Shown here: piece after piece, positions 1 through 34,611 of the stretch | Layout: each line of letters opens with the position of its first letter | How positions within the stretch are numbered: the stretch's first letter is position 1 | UHGV virus genome: UHGV-0165227 | Source: a virus | Strand: one strand, 5' to 3' | DNA: 34,611 bases | Notes under the pieces: generated by a model | Database searches by the model: none | Told to the model about the DNA's origin: nothing | What the model saw: the letters and a program-made list of their open reading frames with translations, nothing else | Position numbers and translations under genes: made by a program

Positions 1-247
1 CTCGAAGGGCTTGCTTAATTGACATAACAACTTTTTCAGAAGTTGTCTTGTTTGATTTTTGAACTACGAAAATTTCGTAGTGCTCACCTTCAAGTTCATC
101 CTTAATGCGTGCAATAAAGTCGTTATTGCGGACTTCTTTTTCCCCGCACTGTCTACGAGCATGATTGACCATCTCTAACAGGTACTGGCTATCAATGGTT
201 TTATCCGTGACAACGGATCCGATGTTTGCTACATTCTTAAAAGTCAT
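1..247 (-). CDS. Hypothetical phage protein, N-terminal 82 codons only (continues past left edge); not a tailspike N-terminus
   Basis: ATG at 247..245 with AAGGAA RBS 7 nt upstream; open frame to position 1; no P22/Sf6 tailspike head-binding motif. Confidence 0.35.
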   Translation of the reverse strand, partial: MTFKNVANIGSVVTDKTIDSQYLLEMVNHARRQCGEKEVRNNDFIARIKDELEGEHYEIFVVQKSNKTTSEKVVMSIKQALR

Positions 248-285
248 TAGGCATTCCTTATGTGGTAGTAAGGGTGTGACATAGG

Positions 286-316
286 CCGCCAGCAGCACAC
301 TGGCGGTTTTCTTTTT
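286..316 (+). terminator. Plus-strand intrinsic terminator facing the 3' end of ant
   Basis: Stem CCGCCAG (286-292) / CTGGCGG (300-306), 7-nt loop, then TTTTCTTTTT (307-316). Confidence 0.5.
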
Positions 317-335
317 GCGCCGTCCGGCGCACCAA

Positions 336-962
336 TCAATGAATCCATTCCTCGCCGCGCAGTTTTGCCAGCATTGGCTGAGCGTTCTTTACGACAAAAT
401 TGTTGGTATCAAGATTCTTCATTTCACGAAGAAGTGATTTCTTGGTTTCTTCTGACATGTAGCGAGTCTCATATGCAATATCGTAAATCCTTCCTGAAAG
501 CTCAGAACCAATTTGCTTCATTCCTGGGTAGATGTGTTTGCACATTTGTTGACTCTTCTCCATCCACAATTGTAAGTAGCAGAGATTAACCAGTTCTTCG
601 TCAGTAAACTGTTTTGCAATCGGTGAGCATTCTGCCTGCCGATCCAAAATATCCAGCACCCAGCGGCGGAACTCTTTGGCTACCTGAGTGCGAGCAAACA
701 TCGCGATTAGGTGGGCACCGCGTAGTGAGAAAACACGCACTTTTTTGCGATAATTTCCTGAGGTACTCACTTCGAGTACCTGAGTCATTCCGGCGCTAAA
801 CTCATCGCTATACTTGTTATAAATCATTGTTACTGCACGACTATTTGCGTATTTAAGTGCAGATGCAATATTAGATGATGTAAACCAAACACCATGCATA
901 TCACGGGTGGGCACCAATTCAACTCCGTGGAAGTTATAATCTGATTTTGCTACAATATTCAT
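336..962 (-). CDS. ant: Antirepressor Ant (Bro-N/AntA-type N-terminal domain)
   Basis: Immediately downstream of arc on the same strand; AAGGAAA RBS before ATG at 962; Bro-N-like N-terminal pattern; upstream in-frame part of the track ORF lacks an RBS. Confidence 0.6.
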   Translation of the reverse strand: MNIVAKSDYNFHGVELVPTRDMHGVWFTSSNIASALKYANSRAVTMIYNKYSDEFSAGMTQVLEVSTSGNYRKKVRVFSLRGAHLIAMFARTQVAKEFRRWVLDILDRQAECSPIAKQFTDEELVNLCYLQLWMEKSQQMCKHIYPGMKQIGSELSGRIYDIAYETRYMSEETKKSLLREMKNLDTNNFVVKNAQPMLAKLRGEEWIH

Positions 963-1037
963 GTTAGTTTCCTTGCATACGGTTACTGACATAGAGGCCC
1001 GGTTTGTGTTCACGCACTGCCGGGCTTCACTATTTTT
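948..1037 (+). ncRNA. Candidate sar-like antisense RNA covering the ant ribosome-binding site
   Basis: Extended -10 TGCTACAAT (948-956) inside ant 5' end on the opposite strand; hairpin GCCCGG (997-1002) / CCGGGC (1020-1025) followed by U-rich tract 1026-1037. Confidence 0.35.
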
Positions 1038-1209
1038 ACTGGGCATTAGCTCTTTCCTCTCTCAGGCTTTTAGCCAGTCGCTGCACAATCGCAGAGTTGA
1101 TAGAAATTCCATCCATTTCAGCAACACGTCTAATCTCCTCCTTCATTCGCGCTGGCAAACGAAGCTGGAAACTTTGACTTTTACGACCTGTGTAAAGCAC
1201 ATCTTTCAT
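1036..1209 (-). CDS. arc: Arc-like ribbon-helix-helix repressor
   Basis: GGAGG RBS before ATG at 1209; N-terminal beta-strand plus helices motif typical of Arc/MetJ family; directly upstream of ant. Confidence 0.65.
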   Translation of the reverse strand: MKDVLYTGRKSQSFQLRLPARMKEEIRRVAEMDGISINSAIVQRLAKSLREERANAQ

Positions 1210-1237
1210 AAGTAATCCTCCCACAATGATACCAACT

Positions 1238-1251
1238 TGGTTCTAGAACCA
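1238..1251. promoter_or_regulatory. Perfect 14-bp palindrome TGGTTCTAGAACCA in the arc-mnt divergent control region; candidate operator
   Basis: Exact self-complementary 14-mer between divergent arc (start 1209) and mnt (start 1321); flanking CCAACTTGG / CAAGTTGG inverted repeat. Confidence 0.55.
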
Positions 1252-1320
1252 ATTTAACACCATTTATTTTGATGTCAAGTTGGTGCTATTGTTTAGCGAA
1301 CATCTTTACGTTGAGGTCAT

Positions 1321-1641
1321 ATGAGCAAGTTCCCTAGTCATGAAATGGATAGGTTCAATATCAGGCTTCCTGCAGGAATGCGGGATGCTATAGCTGAACG
1401 AGCCAAACGTAACGGCAGATCAATGAACTCAGAGATTGTTCAGATACTGGAAGATGCCTTGAATGCAGAAAATACACTCGGGGAAATAGCAGATAAAATC
1501 AACAGCGTCTCGGTTCCGCTAAATGTTGATGCGCTAGTTCAACTTCAAGCCCAGGTTATCGCCATGCAAAAAGAAATACAGGAAAAGTTCAGAGAGCAGA
1601 ACGAAAAGTTGAGAGAACTGCTAAACAAAAAAACCACCTGA
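1321..1641 (+). CDS. mnt: Mnt-like ribbon-helix-helix repressor
   Basis: N-terminal FNIRLP...RNGRSMNSEIVQ motif matches P22 Mnt/Arc family; GAGGT RBS; divergent from arc-ant. Confidence 0.75.
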   Translation: MSKFPSHEMDRFNIRLPAGMRDAIAERAKRNGRSMNSEIVQILEDALNAENTLGEIADKINSVSVPLNVDALVQLQAQVIAMQKEIQEKFREQNEKLRELLNKKTT

Positions 1642-1668
1642 CGGTGGGTTAATTTTTGCCTTTTTTGG
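1634..1668 (+). terminator. Weak intrinsic terminator after mnt
   Basis: CCACC-TGAC-GGTGG hairpin overlapping mnt stop, followed by interrupted T-rich tract. Confidence 0.35.
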
Positions 1669-1739
1669 ACCATATTGACTACTCATAAAATGAGATCAAT
1701 ATTTAATCGCCCAATAACGGGTGCATGTTGAGGTATATC

Positions 1740-1919
1740 ATGGCGAAAAAACCAGGTGAAAACACAGGAAAAAACGGCGGAATATACCAAGAAGTTGGCC
1801 CGCGCGGAGGTAAGAAAGACAATTTTGCCACCGTCAAGGACAACGAAAGGCTTCCGCCAACAACAAAGCCAGGTCATGGCTGGGTATTAGATAAGCGAAC
1901 TCCAGACAGCAAAAAGTAA
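1740..1919 (+). CDS. Small YjzC-like protein (function unknown)
   Basis: GAGG RBS 6 nt before ATG at 1740; KPGENTGKNGGIYQEVGPRGG pattern resembles the YjzC-like small-protein family; same strand as mnt. Confidence 0.45.
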   Translation: MAKKPGENTGKNGGIYQEVGPRGGKKDNFATVKDNERLPPTTKPGHGWVLDKRTPDSKK

Positions 1920-1925
1920 TAATCA

Positions 1926-1948
1926 AGCCGGGTCACTCCGGCTTTTTG
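1926..1948 (+). terminator. Intrinsic terminator after the YjzC-like gene
   Basis: AGCCGG (1926-1931) / CCGGCT (1938-1943), 6-nt loop, TTTTT (1944-1948); overlaps stop of the convergent minus-strand gene. Confidence 0.6.
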
Positions 1949-2298
1949 ATATGTCGCTCGCAGAACTCAACAAGCCTGCTCATTAAGTAGCAGTAAGTCT
2001 CGTTGGCTCTTCCTGGTTCAACATCAACGCCGACCCTTGAGCAGATATCGAATGCCATGTGAGCGCACTCATGGGCAATAGTAGATAGTTTGCCATTGAA
2101 CACACCTATCACATGCAAAACACCATTCTCGCTGCTCATTGTATGAGACGCTCCGTTGGCATCCGAGTCCTGCACGTCCACGCCAAGTTTTTGATGCAGG
2201 CGTTGCCATTCTGGAAAGTCTCTGCAAAACACAATTGTACCGCTCTCAAAGAGCGGAACGAGCATTTTTGGTACGTTTCCAATGTTAACTTTTTTCAT
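1933..2298 (-). CDS. Small HExxH-motif protein, candidate minimal zinc metallopeptidase
   Basis: 121-aa ORF with HECAH (HExxH) and downstream Glu residues; AGGA RBS; lies where P22 carries sieA. Confidence 0.45.
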   Translation of the reverse strand: MKKVNIGNVPKMLVPLFESGTIVFCRDFPEWQRLHQKLGVDVQDSDANGASHTMSSENGVLHVIGVFNGKLSTIAHECAHMAFDICSRVGVDVEPGRANETYCYLMSRLVEFCERHIKKPE

Positions 2299-2328
2299 GG
2301 TATCCTGCTCAAAACTAAGGAGGTTGGT

Positions 2329-2556
2329 GTGAAGCGATGGTTCCTCATAATTACTGTTTTCGCGATCATTTACACTATTTTCCCTGCATTAAAAGCACCA
2401 ATGCAAATAATTTCGCTAGCAATAATTGCAATTGGTGCTTTCATTGCAGTAGCCGTACTTGTGTTTAAGGTTTTAAAGTTTTTAGTTTGGCTATCAAAAG
2501 ATGATGGATGCAAAGTTCATCAAGAAAAAGAAGGCAAAATAACCAAAGTTGACTAA
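2329..2556 (+). CDS. Small two-helix membrane protein (75 aa), GTG start
   Basis: Strong RBS TAAGGAGGT (2316-2324) 4 nt before GTG 2329; two hydrophobic segments; AT-rich; convergent with gp16. Confidence 0.4.
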   Translation: MKRWFLIITVFAIIYTIFPALKAPMQIISLAIIAIGAFIAVAVLVFKVLKFLVWLSKDDGCKVHQEKEGKITKVD

Positions 2557-4676
2557 CTGTCACTAGCGAGCCATGTAATAATCCCCGTGCGGGCAATGGT
2601 TTTTGCTTCATCTGTTGATAAGGTTTTCTCCCATCTCTTAAATGCCCCAGATTGCATCAGTTTCCTTTCTATTACGCGTCTCACTTCTGCTCTGTCTACT
2701 GGTGCGTTTTGCAGGCGAAATAGCATTGATTTAAACTCAGGAGAAGACAGTAGAGCATCAGCAGCCTTTATCCTGCTTGTTTTCCCTGACATCAATGCTG
2801 ACGTTATCACCCCTGTTGCACCTACACCAGGAAGACCAGATAAGCTTGTAATACCTTCCGCCGCAGCAGCTTTTGAGGCTATTCCATAAATTTTTGCGAG
2901 ACTACCCTTTTCTTTCAGAAAGTTATTAACTTGCTGATCCACAAGGCTGCTAGCATACTGCTTACCAGTATTGAGTCTATTCATAGCCTTGGCTGCTTGA
3001 TAAATCGTATCAAGGCGCTTTGATGCATCTGTGCCAATAGCATCACGGAGAGCCTTCATATTGGCCCCATTGCGTGACATTCCGTTATACCATTTTACAA
3101 ATCCATCAACCCCTAATTGCTGGCCTGGTGATTTAGCATAGCTGGTAAATGCTTTATTCATTGAGGTGAGCGCAACTTCCTGCCGCATATCCTTTGGAAT
3201 TGACTTCATTAATTGCCTAAAGTCACCACCGTTTCCTTTTGCCATATTAACAACGGCACTTTCAACTTTTGGAATTGCTGATTGCTGAAGTTTTCTACCC
3301 AAAACGGTTACGGCATCATCTTCAATGGATTTTCGTGTTTTTACCAACTCCTTACCAAGCGTCCATAACTCCCCTGCGCCATATTTTTCTGCGACAGCCT
3401 GTTGGTCATCTGTTATAGCCGCATATAACTTTTTAAGAACACCTGTTTCTTCATCCTTGAATGGGCCAGAGCCTTTGCCAATAGCTTGCCCAACCTGCTT
3501 TCTAGCGAGATCTAAACGCCCATACGTTGGCAAGGTGTTTGGATCAAGTCGGTTCAATGTCCGCTTCATTATTGGAGATAATTCATCAATTCCACCTATA
3601 TCATCAGCAAAATCCTCTAAAAAATTCAATGTATTAGTTGCCTCAATCCGGTCTCTTACAGGAACCTTTTCGGCAATTTTGTTGTAGATGTTATCTGACT
3701 GATTTTGTAATGATGAAATGGTTTTATCAAAATTATCTGCAAGCCTGTCAGAAACCAGTTGCTTATCAAGGCTTCCCCCAAATGAAGTTATCATTTCATC
3801 AGCTTTTCTTCCTAATTCAGTAATAAAACGCTTATGCGCCTCACTAATCTCTGTTCCAGGGAGACTTGCCACTGCATTATCAAGAGCCCTGACAGCAGGA
3901 TTATTAGAGATCATGCCTGGAGTGGCATAATTTTCCAGTTCTAGCTCACGAATAGCATTTATCGCGTTAAAATCAGGATTAACTTCATCGGCGAAATCTT
4001 GAATAGCTCGTTGCCCGCCGATAAATTTATTGTCCATTGCGCCAGCAGCTTTCTTTAACGTTGCTTTAGATGATTTACTACCCATCCCTACGGATGAGCG
4101 ATAAATATCTCCGGCACTATTTTTAATTTTTCCTGCAATCTTCCCAAGCGCTGGACCAACAATCTCTGCTACAGGGCCAGCCACAGCGCCAATAGCAGCT
4201 CCAGAAGCAACATCGCTATTTGTTCCATTGGCTACAATAGCCCCTTCTCCAGCACCAAGCCCTGCGGCGGCAGCCAGCCTTGCCGCCCCTTTCGGAACCT
4301 GAGAAATAATCCCACCACCACTAACAAATGGCGCTGCTTGTCCAACAAACTCACCAACATCTTGTGCGGTTGATGGTTTTGCCGCTAACTTCTGCTGTAG
4401 AGACTGAATTGCGGCTTGCTCTTCTGGTGTCATATCCTGAAACAGGCCAACACCTTTACCAACATCCATCAATCCACTGAGAACGCCATACATAAAACGG
4501 TCGAAACCGTTAGCATTATTAACAACATTTTCCTGTCTGGAATTTTCCTCTGGCGAAACCAAAGGTGATTGCTGCTGTTCTGGTTGGGCATCAAGCACAA
4601 AACCATCAGGAAGCTGTGAGTTATCAGGCTGATTATCGAGAACAAAGCCTTCGGGTAAACCTACATCGGTTGCCAT
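2553..4676 (-). CDS. Ejection (injection) protein, P22 gp16-like
   Basis: Last gene of the ejection-protein trio by synteny (gp7, gp20, gp16); 707 aa, Gly/Ala-rich. Confidence 0.7.
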
Positions 4677-6004
4677 TGTCCGTTCCTGTAAATGAGTTTC
4701 TGACCAGTTTTAGGGTTCGTTGCCGTCGCGCCTTCTGATATCCCACTTGGCGCAGCTTTTGTCTGCCCATTACCACCTTGTGGTGTAGGCTGCGCTGGGA
4801 CATCGTCAAATAGCTTGGCCTTCCTTCTCCCTAAGCTTTTTTTCAGCCCCTGAGGAATAGTATCTCCATACGTATCCAGATATTCGTCTACCTGCTGGTT
4901 AAACTGCTGCCCCATAGCGTTGGCGTTAATTTTTGCTGCGTTAACAATGTTATCCCTCGCTTCCTGTGACAAGCCATTCCCTGCATTAAGCTGGTCTACA
5001 TATCCTTTTATCTGCCCCCATATGCCATCAGAGCGCATGACCTGAACCTGTTCACCTTCGCGAACAACTGACTGAGGGTCGAGAGACTTCATGTAATTAA
5101 AGATAATCCCAAGTTGGGCAGCGCCAGTATTTACCTTGCTAAGGGCTTGCAGAGAGTTTGCCGCCGCTCTGACAGAGTTATAATTTTTGCCAAAATTGGT
5201 AATGTCAGAATTTAATCCCTTAATTAAGTCTGCTGACGGCTTACCTTTTTGCCCCAGCTCCATTAGCTTCAATCCCATCTCATCTGAGTGCATTTGTGCC
5301 CGCTGAGCCCTGTCTAGTTGAGCGTTCTGGATATTTGCCCATCCTCTCGCATTCTCCATGTCAGCCTGACGGATGCTTTCATCCAATCGCCCTTTCTCAA
5401 GTTGGCGACCAACCATCTTATCCTGAACAGCAAACGCCTTTTCTGGTCCAAGCGCACCGAGAGACATAGTAGTCAGCATGTGTGATAGCTGCTCTGGATT
5501 CTGAATACCTGTCTGAATCATCCAGTCAGCATTCGCCCCCACGCGATTTAACCTGTCCTTGTTGTCAGTAATGAATTTACTGTAGGCTTCCGGTCCCTGA
5601 GAAAGAGCGACGTTAGCCCTCATGGCTAAATCGCCCATATCGTTGCGTTGCTGATCATTAAGACCGGAAAACGCCTGTTGTGCCTGTGCAACAAACGCTG
5701 GATTTTCCTGGGCAAACTTAAATAGTCCCGATGGATCACCAGAAGCCCATGCATCAGCGTGAACCTTATTGAACGCACTAATAGCTTTCTGTTGCTGTTC
5801 CTGATTGTAAATATCAGCAACTCCAGCCAGACCACGTAACGCGGTCAGGCCAACGTTATTTGCACCTGAGCGAGCCAGTTCATTGTTTTCGCGGATCATA
5901 CCAAGCGTTGCGTTAATGTCGCTTGCCTTTGGCGCATTCTCATTTTGCGTACCGATGCCAGCCAGAAAACCACCAGAATTAATACCCTGTTGCCACGTAG
6001 CCAT
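4661..6004 (-). CDS. Ejection protein, P22 gp20-like
   Basis: Synteny and length (447 aa) consistent with P22 gp20. Confidence 0.75.
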
Positions 6005-6014
6005 TGATTACCCC

Positions 6015-6707
6015 TTAAAACAACGAGCCAAGCAGACCAAGACCGCCGCCGATCGCAGCCCCCCACGGAGTTGATGAACCAATTAATTTCGCAAGTCCGG
6101 CCCCAGCAATAGCACCAGACGCACCTCCGCCAATAGCAGATTGCATTGCTGATGGTCTGTTGGCATTTGCCGCTGCAAGAGCCGCACTTTGCTGCGAAAT
6201 CTGACTCATGTTGTTGGCATATGTTTGCCCGGCGTTTGCCTGCCCCTGAAGAGCGCCAAGACCGATATTTGCCAGGTTGTTGTAATTGTTCATTTGTCCA
6301 GATAGCCATTGCTGACCTAGCGTTGGTGCGATTGTTGCTAACTGATTACTGGTTGCGGTGGAACCTAATCCACCTGTTGCTTCCGCTGCCGCCAGACTCT
6401 GATAACGAGCCTGACCAGCAAGATCTTTGTACTGCTGAGAGTTGTAATACTGGTTAAGTGCCTGACCTTGCCCTTCCAGAGACGATAAGTTCTCGAGGCT
6501 GCCGACATACTTATCAGCCAGAGGAGTAAACGGCTTCAGGTTGTTCATGATGGTGTTGAACTGCTGATTTTGCAGGTCTGCTGCATACTTCTGAGCTTCT
6601 GCGGCATACTTTGCGCTTTTATCAGAACTGCCACCTTTCCCGCCTTTTTCAGGGCAATAAGGTTCCTCGCCGCGCAGTTTTCTGCCCAGCTTAAATGCAT
6701 ATAACAT
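6015..6707 (-). CDS. Ejection protein, P22 gp7-like
   Basis: 230 aa; sequence recalled as near-identical to P22 gp7; Gly-rich C-terminus. Confidence 0.8.
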   Translation of the reverse strand: MLYAFKLGRKLRGEEPYCPEKGGKGGSSDKSAKYAAEAQKYAADLQNQQFNTIMNNLKPFTPLADKYVGSLENLSSLEGQGQALNQYYNSQQYKDLAGQARYQSLAAAEATGGLGSTATSNQLATIAPTLGQQWLSGQMNNYNNLANIGLGALQGQANAGQTYANNMSQISQQSAALAAANANRPSAMQSAIGGGASGAIAGAGLAKLIGSSTPWGAAIGGGLGLLGSLF

Positions 6708-6709
6708 GG

Positions 6710-7168
6710 CTATCTCCCGTGATTCAGGAAGTCGATTAGTTCTTCGCGTGTGGCGCTGTAAAACGTCACGTCATCCACGCCTTTGAAGTATTTCTTGATG
6801 GTTCCTACACGATTAAGGCCAATCATTGCGCAATACATCTGACCGTGGCGGAATTTGCGTGCAGCGAACGATGTAACGCACTGAACGGTGGTGTTAGTCA
6901 GAATGTATCGCCAGAACGCCAGCCCGATTTCCTTGCTGAAGCCGCGAATCTCTGGCAGGTACATGGCGTGGCAATCGAATGTCAGCGGCTGAATCTCCTG
7001 ATAGTAAACAATGCCGCCGAACTGCCCGTGCACGTTCACCTCAAAGTAACGGCAATCAGGTTTGTAGTCGTATCCATCACCGTTGTTGCTCCCGGCAATA
7101 ATGTCAGGGTGATTTCCGACTGCTTCGATCAGGTCGATGTTTCGCGTTGGTTTGAACTGAATCATCAC
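6710..7168 (-). CDS. Virion protein in the P22 gp14 position
   Basis: Position between tail needle and gp7 matches P22 gene 14. Confidence 0.5.
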
Positions 7169-8118
7169 TGCTCCGCGATTATCTTGATGGTTGTGGCAGT
7201 AAACGCCGCACCATTTGACTGGATGGTTAACGTACTGCCATTTGTGGCAAGAAATCCGTCTTTATCCACGCTGAAGAACGTAGCTAACAGGATGTTGTCG
7301 GTTGTTGTCGCCGCATTACGACTGCTAACCAGTGTGTCAGGAACAGAGCCGGAAAAGGTTAGCTGCATTGACCTGTTGGCGGTTCCGCTGGGCCACGTCC
7401 CGACGATCGACAGCTTGAAGAACAGGGTTTTGTTCTCGTTGAACACAACCATCTTGTTGTTAACGGTGTCGAAGAATGGTGCCAACGTGCCGGATGACGG
7501 CGTGAACGTTTTCAGCAGGCTAACAAGGTTGGTAGGCGCTGTCGGAATTGTTACCGATACCCCTGAGTAAACAACCTCTGATTTCTTGCGCGTGGTGGCA
7601 TACTCAAGCGCAGATATTCTTGTTGAGTGATCACCAACTGTGCTTTGTAGCGTCGAAATACTTCCCTCTGCCGCTGTGAGCCTGGTATCAAGTGCGTCGA
7701 TATCGGTTGTATTCTGAGTTATGCGCGCATCATGGTTTGCTAACTCAGATTCATTGGCAGCAATTCTCGTCTCGTGATCAGCCAGCTCTGTTTCAGCAGC
7801 CGTAATCCTTGTTTCATGATCTGCAAGAGTGCTTTCCGCTGCTGCAATTCTATGCTCATGATTGATGAGAGTTGCTTCAGCTGCTTCAATTCTGGATTCA
7901 TGGTCTGCAAGGGTGACATCCTGCTCATCGTTCCTGACCTGTGCATCATAAGCGCCCTGTCCGGCCTCGTTGGCTTTGTTAGCCACGTTACCAACATCAG
8001 TACCCTGTGCGATAACGTAAAGCAGATACGACTGCGAGAAGATATTGCGTGGAAGGACTGATGTGTCGAGCCGTGTAGCCTGAATGATTACCGGCACATT
8101 GAGATTCGAATCCGCCAT
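7165..8118 (-). CDS. Tail needle (P22 gp26-like) with extended coiled coil and C-terminal knob
   Basis: N-terminus MAD...VIIQATRLD...[13 protein letters not shown] matches P22 gp26; five 14-aa repeats (ADHETRI...) then beta-rich C-terminal domain. Confidence 0.8.
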
Positions 8119-18968: not shown

Positions 18969-19481
18969 TTAAACGGTATGATATTTCATTCTGGCTGCCT
19001 CAAAAGCCGCAGCGGCAAGTTCGGCAGTGTCATGGTATCCAAGGTTAATACACTTTCCAGACGCATTAATTCTTGCTCTCCATTTCCCGTACTTAGCATC
19101 CCAAGACACGCCACGGTATCCAGATTTATTATTCTTCTGAATTTTCCTGTTTTGCATATTTTCGGAATGAGTGACAAGACGAAGATTTGATATCCGGTTA
19201 TCTGTTCTTACCCTGTTGATGTGATCAATAAAACCATCGGGCATGGTGCCATAAACAATCAACCATGCCAGTCTGTGAGCAGGGTATGCTTTACCATTAA
19301 TCATAATCATTAAATACCCATCAGAATTTATTGATGAGCATTTCTTGAAAGCAAAACGAGAGTTCCATGTCAAAGTGGTCCTCTCTCTCCCCTGCCTCCA
19401 TCTCCAGTGAAAGTCGCCTGACGATGGATTGTAATCAACAACAGAAAGCACCATTTCTGGCGTTAATTTTATTTCTTTCAT
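18969..19481 (-). CDS. HNH homing endonuclease with AP2-type DNA-binding domain
   Basis: HNH motif DHINRVRTDNRISNLRLVTHSENMQN and AP2-like GYRGVSWDAKYGKWRARI; AAGGT RBS; sits between tR'-like terminator and late leader. Confidence 0.8.
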   Translation of the reverse strand: MKEIKLTPEMVLSVVDYNPSSGDFHWRWRQGRERTTLTWNSRFAFKKCSSINSDGYLMIMINGKAYPAHRLAWLIVYGTMPDGFIDHINRVRTDNRISNLRLVTHSENMQNRKIQKNNKSGYRGVSWDAKYGKWRARINASGKCINLGYHDTAELAAAAFEAARMKYHTV

Positions 19482-19603
19482 CGCTTTACCTTAGGGATAG
19501 AGCCTGTTCGCGTAGATATGACAGCCAAGAGCGGAGCGATGTTTCCACCACCATATCTCAGGCCCATATCACTAAGACTCTTGTTTTGATTGCACGCGAA
19601 TGC

Positions 19604-19628
19604 AAAAAAGCCCACAGGAGGTGGGCTT
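19604..19628 (-). terminator. Intrinsic terminator downstream of late promoter (tR'-like)
   Basis: Minus-strand GCCCAC-CTCCT-GTGGGC followed by TTTTTT. Confidence 0.6.
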
Positions 19629-19668
19629 GTGATGGTTGCTGAATGCAAAAGCAGCAGCATATGTGAAT

Positions 19669-19698
19669 ATTATGGCTAAATGGCTAATTGCATGTCAA
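19669..19698 (-). promoter_or_regulatory. Candidate late promoter pR' overlapping the 3' end of Q
   Basis: Minus-strand TTGACA (19698..19693), 18-nt spacer, CATAAT (19674..19669). Confidence 0.5.
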
Positions 19699-20194
19699 GG
19701 TTTTTAACAGCAACATGCTTAACTTTCTCAACACGTTTACGCATTTTGAAAGCATTTTGCATTGGCTGGTACAAAACAAATAATGACGCTTTCAGGATGT
19801 CGTCAATTTCGTTTCTACAGGTTGCCAGTGAAGGTTTTCTCCATCCCTCGCCACCACGTCCACACATCTTGCGTGGCTTTGCAGTCGCGTGATAGTAGGA
19901 TGCAATTGCTCGCTTAGATGAACCATGAGCGTAGTAGCTGAGGAGGATGCCAAAGGCTTTCTTGTCAATGTACATGACGGAATCGACGACCTGAGAAATC
20001 AACATTCCATCATCATCATTGCACATTGGCCTTGTCATAACTCTTCCCGGCTCTACGCTCTCCATGAACTTCGCTATTACGCTGCTCATGCGCTTTTCCA
20101 GACGACCTGAATAAACCCATGCGCCCCACAGTTCAAGCCAGCCATTCAGCCACTCATGCTGTTCTTTGGTGAGGTTTAGTTCTCTTATGCCCAC
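19676..20194 (-). CDS. Q: Late-gene antiterminator Q (Phage_antitermQ family)
   Basis: LELWGAW...RPMCNDDD...LLSYY pattern as in DLP12 QuuD-type Q; GTG start with GGGAGAAGG RBS; directly upstream of late promoter. Confidence 0.7.
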
Positions 20195-20856
20195 GCGCCT
20201 TCTCCCTGTACCTGAATCAATGTGAGATTTCCGCAGAACACTGCGCCGGTATCGATATACATCTGGTTGGAAAACTTGAGTGGTTTCACTGCTGGCGTAT
20301 GACCAAAGATGAACGTGTCCGCGCCTTTGATTTCTTTCACGATCCCGTCTTGTGAGTTGCTGATTCGTTCGCGGTTCCAGATTACCTGCTGATGATCAAC
20401 TGGCTTTCCAAACTCGTATTTATCACAAGGATAATCGGCGTGGCAGATGACATATTTTTTACCTTTGCTCACCAGTTCGATGATTAACGGAAGTTCACCT
20501 GCTTTATGGGCAAGAGCTTTAGCCAGAATTTCTTTGTCGTAATCGAGATTAAAGAACCAGCCACCGCCATTAAGCAGCCAGTGATTGACGTTTCCACGCT
20601 CTGATAAGCCATCAATCATCATTTGCTCATGGTTTCCACGTACAGCTCTGAACCAGGGGAATGTGATTAATTCCAGGCATTCGACGTTCTCTGTACCGCG
20701 ATCAACCAAATCGCCAACCGAGATAAGCAGGTCTTTTTTGGTGTCGAATCCTATCGTCTCCAGTTTTTTCATCAGGTTCGTGTAGCATCCGTGCAGATCG
20801 CCAACTACCCAAATATTTCGGTATTTGCTGCCATCAATTCTTTCGTAATAGCGCAT
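20185..20856 (-). CDS. Ser/Thr protein phosphatase (lambda PPase / NinI-like)
   Basis: GDLHG, GDLVDRG, GNHE metallophosphatase motifs; start taken at MRYYE as in lambda ORF221. Confidence 0.9.
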
Positions 20857-21040
20857 CTCTTTCACTCCATCCGCGATGAACCATGAGAACGTCGTTGACG
20901 ATGGCGTGCATTTTCCCGTCTTTATCATCAACGTATTTTCTGACCGTACCGCGACTACATTTCAGTCTGCGTGCTACTTCTGTCTGGTTTCCGTATGCTT
21001 CAACGAGCATGTCTGGAATGGTTTTTACTGAGAACGTCAT
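20834..21040 (-). CDS. ninH: NinH
   Basis: 68 aa, sequence recalled as lambda NinH; overlaps phosphatase start. Confidence 0.7.
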
Positions 21041-21648
21041 GCGGCCTCACTTCTGCTGTTTCGCAGGTCTTTGAGTTTCTGCTGATACTCCGCCTTGATG
21101 GCCCTGCACTCTTCGACAGTCCAGCGATGGCGGTTATGGTTTGATTCGATTTCGTCTACTGCTTCCTGCCCGATGCGGCTAATCAGTTCGACGCGATACG
21201 GAACGAGATTCCCGCTTTTGTGCTGGTTGCACACCACGCATTGCTTGTGAATATTGCGTTCATCAAATCGGAGTTGAGGTGCCGCAGCAGTTGTCCGGTA
21301 ATGTCCGGCATCCCACTGAGCAGACGTGAGCGTTCCGCACGAGATACATGGTAAGTCGCGGTCTCTTTCTCTGATGAAGGCGTTTACGGCTTGTTGGGCT
21401 TGTTTAATCCAGTAACTGCGTGGCTTTAAGGCGAGTTTTCGAATCTTAAGTTTATCTTTCTGTTTCTGCTCCTCTCGTCGTCGTTTCTTCTCTGCTGCTT
21501 TTTCCGCTTTTTCGCGTTCTTTGCTTCGTCGTTCGAGTGCTATCTTGGTTCCACACTCTGGAGAGCACCACCACTGATTAGCGAATGCAGGGTGAAACCA
21601 TTCCCGACATTCTTCGTTTTTACATCGTCTTCGCGCTGGTTTAGCCAT
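21037..21648 (-). CDS. ninG: NinG (Rap) recombination protein
   Basis: Cys-rich N-terminus, basic Lys/Arg/Glu stretch, 203 aa as in lambda NinG. Confidence 0.85.
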
Positions 21649-21817
21649 CGTCTTCTTCCTCGTACATTGAGCTATTCGGATCGCTCATCAGTTCTGCACA
21701 GCAGTGCTCACACACGTGAACTTCCAGCACATGCAGCTTCTGACCGCAGTTAGCGCACGTTAAAGCCCGCTCGACGCTTTCTTTCTGGTATTGAAGGGAT
21801 TGGGATGGGCTAAGCAT
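21641..21817 (-). CDS. ninF: NinF
   Basis: 58-aa Cys-rich ORF ([25 protein letters not shown]...) not on the track; ATGGCTAA overlap with ninG start. Confidence 0.65.
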
Positions 21818-22181
21818 TATTGGCGTCCTGCATCATGAGAAAGACAATCATGGCGGCGCGGAGGGGATTTTCATGTATAGCTCGCTTAGATTTACAGTAG
21901 GCCACACCGCGTGCACCCCACTCGTCTTCATCGAGATTGATAATGCTAATCCTGTATTTTTCAATAATCGGCCATGCGTCTGCTGGGTTTGCGCATGGGT
22001 TAAAGGATCCGCGCTCAACTTCTACTTCAACTGCGTCTCCGTTTACAATGTCTCCCTCAAATGAGACAAACACCATATCGCCATTCTCACCTTCTTTGTA
22101 ATCCGGTGATCCGTTATGAATGGCTTCGAATACCGCCACGTTAATTTCAAAATCACTTAACTGTGAATAATCCATTGTCAT
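21810..22181 (-). CDS. Hypothetical nin-region protein
   Basis: ATG at 22181 overlaps ninE stop (ATGA); acidic 123-aa protein. Confidence 0.5.
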
Positions 22182-22354
22182 TTCCTCGCACGATGTCTTA
22201 GCCACCGGATATCCCACAGGTGAGCCGTGTAGTTGAAGGTTTTTACGTCAGATTCTTTTGGGATTGGCTTGCGTTTATTTCTGGAGCGTTTCGTTGGAAG
22301 GTATTTGCAGTTTTCGCAGATGATGTCGGTGATACTTCGTCGCTGTCGTCTCAT
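22178..22354 (-). CDS. ninE: NinE
   Basis: [23 protein letters not shown]... recalled as lambda NinE; ATGA overlap with ninB stop. Confidence 0.65.
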
Positions 22355-22761
22355 TCGTACCTCCTGTCGGTAAATCTGACACCCTGACCAATAGCCCATG
22401 CTGTCGTGTACTCAATCAGACTTGCCATACGCTTCACGCTCATCTGCGCGCTACTTTCGCGAATGTTGACGTATTCGCCTTCAAGCCCGGGCAAAACATC
22501 AGCTTCCTGCTTTGTAGCCACTGCATGACCGCTGATCAACAAAACCTTCCATTGTTCCGGTTTTAACCATTTGTCGCGCCACTGAACTTGCCTAGCGATA
22601 TCTGCGACCATCGCGTGAAATTTTGCGTTCTGGTCAAGGTTGCGCTTGTAGTCAGTAATGCGGATGGTGACTGGCTTGTCTTTATCGAGTGGTGTTGCGA
22701 GGATGGCATTTATTGCAGCTTGCTGTTGTTGCTTAGTTCGGAGGAAGATTGTTTGCTTCAT
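22351..22761 (-). CDS. ninB: NinB recombination protein
   Basis: Pattern [12 protein letters not shown]...WKVLL resembles lambda NinB; start at internal ATG 22761. Confidence 0.75.
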
Positions 22762-22763
22762 CG

Positions 22764-23081
22764 TTACTCCTTCACTTTGACTCCAACAGCGCGAATCCGT
22801 CCTTCGCATTCACTAATTGCGTCGTTATAACCAAATGTGACCCCATCCTCGAAATCGGTAGAAAATGCCTCACGCTCTCTTTTTCCAGGACACTCAATCT
22901 CGATAGCTGCTCGCGATGCCTGCCACGTTTGCCAGTGGCCTTGAACATCGTCCATCACGTATTGACCACCAATATCACCACTGCCAATTTCATGGTGATT
23001 TTCAGGGTAACGGATAAGGTCTGAAGATTCGCCTCCACGTCGCAACCAACTTTCTTCAAACTGCTTTCTTGATTCGTCCAT
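22764..23081 (-). CDS. Hypothetical protein at start of nin region
   Basis: 105-aa acidic ORF abutting ninB. Confidence 0.45.
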   Translation of the reverse strand: MDESRKQFEESWLRRGGESSDLIRYPENHHEIGSGDIGGQYVMDDVQGHWQTWQASRAAIEIECPGKREREAFSTDFEDGVTFGYNDAISECEGRIRAVGVKVKE

Positions 23082-23098
23082 CGATACTTACCCTCAGT

Positions 23099-23305
23099 TC
23101 AACTCACAAAACGCCACGCCATTTTTGCTACAGCGACAGGCATAACACCGATAATCACCCAGACAAATGCAGCGCCAAACAACGTATACCATGGATCTTT
23201 ACCGTCATTCACAAGGCGAATGTAGCTATGCAGAACAATAAAAAACGTCAGAAGAATCCATCCAACGCCAACGCATTTGAGTGCGACGAGCATAAACTCA
23301 GCCAC
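23099..23305 (-). CDS. Small membrane protein (68 aa, GTG start)
   Basis: Two hydrophobic helices; GGAG RBS 9 nt upstream; directly after tR2-like terminator. Confidence 0.4.
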   Translation of the reverse strand: MAEFMLVALKCVGVGWILLTFFIVLHSYIRLVNDGKDPWYTLFGAAFVWVIIGVMPVAVAKMAWRFVS

Positions 23306-23320
23306 GATTTACTCTCCCCC

Positions 23321-23352
23321 AAATAAAAAGGCCTGCGATTACCAGCAGGCCT
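23321..23352 (-). terminator. Intrinsic terminator between replication and nin genes (tR2-like)
   Basis: Minus-strand AGGCCTGC / GCAGGCCT 8-bp stem, 8-nt loop, then TTTTTATTT. Confidence 0.55.
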
Positions 23353-23381
23353 GTTATTAGCTCAGTGATGTAGATGGTCAT

Positions 23382-25262
23382 TTAATACTCCGTCACGTTT
23401 TCCTGTCGCCACGCCTCGTCATATTCCGATTTCGGCATATTGGCGATGTAGCTATATGGCGATCCTGATTCAAGTTGCAGGAACTGGTGCGATTGCTCGT
23501 CAAGGAACAACGGGACACCACCTTCCCAACCTTCGCCGTTACGTTGTTTTTCAAGCATCAAAACAGATGCCGGAGATGCCAGTAGCTGTTCGTCCTTCTC
23601 TGACATCTTTTCACCACTCTGAACTCTCTGTAACGCTCTCTCGCGAGCCTTGTTACGCCAGATGATGAAAAGGTTGTCTGTCAGGTCTGTTATCGCTCCA
23701 GAGCCTTTTACGTCCATTTTCCCGGTTGGTTTTTCTTCGCTATCTCCTTTTCTGGAGTGAGTAACGAGAATGACGTGGGAGTTTGTTTTGTTTTTGAAGT
23801 CACAAATCGAGTCAACAAATGCTTTCTGCCCGTTATAGTCATCGTCACCTATGCCGCATTTCATCAGGCTGTCGATGATGAATAACTGGATGCCGTATCG
23901 GCGGCGAGCGTAGTCGAATATTTCGATCAGCCTGTCGGCTTTCGCCGTTCCGGTCAGGCCAAACACCCAAAGTCTTTCGTCATAAAATTTAAATGCAGAG
24001 TCAATTTCCAGCACTGGCGGCATCTTGCAGCACGTCGCCTGACGGGTAAGGCGCTTAAGGAGAATACCAGGCTTCAGCTCAAGTGACGCGATGCACGTCT
24101 TCACACCCTGACGCATTGCCTCAAGTGCCATATGCCCGACAACCTCCGTTTTTCCGTGACCGTTCACACCATTGACCAGCGTCAACTCTGCCTCACGGAA
24201 CTGGAATTTATCTGCCAGAGATTCCCACGGTGGATTAAACAGATACTGCTGCTTGCCGTAGAAAGCGTTGATAGTGTCCTGGTAAAACTCTCGCGCACTG
24301 TAGAGTTCTTCAGGATCGAAGTAGGATGCCGTGCCGATGTACTGCCAGATTTCATCCTCGGTAACACCGTTCATCAGGCATTCGTTGATGTCTTTGTACG
24401 GCAGAGTAACAAGACGGCAACGATGTTCACCGAGTCGGCTTGCGATTTCCCTTGCGGCTTCACGACCAACATCATCAACGTCCATCGAGATGAATATTTC
24501 CTCAAACCTGTCGAGGTTGTGATACTCAAACTCAATCCACTGTTGCTTAGCGCCTTTCCCGCCACCAAACGGCACGGATAACGCCGAGATGCCGTATTGC
24601 GCATAGCTCATACAATCAATTTCGCCTTCGCAAAGTACAACCGCCCTCACGCCAGCGTCCAGAGCCTGCCATCCAAACAGACAAGGTTCGCAATCACCTT
24701 CTGCCATAATGACTTTCTTCCCGTCCGGTCGCTCAGTGCTGATTCGCTTGACCTGCAACAACTCACCATCGCGTTTGTACGGAAGCACCAGTGCATCAAG
24801 TTCTCGTTCTCCATTCCACACCTTGCCGCTGACAACCTCGTAGCGCTTTACGACTTCTGGCGATATGCCACGCGATTGCAGGTACTCAAGATGGGATTCT
24901 GTTCTGGTAACGTAGCGGGCGATTTTCTTGCGGTCAGGTCTGGAGAATTTCTTCTCACGTTTGGCATCGAAATGGTGATCGTCATCCTTGATTCCGAGAA
25001 AGGCTTTCGCTTCCTGCATAGCCTGATGCAGGTTAATTCCACGACATGCCATCCACAAATCAAGCATGTCACCGCCGTCTCCCTCAGCGAAATCAGCCCA
25101 TTTTTTCTTGCCGCTAAGGTTGACCTTAAGGCTGTTTCCCTTGTCACCGTTGACGTTACCGGCAACCCACTCATGCCCCTCTTTCTTGCCGTTTGGCAAC
25201 AGGTGCGGAGCCACCCTGTCAACCTGCGCCCAAAGCAGGTCACTGAGTTCACTTGGAGTCAT
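23382..25262 (-). CDS. Bifunctional DNA primase-helicase (TOPRIM + RecA/DnaB-like ATPase)
   Basis: TOPRIM-like VVLCEGEIDCMS; Walker A GVNGHGKT and Walker B IIDSL in C-terminal half. Confidence 0.8.
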   Translation of the reverse strand: MTPSELSDLLWAQVDRVAPHLLPNGKKEGHEWVAGNVNGDKGNSLKVNLSGKKKWADFAEGDGGDMLDLWMACRGINLHQAMQEAKAFLGIKDDDHHFDAKREKKFSRPDRKKIARYVTRTESHLEYLQSRGISPEVVKRYEVVSGKVWNGERELDALVLPYKRDGELLQVKRISTERPDGKKVIMAEGDCEPCLFGWQALDAGVRAVVLCEGEIDCMSYAQYGISALSVPFGGGKGAKQQWIEFEYHNLDRFEEIFISMDVDDVGREAAREIASRLGEHRCRLVTLPYKDINECLMNGVTEDEIWQYIGTASYFDPEELYSAREFYQDTINAFYGKQQYLFNPPWESLADKFQFREAELTLVNGVNGHGKTEVVGHMALEAMRQGVKTCIASLELKPGILLKRLTRQATCCKMPPVLEIDSAFKFYDERLWVFGLTGTAKADRLIEIFDYARRRYGIQLFIIDSLMKCGIGDDDYNGQKAFVDSICDFKNKTNSHVILVTHSRKGDSEEKPTGKMDVKGSGAITDLTDNLFIIWRNKARERALQRVQSGEKMSEKDEQLLASPASVLMLEKQRNGEGWEGGVPLFLDEQSHQFLQLESGSPYSYIANMPKSEYDEAWRQENVTEY

Positions 25263-25369
25263 GATTCCCTCAGATTGAGATTTTTAAACCAGAAATCGAC
25301 AAACGAAATACTTAACCAGCCGTGGTTATAACCAGCGACCAGTAGCGATTTGATTTTTGATTTCATGGT

Positions 25370-26230
25370 TCACCTGTCGAAAAACACGTAGCCAGTTTTC
25401 GATACGGTGATTGCGGATGATGGTTTGGATTGTGGTTGAATAGTTTCTGGCTTCTCGTCGTTCCAGCGCTGACCGTTCAGGTAGCTCGATGGTAACAACC
25501 TGTCGAATCCGAACTGCTTACCATTCCTGCATGCGATGTCTTCTGCTAGCATCGTGGCAAACTCGCTTGCCGTACCCCTGGTAGTTTTACGCCATTCCCT
25601 GAACTGTGTTCTGAATGCCGAAGCTGCGTTTTTCTTCCCGGCTTTCCGCATGCCTGCACACCAGAATATTTCCTCGAATGCCTTGTCGGTTTCTTCGTGA
25701 CGGTCAGGTGATTTTTCACACTCCGTCCGAACACTTTCGGACATAGTGTTTTTATTATTTCTTTTTTCTTTTGTAATAGTTTCTTTTGTGTGTCCCTGTT
25801 TTGGTGACAGCGCTGTCACCGTTTTGGTGACACTTTTTGTCACCAATGCAGTGACATTATCACCAGAGTAGTGACACCCTTCGATTTGCCATTCCTCGAT
25901 GTTCTTGTTAGGCCCGATTTGCTGGCCTTCGCGAAGGATAACCTTCATCGCGATAAGCTCATTCTTGGCCTTGTTTACCTTCTGTCTTGGCAGCCTGGTA
26001 ATTTGAGCTAACTGACTATCAGAGATGCGATCCATCTTTTTACCGTAGCCGTATGTTTTACGGCATATGGCGTGGGCAACCTTGCTCTGATTTTTCGTTA
26101 AATCTGCGCCGATAAGCTCTTCATACAGGGCATTTGCAAGACGGGTATAACCATCTTCAACTTCTGCCACACGACGCTCCACAGGCCGTTGTGAAGGCCT
26201 TAAATGTGTTACGGTTGCAAGATTACTCAT
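25370..26230 (-). CDS. Replication initiator, lambda O-like N-terminal domain
   Basis: GADLTK...RKTYG...MDRISDSQL...GPNKNI pattern as lambda O N-terminus; iterons inside gene. Confidence 0.7.
25749..25880. other. Candidate replication origin: GTGACA-type iterons (25797-25880) plus AT-rich tract (25749-25796) inside the O-like gene
   Basis: Perfect 18-bp palindrome GGTGACAGCGCTGTCACC (25803-25820) and at least four further GGTGACA/TGTCACC half-sites, flanked by a T/A-rich stretch. Confidence 0.55.
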
Positions 26231-26369
26231 GACCTTTCTCCTTCTGCATCAGCTTCACTTTTTCCAACTCAGCCCGGAATCGACCAGGCTGCTTGAAGCT
26301 GGACAGGAAGCGATCACGTAGTATGTGTTTGTGAATTTTGTCCTGGTAAGGACTGAGTTGTTTTGTCAT
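26223..26369 (-). CDS. Small basic hypothetical protein (48 aa) between cII and O
   Basis: AGGAG RBS 5 nt before ATG at 26369; stop overlaps O start codon. Confidence 0.3.
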
Positions 26370-26403
26370 AATGACTCCTGTGGATTGATCCAGTCTTTCT
26401 ACA

Positions 26404-26685
26404 TCAGGCCTCGAAGAATTCGCCGTTCTTCGGGGCTTTTTCTTTTGTCAGGTAATCGGCAAGCCGCTTAGTCAATTCAGCCATTTCATCGTCTTCGATT
26501 CCGTATTCCAGAACAGCAAGCATCATGCTTACCTGCGAGAAGAAACCATTCTTCCATCGGCTTACCTGATATTCAGGAACCCCCATTGCTCGAGCGAATG
26601 TCTTCTGCCCCATCAGTGCCAGTTTGTTCAGCAAGGCCGACTCGATGCGAGCCGCTTTCTTGCTTTTAGTTGCAATAGTACCCAT
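26404..26685 (-). CDS. cII: CII-like transcriptional activator
   Basis: [11 protein letters not shown]...SRWK...MLLAVLE pattern as lambda CII; position downstream of cro/nutR. Confidence 0.8.
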
Positions 26686-26761
26686 AGATAATTTCCTTAA
26701 TGATTAGATAGAGTTGGCTTCGCAAAGAAACGCAAAACCATAGAGATTTGTTTCTGGTAAT

Positions 26762-26793
26762 GCCCTTTTTCAGGGCTGGGATGTGTAAGAGCG
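26762..26793 (-). promoter_or_regulatory. nutR (boxA + boxB)
   Basis: Minus-strand boxA CGCTCTTA (26793..26786) and boxB GCCCTGAAAAAGGGC (26776..26762) just after cro stop. Confidence 0.7.
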
Positions 26794-26801
26794 GGAATGT
26801 C

Positions 26802-28154
<1,353 letters not shown>

Positions 28155-28203
28155 TCCCCACCTCAATCTCGATAACCAAAAACAAACTATTTTTCATTTA
28201 AAA

Positions 28204-28271
28204 ACAATGGAGTTTGTTTTTCACGCCCCTTTTTACAATATTTCTTGTTTACAACATACAATCTTTCTTGT
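28204..28271. promoter_or_regulatory. 434-type left operators (three ACAA-N6-TTGT sites) with pL
   Basis: Sites at 28204-28217, 28235-28248, 28258-28271 upstream of nutL and N. Confidence 0.75.
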
Positions 28272-28315
28272 AATTTTAAGCCATCAGCAGGACGCACTGA
28301 CCACCATGAAGGTGA

Positions 28316-28346
28316 GGCTCTTAAAAATTAAGCCCTGAAGAAGGGC
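28316..28346 (+). promoter_or_regulatory. nutL (boxA-like GGCTCTTA + boxB GCCCTGAAGAAGGGC)
   Basis: boxB perfect hairpin at 28332-28346; context ATGAAGGTGA-GCTCTTAAAAATTAAGCCCTGAAGAAGGGCAGC as in lambda nutL. Confidence 0.75.
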
Positions 28347-28614
28347 AGCATTCAAAGCAGAAGGCTTTGGGGTGTGGTGAAGCCAGCTAGTCACTGGCAA
28401 GTGCTTACCTACTGTTGAGCGGTGAAGAGCTCCCAACGCTAGCAATAGCGTGGACGAGATGGGGAGCCGCGGGCGATAAGGCCGCCATAACGCGCACGTT
28501 GTCGCATGGAAAAATCGCTGGGGTGCCGGTTATACCCCTCCGAATGAGACTCAACAAGCTGGAGCTAGACTACCAGCCACCACACCACCAAAGCTAACTG
28601 ACAGGAGAATCCAG

Positions 28615-28941
28615 ATGGATGCACAAGCACGCCGCCGCGAACGTCGCGCAGAGAAACAGGCTCAATGGAAAGCAGCAAATCCCCTGTTGGTTGGGGTAAG
28701 CGCAAAACCAGTTAACCGCCCTATTCTCTCGCTGAATCGCAAACCGAAATCACGAGTAGAAAGCGCACTGAATCCGATAGACCTTACGGTGCTGGCTGAA
28801 TACCACGAACAGATTGAAAGCAACCTGCAACGTATTGAGCGCAAGAATCAGCGCACATGGTACAGCAAGCCACGCAGTGAAATGGGTGTGACTTGTGTTG
28901 GTCGCCAGAAAATGAAATTAGGCAGCAAACCACTTATTTGA
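28615..28941 (+). CDS. N: Antiterminator N
   Basis: Arg-rich N-terminus MDAQARRRERRAEKQAQWKAANPLL, lambda N-like throughout. Confidence 0.9.
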   Translation: MDAQARRRERRAEKQAQWKAANPLLVGVSAKPVNRPILSLNRKPKSRVESALNPIDLTVLAEYHEQIESNLQRIERKNQRTWYSKPRSEMGVTCVGRQKMKLGSKPLI

Positions 28942-28949
28942 GGTGATAT

Positions 28950-29201
28950 ATGGAATTTCATGAAAGTGCGATTTGTGATTTTCGCGCTAACGCAAATTCA
29001 GTAAAACCACAGCCAATTGCAGTTCTTTTTAAAACAATGGGGGCGTGGGCTGTTTTATGCTTCGCCGCTGACGACACTGACGCAAGAATGGCAATAGGCC
29101 AAGAGATGGAGATGGACCCGACAAACGATGAATTCATAATTTATGGCGCTCCATCTAATTACTTACTTGATACCTGCAACATTTACAACAAGGCTGCCTG
29201 A
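28950..29201 (+). CDS. Hypothetical protein downstream of N
   Basis: GAGGTGA RBS before ATG 28950; 83 aa, no recognised family. Confidence 0.45.
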   Translation: MEFHESAICDFRANANSVKPQPIAVLFKTMGAWAVLCFAADDTDARMAIGQEMEMDPTNDEFIIYGAPSNYLLDTCNIYNKAA

Positions 29202-29260
29202 TGGTGGCCTTTATTTTTTGGCCGTAAATAATTTCATGCTTATTACAATCAAGGGGATAT

Positions 29261-29710
29261 ATGGAAGAACAAGCAAACAAGATTCTCGTAGAACTACTGC
29301 AAAAAGCCAGCAATGGAATAGACATGGCTGTTTCATTCAGCCAGGCGCAGATTCCTGATGTTGTTCATCAGTTGCTGCTATGGAATATGGTTGACAGTCT
29401 GATTAAAACATTAATAGCCATTCTAACAATCCCACTGGTTTTCTGGTTTATGAAGAAGCAGTGCCGAAGAGTTGAGACAGGTAAAATCGGTGATGAAGGA
29501 TATTCATGGGAGAAGGGAAATCCCAAATACAGGCCGACAATGGTTTGGGATAGCAAAGGTGATATTAATCTTCTTATCATGCCATTAGTTGTAGTTTTGG
29601 CTCTGTGGGGGATTTTTATTATTAGTGCAGTAACCAATATGACATGGTTAAAAATTTTGCTGGCTCCAAAGCTTTACCTTATCGAATATGCAGCATCATT
29701 GGTTAAGTAA
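29261..29710 (+). CDS. Two-pass membrane protein (149 aa), function unknown
   Basis: AAGGGGA RBS; two hydrophobic helices; followed directly by intrinsic terminator. Confidence 0.5.
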   Translation: MEEQANKILVELLQKASNGIDMAVSFSQAQIPDVVHQLLLWNMVDSLIKTLIAILTIPLVFWFMKKQCRRVETGKIGDEGYSWEKGNPKYRPTMVWDSKGDINLLIMPLVVVLALWGIFIISAVTNMTWLKILLAPKLYLIEYAASLVK

Positions 29711-29714
29711 TTTC

Positions 29715-29740
29715 AGGCCGCATAGTCGGCCTTTATTTTT
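29715..29740 (+). terminator. Intrinsic terminator
   Basis: AGGCCG / CGGCCT stem, 6-nt loop, TTATTTTT. Confidence 0.6.
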
Positions 29741-29859
29741 GGCATAAACAACAGAATAAACACTGCACTGTGTATTCATTCCAACGAGTGAATACACGGA
29801 GCAATGTCGCTCGTAACTAAACAGGAGACGACTTGTTCTGATTATTGGAAATCTTCTTT

Positions 29860-29885
29860 GCCCTCCAGTGTGAGGGCCTTTTTAT
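29860..29885 (+). terminator. Intrinsic terminator upstream of cIII
   Basis: GCCCTC / GAGGGC stem, 6-nt loop, CTTTTTAT. Confidence 0.5.
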
Positions 29886-29949
29886 ATGCATACCAATAAC
29901 GCTTCACTTGAGGCGTTTTCGTTATGCAATCAAACAGAAGGAGCATCCT

Positions 29950-30120
29950 ATGCAACAGTTCGCTATTGCAGGGGCGGCATCGGTTCGCCCTTTCAACCCG
30001 ATTTTATCGGTACAGCATTCACGAAAAAACATTTTAACCGGAGCAGACTTTAAACAACCAAGAATGAAAAGTTTGCTCGAAAAGCTTTGGGATATTTTGA
30101 AACAACAAGGCCGTCCATGA
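29950..30120 (+). CDS. cIII: CIII-like protein (FtsH inhibitor)
   Basis: AAGGAG RBS; MQQFAIAG...SLLEKLWDILKQQG resembles lambda CIII core; 56 aa. Confidence 0.6.
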   Translation: MQQFAIAGAASVRPFNPILSVQHSRKNILTGADFKQPRMKSLLEKLWDILKQQGRP

Positions 30121-30275
30121 GTTTTACAGATAACTGGTCAGACGAAGAATTCATTCGTCAGATGAAAGATTTAATCGGTAACGAAGGAGATATTCATGTC
30201 ACTTGCAACCACAGTGAAGGAGAGCAAGTTACAGAGACGCATGTACACGCAGAAAGCTCTCTGGTATCGCCATAA
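30117..30275 (+). CDS. Small acidic hypothetical protein (Kil position)
   Basis: ATG overlaps cIII stop (ATGA); 52 aa. Confidence 0.3.
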   Translation: MSFTDNWSDEEFIRQMKDLIGNEGDIHVTCNHSEGEQVTETHVHAESSLVSP

Positions 30276-30374
30276 TGGTGACCGCGAAGGAATGCGGGTA
30301 TGCCTTAATTTGTCCCGAGTCGAAGTATTAAATCAGCGTTATTTCCTTGGGCCGTGTCCATTCTGAGGTGAATT

Positions 30375-31082
30375 ATGGATTTGAATAAATTCGATGAGCC
30401 ATTCAGCCCTGAAGATATCGAATGGCGAATACAGCAAAGCGGTAAAACACGCGATGGCAAGGTGTGGGCTATGGTGCTGGCTTATGTCACGAACCGGGCA
30501 ATCATGAAACGCCTTGACGATGTTTGTGGCAAAGCAGGATGGCGCAATGAATACCGCGATATTCCCAACAACGGCGGCGTTGAATGCGGCATATCAATCA
30601 AGATTGATTCCGAATGGGTAACCAAATGGGATGCTGCTGAAAACACGCAGGTAGAAGCCGTCAAAGGTGGTCGTTCCGGTGCAATGAAGCGCGCTGCTGT
30701 TCAGTGGGGAATCGGTCGGTATCTGTATAACCTTGAGGAAGGTTTCGCACAAACATCTCTCGATAAAAAGCAGGGATGGCACAGGGCAAAACTCAAGGAT
30801 GGAACAGGATTTTACTGGCTCCCTCCATCGCTGCCGGGATGGGCAATCCCAGCATCAGATAACAAACCATCACCAGAAAATACCAACCAGAAATCTCCAT
30901 CGGTTGACTGCGAGCAAATCCTGAAAGACTTCAGCGATTATGCGTCAACAGAAACTGACAAGAAAAAACTCATCGAGCGTTATCAGCGTGACTGGCAATT
31001 AATGGCTGGCAACGAGGAGGCGCAGGCTAAATGCGTTCAGGTAATGAACATCAGAGTTAACGAACTAAAACAGGCGGCATAA
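30375..31082 (+). CDS. Rad52-family single-strand annealing protein
   Basis: GGRSGAMKRAAVQWGIGRYLYNL and upstream GW...EY pattern resemble Rad52 N-terminal domain; GAGGTGA RBS; adjacent to ssb. Confidence 0.55.
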   Translation: MDLNKFDEPFSPEDIEWRIQQSGKTRDGKVWAMVLAYVTNRAIMKRLDDVCGKAGWRNEYRDIPNNGGVECGISIKIDSEWVTKWDAAENTQVEAVKGGRSGAMKRAAVQWGIGRYLYNLEEGFAQTSLDKKQGWHRAKLKDGTGFYWLPPSLPGWAIPASDNKPSPENTNQKSPSVDCEQILKDFSDYASTETDKKKLIERYQRDWQLMAGNEEAQAKCVQVMNIRVNELKQAA

Positions 31083-31544
31083 ATGGCAAGCAGAGGCGTA
31101 AATAAGGTGATTATCCTTGGTCGGGTAGGACAAGACCCGGAAGTTCGATACTCACCATCAGGTACAGCGTTCGCTAACCTGACAATAGCCACGTCAGAAC
31201 AATGGCGAGATAAAAATACTGGCGAGCAAAAGGAATTGACTGAATGGCATCGTGTTGCTGTATCCGGGAAACTGGCTGAGGTCGTGGGGCAGTATGTGAA
31301 AAAAGGTGATCAGATTTATTTCGAGGGAATGCTGAGAACCAGAAAGTGGAAAGACCAGTCAGGGCAAGACCGTTACACAACCGAGGTTCATGTCGGAATT
31401 AATGGCGTGATGCAAATGCTTGGCGGCATTGGCGACAGCAAACAACAAGCAGCCAGCAGGCAATCACAGAAGCCACAGCAGCAATCATCACCAGCACAAC
31501 ACAACGAACATCCTATGAACTTCGACGATGAGATCCCATTTTAA
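31083..31544 (+). CDS. ssb: Single-stranded DNA-binding protein
   Basis: OB-fold N-terminus [23 protein letters not shown], Gln-rich linker, acidic tail DDEIPF. Confidence 0.9.
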
Positions 31545-31559
31545 TCATTGGGAGAAAAT

Positions 31560-32027
31560 ATGATCACTTGCAAAAAATGTGGAGAGAATAAACCACCTAA
31601 TGGTTTTTATCCTAGAAATAAGGTGTGCAAGGAATGCACTAAAAAACGAGTAACTGAATATCAAAAAGGAATAGGAAAGCTAATACATAATAATGCTTGT
31701 AAAAAATATAACAAAAGCGAAAAGGGCAAGGTTGCATTAATCAAAGCAAGAGAGAACTATCTGGAATCTCATCGCCAAAGACAGCAAGCAAGATGGTCAG
31801 TCAAACGAGCAATTAAATCTGGTAAGTTATGTAGACCAACAACGTGTCAGAAATGCAACAGCAAATGCCACCCAGACGCTCACCACTGCGATTACAGTAA
31901 ACCTCTTGAAGTGATGTGGCTATGCAAAGCATGTCATGTTGAATGGCACAAGCACAACAAGCCAATATATCCAGACGAGGAACCAGTAACTCTCCCCTTC
32001 CCTCGTCACGCTATTCACGCAATTTAA
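31560..32027 (+). CDS. HNH endonuclease (Cys-rich, zinc-binding)
   Basis: C-terminal HHCDY...LCKACHVEWHKHN HNH motif with paired CxxC; GGGAGA RBS before ATG 31560. Confidence 0.7.
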   Translation: MITCKKCGENKPPNGFYPRNKVCKECTKKRVTEYQKGIGKLIHNNACKKYNKSEKGKVALIKARENYLESHRQRQQARWSVKRAIKSGKLCRPTTCQKCNSKCHPDAHHCDYSKPLEVMWLCKACHVEWHKHNKPIYPDEEPVTLPFPRHAIHAI

Positions 32028-32040
32028 TCAGGAGAAAATC

Positions 32041-32337
32041 ATGCCAGCGCCTCTGTATGGTGCGGATGACGCGCGCCGCTGTTCCGGCAATTCCGTATCG
32101 GAGGTGCTGGATAAATTCAGGAAAAACTACGACCGGATAATGTCGCTACCGCAGGAAACGAAAGAGGAAAAGGAATTTCGCCATTGTATATGGCTTGCAG
32201 AGAAAGAAGAACGCGAGCGAATTTACCAGACATCAATCCGACCATTCCGCAAAGCCACATATACCCACTTCCCTGAATATATCGACCCGCGCCTGCGTAA
32301 TTACCGCTCACGTTATGGCGCTATCAGTAATGACTGA
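32041..32337 (+). CDS. Hypothetical phage protein
   Basis: AGGAG RBS; 98 aa. Confidence 0.45.
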
Positions 32338-32347
32338 GGAATTTACC

Positions 32348-32515
32348 ATGAGAGGACTTGCATACAATCCCGGCATTCTTCCGGCAGAAATGATTATTCG
32401 CCAACGCGTAAAGCCAATGCCATCGAGAGAGGAATTGCTTAAGAGAAATTCTTTTCCTTCAGTGAATCAAAACAAATATCTGAATGAGATGTGGCGCAAA
32501 GGAGGCAACCAGTGA
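32348..32515 (+). CDS. Small hypothetical protein
   Basis: GAGGA RBS 7 nt before ATG 32348; 55 aa. Confidence 0.3.
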
Positions 32516-32832
32516 GCAAGATTGACTATCAGGCACTGCGTGAGGCGGCAGAGAAAGCAACTAAAGGAAGCTACATCGTAGGGCATACATCTGTTAACCA
32601 GCACGGCAATTTAACAGGAGTTTTTGTTTGTCAAAAATGGAAAGGAGAACCCGGTGGCGTGATTGCAGAATGTCATGTTAACTGCCTGGTTAAAACAGAT
32701 GTTCAGGCTTATGCAAACGCTGAATTTATTGCTGCCTTTAATCCAAATGTTGCGCTGGCACTACTGGATGAACGGGAAAGAAACCAGCAATTTAAGCGAA
32801 TTAACGTGGTGCAGCCACAATCAGCACCATGA
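32512..32832 (+). CDS. Hypothetical protein, possibly Ead/Ea22-like C-terminal domain
   Basis: GTG start overlapping previous stop (GTGA) with GGAGG RBS; motif [19 protein letters not shown]. Confidence 0.35.
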
Positions 32833-32985
32833 TGACACGCTATATGTTCGAGCTGACCTTGTGAATGGCAACTCTCCGGTAACTCCGGATGGTTCGGATG
32901 ATGGTTAACCATTTTTGATGTAAAAACATCCTTCTCTGAGGGCTTGCTCCTCAATAAGTTTGGTTTTATAATTATGCGCAATGAA

Positions 32986-33039
32986 GGTGGGCGGTTCGCT
33001 ACTATACAAGAGGGGTGTACCCCGCGAACTTAACCCACC
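32986..33039 (+). other. Predicted nested stem-loop immediately upstream of the NYN-domain gene
   Basis: GGTGGG (32986-32991) pairs with CCCACC (33034-33039); GTTCGC (32994-32999) with GCGAAC (33024-33029); inner GGGG-TGTA-CCCC hairpin (33012-33023). Confidence 0.35.
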
Positions 33040-33057
33040 ACCCCTTTCCTCCCTACT

Positions 33058-33705
33058 ATGAATTGCAAATCAATGACCAGAAAATATGCCATCATGATCG
33101 ATGCTGGTTTTTTGCGTGCAAAATTAGGCACAAAAGATAAGCCAATCGATGCGGAAGTAATCAAAGTATTTGTAGAAAAACTAACAAAAAGGCCTGAACT
33201 AGAAGGCATGATTTTGCACCGTGTTTATTATTACGATGCAGAGCCGCTTACCGGAATACAGACGCATCCGATTAGTGGAGAGAAAATTGACTTCTCTGAA
33301 ACAGAAGTTTCTAAAAGAAATAAAGCCATGCTTGATGAGTTGAAAAGAACTCCTTTTTTTGCAGTAAGACTTGGAGAGACAAACTTTCGAGGATGGAAGG
33401 TTGACCCATGGGCATTAAAGAGCAGTGACTCTAAAACTTCTTCCATTAATGCCTACAATGTTAAGCCTAATGTTCAGCAGAAAGGCGTTGATATGCGTAT
33501 TGCGTTAGATATGTCATCAATGTCATTAAAAAAACAGGCAGATATATATGCTTTGGTGACTGGTGATTCAGATTTTGTTCCAATTATAAAATTTGCCAGG
33601 AAAGAAGGCCGACAGATTTTTCTATACACACTGGGACATAGTGTCAAGCAGACGATGTATGAACATTCCGATTTGTTAGTGCCAGATACCATGGATAAAT
33701 TGTGA
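33058..33705 (+). CDS. NYN-domain (PIN-like) predicted ribonuclease
   Basis: NYN signatures: N-terminal YAIMIDAGFL strand and GVDMRIALDM...VTGDSDFVPII; start uncertain (33058 or 33073), no clear SD. Confidence 0.6.
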   Translation: MNCKSMTRKYAIMIDAGFLRAKLGTKDKPIDAEVIKVFVEKLTKRPELEGMILHRVYYYDAEPLTGIQTHPISGEKIDFSETEVSKRNKAMLDELKRTPFFAVRLGETNFRGWKVDPWALKSSDSKTSSINAYNVKPNVQQKGVDMRIALDMSSMSLKKQADIYALVTGDSDFVPIIKFARKEGRQIFLYTLGHSVKQTMYEHSDLLVPDTMDKL

Positions 33706-33807
33706 TTGGAGCTAGGAATAGGTTAGCCGCGCCTTAATAGATGATCCATTCTGGCAGAAAAAGAACACAAAGAAGTAGCCTAAGTGCCCCCAACAGCATT
33801 TACACCC

Positions 33808-33940
33808 AGGCCCTCATTGCGGGCCTTTCTATTTACAGAGATGGCTGAGCAGAACGCCAAGAACTGACAACCTGAACGAATACGAACCCGCCTAGTGCGG
33901 GTTTTCTTTTATCTGAACTCGCTACTGCGAGTTTTGTTTT
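33808..33940 (+). terminator. Three consecutive intrinsic-terminator-like hairpins (33808-33834, 33885-33910, 33916-33940)
   Basis: Each is a 6-7 bp GC-rich stem followed by a T-tract; second and third are tandem near-repeats. Confidence 0.5.
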
Positions 33941-33952
33941 ATGGAGATGATT

Positions 33953-34252
33953 ATGGTCTGTTCAACATTCAACCCTCTAACGTTACAGAAATACCAGCCA
34001 GACCCTGAAGATTTATGCTCACTGTGTGGCGGAAATCATGGCAAAGCCGCCATGATCGAATGTAAGGACAAAATCCACATATGCCTTAATTGCGTTGATG
34101 TCCTCGTTGATATCAAAAATGAGAGAGAAGATAAAAAGCGTAGCGAGGCTGTTCGCGCCTTAGATTCATGGATGCGAGATGGGTATAGTGCCGCGCAAAT
34201 TTATGACTTAGCAATATCAAAAGGCGAAATACCAGGAGTGCGTATCGAATAA
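33953..34252 (+). CDS. Cys-rich (zinc-ribbon-like) hypothetical protein
   Basis: GGAG RBS 7 nt before ATG 33953; CSLCGG...ICLNC paired-Cys motifs. Confidence 0.4.
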   Translation: MVCSTFNPLTLQKYQPDPEDLCSLCGGNHGKAAMIECKDKIHICLNCVDVLVDIKNEREDKKRSEAVRALDSWMRDGYSAAQIYDLAISKGEIPGVRIE

Positions 34253-34360
34253 GACGTAACCAACATTCGAATTGAAGAACTGAAAGAACACCAAGCCGCC
34301 TGATGGCGGTTTTTTATTGCCTGATTTGCAGGTTCGATTCCCTATTCGGAGATAGCACTC

Positions 34361-34561
34361 ATGCAACACGAACTACAACCTGATTCACTGGTTGATTTGA
34401 AATTCATCATGGCCGATACTGGCTTCGGTAAAACCTTCATCTATGACCGGATTAAGTCCGGCGACCTGCCAAAAGCCAAAGTTATCCACGGACGCGCAAG
34501 ATGGTTATATCGTGACCATTGTGAATTCAAAAATAAGCTCTTAAGCCGCGCCAATGGGTAA
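34361..34561 (+). CDS. xis: AlpA/Xis-family excisionase-like DNA-binding protein
   Basis: Winged-helix AlpA pattern IMADTGFGKTFIYDRIKSGDLPKAKVIHGRARWL; at prophage edge where int would follow. Confidence 0.65.
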   Translation: MQHELQPDSLVDLKFIMADTGFGKTFIYDRIKSGDLPKAKVIHGRARWLYRDHCEFKNKLLSRANG

Positions 34562-34611
34562 AATAGCGGGTAAAATATTTCTAACATCTAAAAAACACCA
34601 TTCCAATCAAT

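Follow-up and report, generated by a model that had tools for sequence, protein, structure and literature searches.

A divergent homologue of the P22 sar antisense RNA predicted in the immI region of an HK620-like Escherichia coli prophage

The closest described counterpart of the element considered here is the sar RNA of phage P22, the literature on which includes the work of Liao et al. 1987 and Wu et al. 1987 (Genes Dev 1:197 and 1:204), and of Schaefer & McClure 1997 (RNA 3:141). In the P22 reference record (NC_002371), sar is annotated on the minus strand at 15021-15090, its promoter is located inside ant at 15097-15125, and the ATG of ant is found at 15091. The Ant protein inactivates the main repressor, and in the prophage it is probably held in check at the level of translation. 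P22-like phages commonly have arc, ant, and sar together, and the late promoter also reads arc-ant (PMC12111858). Reads of sar itself were detected in the small-RNA sequencing of P22 (PMC13397905).

The DNA analysed here is the UHGV virus genome UHGV-0165227, a stretch of 34,611 nucleotides that is referred to below as the window. An immI region of the P22 type occupies the left end of the window (Table 1). Within this region, arc lies upstream of ant in the same orientation, the two genes are separated by a spacer of 73 bp (963-1035), and a gene for a second, mnt-like repressor of the Arc family is divergent from arc. The mnt-like protein combines an Arc/ribbon-helix-helix N-terminal domain with a long, probably helical C-terminal tail. 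A candidate Pant is convergent with the predicted sar promoter, with about 280 bp between them. It is overlapped by an inverted repeat, the likely Arc/Mnt operator, whose centre falls between the −10 of Pant and the ribosome-binding site of arc. A literature search on the interplay of Psar and Pant returned nothing usable. Outside this region, the window consists of an HK620-like (Lederbergvirus) prophage with virion genes 97% identical to those of HK620, which is itself without the immI segment of the window. An identical immI is carried by E. coli SBF22, for which RefSeq/PGAP gives the same ant ATG and the same arc, and in that RefSeq annotation the 73-bp spacer contains nothing. The sequence is identical in E. 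coli 3CM as well.

The reading preferred here, with a probability of roughly 0.88, is that positions 928-1038 of the plus strand hold a divergent homologue of P22 sar in the immI of an HK620-like E. coli prophage. This homologue would most likely block the translation of the antirepressor Ant. As predicted from the sequence, the prophage has a complete immI circuit of the P22 type, which consists of Mnt, Arc, sar, and Ant.

Table 1. Features of the immI region at the left end of the window, ordered by position.
Feature	Position	Strand	Description
ant	336-962	-	ATG 962-960, stop at 336; 208 aa; Bro-N + P22_AR_C (Pfam)
-35-like hexamer of the predicted sar promoter	928-933	+	TGGAAG; weak; 17-bp spacing to the -10
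Extended -10 of the predicted sar promoter	948-956	+	TGCTACAAT (TG-C-TACAAT); inside ant codons 3-5
Predicted sar-like antisense RNA	963-1038	+	about 73-76 nt; 5′ end placed by comparison with P22
Stem-loop I	963-990	+	6-bp stem 963-968/985-990; loop bears anti-Shine-Dalgarno UUUCCUU (968-974)
Terminator hairpin	994-1028	+	10-bp outer stem 994-1003/1019-1028; 4-bp inner stem 1006-1009/1014-1017
Terminator tail	1029-1038	+	CACUAUUUUUA; T run 1033-1037 overlaps arc stop codon
arc	1036-1209	-	57-aa Arc-family repressor; Pfam Arc E = 8e-12; stop codon 1036-1038
Inverted repeat	1225-1264		20-nt arms, core TTGGTTCTAGAACCAA; likely Arc/Mnt operator
Candidate Pant	1251-1278	-	TTGACA-16-TAAATT with TG; 10/12 consensus matches; putative function
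mnt-like Arc-family repressor gene	1321-1641	+	106 aa; Pfam Arc E = 1.6e-20

The preliminary description of the locus had likened it to the sar arrangement of P22, and the layout indeed agrees base for base with the sar locus annotated in P22. When the sar strand is followed, P22 reads ...TTGCTATACT ATTCAT GTTGGTTTTTCTCC...ACTGAC...GAAGCCC...GGGCTTCAACTTTA, and the window reads ...TTGCTACAAT ATTCAT GTTAGTTTCCTTGC...ACTGAC...GAGGCCC...GGGCTTCACTATTTTTA. In both cases, ATTCAT comes directly after TG-n-TAnAnT, its final three bases being complementary to the ant ATG, and the next base is the G with which a 6-bp stem begins. The two sequences also agree in register at the base of the terminator. 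The extended −10 of the P22 Psar, TGCTATACT, has the same register as that of the window, and the hexamer TGGAAG occupies the position of the annotated −35 of the P22 Psar, GTGTTA, and 3/6 positions match the consensus in both hexamers.

The extended −10 reported earlier just inside ant is present in the sequence at that place. Such an element is unremarkable when it is taken alone, as the −10 pattern TGNTANAAT is not above chance, with 2 occurrences in the window and 5.1 expected. Scans for consensus promoters and terminators flagged neither the sar promoter nor its terminator, because the −35 is weak and the loop of the terminator is branched. Therefore, the case rests on the conjunction of the features and on the relatives of the element. 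Among 97 unique relatives, TAnAnT was counted at −9 to −4 from the C of CAT, positions which are not fixed by the search pattern, and its T, A, A, and T are found in 97, 96, 94, and 97 sequences, respectively. The TG of the extended −10 is less uniform, with the T in 70 and the G in 87 of the same relatives. The Ant residues encoded over the −10 vary, with Ser or Ile at codon 3 and Ile, Val, or Leu at codon 4, yet the wobble bases belonging to the −10 stay, which is the signature of a constraint at the level of the DNA and not of the protein. This is evidence that the predicted promoter is under selection as a promoter. An example of how the register is kept is phage Oslo, where the ATG slid 4 nt closer to the −10 and the stem still starts 7-8 nt past the −10.

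The fold predicted for 963-1040 has a free energy of −33.3 kcal/mol (z = −5.9), and none of 200 shuffled sequences was as stable. It contains two hairpins. The terminator hairpin had been described before as spanning 997-1025; the hairpin is real, but its extent is larger, as given in Table 1. The U-rich tract said to follow it is likewise there, in the form of the tail with its T run, and CACUA intervenes between the terminator stem and this U-tract. The second hairpin, stem-loop I at the 5′ side, was absent from the preliminary description. Because of its antisense position, the predicted RNA is complementary to the ribosome-binding site of ant. The ant Shine-Dalgarno AAGGAAA, 5 nt upstream of the ATG, is the exact complement of the anti-Shine-Dalgarno in stem-loop I. 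The earlier proposal that the complementarity includes both the ribosome-binding site and the start codon therefore stands in its first part, but probably not in the second: the register of P22 puts the 5′ end at G963, so that the Shine-Dalgarno would be covered and the AUG (960-962) would lie outside the RNA.

The relatives of the element were collected in a first sample with the loose pattern TCATRTY...GARGCC...GGGCTTCRMY, which gave at least 120 loci in IMG/VR and 92 unique transcripts from them. The sar family has at least 92 variants. The MAFFT alignment of the 92 variants mis-registered stem-loop I, and RNAalifold recovered only the terminator from it. A covariance model, R1, was seeded from a structure-anchored, N-padded alignment, and the subsequent re-alignment of the real sequences to the model (Infernal) led to the model R2, the training set of which consisted of 70 sequences, P22 sar among them, with identities below 75% to the window element. 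R2 finds 963-1038 of the plus strand at its full length (model positions 1-77 of 77) with 43.1 bits and E ~1e-7, and this is its only strong match in the 34.6-kb window. Taken as a whole, the arrangement lies far outside of what chance would give. In the direct alignment with P22 sar, 50 of the 68 aligned bases of the window RNA are identical, and many intermediate variants connect both sequences; blastn from the window region did not reach P22.

The sar family of Rfam, RF00262, gives no match in the region even at E ≤ 10 and no match across the whole window at its gathering threshold (43 bits). No other Rfam family reaches its threshold anywhere in the window either. P22 is scored by RF00262 at 97.8 bits. 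When 17 representative sar variants were considered, RF00262 reached the threshold in five, those with a terminator of the P22 type, and missed JEP4 (which is of the window type), Oslo, KP12, and others. Therefore, the failure of Rfam to recognise the element reflects a narrow seed and not a biological boundary. By these comparisons, the window element is a divergent but genuine predicted sar homologue, not a close copy. It is an ordinary, known kind of element which is missed by the current RNA databases. The loci concerned by the shortfall of RF00262 carry the identifiers L004, L009, L015, L017, L018, L021, L027, L043, L067, L070, L002, and L003. Sub-threshold matches to Rfam microRNAs were located on the operator palindrome listed in Table 1 and are regarded as chance.

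The variation within the family is accompanied by preservation of the fold. In single-sequence MFE folds, all 92 variants have stem-loop I, starting from nt 1 (from nt 5 in Oslo), and the terminator, and the anti-Shine-Dalgarno (UCCU/UCUC) lies at about nt 8-11. The five outer pairs of stem-loop I are canonical in 92/92 variants with GC/AU swaps, and at pairs 4 and 5 of this stem the seed alignment holds GC, AU, and UA swaps. Canonical pairs make up 99.9% of the pair cells in the seed alignment and 93.7% in shuffles, none of 500 of which reaches the observed value. Controls in which the alignment was slid have 30-60% canonical pair cells. The pattern used for the first family sample fixes six outer pairs of the terminator, and because of this an independent sample was drawn, comprising 80 loci selected by Arc protein homology alone. 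A full-length match was found at 79 of these 80 loci on the opposite strand, with its 3′ end at the first base after the last Arc codon. The 42 distinct sequences of this sample have 99.7% of their cells paired, a value that leans upward like the 99.9% of the seed alignment since the alignments were fitted to the structure or model, the Arc-based selection removing the pattern bias only; the slid controls and the single-sequence MFE folds are unaffected by such fitting. In the Arc-selected sample, 8 of the 14 pairs have changed on both sides of the helix, among them pairs of the terminator which had been fixed by the earlier pattern. The conservation of promoter and terminator in related immI regions, on which the preliminary description had made its proposal depend, is thus found for both, with the T, A, A, and T of the −10 kept in 94-97 of 97 relatives and the helices paired in 99.7-99.9% of cells.

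The same substitutions bear on the possibility that the spacer 963-1035 is coding. According to this explanation, Ant would begin at an upstream ATG (1046-1044) that overlaps the end of arc, and the element would be an N-terminal extension of the protein. The frame is indeed open from 1046 to 336, which would give 236 aa, the spacer is without an in-frame stop in 58 of the 92 relatives, and a form of ant overlapping arc is annotated in KP12, Oslo, and ST11-VIM1phi8.1. However, in-frame stops are found in 34 of the 92 relatives (a count less decisive than hoped), the length of the element lies between 62 and 68 nt with differences that are not divisible by three, and the substitutions keep base pairs and not codons. 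Moreover, the ATG at 962 is preceded by the good Shine-Dalgarno AAGGAAA, the PGAP and JEP4 annotations begin at the equivalent of 962, and the homologous spacer of P22 is annotated as non-coding. A longer Ant is therefore regarded as extremely improbable, and the conserved helices are attributed to the sar homologue.

The next question is which strand bears the folded molecule. Watson-Crick covariation is symmetric between the strands, and the complement of the window element folds too (−19.5 kcal/mol). Both facts would agree with hairpins whose function is in the arc-ant mRNA of the minus strand, where they might serve as an attenuator, be a site of processing, or sequester the Shine-Dalgarno, without any plus-strand RNA. 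Other properties of the family are not symmetric. In 92/92 variants, the plus strand folds more stably than the complement, with means of −28.9 vs −19.8 kcal/mol and with −33.3 vs −19.5 kcal/mol for the window element. G.U pairs are frequent: pair 1 of stem I is GU in 27 of 51 sequences, and pair 8 of the terminator is UG in 28 of 51. Such pairs would turn into A.C mismatches in the ant mRNA, which argues that the folded molecule is the plus-strand transcript. In addition, a T run follows the hairpin on the plus strand only, and the conserved −10, at its fixed distance upstream, would be left without a function if the hairpins served the mRNA. A role confined to the minus strand is accordingly judged highly improbable, and a plus-strand sar homologue remains the preferred reading.

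A sar homologue may also be present as an inactive relic, which is no longer expressed or needed in the prophage. The weak −35 and the interrupted U-tract of the window would be in line with such decay, but the Psar of P22 has an equally weak −35 and a U-tract poorer than that of the window, and sar reads are nevertheless found in P22 (PMC13397905). The window has kept its −10, both of its helices, and its tail intact, and the same holds for ant and arc. The segment 900-1060 is identical or at least 95% conserved in 71 of the 130 matching complete E. coli genomes. The loss of activity is therefore considered very improbable in comparison with a sar homologue that is still in use.

The mechanism proposed for this homologue follows that of P22. 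RNA polymerase would start at G963 and would stop in the U run at about 1035-1038, releasing an RNA of about 75 nt. Such an RNA would be fully complementary to the 5′ untranslated leader of ant, whether the leader is carried by transcripts from Pant or by read-through transcripts of the late operon. The late genes share the strand of arc-ant, e.g., the gene of the 707-aa DNA-transfer protein at 2553-4676, which makes read-through transcripts beyond the repression by Arc and Mnt plausible targets. The pairing with the leader over the Shine-Dalgarno would prevent the binding of the 30S subunit, and the duplex would perhaps be exposed to RNase III. As a result, the synthesis of Ant would be kept low where Arc or Mnt cannot repress transcription.

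Segment 900-1060 of the window has matches in 130 of 5,426 complete E. coli genomes, and the ends of these matches fall at window positions 924, 962, 992, and 1042. The matches can be divided into several classes: the whole region, ant with sar, sar with arc, sar alone, the terminator alone, and the promoter alone. Since the breaks recur at the edges of the promoter, of stem-loop I, and of the terminator, the sar gene behaves as a set of mosaic joints between different alleles of arc and ant. An example of this behaviour is Escherichia phage JEP4 (L002, 2501-2619), which shares only 924-1042 of the window, at 96% identity, whereas its arc-like gene and the body of its ant differ in sequence from those of the window. 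Such a difference in the flanking genes indicates that the RNA module was exchanged as a unit. Arc proteins that are 82-100% identical adjoin 42 different sar sequences. Stem-loop I comes in many discrete types, with at least six common 5′ arms, and so does the terminator; 34 combinations were seen, and the shuffling of the types does not follow that of arc and ant. The types of stem-loop I include those beginning with GUUAGU (window), GUUGGU (P22), GUCGAUA, and GUCAAUA. A distribution of sar over unrelated ant genes was considered and rejected, as 103 of 103 distinct Ant proteins fall in one similarity cluster; these proteins are divergent and mosaic, but related.

This pattern would fit a selection for distinct antisense specificities, similar to the incompatibility groups of plasmid copy-control RNAs, and would make the sar module more than a fixed accessory of immI. 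Such an interpretation is put forward as a doubtful one, since the shuffling of the RNA types may be merely the product of recombination at conserved joints. If it were true, it would depend on the type of sar whether the ant of a superinfecting relative is silenced by the resident prophage.

Other small RNAs resemble sar in their design. SymR of E. coli covers the ribosome-binding site of its target and has its promoter inside the target gene. With about 77 nt and two hairpins, it is likewise a cis-antisense RNA, and its likeness to the window element is one of design only. The Rfam model of SymR (RF01809) matches window positions 960-1031 with 21.2 bits and E = 0.18, which falls far short of the gathering score of 61. 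The target (symE) and the context differ, and membership in the SymR family is not supported.

A related design is that of the oop RNA of lambda and P22. Like sar, oop is a short antisense RNA, with a promoter next to the start of one gene and a terminator that extends over the end of the adjacent one; unlike sar, it is antisense to the 3′ end of cII/c1 and not to a ribosome-binding site. A candidate for an oop-like small antisense RNA is seen in the window at 26380-26449 (+), in the position of the oop promoter and terminator annotated in P22. It begins just beyond the start codon of an orf48-like gene of 48 aa (26223-26369, −) and ends with a GC-rich hairpin and a T run over the 3′ end of a cII/c1-like gene (26404-26685, −). 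The sar model R2 touches this candidate weakly (17.4 bits, E = 0.065).

Another element with a sar-like organisation is located ahead of an icd-like gene in a P4-like island on the chromosome of E. coli MLI106K2 (L128, 1451-1550). Downstream of the extended −10 TGGTATGAT, which lies within the first codons of this gene, there is a stretch with two RNA-like hairpins (−38.9 kcal/mol, z = −6.5), and its terminator is 86% identical to window 992-1042. Similar matches of 51 bp occur in about 50 E. coli genomes. The element scores 22.8 bits with the sar model (E = 0.002) and 34.8 bits with the Rfam SymR model (E = 9e-5), the latter below the gathering score of 61. A possible role is that of an antisense regulator of the icd-like gene which has escaped annotation. 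As a doubtful possibility, the element hints at a wider superfamily of antisense RNAs that abut start codons, which would also touch SymR.

For the specialist, the value of these observations consists of the annotation gap and the natural variants, and the significance for the window itself is small. RF00262 sees about a third of the sampled variants, and RefSeq therefore leaves sar genes like that of the window unannotated; a broader model such as R2 would fix this gap. Deposited genomes, including Oslo (L003, 1146-1310), L004, and L006, have an upstream ATG assigned to ant, which labels the sar spacer as coding. The catalogue of variants represents natural compensatory mutants, which can serve for studying the recognition of the target by sar.

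The comparison with P22 defines both the common plan and the differences. As in P22, the predicted RNA of the window is encoded in the arc-ant spacer of immI on the strand opposite both genes. Its promoter lies within the first codons of ant, and the RNA would begin at the base after the start codon. As in P22, it would have a 5′ stem-loop with an anti-Shine-Dalgarno and a terminator that ends at the stop codon of arc, with a total length of about 70-76 nt. The two differ in sequence in the loop of stem-loop I and in the inner half of the terminator, which has 35 nt with a branched top in the window, compared with 32 nt and a tetraloop in P22. The proteins of the region differ in size as well: Ant of the window, with its Bro-N and P22_AR_C domains, has 208 aa vs 300 aa in P22, and the Mnt-like protein has 106 aa vs the 83 aa encoded by a 252-bp CDS in P22.

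Follow-up and report, generated by a model that had tools for sequence, protein, structure and literature searches.

The window analysed here, the whole 34,611-nt stretch of viral genome UHGV-0165227, is an E. coli prophage of the P22-like type. Near its left end, two short ribbon-helix-helix (RHH) genes face away from each other: an mnt-like gene on the plus strand and, on the minus strand, an arc-like gene followed by the antirepressor gene ant, with a putative sar-like antisense unit across the arc-ant junction (Table 1). Judged from sequence, this arrangement is a P22-type immI module. In a search with positions 1000-1700 (701 bp), several E. coli chromosomes were 100% identical and E. coli 55989 was 99.9% identical; in the latter strain, the neighbours of the module encode a DNA transfer protein, a tail needle knob and a tailspike containing a head-binding domain. 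According to the annotation of that strain, the module is found among the late genes of a P22-like genome, between those for the ejection proteins and the tailspike gene. A third Arc-family gene was observed beside the tailspike gene of the same prophage (E. coli 55989, L002 4030-4284), just outside the left end of the window.

The two RHH proteins were assigned by domain and structure searches (Table 1), and both were also matched at about 1e-5 by chain G of the recently deposited PDB entry 9pio, a 79-aa protein named 'Arc family DNA-binding protein'. The Mnt-like protein shares 39% identity with P22 Mnt, and the C-terminal sequence KKTT is common to both. Its AlphaFold2 model, computed for a monomer from the single sequence, was of low overall confidence (mean pLDDT 66) and displayed the two RHH helices as well as a long C-terminal helix (residues 69-105, pLDDT about 80-85); the repressor is assumed to form tetramers, as P22 Mnt does. 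A KKTT or KKPT C-terminus was encountered in Mnt-like proteins of all the operator classes described below and in several genera, on C-terminal domains that are otherwise unrelated (loci L005-L232). Regarding the putative antisense RNA (positions 948-1033), its extended -10 and its leader align with the Psar/sar region of P22, and this segment folds with a minimum free energy of -35.1 kcal/mol (z = -4.87) into two hairpins followed by a T-run. An Rfam search for sar or other RNAs returned only a symR match at chance level (E = 0.75).

Table 1. Genes, predicted promoters and repeated DNA elements of the immI module in the window
Feature	Position	Strand	Basis and remarks
Antirepressor gene ant, downstream of arc	336..962	-	Bro-N and P22_AR_C domains
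Putative sar-like antisense RNA unit spanning the arc-ant junction	948..1033	+	Extended -10 TGcTACAAT (948-956), two hairpins, T-run
Arc-like RHH gene, 57 aa, beta-strand SFQLRLP	1036..1209	-	Pfam Arc 8e-12; PDB Arc matches (including 1ARR); RefSeq annotation in E. coli 55989
Left arm ACAATGATACCAACTTG of the 17-nt inverted repeat bracketing the promoters	1223..1239		Includes CCAACTTGG
16-bp palindrome TTGGTTCTAGAACCAA	1237..1252		Two inverted half-sites TAGAACCAA with a TA overlap; proposed as the main operator for the Mnt-like protein, centre about the predicted arc-ant +1
Predicted arc-ant promoter (Pant equivalent)	1251..1278	-	-35 TTGACA (1278-1273), 16-nt spacer, extended -10 TGtTAAATT, hexamer 1256-1251
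Box TAACACCA, TAnnACCA type	1255..1262	+	Pattern match and column conservation; overlaps the TG / extended -10 of the arc-ant promoter
Right arm CAAGTTGGTGCTATTGT of the 17-nt inverted repeat	1276..1292		Includes CAAGTTGG, box TAGCACCAA (other strand) and the candidate mnt -10
Box TAGCACCAA, third half-site copy	1280..1288	-	Just past the arc-ant -35; overlaps the candidate mnt promoter -10
Candidate mnt promoter	1284..1292	+	Extended -10 TGcTATTGT, no good -35; predicted start about 1299, 22 nt upstream of the mnt ATG
Mnt-like RHH gene, 106 aa, beta-strand RFNIRLP	1321..1641	+	Pfam Arc 1.6e-20; PDB AmrZ 3QOQ, Mnt 1MNT and Arc

The 111-bp gap between the arc-like ATG (1209, minus strand) and the mnt-like ATG (1321, plus strand) contains a perfect palindrome, 28 bp from the former and 69 bp from the latter, and thus placed between the divergent starts as the initial annotation had located it. 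The exact self-complementarity claimed there for a 14-mer (TGGTTCTAGAACCA, 1238-1251) was confirmed, but its length was understated: a palindrome check on the window gave TTGGTTCTAGAACCAA, 16 bp at 1237-1252, and the extension to 18 bp fails. Length was dropped as evidence. Two hundred dinucleotide-preserving shuffles of the whole 34.6-kb window contained on average 2.3 perfect palindromes of at least 14 bp (2 observed in the window) and 0.47 of at least 16 bp, so that palindrome length is not significant alone. The naive expectation of a 16-bp palindrome falling within the 111-bp gap is about 0.002. The 16-mer with up to three mismatches had its sole match in the window at 1237-1252 (expected 0.16), while the half-site TAGNACCAA was present in three copies in 34.6 kb versus 0.78 expected, all of them inside the 52 bp of 1237-1288. 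What sets this site apart from chance is its location, together with its recurrence and conservation, and not its length. The only other long perfect palindrome of the window, GGTGACAGCGCTGTCACC (25803-25820), is formed where two iterons meet, out of about four iterons of 19-20 bp, TGTCACC-n6-GTGACA (25791-25876), lying within an O-like replication gene (25370-26230, minus strand); this iteron cluster looks like a lambdoid replication origin.

The promoter predicted for arc-ant matches 10 of 12 consensus positions, has the TG of an extended -10 and would start at about 1244-1245. The palindrome begins within the last two bases of this -10 and has its centre about 7 nt further downstream, approximately at the predicted +1, so that it covers about -8 to +8. 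Mnt-type operators are characterised by two-fold symmetry and by overlap with the region where ant transcription starts, and both features are seen here, the promoter itself being a consensus prediction.

The distribution of this element was analysed in a sample of 160 IMG/VR loci anchored on Arc-like and Mnt-like proteins, from which all divergent RHH pairs and their control regions were taken, yielding 54 distinct regions; the element was scored as present at no more than three mismatches to the 16-mer. It was found at the same place in each of the 35 regions whose Mnt-like protein carries the beta-strand RFN[I/V]RLP (hereafter class A) and was absent from all 19 regions whose Mnt beta-strand is of another type, although 13 of these 19 share the Arc beta-strand SFQLRLP. 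Arc proteins from regions lacking the element were up to 96% identical to the Arc-like protein of the window, and four Arc beta-strands (SFQLRLP, AFNLRLP, QFSLRLP and VFNLRLP) accompanied the element in the 35 regions. Simple linkage would favour Arc and not Mnt, because the arc ATG is nearer to the site (28 versus 69 bp). In a second, independent sample comprising one genome per species, the element occurred with two of three proteins of the RFNVR type versus 0 of 50 proteins of other types: it was present with the RFNVRLP proteins of Erwinia aeris and Rahnella woolbedingensis, and the exception was an RFNVRMP protein of Xenorhabdus ehlersii, which has no element upstream. These distributions support the view that the element belongs with the Mnt-like and not with the Arc-like repressor, its co-occurrence with the N-terminal beta-strand of Mnt being strict among the 54 regions. 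The proposal in the initial annotation that the palindrome serves one of the two RHH repressors can accordingly be narrowed: presence follows the RFN[I/V]RLP type of Mnt (35/35 versus 0/19) and is independent of the Arc beta-strand, which would make Mnt the candidate partner.

Alignment of the 35 class-A regions revealed a conserved core bounded by variable flanks, the Pant spacer being the most variable stretch of the core itself. Invariant columns of the palindrome were TGG at 1238-1240, C1243, A1245 and CCAA at 1249-1252. Positions 1242 and 1246 varied freely, and their symmetric partners 1247 and 1243 did not follow. Exact two-fold symmetry was restricted to 11 of the 35 distinct regions, namely those of the subgroup of the window, of Salmonella phage Oslo and of L140, the other relatives showing one to three mismatches. 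This conservation pattern therefore designates a half-site, TA(G)nACCAA, as the probable functional unit. The comparative evidence, a conserved element amid variable flanks and overlying the predicted arc-ant start, is consistent with the operator that had been suggested initially for this site.

Both elements of the arc-ant promoter, TTGACA and TG.TAAATT, were invariant in the 35 class-A regions. As for mnt, a scan for two-hexamer promoters found none on the plus strand of this region. Past the arc-ant -35, the sequence TGCTAnnnT is conserved in the two largest classes, class A and a further class termed B, including an isolated invariant T1292 within otherwise variable DNA, and it can be regarded as a candidate extended -10 of mnt. 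With this -10, the arc-ant and mnt promoters would be placed back to back and would overlap. A P22-like Pmnt within the Pant spacer was considered and rejected, the corresponding bases not being conserved.

The initial annotation had also described a second inverted pair flanking the palindrome. This pair exists, CCAACTTGG (1232-1240) having its partner CAAGTTGG at 1276-1283, but it does not properly flank the palindrome, with which CCAACTTGG shares four bases. A repeat finder recovered the pair as part of longer arms of 17 nt, 82% complementary (Table 1). The left arm, with CCAACTTGG, is kept solely in the subgroup of the window, and other class-A members read TTGACACCA. The pair seems instead to belong to a group of four TAnnACCA boxes which also covers the -10 regions of both promoters. 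Two of the four are supplied by the palindrome. In the box at 1255-1262, the ACCA core is 11 bp away from that of the right palindrome half; conservation of this box is confounded with promoter function, the class-A consensus being aatggTG.TAAATT. In the box at 1280-1288, TAGCACC is invariant in class A. Class-B regions display TAGCATCAT at that position, and because this is a match to the own motif of class B, the position would be an operator copy and not only a part of a promoter. The pattern TAnnACCA occurs four times in the gap versus 0.09 expected from its density in the window, a figure which is descriptive only, as the pattern was defined post hoc. By our own count in the sequence, the ACCA cores (1238-41, 1248-51, 1259-62 and 1281-84) are spaced by 10, 11 and 22 bp, and the four cores should therefore lie on one face of the helix.

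At least six classes combining an operator with a beta-strand could be distinguished among the relatives. Each of the other Mnt types has its own symmetric motif, located downstream of the Pant -10: ATGACATCA-n3-TGATGTCAT for the type RFT[V/I]RMP, ACCCCACGGTGGGGT, which resembles Omnt of P22, for VFNLRMP, TCACCGTGATATC for PFGLRMP and ATGGTGTTAA for KFNLRFP. Expressed as triads of beta-strand residues, the correspondence between protein and DNA reads R-N-R with ACCAA, R-T-R with ATCAT, V-N-R with CCCAC, K-N-R with CACCAT and P-G-R with CACCGTG. These classes, and the lack of similarity between the site and the P22 operators, lend weight to the earlier suggestion of a distinct immI specificity, which in sequence terms would be one among several. 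An operator for Arc was also sought: no motif was common to all regions with an SFQLRLP Arc, and none followed the type of Arc beta-strand. This SFQLRLP strand was found in combination with at least five Mnt and operator classes. A link between the VFN-type Arc and the spacer TTGACACCAT was abandoned when locus L177 was found to combine the same spacer with an SFQ Arc.

Exchanges between prophages provided further information on the part of mnt which is associated with the element. The mnt gene of many Stx phages is about 96% identical to that of the window at the nucleotide level, only from position 1367 onward, and the encoded proteins are identical to that of the window from about residue 20 to the end, with the exception of one residue. 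A different sequence occupies residues 1-19 (...DYDKFNLRFPD in Stx phages versus ...EMDRFNIRLPA in the window), and the intergenic DNA of the Stx phages is unrelated to that of the window and made of TGGCA/TGCCA boxes. In other E. coli prophages, the N-terminus and the control region are kept and the C-terminal part is different. One mosaic joint is thus situated in mnt just past the beta-strand, at about codon 19 (window position about 1367; window 1321-1380 compared with L165 1455-1515), and a second one, at about 1433, separates variants with different C-terminal halves. Because these swaps occur in both directions, the N-terminal arm and the beta-strand appear to travel with the operator. 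Knight and Sauer (1989) reportedly found that N-terminal residues set the operator specificity of both Arc and Mnt, with which the Stx-phage swap is in agreement. Joint change of the operator and of the repressor N-terminus is a feature of Mnt-type operators, and it was observed here in the two samples (35/35 versus 0/19, and 2/3 versus 0/50) as well as in the Stx swap.

The reading which we consider probable on these grounds is that, in the P22-type immI switch of this E. coli P22-like prophage, the palindrome serves the Mnt-like maintenance repressor as its main operator. In the lysogen, the Mnt-like protein would be made from its own promoter, with an N-terminal RHH domain and a long C-terminal helix, and one dimer would bind each inverted half-site TAGAACCAA of TTGGTTCTAGAACCAA. 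Because the site extends from about -8 to about +8 relative to the predicted arc-ant start, its occupation is proposed to block RNA polymerase there, which would keep the antirepressor silent. The box copies at 1255-1262 and 1280-1288 probably make repression cooperative and allow Mnt to regulate its own promoter. Upon infection, or upon loss of Mnt, the strong arc-ant promoter would fire, and Arc and the sar-like RNA would then limit Ant synthesis, by analogy with P22. Binding and its stoichiometry, the points of transcription initiation, the contribution of the additional boxes and the P22-like functions of Arc and sar are features that we infer in this scheme. Part of the conservation of the palindrome could also come from the promoter, since its left half overlaps the -10 and the start region.

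A more extensive version of this reading can be put forward tentatively, and we regard it as rather doubtful. An array of at least four helically phased ACCA-core boxes would cover both divergent promoters, so that a single Mnt-like protein would silence arc-ant and regulate its own synthesis. In addition, the first 19 or so codons of mnt and the control region would form an exchangeable 'specificity cassette', passed between phages by recombination at a recurrent joint just after the beta-strand, from which many heteroimmune immI types could arise on otherwise identical repressor bodies. Such a multi-box array would differ from the case of P22 Mnt, which has a single operator.

Other explanations of the site have to be weighed against an operator for Mnt. 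The palindrome may instead be the operator of the Arc-like repressor, or be common to Arc and Mnt, in which case early Arc made from the same promoter would shut off arc-ant at its start site. The central TCTAGA provides a TAGA on both strands, and Oarc of P22 is built from TAGA boxes; arc is the gene nearest to the site, the search of the spacer, where P22 has its Oarc, found no other candidate Arc operator, and the beta-strands of the Arc-like and Mnt-like proteins are of a similar type (x-F-x-x-R-L-P). We nevertheless find this explanation unlikely. Arc proteins with the strand SFQLRLP, up to 96% identical to that of the window, are found in 13 distinct regions devoid of the element, and four different Arc beta-strands accompany it where it is present. 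Moreover, conservation within the site is lowest at the central C/G of TCTAGA, most relatives having TTGTAG or TTTTAG, and P22 Arc binds between the -35 and the -10 and not at +1.

It could also be argued that no repressor is involved, conservation reflecting only the function of the arc-ant promoter (-10, discriminator and start site) and the symmetry being accidental. TTGG does abut the -10 hexamer, the conserved core coincides with two promoters, palindromes of such a length are expected about 0.5 times per window and the symmetry is imperfect in most relatives. This proposal leaves the conservation of TAGnACCAA out to +8 without explanation, as it does the recurrence of the 9-mer past the -35; furthermore, the DNA block changes whenever the N-terminus of Mnt changes, while the TTGACA and -10 logic remains constant. 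Its probability appears small. Likewise, the 6-bp stem with a 4-nt loop that can be drawn from the palindrome, and the highly mosaic nature of the immI region (PMC2629481), could point to a hairpin acting in RNA or DNA, whether a 5' stem-loop of the arc-ant mRNA, a cruciform or a recombination site at a mosaic boundary. Transcription is predicted to start halfway through the palindrome, which would leave its left arm out of the mRNA, and the variation at 1242 and 1246 is uncompensated at the paired positions 1247 and 1243; the RNA form was rejected on these two counts. As the mosaic joints fall inside mnt (about codon 19 and about 1433) and not at the palindrome, such explanations seem extremely improbable altogether.

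With the palindrome read as an Mnt operator, the data most likely describe a new sequence specificity within the well-known immI switch of P22, and not a system of a new kind; the accepted view of the functioning of such switches is unchanged. If confirmed, the site and its repressor would represent a second operator/repressor pair, unrelated in sequence, for the classic Mnt/Arc ribbon-helix-helix system. The at least six natural classes constitute a ready-made data set for the recognition code between beta-sheet and DNA, and they help to predict immI heteroimmunity among P22-like and lambdoid prophages.

RHH dimers are able to read several short boxes, in direct or inverted orientation and at close regular spacing, as exemplified by the met-boxes of MetJ and the heptads of the omega repressor, two proteins which bind units of 7-8 bp in tandem. 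The present site differs from these in that its conserved cores are 10-11 bp apart and in that the protein most resembles the tetrameric Mnt. Among solved structures, the best match to the N-terminal domain of the Mnt-like protein was AmrZ of Pseudomonas aeruginosa (PDB 3QOQ, E = 1.3e-8), and it includes the extended N-terminal arm and the strand x-F-x-V-R-L-P. However, AmrZ is a chromosomal global regulator and not a phage immunity repressor, and both its beta-strand residues (K, V, R) and its target sites are different.

The 'ant moron' is described as highly variable, only the version of P22 having been studied (genome papers on epsilon34 and phage L; PMC2629481, PMC8022706). A literature search retrieved neither TTGGTTCTAGAACCAA nor a characterised immI or Mnt operator from outside P22, and no binding or expression data for the palindrome site. 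At the level of the module, the window and P22 share the divergence of mnt from arc-ant and the placement of the module, with ejection-protein genes on one side and the tailspike gene on the other; the unit at the arc-ant junction of the window is a putative equivalent of P22 sar. Arc is in both a small RHH protein of 53-57 aa encoded by the first gene of the arc-ant operon, and TAGA is present in the DNA site of both. In the annotated record of P22, Oarc is ATGATAGAAGCACTCTACTAT, 21 bp, which fills the Pant spacer with its TAGA boxes in an arrangement opposite to that of the site described here. The palindrome does not co-vary with the Arc-like protein.

The resemblance to Mnt of P22 is more extensive. 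Both Mnt proteins consist of an N-terminal RHH domain and a C-terminal helical extension ending in KKTT, in both the specificity tracks the N-terminal beta-strand, and in both modules a symmetric operator directly follows the Pant -10. The geometry differs to some extent, the centre being at about +8 in P22 versus about +1 here, where extra copies of the half-site are moreover found over both -10 regions. Pmnt of P22 is annotated inside the Pant spacer, whereas the mnt promoter of the window appears to be an extended -10 beyond the Pant -35. The difference from the P22 operators noted in the initial annotation agrees with the annotated record: neither Oarc nor Omnt resembles 1237-1252, Omnt lying around AGGTCCACGGTGGACCT and being unrelated in sequence to TTGGTTCTAGAACCAA, and the beta-strand residues differ as well (H-F-N-F-R in P22 versus R-F-N-I-R here). 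By analogy of position the palindrome is best seen as the equivalent of Omnt and not of Oarc, while by its sequence it resembles neither of them.

Follow-up and report, generated by a model that had tools for sequence, protein, structure and literature searches.

Which genes lie between the last ejection gene and mnt in this prophage, and did they enter together in place of sieA? A sequence-only reading of the virus genome UHGV-0165227 (34,611 nt, hereafter the window) had described positions 1650–2560 as an AT-rich cluster of three accessory genes acquired separately as cargo. Judging from the comparisons reported here, the region is the already described accessory "ant moron" segment that extends from gene 16 to gene 9 of P22-like phages, found here in an E. 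coli prophage; sieA, hkcC, and 59a have been named in this region of P22 (PMC2629481). As found, the region is of little significance, as it and two of its genes have already been described, without function, in the genome papers on HK620, P22, and epsilon34. Most likely, the genes seen here are transcription units of this known ant moron, three in number and each separate from the others. The joint explanation that we favor, with moderate confidence, combines an ant moron mosaic, a probable 75-aa factor of the exclusion type, a putative metallopeptidase encoded by hkcC, and a moron, orf59a.

Gene content and mosaic structure

The following features are discussed (positions in the window):

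1321–1641, plus strand: mnt-like gene of an Arc/Mnt-family repressor, 106 aa (Pfam Arc domain, E = 1.6e-20)
1625–2331, no strand: mosaic module A (orf59a and hkcC), DNA 97.3–97.6% identical to P22, SE1, and HK620 (megablast, blastn)
1634–1647, plus strand: small hairpin and T-run 3' of mnt (tMNT in the HK620 annotation; terminator scan)
1675–1703, plus strand: promoter-like site of orf59a, TTGACT, 17-nt spacer, AATATT (scan)
1740–1919, plus strand: orf59a (P22 orf59a, HK620 HkcD), 59-aa YjzC-family protein (phrog_3202; under purifying selection)
1925–1944, plus strand: intrinsic terminator of the orf59a/mnt transcripts (tORF59A; scan, annotated in P22 and HK620)
1933–2298, minus strand: hkcC, 121-aa predicted mini-gluzincin (H76 E77 xx H80 ... 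E100), in late-operon orientation
2298–2331, plus strand: 34-nt conserved junction with TGgTATCCT (extended −10-like), AAGGAGG, and GTG start (alignment)
2298–6044, no strand: mosaic module B (75-aa gene, gp16, and gp20), 91% identical to E. coli phages E212 and EC.P3 (blastn; annotations)
2329–2556, plus strand: gene of a 75-aa protein with two predicted transmembrane (TM) segments in the sieA slot (phrog_7294; WP_000832789), 3' end overlapping the gp16 stop by 4 nt
2384–2449, no strand: imperfect inverted repeat in the 75-aa gene, 29-nt arms, 79% complementary, hairpin on either strand
2553–4676, minus strand: gp16-equivalent ejection protein, 707 aa, of divergent type, situated after gp20 and gp7 (Pfam)

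The three ORFs (59 aa, 1740–1919, plus strand; 121 aa, 1933–2298, minus strand; 75 aa, 2329–2556, plus strand, GTG start) are real genes and not chance reading frames. These ORFs, a strong ribosome-binding site (RBS), a HExxH motif, and a terminator were all present where the sequence-only reading had placed them. The RBS is AAGGAGG at 2317–2323, 5 nt before the GTG of the 75-aa gene; the motif is HECAH, residues 76–80 of the 121-aa protein; and the small membrane protein indeed has two hydrophobic segments by hydropathy.

By alignment, the region is a composite of two mosaic modules that meet in a conserved block of 34 nt (2298–2331), in which modules A and B overlap. Module A is 97.5% identical in DNA to positions 13828–14535 of P22. 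The left neighbor, mnt, lies outside this P22-identical module except for its last 17 nt (identity to P22 starts at 1625), while 24 nt at the tMNT hairpin are also conserved in E212. On the other side, the gp16 of the window is only 21% identical to gp16 of HK620 (E = 2e-7).

In a comparison with P22, SE1, HK620, Sf6, and CUS-3, orf59a and hkcC proved syntenic in P22, SE1, and HK620, whereas Sf6 and CUS-3 differ. We regard the region as accessory because nothing lies between the gp16 homolog and the tailspike gene in Sf6 and a different gene set occupies the gp16/tailspike junction in CUS-3. HK620 (AF335538, annotation of Clark et al. 2001) has the same order as the window, namely gene 16, an opposite-strand slot gene, hkcC, a bidirectional terminator, and the orf59a homolog. 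It differs in its slot gene, hkcB, which encodes a 109-aa N-anchored coiled-coil protein in place of the 75-aa two-TM protein, and in keeping only remnants of mnt and ant. The placement "where P22 carries sieA" thus holds for 2329–2556 and fails for orf59a and hkcC, both of which are found in P22 itself. Only the 75-aa gene replaces sieA, and it arrived with the gp16/gp20 module. Arranged on alternating strands, orf59a, hkcC, and the 75-aa gene are three independent transcription units and form neither an operon nor a single island.

The sieA slot and its occupant

The conserved block is the start point of P22 sieA, of HK620 hkcB, and of the 75-aa gene of the window. The window agrees fully with P22, SE1, HK620, and E212 up to the end of ...AAGGAGGTTGGyGTG, and directly after it the sequences diverge; in CUS-3, ACTAAGGGGGTTGGTGTG precedes hkcB. 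Across 70 distinct segments, the block is at least 90% conserved from −31 to +2, with 11 classes of upstream sequence. Downstream of it, at least 11 unrelated small-protein families were found in 96 loci. Ten of these families have an N-terminal hydrophobic segment resembling a signal peptide or anchor, or else several TM segments; one of the ten (C7) falls under the hydropathy cut-off and was counted by reading its N-terminus. None of the slot families has a known function.

Short conserved junction blocks with many alternative flanks on both sides are known as lambdoid boundary sequences ("bsq" in HK620 and CUS-3). The block in the window differs from these in holding a start codon preceded by a Shine-Dalgarno (SD) sequence, perhaps together with an extended −10 element, and therefore would also serve as a ready-made expression site for a gene recombined into it. 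The slot promoter is putative: PsieA of P22, itself putative, maps to 2268–2298, and no two-hexamer sigma-70 site was found at the slot by a promoter scan. In P22, 85 bp upstream of sieA sufficed for exclusion (Leavitt 2024, PMC10883804), and the DNA upstream of the slot in the window is the same sequence that is sufficient for sieA expression.

The 75-aa gene shares with the P22 sieA locus (SieA types A–C) its slot, strand, upstream DNA, RBS, and GTG start. As with sieA, its setting is a P22-like prophage, in which it is flanked by the homologs of genes 16 and 9 and runs opposite to the late operon. An ATG-started extension to 147 aa (2113–2556) was rejected in favor of the SD-preceded GTG, which is shared with P22 sieA and was chosen by PGAP. 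Prophages of E. coli and Salmonella commonly encode the product of this third gene, a hypothetical protein.

By hydropathy, the protein has hydrophobic segments at residues ~3–22 and 23–56, followed by a Lys-rich tail. The topology was read from hydropathy alone because the AF2 model, a single long helix with a pTM of 0.36, was uninformative and was set aside. In the assembly collection, over 1100 blocks list the protein; its residues 19–75 are almost invariant, and the three nucleotide differences in this part are synonymous. No match was found in PADLOC, Pfam, or NCBIfam. The commonest allele closes an array of genes on one strand (mnt, 92 aa, 186 aa, 75 aa), which fits expression from the prophage side. 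The same type of gp16 C-terminus accompanies the gene at 15 of 15 loci and at all five further places, a linkage that may be mere physical adjacency.

The 75-aa protein with its two TM segments is probably an exclusion factor of the inner membrane that the prophage expresses. It would be made in the lysogen, inserted in the inner membrane so that both termini face the cytoplasm, and would act like SieA, to which it is unrelated in sequence, by hindering the gp16/gp20 conduit through which incoming P22-like phages deliver their DNA. Homology provides no link to exclusion, as the protein resembles neither SieA nor HkcB: the best BLASTP match to SieA has an E-value of 0.16 over 26 hydrophobic residues, and the SieA motif FxRYPxEAxxFNK is absent from the sequence. 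SieA, a small hydrophobic protein shown to reside in the inner membrane, is missing from approximately two thirds of sequenced P22-like phages (PMC10883804). It is also larger, with at least 164 aa and at least three TM segments against 75 aa and two predicted segments in the window.

The proposed role has its nearest functional analog in Imm of phage T4. Imm, an inner-membrane protein of ~80 aa, has two hydrophobic segments and keeps phage DNA from entering the cell; it differs in being an early gene product of a lytic phage, encoded in an unrelated genomic setting. A wider version of the proposal is conceivable, though we hold it only tentatively. The gp16/tailspike junction would be a hypervariable socket for defense against DNA entry, with a portable start block that allows at least 12 unrelated small envelope proteins to be exchanged, each tied to a particular gp16 C-terminus; the 75-aa protein would belong to a new class of Imm-like injection blockers unrelated to SieA, and hkcC and orf59a would be a coupled mobile module. 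A strict one-to-one correspondence between slot cassette and gp16 type was rejected, since a single gp16 type (G1) carries three different cassettes. The slot catalog may still be of use, as it places at least 11 small envelope proteins behind one start block, each a candidate exclusion factor directed against the gp16/gp20 conduit.

That the active product of the slot is an RNA seems unlikely. Such a transcript would start at the conserved block and run through the 75-aa ORF and antisense into the 3' end of gp16; when "self-like" phages come in, it would block expression of their matching late mRNA. The unit would then either serve two functions or contain the ORF only incidentally. The idea was proposed for STnc6030 of BTP1, a P22-like prophage (Owen et al. 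2020, PMC7067206). Described as a non-coding RNA, STnc6030 is transcribed in the lysogen from the gp16/tailspike junction, antisense to gp16 at its 3' end, and confers phage-specific exclusion that is escaped by mutations in the 3' end of gp16. Consistent with an RNA, the 75-aa gene overlaps gp16 at its 3' end, the next plus-strand terminator-like site lies inside gp16 (2760–2777), the slot cassette is tightly co-inherited with the gp16 type, and the inverted repeat within the gene forms a very stable conserved hairpin, with RNA-fold z-scores of −4.6 on the plus strand and −5.3 on the minus strand (−30 kcal/mol). On the other hand, the ORF is conserved as protein and has a canonical SD and start codon, other slot occupants, bearing signal peptides or TM anchors, are plainly proteins, and SieA of P22 acts as a protein. 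The BTP1 case itself is ambiguous because the escape SNPs alter the gp16 protein as well. BTP1 moreover differs from the window in lacking the ant moron and all three genes.

Given the protein-coding occupants of the same slot, the exclusion result ascribed to an antisense RNA in BTP1 could be open to re-reading. A 62-aa slot cassette was ruled out for BTP1, as the tblastn matches to this cassette were confined to four other records, which represent three phages. As to the hairpin, the almost invariant alleles offer no variation for a covariation test. A search of positions 1–3000 against Rfam returned nothing but a chance-level match to SymR.

Less probable again is a membrane effector resembling a holin or toxin, acting in abortive infection, as a type I toxin, or in lysis timing, and not as an injection blocker. 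Its size of 75 aa, two TM segments, and charged C-terminal tail recall class II holins and small membrane toxins, and the late transcript, to which the gene is antisense, could have a regulatory effect on it. Yet the prophage already has an S-type holin (PF05106, 18191–18514) and Rz in its own lysis cassette; a strong SD on the prophage-expressed side is hard to square with a lethal product; neither a partner antitoxin nor an sRNA match was found; and the faint PADLOC match to a "4TM effector" (E = 0.05) is not significant. Class II holin as such was rejected: despite a fitting architecture, the gene and the lysis cassette lie far apart.

Orf59a and HkcC

Orf59a is 98.3% identical in amino acids to P22 orf59a and HK620 HkcD, and in each genome the gene lies between mnt and the terminator. 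Relative to P22, orf59a of the window has three synonymous differences and one non-synonymous, and hkcC has five and none, while only ~21% of random changes are expected to be synonymous in these comparisons. The label "YjzC-like" stands only transitively. Orf59a shares with the YjzC family (PF14168) its size and the core GxYxExGPRGG...LPPT, but scores 19.4 bits (E = 0.0013), below the Pfam cut-off of 25; its relatives at 49–68% identity do carry PF14168, and UniRef calls the close ones "YjzC family protein". The family has no assigned function, and no functional data on Orf59a were found anywhere.

Both the −35 and the −10 hexamer of the promoter-like site are kept upstream of orf59a homologs in unrelated prophage contexts. 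Past this site, a small 5' hairpin is seen at ~1708–1724, with lineage-specific stems (a weak signal). Downstream, the tORF59A hairpin is followed by TTTTTGAT on the plus strand (fold −11.9 kcal/mol, z = −3.5). It overlaps the stop codon of hkcC and lacks a T-run on the minus strand, so that the terminator proposed between the genes does split orf59a from the 121-aa gene, but as a plus-strand signal. With a promoter-like site of its own and this strong terminator, orf59a is a classic moron whose expression opposes that of the late operon and probably takes place in the lysogen.

The 121-aa protein is identical to HK620 HkcC and to the product of P22 ORF 13861–14223 over all 121 aa. This gene, although conserved and selected, is missing from the P22 reference annotation. 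Its family is large (551 phage clusters) and has a zinc-peptidase signature as its only clue. Among 66 diverse members (23–44% identity), only G49, H76, E77, H80, and E100 are invariant; as this leaves just a G, the HExxH, and a downstream E, the signature marks HkcC as a mini-gluzincin. The AF2 model (pLDDT 88.4) has the layout beta-beta-alpha-beta-beta-alpha(HExxH)-alpha(E), with E100 at the start of helix 100–116.

HkcC resembles minimal zincins (SprT-like proteins, PF10263; ImmA/IrrE, M78; the 3e11-type "predicted zincin-like metalloprotease"; CapP) in a helix-borne HExxH after a small beta-sheet and in a Glu on the next helix ~20 residues on. These proteins are also among its best fold matches, but the scores are weak, and HkcC is a single 121-aa domain without HTH or another partner domain. 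It has no Pfam match, and PDB searches with HkcC profiles gave none, or sub-threshold zincin matches only; PADLOC and NCBIfam returned nothing for either HkcC or Orf59a. An SprT-like assignment was rejected, as the window protein has no match to PF10263 and one of the 66 family members matches it (E = 1e-4). ImmA/IrrE (peptidase M78), whose members usually have an HTH repressor as neighbor, was likewise dropped, as HkcC has no significant match to the family model.

HkcC is a putative minimal HExxH...E zinc metallopeptidase. Lying downstream of gp16 in the direction of the late operon, hkcC would be translated from late mRNA. Its relatives occur in late operons after the lysis genes of epsilon34 and mEp044, and before the tape-measure gene in siphovirus prophages.

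Whether hkcC and orf59a form a functionally coupled pair that moves as one mobile two-gene moron is doubtful. In such a pair, for example, a late-made zincin might cleave or antagonize a prophage-made YjzC-like protein, or the two might have a common target. The genes share one terminator and are convergent neighbors, 5–22 nt apart, at 12 of 15 looked-up loci, which include P22-like prophages, siphovirus prophages (where the pair separates the genes for tail tube and tape measure), and, following the lysis genes, Xenorhabdus prophages. Against coupling, of 80 species-level loci that have an orf59a homolog only 3 also have HkcC, HkcC relatives in epsilon34, ST64T, and mEp phages have no adjoining orf59a, and S. 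bongori prophages have orf59a alone; the linkage may be due to nothing more than the terminator that lies within the 3' end of hkcC. A universal pairing was rejected on the same counts, the 15 looked-up loci being enteric prophages.

Base composition and origin of the region

The GC content of 1650–2560 is 42.7%, against 46.75% for the window, which corresponds to the 9.6th percentile among windows of this size. Taken together, the cluster is therefore not clearly AT-rich, as had been supposed; the single outlier is the 75-aa gene (34.6%, 0.4th percentile), while orf59a (47.2%) and hkcC (47.0%) are close to the window mean. For two of the three genes, orf59a and hkcC, synteny with P22-like phages and a composition like that of the surroundings both speak against separate acquisition. 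What stands of the cargo claim is an accessory region with one gene of foreign composition at the sieA position.

One AT-rich, separately acquired three-gene island that replaced sieA is accordingly very improbable: absence of the region from Sf6, the strongly AT-rich 75-aa gene, and the slightly lowered GC of the whole span would fit it, but orf59a and hkcC adjoin sieA in P22 at the DNA identity given above and have the GC content of the window, the three genes are split over two modules with different relatives, and they have alternating strands and separate signals. For orf59a and hkcC, such an island is ruled out by the P22 and HK620 alignments. As to the flanks of the region, the GC content is 44.0% for gp16 and 43.2% for the left flank (1–1649).

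Three small genes at a mosaic junction

The prophage is of the P22-like (Lederbergvirus) type from E. coli, with late genes on the minus strand. Leftward of gp16 lie the three small ORFs, then a mnt-like gene, arc, and ant.

Small ORFs and adjoining late genes
1740-1919, +, orf59a, 59 aa
1933-2298, -, hkcC, 121 aa
2329-2556, +, gene for the 75-aa protein
2553-4676, -, gp16 equivalent, 707 aa (position and weak homology)
4661-6004, -, gp20 (Pfam)
6015-6707, -, gp7 (Pfam)

The 707-aa ORF is 21% identical to HK620 gp16 (E 2e-7), a level comparable to the 22–26% published for gp16 proteins among themselves (PMC10883804). The stretch 1200-2800 recurs with 100% identity in three E. coli chromosomes and with 99.4% in strain 55989; PGAP labels all three ORFs as hypothetical proteins. 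In E. coli SBF22 (L006 3854-6426), an IS3-family element lies inside gp16 of an otherwise identical prophage, with the three small genes intact; this copy is probably defective, its gp16 being interrupted.

All three ORFs are real genes. Compared with P22, hkcC of the window shows five synonymous and no non-synonymous differences, and orf59a three and one, respectively, the synonymous share expected of random changes being about 21%.

Positions 1625-2331 match P22 13828-14535 with 97.5% DNA identity, and SE1 and HK620 match equally well. We identify the 59-aa gene as P22 orf59a, named HkcD in HK620, while the 121-aa protein is 100% identical to the HK620 hkcC product and to P22 ORF 13861-14223. 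The latter (L001 2841-3203) is unannotated in the P22 reference records BK000583 and AB426868, and the putative PsieA annotated in P22 falls within the first codons of hkcC. The identity with P22 ends at 2331, the final base of a GTG common to sieA and the 75-aa gene, and hence the 75-aa gene alone takes the place of sieA. The sequence-only reading had placed all three genes at the sieA position, whereas orf59a and hkcC occur in P22 itself. From 2298 rightwards, the 75-aa gene, gp16, and gp20 are 91% identical to E. coli phages E212 and EC.P3, so that the two modules overlap at 2298-2331.

P22 and HK620 both share orf59a and hkcC with the window and differ in the slot gene, hkcB occupying this place in HK620. 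Sf6 has nothing between the gp16 homologue and the tailspike gene. At the CUS-3 junction, hkcC and orf59a are both missing; present are hkcB, ant, a pair of mnt genes, and two further genes. The region is a known accessory segment, functionally uncharacterised, and novelty is limited to placing the 75-aa protein among the numerous products encoded alternatively at the sieA socket, the definition of a conserved 34-nt block, and the recognition of HkcC as a putative mini-zincin family.

The observation made from sequence alone was confirmed in part, and its interpretation as AT-rich, separately acquired cargo is partly supported. The strong ribosome-binding site of the 75-aa gene (AAGGAGG, 5 nt, then GTG), the HExxH motif of the 121-aa protein (HECAH), and the terminator, at 1925-1944, were all found. 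The cluster as a whole is not clearly AT-rich: its GC content is 42.7% against a window mean of 46.75%, the 9.6th percentile. The sole outlier is the 75-aa gene (34.6%, 0.4th percentile), in contrast to orf59a (47.2%) and hkcC (47.0%); gp16, on the flank, has 44.0%, and GC3 of the 75-aa gene (0.29) is near that of gp16 (0.33).

At the arc/ant junction, the site of the sar antisense RNA gene in P22, the plus strand at 960-1035 carries a hairpin (GCCCGG...CCGGGC) with a T-rich run 3' of it. It may be a sar-like antisense RNA; Rfam returned only SymR there, at chance level (E 0.75).

The sieA socket and its occupants

A 24-nt junction key retrieved 92 IMG/VR stretches, giving 96 loci with the window and fetched loci. 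ORFs starting at the socket GTG belong to at least 11 unrelated families of 62 to 149 aa, and no known function was found for any of them. Ten families have an N-terminal anchor, a signal-like segment, or several transmembrane segments, and one seems cytoplasmic; the signal peptide of one family (C7), whose hydropathy score was under the cut-off, was read directly.

In 70 distinct prophage segments, positions -31 to +2 from the GTG are at least 90% conserved, although 24 of these 34 nt are the search key itself and the independent evidence is the 10 nt 5' of it; upstream of the socket, the segments fall into 11 different sequence classes. Read in order, the block (2298-2331) comprises TGgTATCCT (extended -10-like), AAGGAGG, and GTG; for this reason it seems to be both a portable expression site, supplying promoter, RBS, and start codon, and a mosaic (recombination) boundary. 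Recombination boundaries of the same kind are annotated in HK620 and CUS-3. In P22, 85 bp 5' of sieA are enough for exclusion (PMC10883804), and the window is near-identical to P22 across that stretch.

The cassette type downstream of the socket follows the gp16 C-terminal type. The 75-aa gene occurs with a single gp16 type at 15/15 loci and at 5/5 further places; since three different cassettes are found beside one gp16 type, simple linkage may be the explanation.

The 75-aa protein has two hydrophobic segments with LKAP between them and a Lys-rich tail. Its homologues (≥85% identity) are confined to E. coli and Salmonella, and neither SieA nor HkcB resembles it in sequence. In its commonest form, the gene starts with an ATG behind an RBS of its own and closes a same-strand array of mnt and genes for 92, 186, and 75 aa. 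The window allele departs from this form almost exclusively in its first 57 nt, which look like a recombinant 5' end joined to the P22-type block. An inverted repeat within the gene (2384-2412/2421-2449, 29-nt arms) forms a stable fold in either orientation, with z -4.6 on the plus strand and z -5.3 (-30 kcal/mol) on the minus, late-transcript strand; alleles do not differ in it, which leaves no variation for a covariation test.

The most likely role of the 75-aa protein, proposed tentatively and at somewhat less than even probability, is that of a prophage-expressed exclusion factor, which would act on the DNA-delivery conduit of an incoming phage. Position, expression side, membrane character, and two precedents, including BTP1, point to this role. 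Lysogens of BTP1 make a transcript from this junction that confers BTP1-specific exclusion, and escape changes lie in the gp16 3' end (PMC7067206). Alternatively, the 75-aa unit might act by an antisense-RNA mechanism. The BTP1 exclusion "ncRNA" STnc6030 spans the same junction, which also contains a 23-aa hydrophobic ORF (MERDLLNFVFLIFGLVVGKLLFA; L205 14011-14082, minus strand) whose sequence overlaps the stop of gp16. Escape SNPs, as reported, alter gp16 residues too, and a peptide- or protein-level mechanism is therefore perhaps worth testing. The protein might also serve another lysogenic-conversion role. A further rival is a holin- or toxin-like effector; the prophage has its own S holin.

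Orf59a and HkcC

Orf59a has homologues at 58–80% identity throughout Alpha-, Beta-, and Gammaproteobacteria; remoter ones (about 47–57%) occur in some other phyla. Relatives bear PF14168, and a search for the function of the family found none known. Conservation of Orf59a/YjzC is unusually high for 59 aa, mostly without an adjoining HkcC (L120-L199). A TTGACT-17-AATATT element 5' of orf59a is kept even among entirely different neighbours; together with the strong terminator 3' of the gene, these promoter-like hexamers argue that orf59a is an autonomous moron. Just 3' of the -10 lies a hairpin (about 1704-1726) with a 4–5 bp stem and the loop CAATAnCG. At homologous sites in L105-L122 and L160, its stems vary by lineage (CGCCC/GGGTG, GCCG/CGGC, TGCTC/GAGCA, CTGCA/TGCAG); RNAalifold gives the hairpin weak support (-3.7 kcal/mol).

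In most enteric prophages looked up, orf59a and an hkcC homologue converge, 5–22 nt apart; among 80 species-level loci, though, only 3 have the pair, and functional coupling of the two is possible, if unproven. The pair also occurs in siphovirus prophages of Rosenbergiella, Klebsiella oxytoca, and metagenomes, between tail-tube or YdaY-like genes and the tape-measure gene, which indicates that the "ant moron" moves between phage morphotypes. In L111, the pair is accompanied by ant- and arc-like genes.

The hkcC/orf59a pair in siphovirus loci
L105, 5001-5556
L106, 5001-5563
L108, 4001-4526
L110, 4001-4557
L111, 4001-4567

An exhaustive profile search with HkcC yielded 551 clusters at E ≤0.001, mostly stand-alone proteins of 110–140 aa. 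Among 66 members (23–44% identity), only G49, H76, E77, H80, and E100 are invariant. In a confident AF2 model (pLDDT 88.4, pTM 0.83), HExxH lies on helix 71-88 and E100 opens helix 100-116, with a four-strand sheet in front. The profile also matched N4-like virion RNA polymerase PDB chains below threshold (E 0.2–0.3, residues about 2187-2235), aligning the strand-plus-HExxH segment to the HELVH region of the ejected vRNAP; this may be chance.

An HkcC paralogue, Orf129/gp70 (38–40% identity), is present in epsilon34 (L099 2501-2890), as well as in ST64T, ST104, and L, at another place in the late operon, flanked by the lysis genes and the gene for the Dec decoration protein. This different location indicates that the putative mini-zincin was recruited into P22-like late operons more than once.

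What the first reader, a model, noticed from the sequence alone, without database searches (positions are those of the whole stretch)
1933..2298. 121-aa HExxH protein: possible minimal metallopeptidase
The ORF contains HECAH in a context (KLSTIAHECAHMAFD) like the zinc-binding helix of small zincin peptidases and ImmA/IrrE-type proteases, with Glu residues 14 and 21 positions downstream that could be the third ligand. ImmA-type proteases cleave phage repressors, and this gene sits next to the mnt/arc/ant immunity switch.
Basis: inference. Interest (0 to 1): 0.55.

Follow-up and report, generated by a model that had tools for sequence, protein, structure and literature searches.

The report
Tiny zinc-protease-like phage gene hkcC
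The ORF is hkcC, a known but uncharacterised gene of P22-like phages. It very probably encodes an unusually small zinc-dependent protease from a large, unnamed family of phage proteins whose target is still unknown.

The parts
1933..2298 (-). hkcC coding sequence (121 aa plus stop), a member of the HkcC family of minimal gluzincin-like proteins (phrog_1365)
   Evidence: ORF. 100% identical to HK620 HkcC AAK28904.1 and to P22 13861-14223. phrog_1365 E=1.4e-39. Purifying selection.
2059..2073 (-). Codons for H76-E77-C78-A79-H80: the HExxH motif (two proposed zinc ligands and the catalytic base)
   Evidence: Sequence read. H76 144/145, E77 143/145, H80 142/145. Lies in predicted helix 71-88.
1999..2004 (-). 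Codons for N99-E100: the proposed third zinc ligand (Glu) at the start of the next helix
   Evidence: E100 143/145 and N99 107/145. Aligns with the 'NE' of Bacillus cereus neutral protease (1npc, a thermolysin homologue) that holds the third-ligand Glu; same H-to-E spacing as thermolysin H146-E166. Predicted helix 100-116.
2302..2305 (-). AGGA ribosome-binding site, 4 nt upstream of the hkcC ATG
   Evidence: Read from the sequence.
1925..1944 (.). Bidirectional stem-loop terminator shared by the convergent genes hkcC and orf59a; it overlaps the last hkcC codons
   Evidence: Terminator-like site on both strands. Annotated as a bidirectional terminator in HK620 and as the mnt terminator in P22.
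1740..1919 (+). orf59a, a 59-aa basic YjzC-like protein; the convergent, conserved partner of hkcC
   Evidence: phrog_3202 E=7e-31 and Pfam YjzC E=1.3e-3, below cut-off. 98% identical to P22 orf59a. All 80 orf59a loci have an HkcC-family gene convergent to it.
1675..1703 (+). Promoter-like site (TTGACT-17-AATATT) upstream of orf59a and downstream of the mnt-like gene's terminator (1634-1647)
   Evidence: Consensus scan only. The number of promoter-like sites in the region is not above the shuffled expectation.
1625..2331 (.). Extent of the mosaic hkcC-orf59a module shared at 97% nucleotide identity with P22 and HK620; the flanks differ
   Evidence: blastn of the window against the P22 and HK620 loci. 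The same stretch occurs in 284 of 5426 complete E. coli genomes, in full in 113.

Best explanation
hkcC encodes a stand-alone, cytoplasmic, roughly 120-residue zincin of the gluzincin type.

Proposed mechanism: H76 and H80 on one helix and E100 at the start of the following helix hold one zinc ion. E77 acts as the general base that activates water to cut a peptide bond. A small beta-sheet in front of the helix (strands 49-56 and 59-66) would bind the substrate chain.

Expression: the gene has no promoter of its own inside the conserved module. In every context seen except the N4-like phage phCDa it points the same way as the neighbouring lytic-cycle genes. It is therefore most likely made during lytic growth, by transcription running from gene 16 through the 'ant moron' towards the tailspike gene.

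Partner: in this clade it is coupled to the convergent, oppositely transcribed gene orf59a (a basic YjzC-like protein with its own promoter-like site, so probably prophage-expressed). The favoured but unproven reading is that HkcC cleaves a specific protein during lytic growth. Orf59a could be that substrate or a modulator, since orf59a never occurs without an HkcC-family gene while hkcC does occur without orf59a.

Shown: gene reality, motif invariance, predicted topology, gene orientation, pairing statistics.
Inferred: zinc binding, catalysis, timing of expression, and the target.
For: Gene identity and reality.

Family size and shape: 551 representatives at E<=1e-3 and 152 at E<=1e-10, nearly all 100-140 aa stand-alone proteins.

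Invariant residues:
- G49, H76, E77, H80 and E100 are invariant in 135 sequences of 23-77% identity.
- The same holds in 145 unselected representatives.
- The catalytic-base Glu (E77) is not a metal ligand, so its invariance argues for catalysis rather than metal binding alone.

Thermolysin-like motif: phmmer aligns HECAH...RANET to HELTH...ALNEA of neutral protease and thermolysin. The H-to-E spacing of 20 residues is the same, but the match is weak (E=0.1).

Structure: the AlphaFold2 model built on 135 sequences has pLDDT 92.4 and pTM 0.85, and all five models exceed 91. Its order of elements is strand, strand, helix, strand, strand, helix (HExxH), helix (E100).

Weak Pfam hits of family members all fall in zincin families: SprT-like 19/135, DUF5700, DUF4344, M48, Reprolysin_2.

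Orientation with the neighbouring lytic-cycle genes.

The conserved module starts only 33 nt upstream of the hkcC ATG. The literature says late transcripts read through the ant moron (PMC2629481).

Pairing with orf59a. It includes two loci where Orf59a is 76-81% identical but the HkcC partner has diverged to 44 bits against the family profile.
Against: - No significant sequence match to any solved or curated peptidase family.
- I could not inspect model coordinates, so the convergence of H76, H80 and E100 on one site is not verified.
- A single HExxH is what chance predicts in this window.
- No expression, metal-binding or activity data exist, and no substrate is identified.
- The link to Orf59a is only genomic. 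hkcC also occurs with a 74-aa membrane protein in place of orf59a (11 of 80 loci), and the more distant family members have no orf59a at all.
Confidence: 0.55

Rival explanations
1. ImmA/IrrE-like anti-repressor protease: HkcC cleaves a regulator of the immunity I region (Mnt or Arc), the antirepressor Ant, or the C2 repressor, and so tunes the lysis-lysogeny switch.
For: - In the window the gene lies about 300 nt from the mnt-like gene, with arc and ant beyond it.
- Antirepressor-type genes flank the hkcC-orf59a cassette in several independent contexts: KilA-N+P63C in L093 and L184, and Arc plus two Bro-N genes in L094.
Against: - No member matches Pfam Peptidase_M78.
- There is no Xre-type repressor next to it, which is the usual ImmR/ImmA arrangement (established knowledge).
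- HK620 keeps an identical hkcC although mnt and ant are only remnants.
- In L008, L011 and L185 there is no repressor or antirepressor next to the cassette.
- Family members occur in N4-like phages and in a chimallin-encoding contig.
- Morons tend to gather at the same insertion sites, which could explain the adjacency.
Confidence: 0.1
2. SprT/Wss1/SPRTN-like DNA-associated protease: HkcC-family proteins remove proteins stuck on phage DNA, for example before or during packaging.
For: - 19 of 135 members give weak Pfam SprT-like hits (best E=1e-4, 22.6 bits against a cut-off of 25.6).
- Foldseek listed SPRTN 6mdx at E=0.59.
- Family genes often sit next to terminase genes: ST64T, epsilon34, mEp021, L104, L106, L185.
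- Several longer members carry lysine-rich basic C-terminal tails.
- Orf59a is itself strongly basic (my residue count on the sequence).
Against: - Profile-profile comparison with a genuine SprT alignment gives probability 8.8%. SprT's third-ligand His then aligns with the variable position 95.
- Most Pfam hits cover only about 18 residues around HExxH.
- There is no zinc-ribbon domain.
- The junction between lysis and terminase genes is a general moron site.
- HkcC itself has no basic tail.
Confidence: 0.1
3. Two-gene toxin-antitoxin, abortive-infection or exclusion module: HkcC is a toxic protease held in check by Orf59a (or the reverse), expressed from the prophage to exclude other phages.
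For: - The pair is tightly linked and moves as a module of about 700 bp between podovirus, siphovirus and lysis-terminase contexts.
- It sits in a region rich in prophage-expressed exclusion genes such as sieA.
Against: - The genes are convergent, not an operon.
- hkcC occurs without orf59a, and most of the family lacks it.
- No PADLOC model matches either protein.
- SieA alone accounts for exclusion (PMC10883804).
- hkcC has no promoter inside the module.
Confidence: 0.1
4. Catalytically inactive zincin-like scaffold: a small metal-binding or purely structural protein that binds or inhibits a partner without cleaving it.
For: Very small size, weak similarity to active peptidases, and no known substrate.
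Against: The catalytic-base Glu E77 is not needed for metal binding, yet it is kept in 143 of 145 representatives, as strictly as the ligands.
Confidence: 0.1
5. Not a gene: a chance ORF lying over regulatory DNA (the sieA promoter and the mnt terminator), as the P22 reference annotation implies by omission.
For: BK000583 annotates only a sieA promoter and a mnt terminator in this stretch.
Against: - Homologues down to 23% identity keep length and motifs.
- The substitution pattern is codon-position-biased.
- It has a good ribosome-binding site.
- It is annotated as a CDS in HK620 and by PGAP.
Confidence: 0.01

Closest known systems
Minigluzincins (proabylysin and projannalysin, the archaeal minimal catalytic domains related to M48/M56 peptidases)
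   Same: Stand-alone soluble proteins of about 105-120 residues that consist of little more than a zincin core: HExxH on one helix and a Glu third ligand on the next (established knowledge). HkcC has the same size, motif logic and predicted order of elements.
Thermolysin-like neutral proteases (MEROPS M4)
   Same: HExxH followed after 19 residues by 'NE'. The HMMER alignment places E100 on the 'NE' Glu of Bacillus cereus neutral protease (1npc), the counterpart of thermolysin's zinc ligand E166; thermolysin itself matches at E=0.7.
   Different: The match is not significant (E=0.1-0.7). M4 enzymes are about 316-residue secreted two-domain proteins. HkcC has no signal peptide and lacks the C-terminal domain.
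ImmA/IrrE/CapP (MEROPS M78, Pfam PF06114)
   Different: No PF06114 match in any of 135 members. Smaller. No adjacent Xre-type repressor. The family also occurs in an N4-like phage and a chimallin-encoding contig, with no repressor-type gene annotated next to it.
SprT-like / SPRTN / Wss1 (Pfam PF10263)
   Same: Small zincin domain. Weak, sub-threshold Pfam hits for 19 of 135 members.
   Different: The third ligand is His in SprT but Glu here. hhalign probability is 8.8%. No zinc ribbon.
PDB 3e11 (Acel_2062, 114-aa 'predicted zincin-like metalloprotease')
   Different: 9% identity and no sequence-level match. Its function is also unknown.
M3 oligopeptidases (oligopeptidase A, neurolysin, Dcp)
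   Different: They are enzymes of about 680 residues with a closed channel. Only the catalytic core is matched.

Membership tests
Zincin / gluzincin metallopeptidases (MEROPS clan MA(E)) | HExxH motif located in an alpha-helix | tested here: met
   H76-E77-x-x-H80 lies in predicted helix 71-88. Invariant in 142-144 of 145 representatives.
Zincin / gluzincin metallopeptidases (MEROPS clan MA(E)) | Third zinc ligand is a Glu on the following helix, about 18-30 residues after the second His | tested here: met
   E100 is 20 residues after H80 and is the first residue of helix 100-116. Present in 143 of 145 representatives. Aligns with the 'NE' Glu of neutral protease 1npc, the counterpart of thermolysin E166.
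Zincin / gluzincin metallopeptidases (MEROPS clan MA(E)) | Overall zincin fold: beta-sheet plus backing helix before the active-site helix; significant structural match to known members | tested here: inconclusive
Zincin / gluzincin metallopeptidases (MEROPS clan MA(E)) | Binds zinc and hydrolyses peptide bonds | not testable with these tools
   Needs purified protein, metal analysis and activity assays.
Minigluzincins | Sequence or structural relatedness to proabylysin/projannalysin and the M48/M56 catalytic domains | tested here: not met
ImmA/IrrE (M78, PF06114) | Match to the Peptidase_M78 profile | tested here: not met
   No hit for the window protein or for any of 135 members at E<=0.1.
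ImmA/IrrE (M78, PF06114) | Encoded next to the repressor it cleaves (ImmR/Xre type), with conserved co-occurrence | tested here: not met
   The conserved neighbour is orf59a. HK620 and several siphovirus contexts have no adjacent repressor.
SprT-like (PF10263) | Profile match above threshold; His as third ligand about 13 residues after HExxH; usually a C-terminal zinc ribbon | tested here: not met
   Best hit 22.6 bits against a cut-off of 25.6, and most hits cover only the HExxH helix. hhalign probability 8.8%, with the SprT His opposite the variable position 95. No ribbon.
Known anti-phage defence or toxin-antitoxin systems (PADLOC) | Match to a defence-system protein model | tested here: not met
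   No PADLOC hit for HkcC or Orf59a.
PHROG phrog_1365 (unknown function) | Profile match | tested here: met
   E=1.4e-39 over the full length.

The most novel reading that the evidence does not exclude
HkcC-family proteins are a phage-wide class of minimal metalloproteases made during lytic growth. They destroy a specific protein that would otherwise hinder the phage: either a bacterial factor or the phage's own prophage-expressed product. In the P22/HK620 clade that product would be the YjzC-like Orf59a. The hkcC-orf59a cassette would then be a self-contained 'effector plus eraser' module that can move between unrelated phage types.
Probability: 0.15. Interest if true: 0.75.

Novelty: new variant of a known kind. 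Interest (0 to 1): 0.5.

Why it matters
P22 is one of the best-studied phages, yet this gene sits unannotated in its reference genome and is listed as 'unknown function' in the literature. Assigning it to a large, unnamed family of about 120-residue gluzincin-like proteins has three consequences:
- It gives a concrete, mutable active site (H76, E77, H80, E100) with which to test a long-unknown P22/HK620 gene.
- It adds a viral family to the very short list of minimal stand-alone zincins.
- It exposes a conserved, mobile two-gene cassette (hkcC-orf59a) whose logic can be tested by simple genetics.

The family has 551 clusters at 50% identity and spans podoviruses, siphoviruses, N4-like phages and a chimallin-encoding (jumbo-phage-like) contig. 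If the enzyme cleaves a host or prophage factor, it would be a new proteolytic layer in phage-host or phage-phage conflict.

Tried and rejected
- Pfam, NCBIfam and PADLOC scans of the window protein gave only noise (lantibiotic hits at E 0.025-0.14).
- PDB sequence searches with the single protein and with the 135-sequence profile gave only sub-significant zincin hits (thermolysin and astacin families, E 0.1-1.7).
- The 135-sequence alignment was too diverse for the search for related loci, so I used the 19-sequence one.
- SprT-like membership was tested in two ways and rejected.
- Domain fusions: longer members carry only low-complexity basic tails and no Pfam domain.
- YjzC-like genes of Gram-positive phages were checked for an HExxH neighbour; phiCT9441A has none.
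- Literature searches for hkcC, orf59a, YjzC, minigluzincin, 'phage P22'+HEXXH and 'ant moron' found no functional study of HkcC.
- Rfam found nothing in window 1-3000.
- The idea that hkcC contributes to SieA exclusion was rejected, because sieA alone suffices (PMC10883804).

Full report
**What is there.** Window 1933-2298 (minus strand) holds a 121-aa ORF with an ATG start, an AGGA ribosome-binding site 4 nt upstream, and the sequence ...KLSTIAHECAHMAFD.... The window is a P22-like (Lederbergvirus-type) phage or prophage. On the same strand as the ORF lie the ejection-protein genes (2553-4676 and beyond), an arc-like gene (1036-1224) and an ant-like gene (336-1046). On the opposite strand lie a 75-aa membrane-protein gene (2329-2556), the 59-aa gene orf59a (1740-1919) and a mnt-like gene (1321-1641).

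The ORF is 100% identical at protein level to HkcC of coliphage HK620 (annotated 'unknown'). It is also 100% identical to an ORF at P22 13861-14223. The P22 reference annotation does not call that ORF; it marks only a sieA promoter and a mnt terminator there. Published genome analyses list hkcC and 59a as 'two genes of unknown function' in the P22 'ant moron' (PMC2629481; PMC4837284).

**Is the observation more than chance?** The motif alone is not. One HExxH occurs in all six-frame segments of the window, and 1.17 are expected. The gene, however, is real.
- Homologues at 57-63% amino-acid identity differ two to three times more often at third codon positions than at first or second.
- dN is 0.30-0.44 and dS is saturated.

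**The family.**
- A word-indexed search found only 32 close relatives, all 'hypothetical'.
- A profile search of 1.84 billion cluster representatives found 551 proteins at E<=1e-3 and 152 at E<=1e-10. Almost all are stand-alone proteins of 100-140 residues.
- In an alignment of 135 sequences (23-77% identical to the query) the invariant columns are G49, H76, E77, H80 and E100. F67, G90, Y104 and L105 are nearly invariant.
- That alignment was selected for HExxH, so I re-aligned all 145 newly listed representatives without selection. The counts are H76 144, E77 143, H80 142 and E100 143. The exceptions are truncated or frameshifted fragments.
- The family signature is therefore T-x-[AV]-H-E-x-x-H-x-[AT]-F ... 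G-[VI] ... [NGD]-E-[ATP]-[FY]-C-Y-L.

**Relation to known families.** No Pfam, NCBIfam or PADLOC model matches. PHROGs places the protein in phrog_1365, 'unknown function'.

The best PDB sequence hits are Bacillus neutral protease and thermolysin (E=0.1-0.7). That is not significant, but the alignment is instructive. HECAH pairs with HELTH, and RANET pairs with ALNEA. This places E100 on the Glu that is thermolysin's third zinc ligand, at the same 20-residue distance from the second His (the ligand identities are established knowledge).

Scanning all 135 members against Pfam gives only weak hits, and the recognisable ones are zincins: SprT-like in 19 members (best E=1e-4), DUF5700, DUF4344, M48 and Reprolysin_2. 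The SprT hits mostly cover about 18 residues around HExxH and stay below the curated cut-off. A profile-profile comparison with an alignment of genuine SprT proteins gives 8.8% probability. It puts SprT's third-ligand His opposite the variable position 95 of HkcC. HkcC is therefore not a SprT-family member.

With 135 sequences all five models exceed pLDDT 91 (best 92.4, pTM 0.85). The elements are strand 11-13, strand 21-25, helix 28-37, strands 49-56 and 59-66, helix 71-88 (carrying HExxH) and helix 100-116 (starting at E100). This is the order expected for a minimal zincin: a sheet, a backing helix, the active-site helix and a 'glutamate helix'.

**Surroundings and mobility.** Against P22 and HK620 the window is 97% identical over exactly 1625-2331, and the flanks differ. 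This roughly 700-bp module contains:
- a promoter-like site for orf59a (1675-1703);
- orf59a;
- a bidirectional terminator (1925-1944);
- hkcC;
- 33 nt upstream of hkcC.

Those 33 nt include the ribosome-binding site and start of whatever gene diverges from hkcC: sieA in P22, hkcB in HK620 and a 75-aa membrane protein here. The module holds no promoter for hkcC. The gene points the same way as genes 16 and 9, and the literature states that late transcripts read through this region. I therefore infer lytic or late expression. This is an inference, not a measurement.

**The conserved partner.** In prophages of Rosenbergiella, Klebsiella oxytoca, Xenorhabdus, Proteus and a Pasteurellaceae bacterium, and in metagenomic contigs, HkcC homologues of 46-63% identity are each followed at once by a convergent orf59a homologue of 64-81% identity. 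They sit in quite different places: between the tail-tube/chaperone genes and the tape-measure gene of siphovirus-type prophages, or downstream of a lambda-P-like replication gene.

Searching from the other side gives the same picture.
- All 80 IMG/VR loci found with Orf59a carry a convergent HkcC-family gene.
- 78 of them are detected by tblastn.
- The other two are detected by the family HMM (44 bits; HECVH...NQE). In those two, Orf59a is 76-81% identical while the HkcC partner has diverged almost beyond recognition, and the pair lies between the lysis and terminase genes.

The reverse does not hold. In 11 of 80 near-identical hkcC loci a 74-aa membrane protein replaces orf59a. The more distant clades have no orf59a: Orf-129 of ST64T/L/epsilon34 next to dec and the terminase gene, mEp021_49, the N4-like phCDa gp24, a chimallin-encoding contig, and GC-rich IMG/VR viral contigs.

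This asymmetry fits Orf59a depending on an HkcC-type enzyme better than it fits HkcC being a toxin that needs Orf59a. It is still only genomic evidence.

Orf59a is a basic protein weakly related to the YjzC family. A YjzC-family gene also lies antisense inside the head-gene cluster of Clostridium phage phiCT9441A, but with no HExxH neighbour there.

**The immunity-switch idea.** Against it:
- no M78 signature;
- HK620 retains hkcC without functional mnt, arc or ant;
- several contexts have no adjacent regulator;
- the family is present in an N4-like phage (phCDa) and in a chimallin-encoding, jumbo-phage-like contig;
- sieA alone suffices for SieA exclusion, so hkcC is not part of that system either (PMC10883804).

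For it: antirepressor-type genes lie on the orf59a side of the cassette in P22-like phages, in L093 and L184 (KilA-N+P63C) and in L094 (Arc plus two Bro-N genes). That may reflect morons clustering at shared insertion sites. I keep this reading as a minor rival.

**Verdict.** The 'minimal metallopeptidase' reading is the best-supported one (about 0.55). Its basis is an invariant HExxH...E signature that includes the non-ligand catalytic Glu, a confident model with zincin topology, and weak but consistent gluzincin fold hits. It is not a member of the M78, SprT, M4 or minigluzincin families. It is best described as a new, phage-borne family of minimal gluzincin-like proteins.

Zinc binding, catalysis, timing and substrate are all untested. 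The cassette is common: it occurs in 284 of 5,426 complete E. coli genomes, in full in 113, and is always annotated 'hypothetical protein'. Interest is moderate. It is a concrete, testable assignment for a long-unknown gene of a model phage and a sizeable unnamed protein family, but it belongs to a well-known enzyme class.

Noticed in passing
window 2329-2556 (+): A 75-aa, strongly hydrophobic protein (phrog_7294, unknown function; weak PADLOC '4TM effector' hit, E=0.052) occupies the slot held by sieA in P22 and hkcB in HK620. It starts at the same position relative to hkcC, with a strong AAGGAGG site. It may be an alternative superinfection-exclusion protein.
   Followed up: partly
window 1740-1919 (+); L008, L009, L011, L093-L095, L184, L185: orf59a is a basic 59-aa protein (10 Lys, 3 Arg) that is more conserved than hkcC (64-81% against 46-63% identity, and 76-81% even where the HkcC partner is barely recognisable). 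It is always transcribed against the flow of the surrounding lytic genes, and it has its own promoter-like site and terminator.
   Followed up: partly
L001 7161-7385; L014, L030, L037 and L052 5380-5604: In 11 of 80 loci with near-identical hkcC, a convergent 74-aa membrane protein (MISAILSVLLASLFIGVV...) replaces orf59a in exactly the same position. The swap point is the shared terminator.
   Followed up: partly
L187 1986-2153 (Clostridium phage phiCT9441A): A YjzC-family gene lies antisense inside the head-morphogenesis gene cluster of a Gram-positive phage. Small YjzC-like genes inserted against late operons may be a general moron type.
   Followed up: partly
P0065, P0068, P0116, P0133, P0149 (family members of 173-189 aa): Longer HkcC-family proteins carry lysine/glutamate-rich, strongly basic C-terminal tails with no Pfam domain. 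These could be nucleic-acid-binding or targeting tails.
   Followed up: no
L004 4001-4390, L005 4001-4390 (epsilon34 gp70, ST64T Orf-129): A 38-39% identical paralogue family sits between DUF2560/orf-118 and the 134-aa gene just upstream of the small terminase gene. That 134-aa gene is annotated 'head decoration protein' in epsilon34 and matches the size and position of phage L Dec (from memory). Some P22-like phages (ST160, SE1) show two matching places per genome.
   Followed up: partly
window 963-1046 and 988-1030: The listed 236-aa ant ORF probably starts at the internal ATG near 963 (MNIVAK..., preceded by AAGGAAA). That would leave a gap of about 70 nt after arc, containing a GC-rich hairpin followed by a T run on the plus strand. 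The position matches the antisense sar RNA of P22, but Rfam gave no match.
   Followed up: partly
window 1321-1641 (+): The mnt-like gene encodes 106 aa (Arc-like RHH domain plus a predicted coiled-coil tail), against 83 aa for P22 Mnt. It has its own terminator-like hairpin at 1634-1647, so orf59a may be a separate transcription unit here.
   Followed up: no

What the first reader, a model, noticed from the sequence alone, without database searches (positions are those of the whole stretch)
2329..2556. Small membrane protein with a near-consensus RBS, convergent on gp16
TAAGGAGGT sits 4 nt upstream of a GTG, followed by a 75-aa ORF with two hydrophobic helices and a charged C-terminal tail. 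The track ORF (2113..2556) extends upstream antisense to the HExxH gene, but only the 2329 start has an RBS. Small membrane proteins at this position are candidates for blocking DNA entry of superinfecting phage.
Basis: seen in the sequence. Interest (0 to 1): 0.45.

Follow-up and report, generated by a model that had tools for sequence, protein, structure and literature searches.

The report
Small membrane protein replacing P22 sieA
A real, conserved 75-residue two-helix membrane protein gene sits where phage P22 keeps its DNA-entry-blocking gene sieA and uses the same ribosome site and start codon, so it is a good but untested candidate for a new, unrelated blocker of infection by rival phages.

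Summary
TAAGGAGGT (2316-2324), a 4-nt spacer and GTG 2329 open a 75-codon ORF (2329..2556) with two hydrophobic segments and a charged tail. Its stop overlaps the stop of the convergent gp16-type ejection gene by 4 nt.

It is a real gene. It matches phrog_7294 end to end, and PGAP annotates it in 34 of 5,426 complete E. coli genomes. A second allele has ATG and a different Shine-Dalgarno at the same position. A 57%-identical homologue keeps 75 codons (dN/dS 0.27).

The window is a P22-like prophage. P22 is 97.5% identical up to and including this GTG, which is P22's annotated sieA start, and unrelated after it. The ORF therefore occupies the sieA slot behind the upstream region that drives sieA in P22.

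The protein is not a SieA homologue: no similarity, no FxRYPxEAxxFNK motif, 2 rather than 3-4 helices.

The 34-nt junction 2298-2331 precedes 11 unrelated gene families in IMG/VR phage contigs, 10 with a membrane or signal segment. The 75-aa gene always accompanies one gp16 type.

Superinfection exclusion at DNA entry is the best-supported function (about 0.4) but is unproven.

The parts
2329..2556 (+). 75-codon ORF (GTG start, TAA stop) encoding a predicted two-helix inner-membrane protein of phrog_7294
2316..2324 (+). Shine-Dalgarno TAAGGAGGT, 4 nt before the GTG
   Evidence: It is identical in P22 in front of sieA.
2298..2331 (+). 34-nt conserved junction TGGTATCCTGCTCAAAACTAAGGAGGTTGGTGTG. 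It is the only sequence shared between at least 8 upstream modules and 11 downstream gene families. Its left part is the reverse complement of CAGGATACC, an SD-like element for the divergent hkcC-type ORF.
2244..2328 (+). 85 bp upstream of the start, about 98% identical to the 85 bp that, together with sieA, sufficed for exclusion from a single chromosomal copy in P22. The putative PsieA annotated in P22 maps to about 2268-2298.
   Evidence: PMC10883804. No consensus sigma-70 match was found here.
2338..2382 (+). codons 4-18, hydrophobic segment 1 (WFLIITVFAIIYTIF). This is the most variable part between alleles.
2407..2466 (+). codons 27-46, hydrophobic segment 2 (peak KD 3.04)
2497..2553 (+). 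codons 57-75, charged C-terminal tail [19 protein letters not shown]. This is the best-conserved region (14 of 19 identical to the divergent homologue).
2553..4676 (-). convergent 707-aa gp16-type ejection ('DNA transfer') protein gene with a 4-nt stop-stop overlap. It is the only constant neighbour of the 75-aa gene.
1933..2298 (-). divergent HExxH ORF (phrog_1365, probably P22 hkcC). It is one of several alternative left-hand neighbours.
1625..2331 (+). segment 97.5% identical to P22 (3' end of mnt, orf59a, t-mnt, hkcC, sieA upstream region and start codon). Identity ends at the GTG.

Best explanation
The ORF is a translated gene for a 75-residue inner-membrane protein. Its inferred topology is a hairpin with the N-terminus in the cytoplasm, helix 1 at residues 4-18, a short periplasmic turn FPALKAPMQ, helix 2 at residues 27-46, and a conserved charged cytoplasmic tail.

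It is a non-homologous replacement of sieA in the sieA slot of the 'ant moron' of a P22-like prophage. It was recombined in at a 34-nt junction that carries the Shine-Dalgarno and the GTG. It is therefore expected to be expressed from the prophage as sieA is. In other prophages it lies in a co-directional array downstream of mnt.

Most likely it acts like SieA without being a SieA. From the inner membrane of the lysogen it would interfere with assembly or function of the gp7/gp20/gp16 ejection-protein conduit of incoming P22-like phages, so that their DNA does not enter. Its target would probably be the distinct 707-aa gp16 type to which it is always linked.

Shown here: it is a real gene under purifying selection, it occupies the sieA slot with P22's sieA expression signals, it has hydrophobic hairpin features, and it is exclusively linked to one gp16 type. 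Inferred: the topology, expression in lysogens, and the exclusion function and its target.
For: Gene reality:
- Full-length match to phrog_7294, E 3e-49.
- The same CDS is annotated in 34 of 5,426 complete E. coli genomes, and the exact protein is seen on 897 contigs.
- Two alleles have different SD and start codons at the same position.
- 28 of 29 copies are intact.
- Against the L129 homologue, dN/dS is 0.27 with dS about 1.07, the excess of synonymous changes has p = 8e-4, there are no indels, and every other frame contains stops.

The sieA slot:
- P22 identity runs to the GTG, which is the annotated sieA start, and stops there.
- In P22, 85 bp of upstream sequence plus sieA suffices for exclusion.

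The slot holds envelope proteins: 10 of 11 gene families behind the same junction have a membrane or signal segment. Phage Kapi1 has two signal-peptide ORFs in the same place.

Linkage: the 75-aa gene is always next to the 707-aa gp16 type. This holds in 11 of 11 junction-bearing IMG/VR contigs, in 34 of 34 E. coli genomes, and in every copy where enough gp16 sequence is held to judge (27 of the 29 loci). The left flank meanwhile falls into at least 9 contexts. The divergent homologue keeps the same 4-nt overlap with a 78%-identical gp16.

In the L002/L003 and L129 contexts the gene is co-directional with mnt and with genes downstream of it.
Against: No experiment bears on function. The protein has no similarity to SieA (BLASTP E 3.6) and lacks the conserved FxRYPxEAxxFNK motif and the 3-4 helices of SieA types A-C. 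It has no hit in Pfam, NCBIfam or PADLOC.

The slot is not exclusive to exclusion genes. It also holds a soluble 140-aa protein and a YobH-like protein. All the other gene families found there are of unknown function.

Linkage to gp16 could be a by-product of the 4-nt overlap, which leaves no intergenic room for recombination. Eleven of 45 E. coli prophages with this gp16 type lack the gene.

No consensus sigma-70 promoter was detected upstream, and PsieA itself is only putative. The topology rests on hydropathy and the positive-inside rule. AF2 gave one long helix, or two helices broken at residue 18, at pLDDT 72-76 from shallow alignments.
Confidence: 0.4

Rival explanations
1. A prophage-expressed membrane protein that defends by another route. 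It would be a holin-like or toxin-like effector that permeabilises or depolarises the membrane on infection (abortive infection), rather than blocking DNA entry.
For: The architecture is that of class II holins: small, two hydrophobic segments with a short turn, and a highly charged C-terminal tail (the holin features are from general knowledge). The ORF is AT-rich and moron-like (GC 0.346 against 0.467 for the window). Ant morons of related prophages carry toxin-antitoxin-type genes with a Panacea domain.
Against: No PHROG, Pfam or PADLOC holin, toxin or Abi family matches it. The best PADLOC hit is a '4TM effector' at E 0.052, which is insignificant. It has no constant partner gene: the left flank varies over at least 9 contexts. 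It lies outside the lysis cassette and on the strand opposite the late operon. Constitutive lysogen expression of a strongly hydrophobic toxin would need a control mechanism, and none is visible.
Confidence: 0.2
2. A lysogenic-conversion or fitness factor unrelated to phage exclusion. It would be a small membrane protein that modulates a host transporter, sensor or envelope process, carried as cargo in a highly fluid moron.
For: The ant moron is known to be in rapid flux, with many genes of unknown and evidently non-identical function (PMC2629481). The same slot carries a homologue of the host small protein YobH and a soluble 140-aa protein. Only 22 of 66 P22-like phages have sieA.
Against: This reading does not explain the exclusive association with one gp16 type across at least 9 left-flank contexts and in a 57%-identical homologue. 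The family is absent outside P22-like elements. There are only 2 clusters at 50% identity among 1.84 billion representatives and none in 185,579 species-representative genomes.
Confidence: 0.3
3. Not a functional gene: a chance ORF, or a decayed remnant of sieA left behind the strong sieA ribosome-binding site.
For: The ORF is short and AT-rich. One frameshifted copy exists (L154). It is unannotated in phage E212.
Against: dN/dS is 0.27 at a dS of about 1. The length is exactly conserved with no indels at 69% nucleotide identity, and all other frames contain stops. The start position is conserved with two different SD and start-codon pairs. The C-terminal tail is conserved. There is no residual similarity to SieA.
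Confidence: 0.03

Closest known systems
P22 SieA (types A, B, C; Leavitt et al. 2024, PMC10883804)
   Same: Same genomic slot, between gene 16 and mnt and convergent on gene 16. The upstream 85 bp, Shine-Dalgarno and GTG are shared with P22 sieA. Both are predicted inner-membrane proteins encoded by P22-like prophages of E. coli and Salmonella.
   Different: No sequence similarity (BLASTP E 3.6). It has 75 aa rather than 162-210, and 2 rather than 3-4 hydrophobic helices. It lacks the FxRYPxEAxxFNK motif. It overlaps gene 16 by 4 nt, whereas P22 has a 22-nt gap. It is tied to a gp16 type only about 23% identical to P22 gp16. Its function is untested.
T4 Imm and other small inner-membrane injection blockers (from general knowledge)
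   Same: Similar size class (about 80 aa) and hydrophobic membrane architecture. The proposed site of action is the same: the inner membrane, at DNA entry.
   Different: No homology. The Pfam and PHROG scans returned no immunity or exclusion family. It is a prophage gene, not a lytic-phage early gene.
Class II holins / pinholins (for example S21; from general knowledge)
   Same: Two hydrophobic segments, a short turn, a charged C-terminal tail, and about 70 aa.
   Different: It is not in the lysis cassette and lies on the strand opposite the late operon. There is no holin-family match. Helix 1 is strongly hydrophobic rather than SAR-like.
The 'ant moron' of P22-like phages (Villafane et al. 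2008, PMC2629481)
   Same: The ORF lies in this known hypervariable, independently expressed insertion between genes 16 and 9. Gene turnover there has already been described.
   Different: That paper does not describe this family. Passages retrieved from it by a term search do not mention the 34-nt junction or the predominance of envelope proteins at the position next to gene 16; the full text was not read.
YobH-like, 62-aa two-helix, 116-aa four-helix, 129-aa signal-peptide and other alternative occupants of the slot
   Same: Same slot, same 34-nt junction and GTG start. They are mostly small envelope-targeted proteins, and all are uncharacterised.
   Different: Their sequences are unrelated. 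Most are found with several gp16 types, whereas the 75-aa gene is found with only one.

Membership tests
SieA (types A/B/C) | Detectable sequence similarity to a known SieA type | tested here: not met
   BLASTP against P22 SieA gives E 3.6. The two fall in separate BLASTP clusters. The ORF's only PHROG matches are phrog_7294 and a weak hit to another family of unknown function.
SieA (types A/B/C) | Conserved cytoplasmic motif FxRYPxEAxxFNK near the C-terminus | tested here: not met
   The motif is defined. The tail here is [20 protein letters not shown].
SieA (types A/B/C) | 160-210 aa with 3-4 transmembrane helices | tested here: not met
   75 aa with two hydrophobic segments, against 3-4 for SieA.
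SieA (types A/B/C) | Located between the gene 16 and gene 9 homologues of a P22-like prophage | tested here: met
SieA (types A/B/C) | Blocks DNA injection by P22-like phages, with escape mutations in gp16 and gp20 | not testable with these tools
   This needs plating, K+ efflux and DNA-entry assays.
phrog_7294 (unknown function) | Full-length profile match | tested here: met
   E 3e-49, residues 1-75 against profile positions 1-75 of 75.
Class II holin | Two transmembrane domains plus a charged C-terminal tail | tested here: inconclusive
   Hydropathy is compatible. AF2 does not resolve a hairpin.
Class II holin | Encoded in the lysis cassette next to the endolysin and expressed late | tested here: not met
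   The ORF lies in the ant moron on the strand opposite the late operon.
T4 Imm-type superinfection immunity | Match to the curated family profile | tested here: not met
   No Pfam family at E <= 0.01 and no annotated PHROG.
Two-gene toxin-antitoxin module | A constant adjacent partner gene | tested here: not met
   There are at least 9 different left flanks. The only constant neighbour is gp16, which is convergent.

The most novel reading that the evidence does not exclude
The 75-aa protein would be a minimal injection blocker, unrelated to SieA and specific to one ejection-protein (gp16) type. The 34-nt bidirectional translation-initiation junction would be a dedicated cassette-exchange site. 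Through it, P22-like phages would swap at least 11 unrelated, mostly envelope-targeted genes next to the DNA-ejection genes. That would make the position an exclusion-gene hotspot in which SieA is only the one member studied so far.
Probability: 0.3. Interest if true: 0.65.

Novelty: new member of a known kind. Interest (0 to 1): 0.4.

Why it matters
How SieA stops the P22 ejection-protein conduit is unresolved. Leavitt et al. state that it is hard to understand how such interactions persist across very divergent SieA and E-proteins.

A 75-residue protein with a 19-residue conserved tail, tied to a single gp16 type, would be a far simpler probe of that conduit if it excludes phage.

The junction analysis also gives a concrete list of about ten further uncharacterised envelope proteins to test as exclusion or conversion factors. 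They sit at one well-defined position in prophages that are common in E. coli and Salmonella. This is relevant to phage typing, phage therapy and prophage competition.

Tried and rejected
- SieA homology or a decayed sieA: rejected. BLASTP E is 3.6, the motif is absent, and the ORF is under purifying selection.
- Known families: Pfam, NCBIfam and PADLOC gave nothing significant. PHROGs gave only a family of unknown function.
- Distant homologues: a profile search of 1.84 billion representatives found only one further genuine cluster, P0022. The other three hits are long repetitive proteins matched in many short stretches. A scan of 185,579 species-representative genomes found none.
- Structure: two AF2 runs on shallow alignments gave a single helix (2-70), or two helices broken at residue 18, at pLDDT 72-76. 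They do not decide the topology, so no fold search was run.
- Promoter: the consensus scan found no sigma-70 match upstream of the ORF. TGGTATCCT within the junction resembles an extended -10 element, but that is only my reading of the sequence.
- Toxin-antitoxin partner: none is conserved.
- The longer 147-aa ORF from 2113: rejected. There is no SD, the extension is not conserved, and the PHROG match covers only the last 75 residues.
- Literature: searches for the RefSeq accessions and the PHROG id returned no paper.

Full report
**1. The observation**

- TAAGGAGGT lies at 2316-2324, the spacer TGGT at 2325-2328, and GTG at 2329-2331.
- 75 codons follow, ending at TAA 2554-2556.
- The 9-mer occurs once in the window, against 0.16 expected from shuffles.

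The mechanical ORF list also contains the longer 2113..2556 ORF, which runs antisense to the HExxH ORF 1933..2298. Only its last 75 residues match a protein family: phrog_7294, profile positions 1-75 of 75, E 3e-49.

Kyte-Doolittle hydropathy gives two hydrophobic segments at about residues 4-18 and 27-46, the second peaking at 3.04. They are separated by FPALKAPMQ. An amphipathic KVLKFLVWLS stretch and a tail with 10 charged residues in 19 follow.

With K2 and R3 at the N-terminus and K47, K50 and K57 after helix 2, the positive-inside rule suggests a hairpin with both termini in the cytoplasm. That is an inference. AF2 on shallow alignments gave either one helix (2-70) or helices 2-17 and 19-59 with a disordered tail, at pLDDT 72-76. 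It does not decide the topology.

**2. It is a real gene and the start is right**

- PGAP annotates the same 228-nt CDS in related E. coli prophages. The DNA is present in 34 of 5,426 complete E. coli genomes.
- The exact protein is seen on 897 public contigs from E. coli, Salmonella and E. albertii. It is almost always named 'hypothetical protein'.
- A second allele (MKQWLIIIAVFLLIY...) has ATG at exactly the position of the GTG, behind a different Shine-Dalgarno, GGGAGG.
- A 57%-identical homologue from a metagenome (P0022, locus L129) has TAAGGGGGTTGGCGTG at that position and again 75 codons.
- Window against L129: 69% nucleotide identity with no indels, dS about 1.07, dN 0.29, dN/dS 0.27. 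The excess of synonymous changes has p = 8e-4. Third codon positions change most, and every other frame contains 3-10 stops.
- 28 of 29 copies examined are intact.
- The C-terminal tail is the best-conserved part, with 14 of 19 residues identical. The helices score 7 of 15 and 8 of 20.
- Between the two common alleles, all amino-acid changes but one lie in helix 1 and are hydrophobic-for-hydrophobic.

**3. What the locus is**

The window is a P22-like (Lederbergvirus-type) phage genome. Its left end reads as follows:

| Gene | Coordinates | Strand |
|---|---|---|
| ant-like | 336..1046 | - |
| arc | 1036..1224 | - |
| mnt | 1321..1641 | + |
| orf59a-like | 1725..1919 | + |
| HExxH ORF | 1933..2298 | - |
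| 75-aa ORF | 2329..2556 | + |
| gp16-type | 2553..4676 | - |
| gp20-type | 4661..6004 | - |
| gp7-type | 6015..6707 | - |

P22 is 97.5% identical to window 1625-2331, and the match ends there. In the annotated P22 record, sieA starts at the very GTG that aligns with window 2329. The putative PsieA maps to about window 2268-2298. The pairwise alignment is identical through TAAGGAGGTTGGTGTG and unrelated immediately after it. The 75-aa ORF is thus an exact, in-register replacement of sieA.

Leavitt et al. (PMC10883804) showed three relevant things.
- sieA with only 85 bp of upstream DNA, in single copy, gives full exclusion.
- Escape mutations map to the C-terminal regions of gp16 and gp20.

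The window carries those 85 bp almost unchanged, which is the best available argument for expression in lysogens. In other prophages the gene is instead co-directional with mnt and the genes after it, at short spacings. That suggests transcription from the maintenance-repressor promoter. No consensus sigma-70 promoter was detected by the simple scan.

**4. It is not a SieA**

- BLASTP against P22 SieA gives E 3.6.
- SieA types A-C have 162-210 aa, 3-4 helices and a conserved FxRYPxEAxxFNK motif. The 75-aa protein has none of these.
- Pfam, NCBIfam and PADLOC return nothing significant.

The family is tiny and confined to P22-like elements.
- Two genuine clusters at 50% identity among 1.84 billion representatives.
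- 24 of 2.9 million IMG/VR contigs.
- Two phage records, EC.P3 and E212.
- None in 185,579 species-representative genomes.

**5. The slot and its junction**

The 22-mer CAAAACTAAGGAGGTTGGTGTG occurs in at least 120 IMG/VR contigs. The ORFs that start at its GTG fall into 11 unrelated families:
- SieA type A, 164 aa
- the 75-aa protein
- a 62-aa two-helix protein
- a 116-aa four-helix protein
- 107/109-aa proteins with an N-terminal helix and a coiled-coil-like body
- a 129-aa signal-peptide protein
- 103/106-aa proteins with an N-terminal helix
- a 149-aa protein with one helix
- a 99-aa signal-peptide protein
- a 68-aa YobH-like protein
- a soluble 140-aa protein

Ten of the eleven have a membrane or signal segment. 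Apart from SieA, none has a known function.

I aligned 90 nt upstream and 30 nt downstream of the GTG across these contigs. The only shared sequence is the 34 nt TGGTATCCTGnnCAAAACTAAGGAGGTTGGTGTG. It joins at least 8 upstream sequence types to the 11 gene families in many combinations. Its left part is the reverse complement of CAGGATACC, an SD-like element 4 nt from the ATG of the divergent hkcC-type ORF. The 30-nt spacer therefore looks like a bidirectional translation-initiation region that doubles as a recombination junction. That reading is an inference.

High gene flux in this 'ant moron' was described in 2008 (PMC2629481). Linker-mediated mosaicism is a known lambdoid theme. I did not find this particular junction, or the predominance of envelope proteins at this position, described in the passages I retrieved or in the literature searches. 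Phage Kapi1, whose gp16 is 52% identical, has two convergent signal-peptide ORFs in the same place.

**6. Linkage to gp16**

In every copy where enough sequence is held to judge, the 75-aa gene abuts the same gp16 type, with the same 4-nt stop-stop overlap.
- 11 of 11 junction-bearing IMG/VR contigs.
- 34 of 34 E. coli genomes, by coordinates.
- Of the 29 loci, all share the stop-stop overlap. The 27 with at least 300 gp16 codons held are 98-100% identical over the C-terminal 300 aa, except L129 at 81%.

The left flank, by contrast, falls into at least 9 contexts. This gp16 type is essentially unrelated to P22 gp16: 23% identity over 271 aa, E 0.03.

The linkage is not reciprocal. Eleven of 45 E. 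coli prophages with this gp16 carry a YobH-like or the 140-aa gene instead, with homology breaking at window 2571. Other gene families in the slot mix among gp16 types.

The linkage fits a protein whose target is that gp16. It could equally be a by-product of the overlap leaving no room for recombination. I cannot separate the two readings.

**7. Mechanism and rivals**

*Best explanation (about 0.4).* A lysogen-expressed inner-membrane hairpin that works like SieA. It would interfere with the incoming ejection-protein conduit so that DNA does not enter, and the conserved tail would be the specific determinant.

*Rivals.*
- *A holin-like or abortive-infection membrane effector (0.2).* The architecture matches class II holins. 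There is no family match, no partner gene, and the location is wrong for a lysis gene.
- *A conversion or fitness factor unrelated to phage exclusion (0.3).* The moron is heterogeneous. This reading leaves the gp16 linkage and the restriction to P22-like elements unexplained.
- *A non-functional ORF or sieA remnant (0.03).* Contradicted by the selection and start-site evidence.

**8. Verdict**

The ORF is an uncharacterised but genuine member of a known kind of locus: moron-encoded prophage membrane proteins at the sieA position.

Interest is moderate. It is ordinary as an annotation ('hypothetical protein', phrog_7294). It offers a sharply testable hypothesis, and the junction and gene-family census widens it to a family of candidates.

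Noticed in passing
window 27750-28154 (+), directly after the C2-like repressor gene 27121..27753: A 134-aa signal-peptide protein ([21 protein letters not shown]...) overlaps the repressor's stop codon. It belongs to phrog_2651. That is the same family as the 129-aa signal-peptide protein that occupies the sieA slot in other P22-like phages (28% identity, E 4e-12). The same family therefore turns up at two canonical prophage-expressed positions.
   Followed up: partly
window 2298-2331, and P22 locus L001 3175-3208: Leavitt et al. call the P22 sieA start codon uncertain (162 or 164 aa). Ten other gene families all begin at the GTG of the shared SD-GTG junction. That argues the same GTG (the 164-aa form) is the sieA start.
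   Followed up: partly
window 1933-2298 (-): A 121-aa ORF with an HECAH motif (phrog_1365, no Pfam hit) is 97.5% identical in DNA to the corresponding P22 segment, where AF527608 annotates no gene. It is probably the 'hkcC' gene of unknown function named in the epsilon34 paper. The putative PsieA annotated in P22 lies inside its 5' coding region.
   Followed up: partly
window 1925-1944: A bidirectional terminator-like hairpin (AAGCCGGGTCACTCCGGCTT followed by a T run) lies between orf59a-like and the HExxH ORF. It corresponds to the t-mnt annotated in P22.
   Followed up: no
window 1321-1641 and 1625: Mnt here is 106 aa against 83 aa in P22. P22 homology begins only at 1625, inside the 3' end of mnt, so the repressor gene itself is a different allele. 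The Ant-like protein (336..1046, 236 aa) is also shorter than P22 Ant.
   Followed up: no
L004 3180-3629, L008 2368-2811, L157 (EC.P3) 2712-3155; L004 2163-2699, L129 1785-2321: Ant morons of sister prophages that carry the 75-aa gene or the same gp16 type hold Panacea-domain genes (antitoxin-type) and a ClpP-like protease gene right after mnt. These are further defence or toxin-antitoxin-like genes in this region.
   Followed up: no
L154 1639-1821: One of the 29 copies of the 75-aa gene is frameshifted near the N-terminus. This is either a pseudogene or an assembly error.
   Followed up: no
L156 (phage Kapi1) 5215-5757: Kapi1 has a gp16 52% identical to the window's. It carries two convergent small ORFs (103 and 61 aa) after gp16, both annotated in the record with DeepTMHMM signal peptides.
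   Followed up: no
window 1725-1919 (+): The orf59a-like 64-aa ORF (phrog_3202) gives a sub-threshold Pfam match to YjzC-like (E 0.0017, below the gathering score).
   Followed up: no

Follow-up and report, generated by a model that had tools for sequence, protein, structure and literature searches.

What is an endonuclease gene doing inside the leader on which a lambdoid phage loads its late antiterminator, and by what route did it come to lie there? We addressed this question in a 34,611-nucleotide stretch of viral DNA, the virus genome UHGV-0165227 (hereafter, the window). Read on the minus strand, it is a lambdoid, P22/Sf6-like prophage with genes for an Sf6-type small terminase, a Terminase_3 large subunit, P22 portal and coat proteins, NinG and an S24/HTH repressor. 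Its Q gene is of the phage-21 type, with 98–99.6% nucleotide identity to the Q genes of Sf6, HK75, Huey and HK629; a phage-21-type Q is also present in CUS-3. The late promoter pR' occupies the same position as the annotated pR' of HK75 and Sf6 and was recognized in a promoter scan as a near-consensus sigma-70 promoter (TTGACA-18-CATAAT, 11 of 12 matches), while the Q21 binding element overlaps the Q stop codon. Downstream of the endonuclease gene lie the genes for holin S, endolysin R and Rz, preceded by a leader that is 96.4% identical to lambda over 444 nt (18928–18486), reaching into the start of S. A first-pass annotation, made from the sequence alone, had described a Q-dependent promoter/terminator unit upstream of the endonuclease gene and a lambda-like leader downstream of it, and both are present: the former as the Q gene, pR' and a terminator at 19628–19608, the latter at 96% identity to lambda. 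The features of the region are listed in Table 1.

Table 1. Coordinates of features in the late leader of the window, from Q to the first lysis gene.
Feature	Coordinates	Strand	Details
Late antiterminator Q, phage-21 type	19676..20194	minus	Phage_antitermQ 90.3 bits; PHROG 943 E 3e-93
Late promoter pR'	19669..19698	minus	-35 TTGACA 19698-19693, -10 CATAAT 19674-19669
Q21 binding element, direct repeat	ATTAGCCA 19688-19681 and TTTAGCCA 19680-19673	minus	Between -35 and -10
Block in window and HK629, absent from HNH-free phage-21-type relatives	18964..19668	minus	~705 bp
Cassette -10-like sigma-dependent pause element TATGCT	19656..19661	minus	From alignment; putative function
Terminator A, first terminator after pR'	19604..19628	minus	Stem AAGCCCAC/GTGGGCTT and T tract
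Small hairpin UUGCAU-UCGC-GUGCAA, start of 5' UTR	19590..19605	minus	Invariant in seven closer lineages
Long conserved 5'-UTR hairpin	19489..19577	minus	3' strand holds Shine-Dalgarno AAGG of HNH gene
HNH_3 + AP2 endonuclease gene	18969..19481	minus	170 aa, ATG start, TAA stop
Phage-21-type leader, promoterless here	18919..18963	minus	TAAGCT 18963-18958, tR' hairpin and T7 18962-18919
Lambda-like untranslated leader of lysis operon	18515..18928	minus	Alignment to lambda
Holin S, lambda family, first lysis gene	18191..18514	minus	Phage_holin_3_1 105 bits; PHROG 126

The identification of the gene product as a free-standing HNH-AP2 endonuclease was correct, and the limits given for its gene, 18969–19481, were exact. 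The protein matches Pfam HNH_3 over the whole profile (1–46) at residues 66–110 (66.1 bits, cut-off 24.8), Pfam AP2 at residues 120–167 with a score just over the cut-off (35.1 against 33.3 bits), and PHROG 99, “HNH endonuclease” (E 2.8e-73). It is an ordinary and already annotated phage endonuclease, found in HK629 and in E. coli genomes: gp61 of HK629 (AFM76545.1), annotated as “HNH endonuclease” and located at the same position, is 100% identical, and E2348C_RS13490 of E. coli E2348/69 is 99% identical. A full-text literature search found no published description of the cassette that carries it or of the leader of that cassette. We rejected membership of the nuclease in a defence system, as in PADLOC it matched only generic “homing endonuclease” (“HEase”) models and an NCBIfam search with the protein returned nothing.

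Remote comparisons point to the same two parts. A profile built from nine homologues matched the HNH nicking enzyme I-HmuI in the PDB (1u3e; E 0.0027, residues 49–113) and plant AP2 domains (WRI1, E 6e-7). In the predicted structure (mean pLDDT 65) the HNH core scored below 50, so that a fold search is meaningful for the AP2 part only; that part (residues 125–167) was modeled as three strands and a helix, and Foldseek matched it to AtERF1 (probability 1.0, TMt 0.66). Residues D86, H87, N89, N95, N99, H105 and N108 are invariant in nine homologues of 60–95% identity, and this invariance of the HNH motif argues for a working active site. Between lineages, the HNH ORF has a pS of 0.65–0.97, which is saturated, and a pN of only 0.10–0.29; on these values the protein is under purifying selection and, as judged from the sequence, functional. 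Decayed copies also exist. PhiR12 phages and NCTC9112 retain just the first 67–68 nt of the ORF, in the PhiR12 phages behind the cassette leader, and one further copy (L104) carries a frameshift. Such copies are expected in the life cycle of a homing gene.

The extent of the inserted DNA was determined from pairwise and multiple alignments with the HNH-free phages HK75, Huey, Sf6 and CUS-3. Collinearity with these relatives ends at the -10 hexamer (CCATAAT, window 19669) and resumes at TAAGCTGCCGTTAG... (window 18963 onward), and where the window has a block of about 705 bp they have 6–7 nt (TAGAAGG). The block holds, in order, the pause element TATGCT, a terminator, a 122-nt 5' UTR and the HNH gene. 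The pause element lies 7 nt after the -10 hexamer, a spacing identical to that of the native TAAGCT in the HNH-free relatives, and was conserved in all ten lineages. In the terminator scan, terminator A consisted of a stem (19628–19608) followed by a T tract, and the leader RNA that includes it folds at -21.5 kcal/mol (z -3.2).

On the far side of the HNH gene, the promoterless leader is 98–99% identical to positions 44–115 after Q in HK75, Huey and CUS-3, and the corresponding segment is annotated as the qut site and Tr'/tR' in the HNH-free relatives HK75 and Sf6. Its tR' folds as a 17-bp hairpin with U7 after it (-20.2 kcal/mol, z -3.85). The native pause element and tR' are thus downstream of the HNH gene, and terminator A is part of the block that travels. 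The cassette leader (187 bp) was found in 41 E. coli genomes, essentially those 39–40 that also have the ORF. The proposal that the gene is an insertion relative to other phages agrees with these alignments, as most related phages are without it and the boundaries are sharp; related phages do not all carry the gene at this position in a scarless form. The further proposal that the insertion lies after the late terminator does not hold for the E. coli relatives: there the site is directly after the -10 hexamer of pR', ahead of the native pause element and tR'. The second terminator, directly after the gene (18962–18919), had been overlooked in the first-pass annotation. Our analysis also corrects the HK629 record, in which the late promoter is put downstream of the terminator, a placement that the sequence does not support.

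A phage that receives such a block in its late leader should still be able to load Q. The binding site of Q21 is a direct repeat with two subsites of 8 bp, and for Q21 to load it is enough that a template has PR'21 positions -40 to -1 and a pause element in the correct place (bioRxiv 10.1101/651190). Because the Q21 repeats are intact and TATGCT stands at the native spacing, Q loading is expected to be retained in the window. All parts of a phage-21-type late cassette are present (a Q21-family Q, the repeat, the pause element and a terminator), each with a putative function. With its swapped initial transcribed region but preserved repeats and pause spacing, this arrangement is a natural template for studying what Q21 loading needs past +1.

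Terminators on both sides of the gene lead us to expect its expression only under Q antitermination. This had been proposed before, and it is consistent with the strong terminator predicted between pR' and the gene and with the promoter scan, in which no second sigma-70 promoter was predicted between Q and S on the strand of the gene. Terminator A would then do the work of tR', with the former tR' as a second terminator passed by Q-modified polymerase. In a lysogen, transcripts from pR' would end at terminator A and no nuclease would be made; upon induction, Q-modified polymerase would pass both terminators and the nuclease would be made late. HK629, which was deposited as a complete phage genome and lists E. 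coli as its host, has the identical arrangement, and this fits with lytic growth.

Expression is probably restrained at translation as well, and the candidate for this role is the 5' UTR between terminator A and the start codon. Nucleotide identity between lineages was 88–97% in the 5' UTR, as compared to 64–80% in Q and 65–75% in the HNH ORF. The small hairpin at its start is helix 2 of the consensus fold, with six pairs that never vary. When folded individually, the long hairpin gave one architecture in all ten lineages. In its outer helix, UCUUAG...GAGCCUG pairs with CAGGCUC...CUAAGG, so in the predicted fold the Shine-Dalgarno sequence is covered. A 7-nt bulge, ACGCGAA, is invariant, and the inner helix P2 stays paired via UA/CG and UA/GC exchanges below a nearly invariant apical loop that includes CGCUCUU. 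A covariation test on seven sequences was weak (33 of 500 shuffles reached the observed score) because these sequences vary too little, and the thermodynamic fold of the 5' UTR alone was unexceptional (z -1.4). The main support for the structure is accordingly that it recurs from one lineage to the next and that the inner helix shows compensatory changes.

In Rfam, searched up to E 10, the 5' UTR gave nothing beyond two chance hits below threshold, and ARAGORN found no tRNA in the leader. A 60-residue ORF (19478–19660) and gene calls that extend the nuclease N-terminally to 199 residues were both discarded, as their start codons and frames are not conserved between lineages; with no conserved reading frame, coding does not explain the conservation of the 5' UTR. 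The prophage small RNAs AgvB/AsxR and Pas, considered as the pR' leader RNA, were ruled out since they are encoded elsewhere. Homing endonuclease genes of T4-family phages are restrained by terminators and by a hairpin over the ribosome-binding site (PMC2988022), and we propose that a hairpin at the same place keeps the level of the window nuclease low. By this analogy, restraint may explain the outer helix, but not the invariance of the loops. Being better conserved than both coding genes, the 5' UTR is a candidate new RNA that may control a toxic nuclease.

The cassette has a long association with this one location. Homologues with at least 54% protein identity, found in metagenomes as well as in records labelled Pantoea, Serratia and E. 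coli, all have a Q21-family Q approximately 195–225 nt upstream and lysis genes downstream, with the common leader before them and a terminator after them. In homologues of 45% identity or less, both the Q gene and the conserved leader are missing from the surroundings. The Q binding repeats vary with the Q subtype (TTAGCCA, TGAGCA, TTTACC, TGAGCC); from the transcription start onward, the sequence is conserved across subtypes. In one group a chimeric Q, different at its C-terminus, goes with matching repeats. When one-genome-per-species contigs were scanned with 18-mers, nearly all matches were chance ones in unrelated phyla.

Three allelic states of the leader were observed. The phage-21 leader alone (B-only) is the usual one in E. 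coli. Filled sites have terminator A, the HNH gene and then either the phage-21 leader (A-HNH-B) or, in the yong1-related lineage (L023/L024), a different intrinsic terminator (A-HNH-C). A rare third state, A-only, has terminator A as the sole late terminator without the HNH gene, and examples are Hafnia phage yong1, WCHEC115106, L202, L204, L205 and L207. Every comparison of filled and empty sites is edged by short direct repeats (TA(T/A)GCTGC, GGCTTTTTT and GGGCTTTTTGCATT), and with such repeats the sequence alone does not separate insertion from microhomology deletion.

Population data give a clearer view of recent movement. In complete E. coli genomes, the cassette was present in 39 of 5426 and a contiguous empty site in at least 354, so that filled sites amount to ~10% of phage-21-type leaders; in IMG/VR there were ~40 filled loci versus at least 120 empty ones. 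Cassette copies that are at least 98.8% identical occur across different phage backgrounds and with different lysis and nin modules, and the filled allele is followed by a lambda-type S, by a P22-type holin/RrrD, or by tRNA-Asn and tRNA-Thr. A comparison was made between 34 unique haplotypes from 44 filled loci and 97 from 115 empty ones. Fst in the Q gene was 0.29 within 20 nt of the junction and -0.01 to 0.02 from 20 to 520 nt, and it was -0.01 in the downstream hairpin. Differentiation of the flanks, which was examined as a sign of co-conversion, was thus confined to the 20 nt next to the junction. No Q haplotype was specific to HNH carriers in a SNP table of 16 sequences, and the same was true with 131 unique haplotypes.

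Among the filled haplotypes, nucleotide diversity was 0.005–0.006 in the cassette, 0.039 in the Q flank overall, and 0.012–0.021 in the 200 nt of that flank nearest the junction; diversity of the cassette is therefore about seven times below that of the adjoining Q gene. The cassette in these sequences is young and nearly uniform, and it sits on older, diverse flanks that it has in common with empty alleles. This is the pattern of horizontal spread, and not that of an old insertion merely being lost. The pattern is compatible with homing but not specific to it, as lambdoid recombination together with selection could also give rise to it. Even so, the earlier suggestion of an invasive homing element gains a measure of population-genetic support.

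We consider it probable that the gene is a free-standing HNH-AP2 homing-type selfish element residing in the Q-loading leader of phage-21-type phages. Its lineage would be specialized on the late leader of those lambdoid phages whose Q is of the phage-21 family, and its cassette would be self-contained, in that the replacement initial transcribed region keeps the pause spacing and Q still loads. The enzyme would cut or nick the DNA of a co-resident related phage without the cassette, near the pR'/leader region, and repair from the cassette-bearing genome would copy the cassette in, with very short co-conversion tracts. The domain identity, the anatomy of the block, its presence/absence polymorphism, the conserved synteny, the purifying selection and the low diversity of the cassette on diverse, unlinked flanks were observed directly, whereas Q dependence, restraint at translation, cleavage and drive are inferred. 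Some observations count against homing. Down to 54% protein identity, the gene has stayed in its place behind a Q21-family Q (Escherichia, Serratia, Pantoea and other records), and such positional conservation is also in line with long vertical descent together with the Q module, or with a role that benefits the phage. Empty sites could be deletion products, given the direct repeats at their edges; occupancy is only ~10% of phage-21-type leaders; the cassette was found to hold no operator-like copy of the empty-site sequence; and, as lambdoid phages recombine intensely anyway, loss of linkage needs no nuclease. A more elaborate form of the homing explanation is one that we hold tentatively: a homing element at the Q-loading site that heals its target through a substitute pause element and terminator and that also carries an undescribed, strongly constrained cis-regulatory 5'-UTR RNA. 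This RNA, with its hairpin, its ACGCGAA bulge and its loop with a boxA-like CGCUCUU, would set the dosage of the nuclease, perhaps by binding the AP2 domain of the enzyme itself, RNase III or NusB/NusE.

The strongest competitor to homing is a late accessory (“moron”-type) nuclease that helps its phage without driving itself and is moved by ordinary homologous recombination through the conserved flanks in Q and the leader, and we regard this as rather unlikely. Such a nuclease could degrade host or competitor DNA late in infection, or exclude related superinfecting phages, and would be kept by selection. The interval between Q and S is a known cargo site, with tRNA-Asn and tRNA-Thr in Sf6 and many prophages; some of this tRNA cargo sits downstream of the HNH cassette itself. 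Synteny kept over a long divergence, strong purifying selection on the protein and the regulated expression implied by the tight conservation of the 5' UTR would all suit an accessory gene. Its low frequency (~10% of phage-21-type leaders) and the existence of truncated copies would not, and the nearest families are annotated as homing endonucleases. The low diversity on unlinked flanks indicates recent spread, for which a gene without drive would need strong positive selection. The accessory and homing explanations also overlap, since homing enzymes give marker exclusion as well.

Two further roles appear much less probable. That the protein assists terminase as a packaging-associated HNH nuclease, like gp74 of HK97, is very improbable, and this part of the first-pass annotation, in which a co-opted packaging nuclease was suggested, should be set aside. 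HNH proteins are reportedly partners of some terminases, and the gene would be expressed together with the late genes. However, it lies upstream of the lysis genes and does not adjoin cos or the terminase genes, and the identical cassette occurs with an Sf6-type small terminase, Terminase_3 and P22 portal in the window and with lambda Nu1/A in HK629. Its distant relatives are found with Terminase_2/3 or Sf6/Terminase_6 sets, some 90% of relatives with a matching late leader are without the gene, and HNH_3 plus AP2 is a domain type of homing endonucleases. It is also improbable, though somewhat less so, that the protein is principally a DNA-binding regulator, acting through AP2 on late transcription or on its own leader, with a nuclease that is inactive or secondary. 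An AP2 DNA-binding domain is present, the exceptionally conserved leader just upstream could be its operator, and a precedent exists in I-TevI, an endonuclease that doubles as repressor of its own gene (PMC2988022). Yet the HNH residues (D86, H87, N99, H105, N108 and others) are invariant in all homologues, and late transcription works without the gene in most phage-21-type phages. A search of the cassette for an operator-like copy of the empty-site sequence, as in I-TevI, found none, with local alignments no better than those of shuffled controls, and the cassette has no similarity to empty-site or promoter sequences.

Comparison with known systems places the nuclease cassette of the window among several partly similar arrangements. 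In HK629 and E2348/69 the gene follows a phage-21-type Q and precedes the lysis genes as it does in the window, and the leader and both terminators are the same as well, although HK629 is otherwise lambda-like and the P22/Sf6-like window has only mosaic segments in common with it. As such phages are culturable coliphages (HK629 versus HK75 or Sf6-like phages), the question of homing into a regulatory site, rather than into a coding gene, can be asked directly. The tRNA cargo of phage 21 and Sf6 occupies the same interval past pR'/tR' and is expressed by Q read-through, and the stx genes of Stx phages are likewise cargo of the Q-to-S interval. Such lambdoid cargo is located downstream of the native tR', whereas the HNH cassette precedes that terminator and takes the place of the initial transcribed region. 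HK97 gp74-type packaging proteins belong to the HNH superfamily and are made late, like the window gene, but they are of a different HNH subfamily, adjoin terminase and cos, and are tied to the terminase type, none of which applies to the window gene.

Related enzymes and arrangements are known from other phages as well. The HNH-AP2 proteins of the Xanthomonas phages Xp10 and Xop411 and of Felix-O1-like and T5-like phages have the same two-domain architecture, the same size and 42–45% full-length identity, with genes in other genomic contexts than that of the window gene. These enzymes have been discussed as HNH/AP2 endonucleases (PMC2248197). The nicking homing endonuclease I-HmuI of Bacillus phage SPO1 is, like the window nuclease, small and phage-encoded, and its HNH_3-type core and the preceding beta region align weakly with those of the window protein. 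It differs in that it is encoded in a group I intron, whereas the window gene is free-standing in a regulatory leader and carries AP2; in a profile search, the DNA-binding part that follows the HNH core of I-HmuI did not match the AP2 part. In genetic organization, there are parallels in T4-type phages, namely the free-standing genes mobE and segB and the intron-encoded I-TevI to I-TevIII, which are likewise small, lie between conserved genes, are controlled by flanking or internal terminators and a ribosome-binding-site hairpin, and show late expression (PMC2988022). The T4 hairpin contains a late promoter that frees the ribosome-binding site; no such promoter was predicted in the window, where Q would serve instead. 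The element that hosts the nuclease also differs, as it is a coding-gene junction in T4 and a promoter-proximal antitermination leader in the window.

The record of phage HK629 (L001, JQ182735; 2080-2195) places a "putative late promoter pR'" ~30 nt 5' of the HNH start and 3' of the terminator, whereas in the window the near-consensus promoter with Q21 binding repeats (19669-19698) overlaps the 3' end of Q. The records of HK75 and Sf6 have pR' annotated at the 3' end of Q, the same placement as in the window. Judged by sequence, the pR' position in the HK629 record is probably a misannotation.

The direct-repeat Q binding element was compared between the window (19673-19688) and L019, L021, L023, L030, L098 and L209-L211, and was found to vary with Q subtype (TTAGCCA, TGAGCA, TTTACC, TGAGCC). 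Three loci (L098, L104 and L121) encode a chimeric Q, in which the N-terminal two-thirds is of the phage-21 type and the C-terminal third is different, and in these the chimeric protein is paired with TGAGCA repeats. This co-occurrence suggests that the DNA specificity of Q is set by its C-terminal part.

Comparison of alleles revealed two further arrangements that share sequence with the cassette (the block with the pause element, terminator A, 5' UTR and HNH-AP2 gene). PhiR12_1 and NCTC9112 have truncated remnants: the HNH ORF breaks off after its initial 67-68 nt, with the cassette's leader, terminator and 5' UTR still in front of it, and an unrelated late region that is CP-933V-like takes over from there. 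In the HNH-free L010 (WCHEC115106), L202 and L204, the cassette pause element and terminator A are joined at a common GGCTTTTTT to sequence normally found 3' of the phage-21 tR'. Two readings of these HNH-free alleles are available: a scar left by precise deletion, or a native leader of an alternative type.

Additional free-standing HNH_3 genes were observed in the nin region of phages with the late-leader HNH gene, either between ninF and ninG or adjoining ninG, and L023 has an HNH-AP2 paralogue between ninH and Q. Together, these genes suggest that the nin-Q region has been repeatedly invaded by nuclease genes.

Coordinates of features in the window and in compared loci
Feature	Locus	Coordinates	Strand
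nin-region HNH gene	L015 and L016	302-868	
nin-region HNH gene	L023	2776-3297	
nin-region HNH gene	L019	1959-2549	
nin-region HNH gene	L021	2544-3098	
nin-region HNH gene	L022	2042-2518	
nin-region HNH gene	L030	1651-2178	
Truncated cassette remnant	L008 (PhiR12_1)	3533-3794	
Truncated cassette remnant	NZ_LR134079.1 (NCTC9112)	1300508-1300762	
HNH-free allele with terminator A	L010 (WCHEC115106)	2494-2600	
HNH-free allele with terminator A	L202, L204		
60-aa ORF covering terminator A and 5' UTR	window	19478-19660	minus

One copy of the Q-HNH-tRNA-lysis segment was located on the 179-kb E. coli plasmid pCDF6_2 (L013, NZ_CP158430.1; 2288-3723). As frameshifts or truncations affect the adjoining ninB, ninF and Rz genes, this segment is a decaying prophage fragment. 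Separately, the early region of the window, beyond the repressor gene, encodes a 215-aa protein with an NYN ribonuclease-like domain (33058-33705, plus strand).

The 60-aa ORF ends in an ATGA that overlaps the HNH start, and some gene callers merge a portion of the ORF with the HNH gene, producing the 199-aa versions P0004 and P0010. No conservation of this ORF between lineages was found, and it is probably spurious.

The predicted pR' RNA stopping at terminator A would be ~58 nt long (19604-19662, minus strand), with a CA-rich unpaired stretch, CAACCAUCACAAG, and, 3' of it, a strong U-tailed terminator. The known prophage sRNAs AgvB/AsxR and Pas were ruled out as its identity, as they are encoded elsewhere. 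The layout of this predicted RNA is like that of an Hfq-type small RNA.

Follow-up and report, generated by a model that had tools for sequence, protein, structure and literature searches.

The Q antiterminator of phage 21 (21Q) has a Q-binding element (QBE) that consists of two 6-bp direct repeats, TGAGCA, located between the −35 and −10 elements (phage 21 studies). The C:G pairs at positions −21 and −13 are required for phage 21 antitermination, and five residues of 21Q (H95, A124, R127, R128, and R113) read the bases of the element. Early in the transcribed region of phage 21, a −10-like element gives rise to a sigma-dependent pause, and it is there that Q loads. The annotated leader of phage 21 is ∼50 nt long. 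For Salmonella phage L, a variant QBE with the same repeat pair as in the locus described below has already been proposed, together with a likely change in specificity, and Q proteins of this kind have been classed as "type 3" antiterminators (bioRxiv 10.1101/2020.10.05.325894).

Here, we compare with these systems a promoter-terminator unit that overlaps the 3′ end of the Q gene in a 34,611-nt viral genome (UHGV-0165227, the whole of which is referred to as the window). We are highly confident that the unit is the late-gene regulatory cassette (pR′, Q-utilization site, and tR′) of a lambdoid Escherichia coli prophage of the phage 21 type ("type 3"). A homolog of 21Q is encoded directly upstream of the unit and on the same strand, and late genes lie 3′ of the unit, also on that strand. 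This work shows which sequence elements are present, how they are spaced and conserved, and that Q is homologous to 21Q; the start site, the pausing, the binding of Q, and the read-through are inferred from the biochemistry and structures of phage 21. Coordinates of all features are collected in Table 1.

Table 1. Features of the predicted late-gene control region and its surroundings, with positions in the window
Feature	Position	Strand	Evidence and remarks
Q antiterminator gene, phage 21 type, 172 aa, GTG start	19676-20194	minus	Pfam PF06530; PHROG 943; identity to 21Q; PDB
−35 hexamer TTGACA	19693-19698	minus	Consensus scan; same hexamer in phage 21, Sf6, yong1, and 126 of 126 surveyed sites
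Candidate QBE subsite 1, TTAGCC	19682-19687	minus	Fifth base C19683 at −21; direct repeat of subsite 2
Candidate QBE subsite 2, TTAGCC	19674-19679	minus	Fifth base C19675 at −13; contains the Q stop codon TAG (19678-19676)
−10 hexamer CATAAT	19669-19674	minus	Consensus scan; part of the annotated pR′ in Sf6
Predicted +1, A19662	19662	minus	Inferred: 7 nt past −10, which places the C residues of the QBE at −21 and −13, as in 21PR′
−10-like pause element TATGCT (+2 to +7), predicted to be sigma dependent	19656-19661	minus	Position of TAAGCT in phages 21, Sf6, and L
Predicted 5′ hairpin of the leader (+4 to +26), includes the 3′ half of the pause element	19637-19659	minus	Minimum-free-energy fold; same in yong1 (predicted)
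Intrinsic terminator, first tR′: 8-bp stem, 5-nt loop, six U	19604-19628	minus	Fold; annotated as a rho-independent terminator in HK629
HNH-AP2 homing-type endonuclease gene, within the late leader and between two terminators	18969-19481	minus	Pfam HNH_3 (2e−18) and AP2 (2e−8); PHROG 99
Displaced 21-type leader	18919-18963	minus	Relic pause element TAAGCT (18963-18958); homolog of tR′21 (stem 18962-18924, U-run 18925-18919)
First late genes: holin S, endolysin R, and Rz	18191-18514, 17731-18207, and 17267-17734	minus	Open reading frames; Pfam holin family; HK629 homologs

Comparison with described late control regions

The cassette shares with phage 21 a Q protein of 83% identity, the −35 hexamer TTGACA, direct repeats within the spacer whose C residues lie at −21 and −13, a −10-like element at +2 to +7, and a short leader. 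However, the repeats are TTAGCC in the window and TGAGCA in phage 21, and the window Q carries R95 and N128 instead of H95 and R128, as well as a 10-aa C-terminal tail. The promoter spacer is 18 nt long in the window and 17 nt long in phage 21, and the −10 hexamer is the better CATAAT instead of AACACT. The first terminator of the window is also a hairpin other than that of phage 21, with an extra 5′ hairpin ahead of it, while the 21-type terminator is displaced ∼700 bp downstream.

As the 21PR′ reference for these comparisons, we used the sequence of the structural work and IMG/VR loci in place of the phage 21 record AJ237660. That record was rejected because it is one base short in the QBE (TGAGCAAGTAGCAA versus GCAAATGAGCAACA of the structural work and the IMG/VR loci). 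At its positions 1472-1495, it reads TGAGCAAGTAGCAA, and the structural studies and IMG/VR loci read TGAGCAAATGAGCAA. The Q coding sequence of the record also has a short frameshifted stretch, with AHGL instead of GAWVY. Both deviations, in the QBE and in Q, are probably sequencing errors in an old record.

Shigella phage Sf6 (gene 59) and Salmonella phage L (gene 23) have the same Q allele as the window and, base for base from −35 to −10, the same promoter and QBE. In the Sf6 record, this promoter carries the annotation P R′, a qut site and a terminator of the late leader come after it, and the description reads "similar to phage 21." The two phages differ from the window in what comes next: a 21-type leader (TAAGCT and tR′21) follows their promoter directly and precedes tRNA genes, whereas in the window the promoter leads into an alternative leader and an HNH gene, and tRNA genes are lacking. 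The most similar record is that of Escherichia phage HK629 (JQ182735), with 99 to 99.7% identity over Q, the promoter, the leader, the HNH gene, and the second terminator. In this record, Q is labeled "late gene regulator Q," the hairpin is marked as a rho-independent terminator, and the HNH endonuclease is annotated as well. HK629 differs in QBE subsite 1, which is TTATCC and not TTAGCC.

The original prediction held that the unit defines the Q-utilization region of a non-lambda Q. With a Q so close to 21Q and a promoter identical to pR′ of Sf6, the region does appear to be a Q-utilization site, of the phage 21 type; nothing new is defined by it, however, given that the QBE variant had already been inferred for phage L and the terminator annotated in HK629. 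The kind of element, the promoter/QBE allele, and the terminator are all already on record. What novelty is left is small, namely, the exchange of leaders at a fixed spacing and the presence of an endonuclease gene between two terminators. The use of the result is mainly in annotation, as it places pR′, a candidate Q site, a pause element, and tR′ in this prophage.

The Q protein and its candidate binding element

The window Q matches the Pfam family Phage_antitermQ (PF06530; 1e−25) and PHROG 943 (3e−93), and its PDB matches are 21Q entries only (6JNX/6JNY and 6P18-6P1C; ∼1e−92). The Q proteins of lambda and P22 belong to a family unrelated to it, and a Pfam search found no lambda-type Q domain in the window. 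We had considered P22 gene 23 as the closest model, but P22 has a lambda-type Q and qut, and this model was dropped.

Two TTAGCC direct repeats, 8 bp apart, lie between −35 and −10, which in its geometry is the layout of a 21-type QBE. The repeats do not have the TGAGCA sequence that membership in the specificity group of phage 21 would entail. Differences are found in the protein as well: two of the five base-reading residues of 21Q are replaced in the window Q (H95R and R128N), and the backbone contacts S93, K94, and T125 are unchanged. We found that the QBE covaries with Q. The pair TGAGCA/TGAGCA occurs with SS[K/R]H...ATCRRE (21 type), TGAACA/TGAGCA with SSRY...STCRRE (the type of Hafnia phage yong1), and TTAGCC or TTATCC/TTAGCC with SSKR...ATCRNE (window type), so that H95/R128 is paired with TGAGCA and R95/N128 with TTAGCC. 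By this pattern in the sequences, the window Q and its QBE represent a member of the 21 family with a probably different specificity. The TTAGCC/R95/N128 and TGAGCA/H95/R128 alleles form a natural pair suited to work on Q-DNA specificity.

We surveyed 80 IMG/VR loci that encode this Q, 54 contigs with the leader core, and phage records, which gave 126 sites. Subsite 2 is constant in the 120 surveyed sites with the window Q allele. The fourth base of subsite 1 (19684) is polymorphic, and TTAGCC and TTATCC are both found with both leader types (in L001, L019, and L093, among others); TTATCC is present in ∼25 of the 120 sites. A variable subsite 1 next to a constant subsite 2 is in line with the reported low affinity of the upstream subsite.

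The gene and the element overlap. The 3′ end of Q reads CTT GAC ATG CAA TTA GCC ATT TAG, and its stop codon lies within the spacer of pR′, one base ahead of the −10 hexamer. The final 10 codons of Q span the −35 hexamer and the first QBE repeat, and the stop codon falls in the second repeat. The C-terminal tail that the window Q has in comparison with 21Q (10 aa; positions 19676-19705, minus strand) is thus encoded by its own promoter, with the codons for L-D-M forming the −35 element and TTA GCC ATT TAG (L-A-I-stop) forming the two QBE repeats. The Q of locus L121 has a different C-terminal tail, which likewise ends in LAI.

The predicted late promoter

A near-consensus promoter (TTGACA, an 18-nt spacer, and CATAAT) had been predicted across the Q stop codon, and it is present there on the minus strand, with 11 of 12 bases matching the consensus (consensus scan). 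This candidate sigma-70 promoter at the 3′ end of Q is identical to pR′ of Sf6. The 11/12 match is unique in the 34.6-kb window, of which both strands were scanned. Because at least one such match is found somewhere in 36% of dinucleotide-preserving shuffles of the window, the consensus match on its own is not statistically significant. The non-randomness of the unit rests on its position at the 3′ end of Q, on a terminator no more than 60 nt away, and on conservation with late promoters of the phage 21 type.

The predicted start, A19662, is equivalent in a sequence comparison to the first A of the annotated "aRNA" of phage 21. The BTP1 transcriptome paper (PMC7067206) states nothing on the start of the late promoter.

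The candidate pause element, the leader, and the first terminator

The candidate pause element stands at a fixed distance from the QBE, as in phage 21. In every one of the 126 sites, 12 nt separate QBE subsite 2 from the pause element (the search pattern allowed 10 to 14 nt), and these sites cover four promoter/QBE alleles and two leader types.

An intrinsic terminator is predicted in the leader, ahead of the late genes. Its stem, AAGCCCAC/GTGGGCTT, occupies positions 19628-19608 with the loop CUCCU and is followed by a U-tract (19609-19604), two of whose six U residues lie within the stem; written out, the terminator is AAGCCCAC-CUCCU-GUGGGCUU and then more U. The hairpin has a folding energy of −12.5 kcal/mol (z = −3.3). 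For the full predicted leader, the value is −21.5 kcal/mol (z = −3.2), which was equaled in none of 200 shuffles. On the plus strand, the hairpin is not followed by a U-run, and therefore the terminator is one-directional.

Starting from A19662, the terminated leader RNA is predicted to be ∼57 to 61 nt long. Hence, the strong terminator announced by the original prediction at about 45 to 60 nt from the promoter is borne out, and so is the expectation of a leader far shorter than that of lambda. The lambda leader (6S RNA) is 194 nt long. Neither a Q homologous to that of lambda nor a leader of ∼194 nt is present in the window, where Q has 21-type matches only and a leader of ∼60 nt is predicted. 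Such a length is, however, ordinary outside lambda, and the annotated leader of P22 is likewise short (∼59 nt).

Among eight intact variants of the leader, the terminator stem is constant except for one G-C to G-U change. Four versions of the loop occur (CTCCT, CTCCC, TCCAT, and TCATC), and the linker varies too. No compensatory double changes in the stem were found among these eight variants. A constant stem with a variable loop fits selection on the terminator hairpin, a suggestion for which the support is conservation and not covariation.

An open reading frame of 60 codons (19478-19660, minus strand) begins with an ATG at +3 to +5 of the predicted transcript, would be nearly leaderless, and runs through the terminator. 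Its TGA overlaps the start codon of the HNH gene (ATGA). The frame is probably not a gene: its 60-aa product has no PHROGs family, and it is interrupted by a stop after nine codons in the yong1 variant.

Proposed mechanism of late gene control

By analogy with phage 21, we propose that sigma-70 RNA polymerase would initiate at pR′, probably at A19662, and would pause early, with a pause expected near +18, when sigma region 2 binds again at the −10-like TATGCT at +2 to +7. Without Q, transcription would end at 19628-19604, and an RNA of ∼60 nt would be released. Once Q has accumulated, two protomers would occupy the TTAGCC repeats, with C at −21 and −13, and Q would load onto the paused polymerase, allowing it to read through the terminator. 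The Q-modified polymerase would then cross the HNH gene as well as the second, phage 21-like terminator (18962-18919) and reach the genes for lysis and morphogenesis.

Exchange of leaders behind the late promoter

The window stretch was matched by megablast in 59 phage records. In Sf6, CUS-3, HK75, BTP1, and many P22-like Salmonella phages, the match ends at the last base of CATAAT. Across the survey, 84 sites have the window promoter, and it leads into the 21-type leader in 62 of them and into the window leader in 21 (including the window itself); the remaining contig is cut off. The 21-type (type-1) leader reads TAG..GG TAAGCT GCCGTTAG..., with a terminator stem that starts at +3. The window (type-2) leader reads ATTCACA TATGCT GCTGCTTTTGCATTCAGC... 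and has a 5′ hairpin and then the terminator.

The window type of leader is not confined to the window promoter. It is also found behind the true phage 21 promoter (L086, L110, L115, and L138), behind the yong1-type promoter (L005, L106, and L122), and behind a further promoter variant (L121). The junction between promoter and leader is always at about −6 to −1. In yong1 and L063, a leader of the window type is the sole terminator between Q and the holin gene. On this comparison of sequences, the transcribed part is an alternative leader module, present behind at least four Q/QBE alleles. The survey further indicates that two parts recombine as separate modules in 21-type phages: the promoter with the QBE, which stays together with its cognate Q, and the pause element with the terminator. 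The 12-nt spacing between the QBE and the pause element is held despite this exchange, in agreement with the geometry seen in the solved loading complex of Q21.

The HNH gene and the second terminator

The unit is not followed directly by late genes, as an HNH gene and a second terminator intervene. The late operon has the order pR′ with the QBE, pause element, terminator 1, HNH gene, relic pause element, terminator 2, S, R, and Rz. In its sequence, the HNH gene has the properties of a free-standing homing endonuclease, with an HNH and a DNA-binding domain and with presence and absence at one locus. HK629 is the only one among the phage records with a copy of >60% identity, and more distant relatives are the multicopy free-standing HNH genes of Xp10-like and Felix-O1-like phages. 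A scan of the minus strand from terminator 1 to the HNH start found no promoter-like site, and for this reason the gene is probably expressed only by Q-modified polymerase.

Five bases past the HNH stop codon, the sequence resumes as TAAGCTGCCGTTAGTGACTCTTAAGTTGCAACGGTGGCTTTTTTT (18963-18919), a 21-type pause element and tR′. Positions 18963-18914 are 100% identical to the phage 21 record over 50 nt, and Sf6, HK75, and others match as well. The fold of this second terminator has an energy of −20.2 kcal/mol (z = −4.1).

Three arrangements are found among close relatives. In one, the type-1 leader stands alone (HK75 and Sf6). In another, the type-2 leader is joined straight to the flank that is normally 3′ of tR′21 (L063, L086, and L103). 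The third is the double arrangement of the window, which is shared by HK629 and by 39 of 5,426 complete E. coli genomes. E. coli DETEC-E601 is an example of a strain whose prophage segment is identical. It is also shared by 17 of the 20 other loci with the window leader type, which match the window through the HNH gene; L063, L004, and L082 do not. Loci with the type-1 leader are without the HNH gene. Both terminators contain the sequence GGCTTTTTT, and a deletion between them could therefore yield the form in which the type-2 leader meets the flank directly.

Alternative explanations

Could the unit be nothing but a promoter-like match that happens to stand beside a terminator to which it is unrelated and unconnected in regulation? 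The frequency of 11/12 matches in the shuffled windows is compatible with such a coincidence, as is a terminator scan of a 6-kb region, in which the count of terminator-like sites was not above that of shuffles. Yet the promoter coincides in position with the 3′ end of a 21-type Q, is kept in ∼120 related loci with an invariant spacing between QBE and pause element, and is homologous to the experimentally studied 21PR′. A rough joint estimate puts at ∼1e−5 the chance that two specified 60-nt stretches of one strand contain such a promoter and a terminator, and we give practically no credence to a coincidence. A different late promoter is implied by the GenBank record of HK629, in which a hexamer ∼150 nt further downstream, past the terminator, is annotated as "putative late promoter pR′." If this were right, the true promoter would lie just ahead of the HNH gene (∼19516-19511 in the window), and the hairpin at 19628-19604 would only end the early-right/Q transcript. 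The annotated hexamer (2785-2790 in HK629, locus L001) reads TCTACG, however, and there are no promoter-like minus-strand site, direct repeats, or properly spaced −10-like element at that place. Moreover, the stretch with the hexamer is missing in phages that share this Q and this leader but lack the HNH gene (L063, L086, and yong1), and the hexamer therefore cannot be a general late promoter. Homology to 21PR′ places pR′ at the end of Q, in agreement with Sf6, L, and phage 21. A literature search on HK629 returned nothing on its late promoter. We consider a promoter ahead of the HNH gene highly improbable, and the HK629 annotation is probably a misannotation, to judge from these sequences.

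Other readings keep the promoter at the end of Q and assign the leader a further role. Terminated RNAs derived from pR′ can be Hfq-binding small RNAs, as exemplified by StxS, which is made from pR′ of Shiga toxin phages and acts in trans (PMC7547250). The terminated leader of ∼60 nt might, by analogy, also act in trans as a small regulatory RNA in lysogens, and its predicted structure, in which an unpaired linker of 8 nt separates a 5′ hairpin from a terminator hairpin that ends in a U-tail, would be in keeping with this role. The unpaired linker is not conserved, however (AACCAUCAC in the window and GUUCUAAUCU in the yong1-type variant), and no Rfam family matches the leader. A search of positions 18400-19800 against Rfam (E ≤ 1) gave no homology to a described small-RNA family and returned a single subthreshold match, to P9 on the opposite strand (E = 0.55), which we took as noise; a small-RNA role thus seems unlikely. 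Alternatively, the pause element, the hairpin, the terminator, a 180-nt spacer, and the HNH gene might form one mobile homing cassette that split a 21-type leader by inserting between the −10 hexamer and the pause element, with its own pause element and terminator preserving late control. Several observations are in line with an insertion of this kind: homology to Sf6 and the 21 type ends at −10 and resumes 5 nt past the HNH stop with the old TAAGCT and tR′21 intact, the neighboring gene is of the HNH_3 and AP2 homing type, and the HNH gene is polymorphic for presence and absence among near-identical loci. On the other hand, the same leader occurs without the HNH gene in yong1, L106, L122, L121, L063, and L086, and, therefore, it exists as an independent module. 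The arrangement is equally explicable by recombination between two leader types. We regard a homing cassette as possible but do not favor it. It is doubtful, more generally, that the ∼60-nt leader, which would be made constitutively from pR′ in lysogens, is an exchangeable module with a function of its own, be it a trans-acting small RNA or the front end of a homing cassette; if it were, such a function would account for the occurrence of this single leader with four or more different Q/QBE alleles. Our preferred reading remains that the unit is the late control cassette of a phage 21-type prophage, in which the leader provides the pause element and the terminator.

Variation in the flanks of related loci

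Between tR′ and the holin gene, the window (18515-18918, minus strand) carries no tRNA genes, and a tRNA search found none in the window as a whole; one or two are present at the corresponding place in Sf6, phage 21, and phage L. In L063, a tRNA-like remnant is found between tR′ and the holin gene.

In the contig represented by L082 and L091 (IMGVR_UViG_2537562173_000011), the type-2 leader is interrupted within the 5′ arm of the terminator stem, where unrelated sequence takes over. Judging by its sequence, the contig may be a rearranged or decayed prophage, with a pR′ that lacks termination. The PhiR12 phages (L004, PhiR12_1, positions 2688-2760) retain the promoter, the type-2 leader, and about the first 22 codons of the HNH gene, after which they continue with Stx-phage-like sequence. 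This switch is a recombination joint within the endonuclease gene.

Follow-up and report, generated by a model that had tools for sequence, protein, structure and literature searches.

Replication origins of the lambdoid phages sit midway along gene O and are built from iterons and an adjoining AT-rich region, with the O protein binding as dimers; in phage lambda, a pair of iterons along with this AT-rich stretch is enough for unwinding, and the AT-rich segment of origins of this type has itself been described (PMC7466680; PMC3349717). Each O-like protein has its own iterons, as made explicit for phages lambda, P22, and L (PMC8022706). In the lambda record (NC_001416), four O-binding iterons are annotated at 39034, 39054, 39078, and 39101, inside gene O; besides these iterons (ITN1-4), that gene contains a high-AT region of 38 bp and a palindrome. 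Annotated origins of the same kind include those of phages P22, where the GenBank record places a rep_origin in gene 18, and ES18, where the depositors annotated a rep_origin 'similar to lambda ori' in the corresponding part of gene 59.

Here we analyze a stretch of 34,611 nucleotides of viral DNA (UHGV-0165227; hereafter, the window), which is a mosaic P22/Sf6/HK620-like lambdoid genome. In its immunity and replication region, the minus strand carries, in this order, cro, cII, orf48 (DUF2740), O, a primase-helicase gene, and ninB, and the other strand carries the repressor gene, N, an Erf/Rad52-like gene, and the SSB gene. The segment 25718-25876 of the window, within the linker-coding part of the initiator gene, is very probably the theta-mode replication origin of this P22/Sf6-like phage. 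Its architecture follows that of lambda closely, with iterons of a different type and with a different helicase gene downstream.

An array of four iterons inside the initiator gene

The O-like gene (Table 1) matches the Phage_rep_O family with E = 1.2e-37 and 128.8 bits, against a gathering cutoff of 28.7, over residues 20-114 of the product. The gene product was also aligned to O from lambda, ES18, and PhiR12_1. A preliminary description of this DNA had placed an iteron-type origin within this gene, and the repeats indeed fall inside the Phage_rep_O reading frame, where they encode approximately residues 119-147, between the N-terminal and C-terminal domains.

A repeat finder and a pattern search together delineate the repeated unit as a 19-bp dyad-symmetric sequence, TGTCACC-N5-GGTGACA, present in four consecutive copies. 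With up to 3 mismatches allowed, the pattern has 6 matches in the window against 1.27 expected, a number reached by none of 100 shuffled sequences; the matches at 25142 and 30265, each with 3 mismatches, are at the chance level. The clustering of GTGACA/TGTCACC half-sites that had been noticed previously is also evident when only the cores are counted: six GTGAC/GTCAC cores are found in the 96 nt from 25785 to 25880, against 0.16 expected (Poisson P = 2e-8), and any other 96-nt stretch of the window contains at most two.

The same description had included in the origin a perfect 18-bp palindrome. The palindrome is there, with fully complementary arms, and is the only one of its kind in the window, against 0.13 expected by chance. 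It is not a binding unit, however. When the half-sites are read in the register of the palindrome (GGTGACA-spacer-TGTCACC), the spacers are 4, 5, and 1 bp, whereas the gap between half-sites is a constant 5 bp in the iteron register. Because the spacers are constant only in the iteron register, the palindrome is to be regarded as the junction between iterons 4 and 3; it joins one iteron's right half to the left half of the next across a 4-bp spacer (GCGC). We compared 107 distinct relatives of the TGTCACC class, with N-domain nucleotide identity to the window down to 67%, and in these sequences the center of the palindrome ranks with the most variable positions of the region: columns 67 and 69 of the alignment are conserved at 55% and 51%, respectively, and the majority sequence is GGGT, not GCGC. 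Given the variable center and the inconsistent spacing, the palindrome was rejected as a functional unit.

The half-site of iteron 4 that is nearest to the AT-rich run is off-consensus and lies in a stretch common to lambda and ES18. Per-column conservation of CAAAACAGGGACACACAAAAGA is 93-100% among the 107 relatives, and this stretch aligns with the junction of iteron 4 and the AT-rich region in lambda. Because this half-site is both off-consensus and shared with lambda, the border between exchangeable modules seems to cross the AT-proximal iteron.

Separately, we noted that throughout the TGTCACC class the outer half-site of iteron 4 is fixed as AGGGACA, within a stretch of approximately 22 bp common to lambda. 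An off-consensus outer half-site in the AT-proximal iteron was also observed in lambda (locus L004), in P22 (L235), and, less clearly, in HK97 (L236); the position equivalent to iteron 4 in ES18 (L001) was examined alongside these.

Table 1. Features of the candidate origin and of the adjoining replication genes (positions in the window)
Feature	Position	Strand	Description
O-like replication initiator gene	25370-26230	minus	286 aa; Pfam Phage_rep_O (PF04492)
N-terminal DNA-binding domain, coding part	~25880-26230	minus	
Origin-bearing linker, coding part	~25750-25880	minus	
C-terminal domain, coding part	~25370-25750	minus	
Predicted recognition helix (H3), codons	25949-25993	minus	residues 80-94; winged-helix model
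Iteron 1 (first in transcription direction)	25858-25876		TATCACCAGAGTAGTGACA (plus strand); 2 mismatches; aligns with lambda iteron 1
Iteron 2	25838-25856		TGTCACCAATGCAGTGACA; 1 mismatch; aligns with lambda iteron 2
Iteron 3	25814-25832		TGTCACCGTTTTGGTGACA; perfect dyad, 0 mismatches; aligns with lambda iteron 3
Iteron 4 (adjoining the AT-rich run)	25791-25809		TGTCCCTGTTTTGGTGACA; 2 mismatches
Perfect palindrome	25803-25820		GGTGACAGCGCTGTCACC; 9-nt arms, 100% complementary
AT-rich stretch (presumed DNA-unwinding element)	25749-25790		GC 0.17; T-rich plus strand, A-rich coding strand
Inverted repeat	25718-25749		14-nt arms, 86% complementary, 4 nt between; starts 41 nt past iteron 4
Primase-helicase gene	23382-25262	minus	626 aa; Toprim and DnaB-like C-terminal domain; in place of lambda P

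The AT-rich stretch and the inverted repeat that follows it

The repeats had also been described as immediately followed, in the direction of transcription, by a T/A-rich stretch. Both the composition and the order are correct: the AT-rich run comes after the repeats in the direction of transcription because the initiator gene is on the minus strand, and its AT content is the highest of any 42-mer in the window. All nine 42-nt windows in the 34.6 kb with a GC content this low fall in this region, and at 25749-25790 T accounts for 71% of the plus strand. The sequence past the iterons, CAAAACAGGG..ACACAAAAGA.ACTATTACAAAAGAAAAAAG, is shared with lambda almost base for base and, given this near identity, the AT-rich run is homologous to that of lambda, beyond analogy.

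The inverted repeat past the AT-rich run has a DNA fold of -11.9 kcal/mol (z = -7.4), and the equivalent sequence in ES18 is nearly identical to that of the window. Lambda also has an inverted repeat, 43 nt past its iteron 4, which differs from that of the window in having 12-nt arms and another sequence. An inverted repeat past the AT-rich region seems to be a conserved architectural feature of these origins, with a sequence that would be specific to the module.

In the course of this comparison, we observed that, where O has a DnaB-type helicase as its partner, the origin carries a palindrome composed of a C-run and a G-run directly past the AT-rich region, as in P22 with CCCCCTAAAGGGGG. Such palindromes were found in loci L005 (2441-2468), L235 (about 1005-1030), L236 (about 1000-1025), and L008; the inverted repeats that lambda and the window each have at this spot are unrelated.

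Iteron type is inherited with the N-terminal domain of the initiator

No PDB entry homologous to the initiator was found by sequence search. A single-sequence AlphaFold model of the N-domain was unusable (pLDDT 45) and was replaced by an AF2 model built from a 33-sequence alignment, with a moderate mean pLDDT of 70, 70-92 in the core, and 85-92 for residues 80-94. In this model, helices at residues 46-59, 71-78, and 82-94 are followed by a beta hairpin (wing) at residues 98-107. The top Foldseek matches in the PDB are all winged-helix DNA binders (CRP, MarR), with E about 0.01 and none at or below 0.001; these weak matches agree with the fold but lack significance. From the model, the N-domain is predicted to be a winged helix, with residues 80-94 as the recognition helix.

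The block of residues that defines the iteron class maps to the start of helix 3 of this model. Across 43 distinct protein segments of the TGTCACC class, this block of 13 residues shows little or no variation while its flanks differ, and in every other iteron class the block is a different one. The iteron type tracks the predicted recognition-helix block without exception in 233 loci, that is, O-like genes gathered from three IMG/VR scans and from phage records, which are related by descent, so that the counts do not represent independent events. All 211 genes with the block LPRQKVN(K/T)AK contain GTCAC/GTGAC iterons, at 6-7.5 cores per 100 nt. The block ISR[SP]KA[NC]IAK goes with GTTAC/GTTCC iterons in Erwinia and Citrobacter phages, LPVKRCNEAK with TCCCT/AGGGA iterons in lambda and ES18, IHHTHVC[KA]AK with TTAGCC..GGCTAA iterons in HK97 and Klebsiella phage RCIP0114, and MAPTKCSTAK with TTTACC..GGTAAA iterons in P22. 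The N-domain of the window is encoded in 368 IMG/VR stretches; the scan seeded with this domain returned only copies with 99-100% identity, which are uninformative for conservation, and the required diversity came from scans seeded with the N-domains of Proteus and Erwinia phages.

Two natural recombinants separate the parts of the origin. In PhiR12_1, an N-domain that is 100% identical to that of the window, along with identical iterons, is joined to the C-terminal half of lambda O and to gene P. In gene 59 of ES18, conversely, the C-terminal half, the AT-rich run, and the palindrome that follows it are 94% identical to window positions 25300-25803, and the downstream primase-helicase is the same as in the window, but the N-domain is that of lambda and the iterons are of the lambda type, TCCCTC..GAGGGA. 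The joint between ES18 and the window lies within the iteron nearest to the AT-rich run. From these reciprocal swaps, it follows that the iterons travel with the N-domain, whereas both the helicase partner and the palindrome past the AT-rich run are tied to the C-domain.

The C-terminal domain and the helicase partner

The product of the gene that takes the place of lambda P (Table 1) matches the Pfam families Toprim_2 (3e-12, above the cutoff) and AAA_25 (2e-6, just above the cutoff), along with a DnaB_C match (3e-5, 23.8 bits) that is below the 27-bit cutoff. The ES18 counterpart, gp61, is annotated as 'putative primase/helicase; similar to phage T7 gene 4'.

Clustering of the C-terminal domains of the O proteins yielded six classes. 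Among the loci where the downstream gene is visible, the ES18-type C-domain is followed by a Toprim and DnaB-like primase-helicase in 79 of 79, the P22/HK97-type C-domain by a DnaB-like helicase in 61 of 61, and the lambda-type C-domain by P in 59 of 59. In none of its loci (L009-L088, 79/79) does the ES18-type C-domain precede P or a plain DnaB-like gene. The TGTCACC module was found with four of the six C-domain classes. This gene order suggests that a phage-encoded primase-helicase serves the lambda-type origin, and from the gene linkage we infer that the C-domain of the initiator may recruit this enzyme.

A model of initiation and the alternatives

By homology to lambda, initiation at this locus would proceed as follows. 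Dimers of the N-terminal winged-helix domain would each bind one 19-bp iteron, the four sites together giving rise to an 'O-some'; the adjoining 42-bp AT-rich stretch would be destabilized and open; and the C-domain of the initiator would bring in the phage's own T7-gp4-like primase-helicase, instead of lambda P and the host DnaB. Binding of the repeats by the initiator and the origin function of the segment are both inferred here; for the binding, the winged-helix model and the covariation between helix block and iteron type point in the same direction.

Several other explanations of the repeats were weighed against a replication origin. The initiator might bind the repeats chiefly for control, that is, titration, handcuffing, or exclusion of related phages, with initiation taking place elsewhere, an explanation that we consider very improbable. 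Lambda replication is indeed inhibited by lambda iterons carried on plasmids, with proposals that O is titrated or handcuffed (PMC3349717). However, the iterons in the window adjoin its most AT-rich stretch, which is homologous to the unwinding region of lambda; no second iteron cluster was found in the 34.6 kb by either pattern search or core counts; and the same array is the origin in lambda, so that any control role would be additional to that of an origin.

It is highly improbable, furthermore, that the repeats merely reflect a repetitive peptide linker selected at the protein level, with no role as DNA sites, even though the half-sites GTC-ACN and GTG-ACA both encode Val-Thr and the protein repeat is VT-rich. 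Among the 107 relatives, all 11 fourfold-degenerate sites of the N-domain vary, with a mean diversity of 0.50, whereas 9 of 11 such sites in the segment that comprises the iterons and the junction are at least 99% conserved; the fourfold positions in the Val and Thr codons of the half-sites are fixed, and the variation is concentrated in the N5 centers and in the spacers between iterons. Moreover, some of the half-sites are read in different frames, with TGT-CAC encoding Cys-His and CTG-TCA-CC encoding Leu-Ser-Pro; the dyad symmetry and the fixed 5-bp gap have no explanation at the protein level; and the other iteron classes keep the DNA geometry despite quite different linker peptides. Judged by the pattern of substitutions, the half-sites show selection at the DNA level. 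For the iterons of phage P27, the equivalent experiment, synonymous recoding of the sites, succeeded, with replication lost and the protein unchanged (PMC7466680).

That the palindrome at 25803-25820 is a protein-binding site of its own, a cruciform, or a terminator, distinct from the iterons, is barely credible: although no other perfect 18-bp palindrome exists in the window and, together with the following T-run, this one scored as terminator-like on the plus strand in a consensus scan, its center is unconserved, with the GGGT of most relatives breaking the perfect symmetry, the equivalent junctions of the other iterons have spacers of 1 and 5 bp, the plus strand is antisense to two long genes with no upstream plus-strand gene to terminate, and the transcribed strand lacks the T-run. 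The terminator-like matches in the iteron array were accordingly rejected as lying on the antisense strand, a by-product of the dyads and the T-run. An origin built on four dyad iterons, with the palindrome as the junction of two of them, remains the reading that we adopt.

Genomic context and occurrence of the probable origin

Several features elsewhere in the window were recorded along the way. A 14-pair hairpin followed by a T-run, on the plus strand at 26406-26438, runs antisense to cII (26404-26685, minus strand) at the 3' end of that gene, in the position and orientation of the terminator of the lambda oop antisense RNA; no Rfam family matched this hairpin, and a search of the whole window against Rfam gave no match. 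The only other perfect palindrome of at least 14 bp in the window is a 16-bp sequence, TTGGTTCTAGAACCAA, at 1237-1252, between an antirepressor-like ORF (336-1046, minus strand) and the ORF at 1933-2298. Directly past the repressor gene, an ORF on the plus strand (27678-28154) encodes a 158-aa protein whose N-terminus resembles a signal peptide and for which Pfam gave no match. This ORF, which occupies the place of lambda rexAB, is possibly an accessory gene expressed in lysogeny. Past the Erf/Rad52-like and SSB genes of the early-left region, the plus strand encodes a 215-aa protein with an NYN (predicted RNase) domain (33058-33705).

The origin sequence itself is widespread. Phages Sf101, mEp043, SEN22, vB_EcoP-720R6, and those of the PhiR12 series have DNA that is 98.8-100% identical across it, and of 5426 complete E. 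coli genomes, 181 (about 3%) contain it. The group is also represented in phages of Shigella, Salmonella, and Proteus, and proteins with a homologous N-domain are on record from Cronobacter, Serratia, Yersinia, and Klebsiella. The phage records with an identical origin that we examined contain no origin or iteron annotation, the Sf101 genome paper does not mention the origin, and a text search of the literature for TGTCACC together with iteron found no description of TGTCACC-type iterons. Hence this iteron type seems to be undescribed so far. To a broader proposal, we give an even chance: the TGTCACC-N5-GGTGACA iterons and the N-domain with its helix would make up an undescribed origin-specificity group, inherited as one cassette, not cross-reacting with others, and combined with at least four different C-domains for helicase recruitment, with a T7-gp4-like partner in the present case.

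Identification of the array enables correct origin annotation in a widespread group of enterobacterial prophages. The swaps provide a clean natural case in which a DNA-binding domain and its sites are inherited as a unit while the helicase-recruiting half is exchanged. The pair of initiator and origin, which is probably independent of the others, could be added to those available for lambdoid plasmid vectors and would be useful for predicting replication interference between co-resident prophages. If the proposed partnership is correct, a self-contained primase-helicase would free a lambda-type origin from the host DnaB, DnaC, and DnaG. No concept is changed by these findings, given that O-like genes with iterons of their own are textbook knowledge.

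Comparison with known origins

Plasmid iterons of the RepA, RepE, pi, and TrfA type are direct repeats that bind initiator monomers and are located outside the rep gene, usually beside DnaA boxes. The locus described here resembles these origins in having repeated initiator sites next to an AT-rich unwinding element and an initiator of the winged-helix type (here predicted), but each of its iterons is a dyad and the array is inside the gene. TTATNCACA occurs once in the window, at 22162, a frequency at the chance level, and no match to the DnaA-box consensus lies within 3.5 kb of the iterons. A plasmid-type origin with a DnaA box was rejected on these grounds, namely, dyads inside the gene and no DnaA box nearby.

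The origins in P22 gene 18 and HK97 gene O both contain four dyad iterons of approximately 19-20 bp (TTTACC..GGTAAA in P22 and TTAGCC..GGCTAA in HK97), followed by ACACAAAAGA with AT-rich DNA and then by a palindrome. Their N-domains are 36-44% identical to that of the window, and they differ from it in having a DnaB-type helicase as the partner of the C-domain.

In the direction of transcription, the iterons of the window start at 25876, 25856, 25832, and 25809, that is, with spacings of 20, 24, and 23 bp; the spacings in lambda are the same, and the two arrays align iteron for iteron. The preliminary description had spoken of the lambda ori arrangement with a different iteron sequence, and the one-to-one alignment of four equally spaced iterons, along with the homologous AT-rich run, bears this out. 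In both phages, the array occupies the linker-coding middle of a Phage_rep_O gene and comprises four iterons of 18-19 bp, in each of which an A-rich center is flanked by inverted half-sites. The differences are in the half-sites, TCCCTC/GAGGGA in lambda against TGTCACC/GGTGACA in the window; in the N-domains, which are approximately 49% identical over a 100-aa segment (residues 57-156) and have different recognition-helix blocks; and in the C-domains, which are unrelated, with P as the partner in lambda against the primase-helicase in the window. The following sequence traits of ori-lambda are found here: about four dyad iterons of 18-20 bp at 20-24-bp spacing; an AT-rich stretch of approximately 40 bp directly past the last of them; a location between the N- and C-domains of an O-type initiator; an iteron type that is inherited with the N-domain, as seen in the swaps and in the 233 loci; and constraint on the iterons beyond the needs of the protein, as seen at the fourfold sites of the 107 relatives. 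The locus is an ordinary member of the textbook class of lambda-type origins.

Follow-up and report, generated by a model that had tools for sequence, protein, structure and literature searches.

Two probably unrelated, exchangeable single-gene modules in the N-to-cIII interval of a lambdoid phage genome

The N-to-cIII stretch is the earliest-transcribed DNA of lambdoid phages, and that of lambda encodes ral (anti-restriction) and sieB (exclusion). In the viral genome UHGV-0165227 (the window, that is, the whole stretch of 34,611 nt analysed here), two small genes lie in this stretch, ORF83 for a soluble protein and ORF149 for a membrane protein. Do these neighbours form one two-gene system, or are they separate pieces of cargo? 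A preliminary description, made from the sequence, read them as one cassette closed by a single terminator and as a soluble-plus-membrane pair for abortive infection or exclusion. Our analysis indicates that the interval probably consists of two unrelated, independently exchangeable single-gene modules in a hypervariable stretch and is not a two-gene system.

The pL operon around the two genes

The features of the interval are as follows.

28234..28283, plus strand: pL/OL, with two operator-like dyads TACAA-N6-TTGT(A/T), 28234-28249 and 28257-28272, read from the sequence
28248-28253 and 28271-28276, plus strand: predicted pL -35 (TTTACA) and -10 (TAATTT), both overlapped by the operator-like dyads
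28317..28346, plus strand: nutL, with boxA GCTCTTA and boxB GCCCTGAAGAAGGGC
28615..28941, plus strand: antiterminator gene N, lambda type (Pfam N36, E=3e-25; phrog_271)
28922..28955, plus strand: joint J1 (3' end of N, GAGGTGA RBS and ATGGAA), a conserved boundary behind which the cargo differs between phages
28950..29201, plus strand: ORF83, 83 aa, soluble and acidic (pI 4.2), phrog_2471, the first gene after N
29190..29221, plus strand: terminator T1 (joint J2), 9-bp stem plus TATTTTTT, -14.6 kcal/mol, with the ORF83 stop codon in the loop
29252..29266, plus strand: second copy of the RBS/start motif, AGGGGATATATGGAA, at the ORF149 start (direct repeat D4, 93% identical to 28941-28955)
29261..29710, plus strand: ORF149, 149 aa, two-pass membrane protein of the Sf6 gp34-like family, phrog_3054, RBS AAGGGGA
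29385..29643, plus strand: exchangeable centre of ORF149 (TM1 ~29387-29452, loop, TM2 ~29573-29638), with conserved gene ends on both sides
29715..29742, plus strand: terminator T2 (joint J3), 6-bp stem with 5 GC pairs plus TTATTTTT, -9.7 kcal/mol
29743..29887, plus strand: conserved spacer, equal to lambda 34087-33923 and to the Sf6 'bsq4 boundary sequence'
29860-29877 plus T tail, plus strand: third hairpin, which ends the spacer and is homologous to the Sf6-annotated tL2A
29950..30120, plus strand: cIII (phrog_550, E=1e-22), where the conserved early-left genes resume

The pL transcript start is placed at about 28283, and homology to lambda starts at position 28282 of the window, which corresponds to the pL start of lambda (35583). 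Positions 28282-28376 are 98.9% identical to lambda 35583-35489, the segment in which Nutl is annotated, and the N gene is 92.9% identical to lambda N at the nucleotide level. A consensus promoter scan gave pL no score, and an Rfam scan of 27000-31000 found no RNA family. The operon is the same as lambda N-sieB-orf28-ral-ea10-cIII (33.3-35.4 kb), with the same pL start, nutL and N type, and the lambda alignment of pL, nutL, N and the joints bears out the earlier placement of the two genes in the sieB slot, the accessory slot of lambda that also holds orf28 and ral. Both genes would be transcribed from pL, as the preliminary description also had it.

The gene calls of that description stand. 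ORF83 follows N directly, its GAGGTGA RBS lies 3 nt 5' of the ATG and overlaps the N stop codon, and its product has no transmembrane segment. ORF149, with its AAGGGGA RBS, has hydrophobic segments at about aa 43-64 and 105-126 (Kyte-Doolittle maxima 2.0 and 2.8), both of which are helical in the AF2 model, in agreement with the two transmembrane helices described. The GC contents of ORF83 and ORF149 are 43% and 39%, compared to 47% for the window. ORF83 matches phrog_2471 over its full length (E=1.4e-61 over residues 1-83) and ORF149 matches phrog_3054 (E=1.6e-62 over residues 1-149), as do 12 of 12 diverse ORF149 relatives; both families are annotated 'unknown function'. The dN/dS values of the two genes against homologues are 0.09-0.37, indicating purifying selection. 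Judged from these values and from the end-to-end PHROG matches, ORF83 and ORF149 are real conserved phage genes and not spurious reading frames.

Neither protein had been found to resemble a named family, and wider searches agree. Searches of Pfam, NCBIfam and the PADLOC defence models with ORF83 and ORF149 gave no match at E<=1, PDB sequence-profile searches with both gave nothing below E=0.27, and a Pfam scan of 12 diverse ORF149 relatives gave scattered single-member noise only. The AF2 models of ORF83 and ORF149 are of low confidence (pLDDT 62.6 and 64.5), and the sole match of the ORF149 model in a Foldseek search of BFVD is an uncharacterised sequence relative from Pseudomonas phage Bjorn. 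Remote homology and structure prediction, which the preliminary description had proposed, yielded PHROG families and neither a named homologue nor an informative fold. ORF83 is an orphan: its family amounts to 19 clusters among 5.8e9 proteins and to 5 representatives among 1.84e9, and an exhaustive HMM search of its profile against the 1.84e9 representatives found its own close family only. The ORF149 family comprises more than 1600 protein clusters and occurs in temperate and virulent phages of Escherichia, Salmonella, Vibrio, Pseudomonas and Klebsiella. We found no literature on the function of phrog_2471, phrog_3054 or Sf6 gene 34. An accessory-gene screen (PMC12373910) includes ral, and its supplementary files contain no ORF83 or ORF149 peptide strings; the prophage transcriptomics paper of Owen et al. 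has nothing on the N-to-cIII slot.

Terminators, start motifs and conserved joints

The terminator reported after ORF149 is present as a hairpin plus T-tract (T2). However, a second terminator-like hairpin between the ORFs (T1) had been missed, which argues against one two-gene cassette closed by a single terminator. T1 is at least as good a terminator-like hairpin as T2, and the stronger one by folding energy. It is homologous to the post-ral hairpin of lambda, and the authors of the mEp234 record annotated it as a rho-independent terminator. On the weaker side, the T1 stem includes two G-U pairs, and the folding energy of T2 is only 1.8 sd below that of shuffles. T1 and T2 are both predicted to be intrinsic (rho-independent) terminators, with a GC-rich hairpin directly followed by a T-run, and have the core GGCCTTTATTTTTGG in common. 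On the plus strand, four terminator-like sites cluster within 29190-29917. The scan found 7 terminator-like sites over 4.5 kb compared to 4.4 +/- 2.2 in shuffles, a count that is not significant alone, and the weight of these sites comes from their conservation at mosaic joints. The RBS/start motif AGGKGATATATGGAA also occurs in two places, 28941-28955 (ORF83) and 29252-29266 (ORF149). Because T1 stands between ORF83 and ORF149, each ORF has its own RBS/start motif and its own terminator. Judging by the alignments with related phages, these short common sequences, the RBS/start motif and the terminator core, are joints where lambdoid phages exchange cargo.

J1 sequences of 31-34 nt recur ahead of orf28/ral in lambda, Sf6, CE0007a and HK544, and in SPN9CC J1 precedes a variant of ORF149. 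The corresponding joints of lambda are J1 before orf28 at 34381-34352, the post-ral hairpin at 34103-34059 and the spacer at 34087-33923 before ea10/cIII. The cargo differs: lambda has sieB (on the opposite strand), orf28 and ral where the window has ORF83, ORF149 is a module extra to lambda, and ea10 of lambda is absent from the window. The gene order is N-ORF83-terminator-spacer in mEp234, where the joint falls inside the terminator core, N-(orf28)-ral-terminator-spacer in HK544, and rexAB-N-sieB(-)-ral-ORF149 (98.7%)-ea10-cIII in CE0007a. The lambdoid boundary sequences bsq4 and bsq5 in the GenBank records of Sf6 and CUS-3 are, like those of the window, short conserved border sequences around non-homologous cargo. 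We propose that each module would open with the RBS/start motif AGGKGATATATGGAA and close with the terminator core GGCCTTTATTTTTGG. Relative to lambda, ORF83 would stand in place of sieB-orf28-ral, and ORF149 would have been inserted at the post-ral terminator, so that this terminator is now duplicated on both sides of ORF149.

ORF83 and Ral (known from lambda, P22 and Sf6) take each other's place within one set of flanking sequences. The two small early proteins have a common ending, ...NKAA, with the stop codon in the same terminator loop, and they are mutually exclusive in every locus examined, Ral usually lying behind orf28 and ORF83 occurring without it. We rejected ORF83 as a diverged Ral, with no BLASTP alignment at E<=100 and no Pfam or NCBIfam match.

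ORF149 is of the same family (phrog_3054) as Sf6 gp34 and its relatives in CUS-3, SPN9CC and HK633/Gally, and aligns with them over the full length. In Sf6, the gene for gp34 likewise lies in this slot, after ral, and is preceded by the terminator and RBS that precede ORF149. However, the central 80-odd codons, for the two transmembrane helices and the loop, form a cassette that differs and cannot be aligned. Aligned with the variants of Sf6, CUS-3 and SPN9CC, ORF149 has a nucleotide identity of 82-100% in its first 45 codons and of 83-98% in the final 14, compared to 16-44% in most of columns 46-120 and 56-58% in columns 121-135. The family motifs are F..QIPDV..QLL.W at the N-terminus and W.KIW.APK.YL.EYA..L.K at the C-terminus. 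The loop of the long-loop variants has 9 K/R, which suggests that it is cytoplasmic, whereas the loop of the 121-aa variants is acidic and 10 residues long, pointing to the reverse topology; charge bias gave conflicting membrane topologies for ORF149. ORF149 would be an inner-membrane protein in which the conserved N- and C-terminal helices share one membrane face and the transmembrane hairpin is swappable. Conserved ends combined with an interchangeable membrane core make this family a good target for study.

Separate inheritance and expression of the two genes

Comparison of this slot across related prophages, which the preliminary description had suggested, speaks against its two-gene reading, as ORF83 and ORF149 shuffle separately. 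Among 5426 complete E. coli genomes, ORF83 is found in 400 (7%), mostly alone after N in Stx phages, and ORF149 in 130 (238 with any match), usually after ral. The exact pair is found in 5 of these genomes, and ORF83 with the 121-aa variant of ORF149 in 18; the partner is missing in about 94% of the ORF83 and about 90% of the ORF149-family occurrences. Some part of 28600-29900 is matched in 2303 of the 5426 genomes, and at least 80% of this stretch in one. HK633 and Gally carry both genes, ORF83 plus ORF149 or a variant. The divergent ORF83 homologues of Citrobacter, Klebsiella and Enterobacter lie directly after N, save at one locus (L004), where TerB-like and DUF3927 genes precede the homologue, and no ORF149 homologue comes after any of them. 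J1-bearing loci sampled from IMG/VR never combine ORF83 with orf28+ral, and in this sample ORF149-family genes follow ral in 10 loci, ORF83 in 3, N in 2 (one with two N-like matches), sieB in 1 and orf28 in 1. ORF83 was also seen without ral in 9 loci, and ral without ORF83 in 4. ORF149 homologues are also found after Rz/Rz1 in Pantoea, Citrobacter and E. coli PhiR46_1, after sieB (on the opposite strand) in Salmonella, in the early regions of virulent N4-like and phi92-like phages, and, in a Vibrio myophage, as a stand-alone insert on the opposite strand inside the tail genes.

The scan found no promoter-like sites upstream of ORF149 (29202-29260) or ORF83 (28942-28949). An ORF149 promoter of its own in the 59-nt spacer was rejected, as the best site matches at only 4/6 + 4/6 positions and the invariant -10 T is missing. 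T1 is the first terminator predicted downstream of pL, so that the initial, N-independent transcript would carry ORF83 as well as N. ORF149 lies beyond T1 and so would be transcribed only by N-mediated read-through of this terminator. RNA-seq of a Gally lysogen (LF82) found the repressor to be the only gene at least 5-fold above prophage background (PMC9928086). Gally carries both genes, which indicates indirectly that neither homologue is expressed in the lysogen, and low-level expression is possible because the data represent one condition and a 5-fold cut-off. ORF83 and ORF149 resemble morons of the HK97 gp15 type as low-GC, terminator-bounded cargo, with their own terminators, atypical composition, and presence or absence between identical flanks. 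In contrast, a classical moron has its own promoter and is expressed in the lysogen, whereas no promoter was detected in the scan of the window and the Gally homologues are silent in the lysogen in the one strain and one condition covered. ORF83 and ORF149 would thus not act as lysogen-expressed morons.

A two-component abortive-infection or exclusion system of ORF83 and ORF149, expressed from pL, is very unlikely on these results. The genes are adjacent and co-oriented, one product is soluble and the other a membrane protein, the slot is the place of sieB in lambda and P22, and no fewer than 23 E. coli genomes, as well as HK633 and Gally, contain the pair or ORF83 with a variant. However, T1 stands between the genes, most occurrences of either lack the partner, and the two differ in phylogenetic range and genomic contexts. 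Co-inheritance as one operon, which is expected of a multi-gene defence or abortive-infection system, was not found, and neither was a PADLOC match, a similarity to SieA or SieB, or expression of either gene in the Gally lysogen (PMC9928086); the ORF149 family is also present in virulent phages. In a slot as mosaic as this one, adjacency plus a soluble-and-membrane look is no evidence of a system. A toxin-antitoxin module, with ORF83 as the acidic antitoxin upstream and ORF149 as the membrane toxin downstream, is similar in gene order and sizes on the surface, yet the intervening terminator and the independent distributions make it extremely improbable; neither the obligate two-gene operon of type II modules nor a toxin-antitoxin family match in Pfam, NCBIfam or PADLOC was found. 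The ORF83 and ORF149 families may still have a loose functional affinity, because an ORF149-family variant comes after ORF83 in 23 or more E. coli genomes and in 3 of the 6 ORF83 loci of a motif-biased IMG/VR sample.

Possible roles of ORF83 and ORF149

With two separate modules as the preferred reading, each gene can be compared with known systems on its own. For SieB (PF14163), neither ORF83 nor ORF149 gave a Pfam match at E<=1, and a tblastn search found sieB nowhere in the window. Comparison of the ORF149 family with the SieB alignment and with P22 SieA by hhalign gave a probability of 0.3% in each case, and ORF149 was rejected as a SieA or SieB on these values. All three are small membrane-associated phage proteins, with no sequence or profile similarity. 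SieB and ORF149 have a common genomic neighbourhood; however, P22, lambda, CE0007a and Salmonella prophages all encode sieB on the opposite strand, while ORF149 lies in the pL sense, and ORF149 homologues co-occur with sieB instead of replacing it. P22 sieB has its own promoter and is expressed in the prophage according to the P22 annotation, whereas ORF149 has no promoter-like site upstream.

T4 Imm-type proteins are small early inner-membrane proteins of virulent phages that block the DNA entry of secondary phages. They provide a working analogy for ORF149, which is small, has two transmembrane helices and predicted early lytic expression, and has family members in virulent phages; T4 is absent among the 173 phage records that match the ORF149 family at E<=1e-5. 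We suggest, with low confidence, that ORF149 acts on the envelope of the infected cell, and our leading guess, a doubtful one, is superinfection immunity of the T4 Imm kind. ORF149 alone may be an exclusion factor during lytic growth. For ORF83, a small, acidic and presumably cytoplasmic protein tied to the first place after N, we tentatively favour a role right at the onset of infection, in which it would bind and neutralise some host function or defence, and the slot in common with ral is a circumstantial pointer to an anti-defence role. The combined picture, in which lambdoid phages carry ORF83 in place of orf28+ral as a new anti-defence or host-takeover protein of the immediate-early phase and the Sf6-gp34/ORF149 family is a widespread envelope-immunity protein with its specificity set by the swappable transmembrane cassette, is unlikely to hold in full. 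As a positional alternative to ral on a predicted N-independent transcript, carried by the main O157:H7 Stx2a phages (VT2-Sakai among them), ORF83 is a cheap and defined candidate for anti-defence screening.

Other roles for the single genes are less probable. ORF149 could be an accessory of lysis cassettes, with an antiholin-like or lysis-timing function in the membrane, which early operons have also captured. Its start codon overlaps the stop of Rz/Rz1-type spanin genes in Pantoea and Citrobacter prophages, the E. coli PhiR46_1 homologue lies between the Rz and terminase genes, and like class II holins ORF149 is small with two transmembrane helices. However, the 12 diverse members match no holin or antiholin Pfam family at E<=1, most occurrences are distant from lysis genes, either in early or DNA-metabolism regions or isolated on the opposite strand, and the window copy, in the early-left region before cIII, does not abut Rz/Rz1, which makes this role rather improbable. 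Slightly harder to sustain is a superinfection-exclusion moron like SieA, SieB or HK97 gp15, expressed in the prophage to protect the lysogen. A small inner-membrane protein in moron hot spots, of low GC and with its own terminator, would suit this role, as would the stand-alone insert of the Vibrio phage and a centre swapped wholesale between near-identical flanks, as expected of an arms-race specificity determinant. Against it, no promoter was detected upstream in the window, the genes expressed in the Gally lysogen (PMC9928086) do not include the ORF149 homologue, the family is present in virulent phi92-like and N4-like phages, and ORF149 is unrelated to SieA and SieB and co-occurs with sieB. 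ORF83, in turn, could be a regulator within the early programme of the phage itself, acting for example on N, Lon/FtsH or the choice between lysis and lysogeny, and have no part in anti-defence, given that its linkage to the N gene is strict across several N types, that it is predicted to be co-transcribed with N, and that the pL operon has other small modulators of host proteases and division (cIII, Kil). We consider this improbable as well: at least four N sequence types precede ORF83, which argues against a specific N partnership, ORF83 is missing from most lambdoid phages and is therefore dispensable for the core programme, and it sits exactly where the anti-restriction gene ral sits.

Two units downstream of N

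The window is a lambdoid prophage that is 100% identical to its counterpart in E. coli DETEC-E601, with the early-left operon on the plus strand.

Features of the early-left region (plus-strand coordinates)
27121-27753, cI-type repressor
27750-28154, plus strand, rex-position small ORF that looks secreted
Between the rex-position ORF and nutL, pL and its operators
28317-28346, nutL
28615-28941, N antiterminator (Pfam N36, E=3e-25)
28950-29201, ORF83
29261-29710, ORF149
29950-30120, cIII
After cIII, Rad52/Erf recombinase and SSB

Homology to lambda begins precisely at the pL transcript start, where lambda 35583-35489 and window 28282-28376, with nutL inside, are 98.9% identical; the two N genes are 92.9% identical. 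The left operator (28234-28276) contains two TACAA-N6-TTGT(A/T) dyads overlapping the -35 and -10 of pL, and 28282, the transcript start homologous to that of lambda, is exactly where the immunity-specific sequence stops. Upstream of cIII lie two more plus-strand hairpins with T tails, 29860-29877 and 29898-29917 (span 29860-29927), the former being the homologue of tL2A as annotated in Sf6. The ea10 gene of lambda is absent from the window, lambda ~33923 being joined to ~33522.

The coordinates and Shine-Dalgarno sequences of ORF83 and ORF149 agree with those of a preliminary description, as do the terminator after ORF149 (T2, 29715-29742) and the two transmembrane helices of ORF149, whose hydrophobic stretches at about residues 43-64 and 105-126 are both helical in the AF2 model. 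ORF83 has no hydrophobic stretch and is acidic (pI 4.2; 12 D/E versus 5 K/R). Both are genuine genes, since their dN/dS values against homologues in other genera (0.09-0.19 for ORF83 and 0.13-0.37 for ORF149) show purifying selection and each aligns end to end with a PHROG family. The same description had treated them as a single two-gene cassette, overlooking a terminator-like hairpin between them (T1, 29190-29221; 9-bp stem, T-rich tail, -14.6 kcal/mol), the loop of which contains the ORF83 stop codon. The authors of the mEp234 record annotated the equivalent hairpin as a rho-independent terminator. Because T1 separates the ORFs, T1 and T2 share the core GGCCTTTATTTTTGG, and both genes share the 15-nt RBS/start motif AGGKGATATATGGAA, the anatomy is that of two RBS/start-cargo-terminator units and not of one cassette. 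ORF83, ORF149 and orf28 all start with ATGGAA.

Mosaic joints and cargo of the slot

What is new in the segment is how catalogued but uncharacterised genes are combined in a known hypervariable lambdoid slot. GenBank already has the same arrangement, with the genes entered as hypothetical proteins, from HK633, Gally and a small number of E. coli genomes. In pairwise comparisons, the recombination joints fall on the shared motif and terminator sequences. In mEp234 and VT2-Sakai, N-ORF83-terminator is followed by the spacer that in the window comes after ORF149; the 521-bp ORF149 unit is missing, with the joint falling within the core of the terminator. In HK544 and lambda the order is N-(sieB, other strand)-orf28-ral, with the equivalents of the left joint (window 28922-28955) and of the terminator (29185-29231) as its borders; the lambda-like prophage of CE0007a has the order rexAB-N-sieB (minus strand)-ral-ORF149-ea10-cIII, its ORF149 being 98.7% identical. 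In Sf6 (N-gp36-ral-gp34), the ral end, terminator, spacer and following start are base-for-base collinear with the ORF83 end, terminator, spacer and ORF149 start of the window, and the Sf6 and CUS-3 records annotate the adjoining conserved stretches as 'boundary sequences'.

The start motif was used to scan IMG/VR, and the loci that proved bona fide lambdoid were classified. In this sample, which is skewed to motif-bearing loci, the first slot holds orf28 and ral in about 50 loci, ORF83 in six and both together in none, and an ORF149-family gene is optional, following ral in 10 loci, ORF83 in three, sieB in one and orf28 in one. It follows N in two IMG/VR loci, one with two N-like matches. At the conserved post-N motif of window 28922-28955, the ORF that starts there most often, in roughly 29 loci out of the first 120 (IMG/VR L030, L032, L039 and others; lambda region 34271-34357), encodes a 28-aa hyper-acidic peptide, MEEEFEEFEEHPQDVMEQYQDYPYDYDY. 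It always lies just 5' of ral, overlapping the ral start, has no annotation in HK544 or Sf6, and fits lambda orf28 in position and length, the only features compared.

Separate inheritance and the ORF149 family

Among 5426 complete E. coli genomes, 2303 match some part of 28600-29900 and one matches at least 80% of it. ORF83 is present in 400 genomes, mostly in O157:H7 Stx phages, and ORF149 in 130 over at least 80% of its length (238 with any match); five carry the exact pair, and in 18 ORF83 is followed by a 121-aa ORF149 variant. In the set of loci compared, ORF83 occurs without ral in nine and ral without ORF83 in four. Citrobacter, Klebsiella and Enterobacter prophages contain divergent homologues of ORF83 (70-83% identity), each of them followed by unrelated genes. 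All lie directly 3' of an N-type antiterminator except that of locus L004 (3359-4252), where TerB-like and DUF3927 genes take the place of a recognisable N. On a Citrobacter-type contig (L005, 3723-4595), ORF83 lies between two different N-like genes, N_peptide 5' and Phage_N_antitermin 3'. Such independent distributions are not the pattern of a two-component system; the pair is not a real system, and the abortive-infection or exclusion module proposed for this soluble-plus-membrane pair is not borne out.

The ORF149 family is large and uncharacterised (465 clusters by single-sequence search, 1604 by profile search); phrog_3054 takes in all tested members, the earliest named being Sf6 gene 34. 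It is limited neither to the N-cIII slot nor to temperate phages. Salmonella P22-like prophages carry a homologue 3' of opposite-strand sieB, and in E. coli PhiR46_1 one sits between Rz and the genes for terminase. A Vibrio myophage has it among its tail genes, on the opposite strand and with its own bidirectional terminator. In N4-like phages of Vibrio and Salmonella, in phi92-like myoviruses, and in phages of Klebsiella and Pseudomonas, the gene belongs to early regions or to those of nucleotide metabolism. The homologue of Pantoea and Citrobacter prophages is immediately 3' of Rz/Rz1, its start codon overlapping the preceding stop. In four of these loci (L010-L013; Pantoea stewartii, Citrobacter), the gene at 4001-4453 starts 4 nt before the spanin stop (DUF2514, LysC; Rz/Rz1-type), which suggests that it may be translationally coupled to the lysis cassette there. 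The gp34-like gene of two 146-kb records, 'Campylobacter phage A150/A110a' (H164/H165), scores the same as those of phi92-like E. coli phages, suggesting mislabelled or contaminant records.

Compared with Sf6 (L002), CUS-3 (L029), SPN9CC (L022) and Klebsiella F14 (L021), the window gene is an intragenic mosaic. Against the window gene, the E. coli, Shigella and Salmonella variants show 82-100% nucleotide identity across their first 45 codons and 83-98% across their last 14 (69-86% at the F14 ends), and most of the central part (29385-29643; both TM helices and the loop) is only 16-44% identical, with at least three unalignable central cassettes giving 149-, 140- and 121-aa proteins. At the conserved ends, the N-terminal helix has the pattern F..QIPDV..QLL.W and the C-terminal helix, which is amphipathic, has W.KIW.APK.YL.EYA..L.K; two membrane passes would place both helices on one side of the membrane. 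For ORF149, none of the structure or fold matches was informative. Kinship to P22 SieA or to SieB was ruled out by profile comparison (0.3% probability for each).

Expression and possible roles

ORF83 is almost invariably 3' of N, across several N types, and between identical flanks it takes the place of orf28/ral; it is unrelated to Ral. No terminator is predicted from pL to T1, so that ORF83, in its post-N position, should share with N the first transcript, made independently of N. E. coli LF82 carries both genes in prophage Gally (ORF83 protein identical, ORF149 94% identical), of which the repressor alone exceeds the prophage background in expression by 5-fold or more and which has no morons according to the authors (PMC9928086). 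In the window, no promoter-like site was found upstream of ORF83 or of ORF149. The Gally transcriptome (one strain, one condition, 5-fold threshold) and the promoter scan argue that both are pL-driven lytic-cycle genes and not prophage-expressed exclusion genes. On infection or induction, RNA polymerase would transcribe nutL, N and ORF83 from pL and halt at T1, and N-modified polymerase would read on through T1, ORF149, T2 and the hairpin resembling tL2A, to reach cIII and the genes for recombination.

ORF83 would act at the very outset, in the cytoplasm, and from its position we tentatively regard it as a possible immediate-early protein that inhibits a function or defence of the host; the main alternative is that it regulates the phage's own programme. 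ORF149 would enter the inner membrane shortly afterwards and work on the infected cell's envelope. Our leading guess for it, albeit a doubtful one, is immunity to superinfection like that given by T4 Imm; control of lysis timing is distinctly unlikely, and a prophage-type exclusion protein slightly more so. Reasonable experimental targets are both ORF83, the orphan that fills the ral slot in Stx2a phages, and the gp34-like membrane family, whose core is swappable.

The plus-strand ORF at 27750-28154, in the position of lambda rexAB, encodes 134 aa with a signal-like N-terminus, follows the cI-like repressor directly and overlaps its stop, has a GC content of 42%, and belongs to phrog_2651 (unknown function); it has no match in Pfam, NCBIfam or PADLOC. 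Its expected co-transcription with the repressor makes it a stronger candidate than ORF83 or ORF149 for an exclusion or conversion gene expressed by the lysogen.

Follow-up and report, generated by a model that had tools for sequence, protein, structure and literature searches.

A probable copy of the lambda small RNA PreS and its covarying upstream hairpin in the early-left operon of a lambdoid phage genome

Bacteriophage lambda encodes an Hfq-bound small RNA, LPR1, that was detected by RIL-seq during lambda infection and was later renamed PreS (Silverman et al., bioRxiv 10.1101/2024.10.31.621285, 2024). Its gene sits between ral and ea10; the RNA is Hfq-enriched and Hfq-dependent, its 3' end is the terminator tL2a, and northern blots reveal bands of ~88 and ~68 nt, the 68-nt species being a processed form (Silverman et al. 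2024). The RNA is present from 10 min post-induction and absent in lysogens. PreS opens the ribosome-binding site of dnaN, which encodes the host DNA clamp, and translation goes up, while alaS is repressed; deletion of PreS or of its seed lowers the phage yield 2- to 4-fold in an Hfq-dependent manner (Silverman et al. 2024). The biogenesis of PreS is not discussed in the preprint, which neither says if its 5' end is a primary or a processed one nor describes any hairpin.

The block that contains PreS had long been annotated under other names, as tL2a and as bsq4, and the sRNA itself is already known from the 2024 lambda preprint. In phage Sf6 (NC_005344) bsq4 is a segment of 113 bp equivalent to ~29764-29876 of the DNA analysed here, and covers the hairpin described below (H0) together with PreS up to the terminator stem. 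The Sf6 annotation treats bsq4 as a marker of a mosaic joint; the sRNA accounts for its conservation. Two prophage-encoded RNAs invite comparison. DicF of the Qin prophage is an Hfq-dependent sRNA that is cut out endonucleolytically from a longer operon transcript of the phage and acts on ftsZ and others; it has no sequence relation to PreS, and its targets differ. KilS of the Rac prophage (b4833; RefSeq, L130:6406-6503, E. coli K-12) is, like PreS, an sRNA with a terminator end (~98 nt) from an early-left operon, where it lies just upstream of kilR, and shows no evident sequence similarity to PreS.

The probable PreS copy, its parts and its neighbours

The DNA analysed here, referred to as the window, comprises 34,611 nucleotides of the virus genome UHGV-0165227. 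A first-pass annotation had drawn attention to the interval 29741-29885 as a segment free of ORFs, bracketed by two intrinsic terminators and carrying a perfect inverted repeat, which could encode a small RNA or a protein-binding site that insulates a cargo cassette from cIII. We regard this interval as the preS (lpr1) gene of a lambdoid early-left operon, not as an empty spacer, with a probability of roughly 85%. The stretch 29715-29950 is ~98% identical to the phage lambda ral-ea10 intergenic region, ea10 itself being missing here; in the alignment 29715-29885 correspond to the ral-ea10 intergenic region and 29886-29950 to the ea10-cIII spacer, with scattered differences only. Mapped via this alignment, the primers of the preprint (P810/P1103, 5' GAGCAATGTCGCTCGTAACT; P1104, 3' end; P969; Table S5 of bioRxiv 10.1101/2024.10.31.621285) place the sRNA gene at 29799-29885 on the + strand, a length of ~87 nt. 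The published 3' end reads ...GAGGGCGATTTTTTA, and the published full deletion begins directly after ...GAATACACG / ...GTGAATACACG (primer P969; Silverman et al. 2024). Compared with lambda, PreS in the window carries a single internal substitution (A29828) plus an altered terminator tail, CTTTTTAT here and GATTTTTTAT in lambda (also compared as GGGCCTTTTT vs GGGCGATTTTTT).

The genomic context is that of an early-left operon. The + strand carries, in this order, the N antiterminator (28615-28941, Pfam N36), an 83-aa ORF, a moron-like 149-aa cargo ORF (29261-29710; a full-length match to phrog_3054, function unknown, and no Pfam match), the PreS element and cIII (PHROG 550); beyond cIII follow a small ORF associated with the recombinase, the Rad52-like recombinase (annealing protein) itself and an SSB. 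PreS is found in the pL operon, on the pL-sense strand, between the N-proximal accessory genes and cIII. The window shares with lambda this early-left position, the tL2a terminator and an identical seed with predicted dnaN pairing; it differs in its upstream neighbour, which is the 149-aa cargo ORF instead of ral, and in the absence of ea10, so that the next terminator and cIII come immediately after tL2a. Rfam 15 yielded zero families at the gathering threshold for the whole window, and chance-level matches only at E <= 10 for 29100-30200. To our knowledge no Rfam family has been built for PreS, and the missing match is no argument against membership. Several other phage sRNAs were considered as the identity of this RNA and rejected: AgvB/AsxR (EcOnc), HnrS and PasA-D are all located in the late region and are unrelated, term searches of the svsR paper found neither PreS, cIII nor ea10, and KilS of Rac is a positional analogue only. 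In the K-12 Rac prophage, no PreS copy was evident in the pL-side segment examined.

Within PreS, the 5' block GAGCAATGTCGCTCGTAAC (29799-29817, + strand) is unchanged between lambda-type and P22-type BLAST homologues of 73-75% identity. To judge from the published length, this block is removed in the abundant ~68-nt form, whose 5' end would fall near 29817/18. A boxA-like CGCTCGTAA in the same block was considered as part of a reversed nut site and discarded, the pattern CGCTCNTAA occurring once in the window and at least once in 59 of 100 shuffles. The block is followed by an internal stem-loop, SL1 (29820-29837, + strand; AACAGG / CTTGTT, loop AGACGA), which is part of the RNAalifold consensus and in which two pairs are changed on both sides, from A-U to G-C, between the lambda and P22 types. 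The seed region (approximately 29834-29858, + strand), located with primers P970/P971, P838/P839 and P888/P889, is identical to that of lambda; mapped onto the window, the published seed deletion covers ~29834-29851 and the mutations M1 and M2 fall at 29838-29840 and 29848-29850. A duplex of this seed with nucleotides -48..-20 of the E. coli K-12 dnaN mRNA is predicted by RNAduplex at a dG of -21.5 kcal/mol; shuffled seeds reach -13.2 +/- 2.1 kcal/mol, and 0.2% of them are as good as the real one. Full-length PreS is predicted to fold in such a way that the conserved 5' block (GAGCAA.GUCGCUC) is paired to GAGACGACUUGUUC and masks the 5' part of the seed. This model suggests that loss of the first ~20 nt, as in the 68-nt form, would free the seed, and that processing might activate the sRNA.

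The 3' boundary of the gene is the terminator tL2a (29860-29885, + strand), which consists of GCCCTCCAGTGTGAGGGC (29860-29877, stem 29860-65/29872-77) and the T-rich tail given above; its homologue in the Sf6 record is labelled 'homology to phage lambda; tL2A'. The consensus scan recovered both bracketing terminators at the positions given previously, 29860-29885 and, upstream, 29715-29740 (29715-29732 AGGCCGCATAGTCGGCCT, tail TTATTTTTGG; + strand), and added a third that had not been listed, at 29898-29925 on the + strand (29898-29917 AACGCTTCACTTGAGGCGTT, tail TTCGTTAT). All three consist of a GC-rich stem-loop followed by a T run on the + strand. The third corresponds by homology to the terminator that lambda has between ea10 and cIII, and is presumably tL2b; in lambda ea10 separates it from tL2a, and BLAST matches are split into two pieces around that gene. 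The terminators of the tL2 cluster are ~430 bp apart in lambda, with ea10 between them, and 13 nt apart in the window. The proposal that the interval encodes a small RNA proved right as to the presence of the PreS/LPR1 orthologue and wrong as to its anatomy: the second terminator is the sRNA's own, and the 9-bp hairpin lies outside the sRNA.

The functions of the window copy are carried over from the lambda experiments and rest on the near-identical sequence. After prophage induction the PreS region would be transcribed within the early-left operon, and RNA 3' ends would form at tL2a (29860-29885), whose GC stem and U tail would act as the Hfq-binding module. The ~88-nt RNA would then be trimmed to the abundant ~68-nt form, and its single-stranded seed (~29834-29858) would pair with host mRNAs on Hfq; opening of the dnaN ribosome-binding site would raise beta-clamp levels and phage DNA replication, and alaS would be repressed. 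An efficient 3' end at tL2a sits awkwardly with the expectation that N-antiterminated polymerase should largely read through it.

A long TTG-started ORF (29845-30120) crosses two of these terminators. The earlier proposal that cIII starts later, at 29950, is borne out: the 56-aa cIII gene (29950-30120, + strand) has its ATG at 29950, preceded by GGAG 6 nt upstream (29940-43), and residues 1-56 match PHROG 550 ('CIII') from the first profile position (profile 1-46, E = 1e-22), with no Pfam match at E <= 0.01. The record of mEpX1 (JQ182727) contains a comparable case, in that its 'putative cIII protein' (CDS at L001:1631-1906) has a far-upstream TTG start and an annotated rho-independent terminator inside; the over-extended ORF runs through tL2a, as does the long ORF in the window. 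The statement that the interval holds no ORF is not literally correct, the ORF listing containing a 31-aa ATG ORF (29804-29899, + strand) and a 33-aa GTG ORF (29696-29797, - strand). The former is very probably non-coding because its ATG is an ATA in the alignment with diverged P22-type homologues and because it has zero Pfam or PHROG matches. That a small protein is made from this ORF, instead of or besides the sRNA, is scarcely credible. The ATG is preceded by a GGAG and the frame is open in lambda too, but the GGAG-ATG spacing is only 2 nt, the ORF crosses the tL2a terminator, and the P22-type homologues carry an insertion of 13-16 nt in addition to the lost start codon.

Hairpin H0 at the PreS 5' boundary

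Directly upstream of PreS folding and comparative evidence place an RNA hairpin, H0 (29764-29803, + strand), which contains the inverted repeat noted earlier. That repeat is indeed a perfect 9-bp one at the coordinates assigned to it, GTGTATTCA (29770-29778) and TGAATACAC (29789-29797) with a spacer of 10 nt. The core helix runs from C29768 to G29799 and comprises 14 pairs, including T29769·G29798 and T29779·G29788, closed by the loop CAAC (29782-29785). Below the core, on the far side of the mismatch A29767xA29800, nucleotides 29764-66 and 29801-03 form a lower stem. RNA structure prediction yields this 14-bp helix, and the segment 29741-29887 as + strand RNA has a folding energy of -47.8 kcal/mol (z = -4.9). 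H0 lies outside PreS and adjoins the sRNA 5' end, its last pair reaching the first PreS nucleotide G29799, and it has no downstream T run and is thus not a terminator. The perfection of the 9-bp repeat is by itself at chance level, since the window holds 2 perfect 9-bp inverted repeats with a loop of 3-12 nt compared with 1.3 +/- 1.2 in dinucleotide shuffles; the reality of the hairpin is based on comparative evidence. The second such repeat is located at 25824-25846 and consists of TTGGTGACA, a 5-nt loop and TGTCACCAA.

Homologous loci were collected from IMG/VR and phage records via the 19-mer at the PreS 5' end, a choice that is independent of the hairpin sequence. At all of the ~240 true loci obtained in this way a hairpin ends 0-1 nt before GAGCAAT, a few of them with a single stem mismatch. 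The hairpin is conserved across these homologous loci in pairing and not in sequence: the stems fall into five classes, TGTGTATTCATTC, TATAGCAGATT, TAATGACCATT, TAATGCGGA and TTATCGACTTTC, and homologues of 73-75% identity have a different hairpin at exactly the position of H0. By chance, an uninterrupted stem that stops at one given position would have a background frequency of 0.0055 for 9 pairs, 0.0012 for 11 pairs and 0.0004 for 13 pairs. Within one class a compensatory change from CAG/CTG to CTG/CAG is seen, and a further variant, TGGATACAC, pairs only as G·U. In an alignment of 36 sequences 91.6% of the cells are paired at the H0 positions, compared with 24-49% when the partner is slid, 9 of the 17 pairs are changed on both sides, and 0 of 500 shuffles reach the observed score, with the qualification that the changes are mostly whole-block replacements between the five classes and that independent compensatory events are far fewer than the 112 cells counted. 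RNAalifold recovers the H0 helix independently. We conclude from these comparisons that H0 is a selected RNA structure, conserved in pairing across lambdoid and P22-like phages and not in sequence.

The geometry of the element is conserved as well. Stem classes and sRNA bodies of the lambda and P22 types are found in reassorted combinations, and in 166 of 167 class-A hairpins PreS comes next at the fixed distance of 0-1 nt. The lone class-A exception is an IMG/VR locus (L325) that has lost both PreS and the terminators, so that the hairpin and GAGCAAT run directly into the ribosome-binding site of a lambda-like cIII. Of the four non-lambda classes, three (B, C and D) have an extended helix: their conserved flanks AGCGA...GCAC and GAGC...UCGCU pair with each other on either side of H0, which brings the PreS +1 to an internal loop within a long, irregular helix.

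The inverted repeat could instead be a DNA palindrome to which a dimeric protein binds, and serve as operator or insulator between cargo and cIII. The perfect 9-bp repeat with its 10-bp spacer has the appearance of such a site, and the occurrence of different palindromes at one place is reminiscent of operators of differing specificity. However, every stem class has two T·G positions that lengthen the helix in + strand RNA only, and TGGATACAC likewise pairs only as G·U; that G·U pairs function on the + strand alone suggests an RNA element in the pL transcript and speaks against a DNA operator. Moreover, the stem classes combine freely with the modules next to them, no DNA-binding gene was seen to co-vary with them, the half-sites stand at variable distances (8-10 bp), the loops differ in length, and a scan found no nearby promoter to regulate. 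We consider a DNA palindrome highly improbable, and the idea of a protein-binding insulator, as put forward in the first-pass annotation, finds no support in a stem whose sequence is swapped while its pairing is kept.

Origin of the PreS 5' end

Most likely the pL transcript is cleaved to generate the PreS 5' end, because 29741-29885 contains no promoter-like site, the would-be -10 region varies with the stem class and the RNA is lytic-only in lambda. The competing possibility, improbable in our view, is that PreS is transcribed directly from a promoter of its own, which would overlap H0 and turn the hairpin into a promoter-proximal element. The 5' nucleotide is a G and the upstream region is AT-rich, as such a start would have it; against this, promoter prediction on both strands, one of the checks suggested at the outset, returned zero sigma-70-like sites in 29741-29885, the -12..-7 hexamer is AGTGAA here and entirely different in other stem classes, and the lambda RNA is absent in lysogens and present <=10 min after induction, as expected for a pL-derived RNA.

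A mechanism for the cleavage is offered by analogy. In T7 R1.1-type sites RNase III cuts once, 3' of an internal loop; the downstream RNA is released, while the hairpin remains with the upstream RNA. Like these sites and the RNase III site of the lambda N leader, H0 combines an upper stem, an internal loop and a lower stem in a polycistronic early RNA; by the same analogy the downstream 5' end would lie at the 3' side of the internal loop and the hairpin would be left on the upstream RNA. The resemblance has its limits, in that the H0 of the window (14 bp, 1x1 loop, 3 bp) is shorter than classical RNase III substrates, which span about two turns and often have an internal loop where the cut falls, and we regard the resemblance as an analogy, not as membership. 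The sequence at the putative cut is CACG|GAGC, which is unlike the sites that RNase E prefers. A search of the available literature for RNase III sites in the lambda pL operon found nothing relevant. We put it tentatively, at somewhat less than even odds, that PreS has no promoter of its own and that H0 is a processing signal cut at its base, with RNase III as the best guess. An endonuclease would cut the polycistronic RNA at the base of H0 and thereby create the PreS 5' end, and after the cut H0 would remain at the 3' end of the upstream message and protect it.

Alternatively, H0 might mainly serve the upstream message, as a stabiliser against 3' exonucleases or as a ribosome or Rho insulator, and not PreS maturation. 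In P22-like phages H0 begins 5-6 nt past the stop codon of the upstream ORF with no terminator in between, H0 has no U tract and is no terminator itself, and the exceptional class-A locus retains H0 in spite of its deleted PreS. Set against these points, lambda and the window already possess a terminator hairpin ~30 nt upstream (29715-29740), which would make a second stabiliser redundant, and PreS follows at a fixed 0-1 nt after 166/167 class-A hairpins. We judge this explanation unlikely as the main role of H0; it is compatible with a role in processing and partly overlaps with it. The processing reading can be extended to a more comprehensive and slightly less probable proposal, in which H0 would be a dedicated sRNA maturation signal of fixed geometry (a closing T·G, a stem of 9-13 bp, 0-1 nt before GAGCAAT) whose stem has been replaced at least 5 times. 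In this proposal PreS would be cut out of the N-antiterminated pL transcript at the base of H0 by an endonuclease, probably RNase III, while H0 would stabilise the upstream cargo mRNA, and the 'boundary sequence' would be a self-contained unit of hairpin, sRNA and terminator onto which unrelated genes have been fused, even to the point of sharing a stop codon.

Distribution, mosaicism and meaning

The stretch 29735-29950 is present in 379 phage records (BLAST), most at 95-99% identity, among them lambda-like, Stx-converting, HK- and mEp-series and P22-like phages. The PreS element occurs in 2239 of 5426 complete E. coli genomes (~41%), in up to 6 copies. A match of 100% is found in strain DETEC-E601. 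None of the E. coli matches listed has an annotated feature under the match, and in the phage rows listed nothing beyond terminators, a boundary sequence or an overextended 'cIII' ORF is annotated in the PreS block. A separate 17-mer scan of genome contigs gave 86 matches, of which 22 passed a filter for PreS-like downstream sequence; the 17-mer is too short, and the scan added no diversity. Most of the 22 are identical to lambda and come from assemblies of unrelated taxa, including Pseudoxanthomonas, Shewanella, Chromatium, Bradyrhizobium, Pseudomonas, Neobacillus, Kitasatospora and others. In these contigs (L138, L147, L151, L155, L167, L169, L176, L182, L185, L188, L193, L197, L198, L201 and L209), several of which are short and of low coverage, PreS and ~160 nt of flanks are identical or nearly so to lambda, and they are almost certainly lambda control-DNA contamination of public genomes.

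The diverged P22-type PreS (L006, L007, L009 and many IMG/VR loci, e.g. L218 and L226) keeps the 5' 19 nt and SL1, and has a different seed (TTCTGGTTAATCGAAAAATC...), an extra stem-loop of 13-16 nt (ATCATCCCTTGAT) and a different terminator; chimeric forms exist, e.g. L075. To judge from these differences, the targets of P22-type PreS may differ from those of lambda PreS. Directly 5' of the hairpin, four unrelated ORFs (L006:341-541, L007:1042-1167, L008:1010-1168 and L009:507-1166) end in [S/C]-E-stop. The conserved block begins at GCGAATAA, before the stop codon, and the module therefore provides the last two codons and the stop for the fused gene.

Upstream of PreS in the window, the assignment of the 149-aa ORF to a cargo cassette is upheld by its absence from mEp234 and by the terminator repeat that flanks it. 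In mEp234 the terminator of the 83-aa ORF is followed directly by H0 and PreS. The terminator at 29715-29740, which is homologous to the lambda terminator just 3' of ral (lambda and mEp234 alignments), closes the cassette and belongs to it; its 3' half plus GGCATAAAyAA repeats directly the sequence after the terminator at 29190-29221. The resulting direct repeat of ~25 bp, GGCCTTTATTTTT(T)GGC.(T)AAA.AA, comprises the terminator 3' half and a linker and flanks the 149-aa ORF on both sides (29190-29260 and 29715-29760). This arrangement suggests that the cassette was inserted via recombination between terminator sequences.

Such mosaicism raises the question of whether the whole block is a passive joint, that is, a conserved boundary sequence with tandem terminators that serves as a recombination linker and yields no RNA product. 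Sf6 labels the homologous 113 bp 'bsq4; boundary sequence', BLAST homology breakpoints cluster at ~29765, 29799, 29883-87 and 29926, tL2a is followed by different inserts (ea10, Sf6 gene 33, or nothing), the cargo ORF is flanked by repeated terminator sequence, and unrelated upstream ORFs have their last two codons within the block. We nevertheless hold a purely passive joint to be very improbable: the corresponding lambda sequence yields a discrete RNA that binds Hfq, whose targets have been validated and whose deletion has a phenotype, and the compensatory changes in H0 and SL1 indicate selection on RNA. The two ideas are compatible, inasmuch as a conserved functional sRNA gene would double as a recombination linker.

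What is new here is modest, a covarying and sequence-variable hairpin at the PreS 5' boundary. The main value of the assignment lies in annotation, the block being as common as described above (~41% of the complete E. coli genomes, hundreds of phage records); naming it PreS corrects the start of cIII and explains the conservation of the 'boundary sequence'. H0, in turn, provides a testable handle on how PreS is produced from the pL transcript, a matter that the preprint left open.
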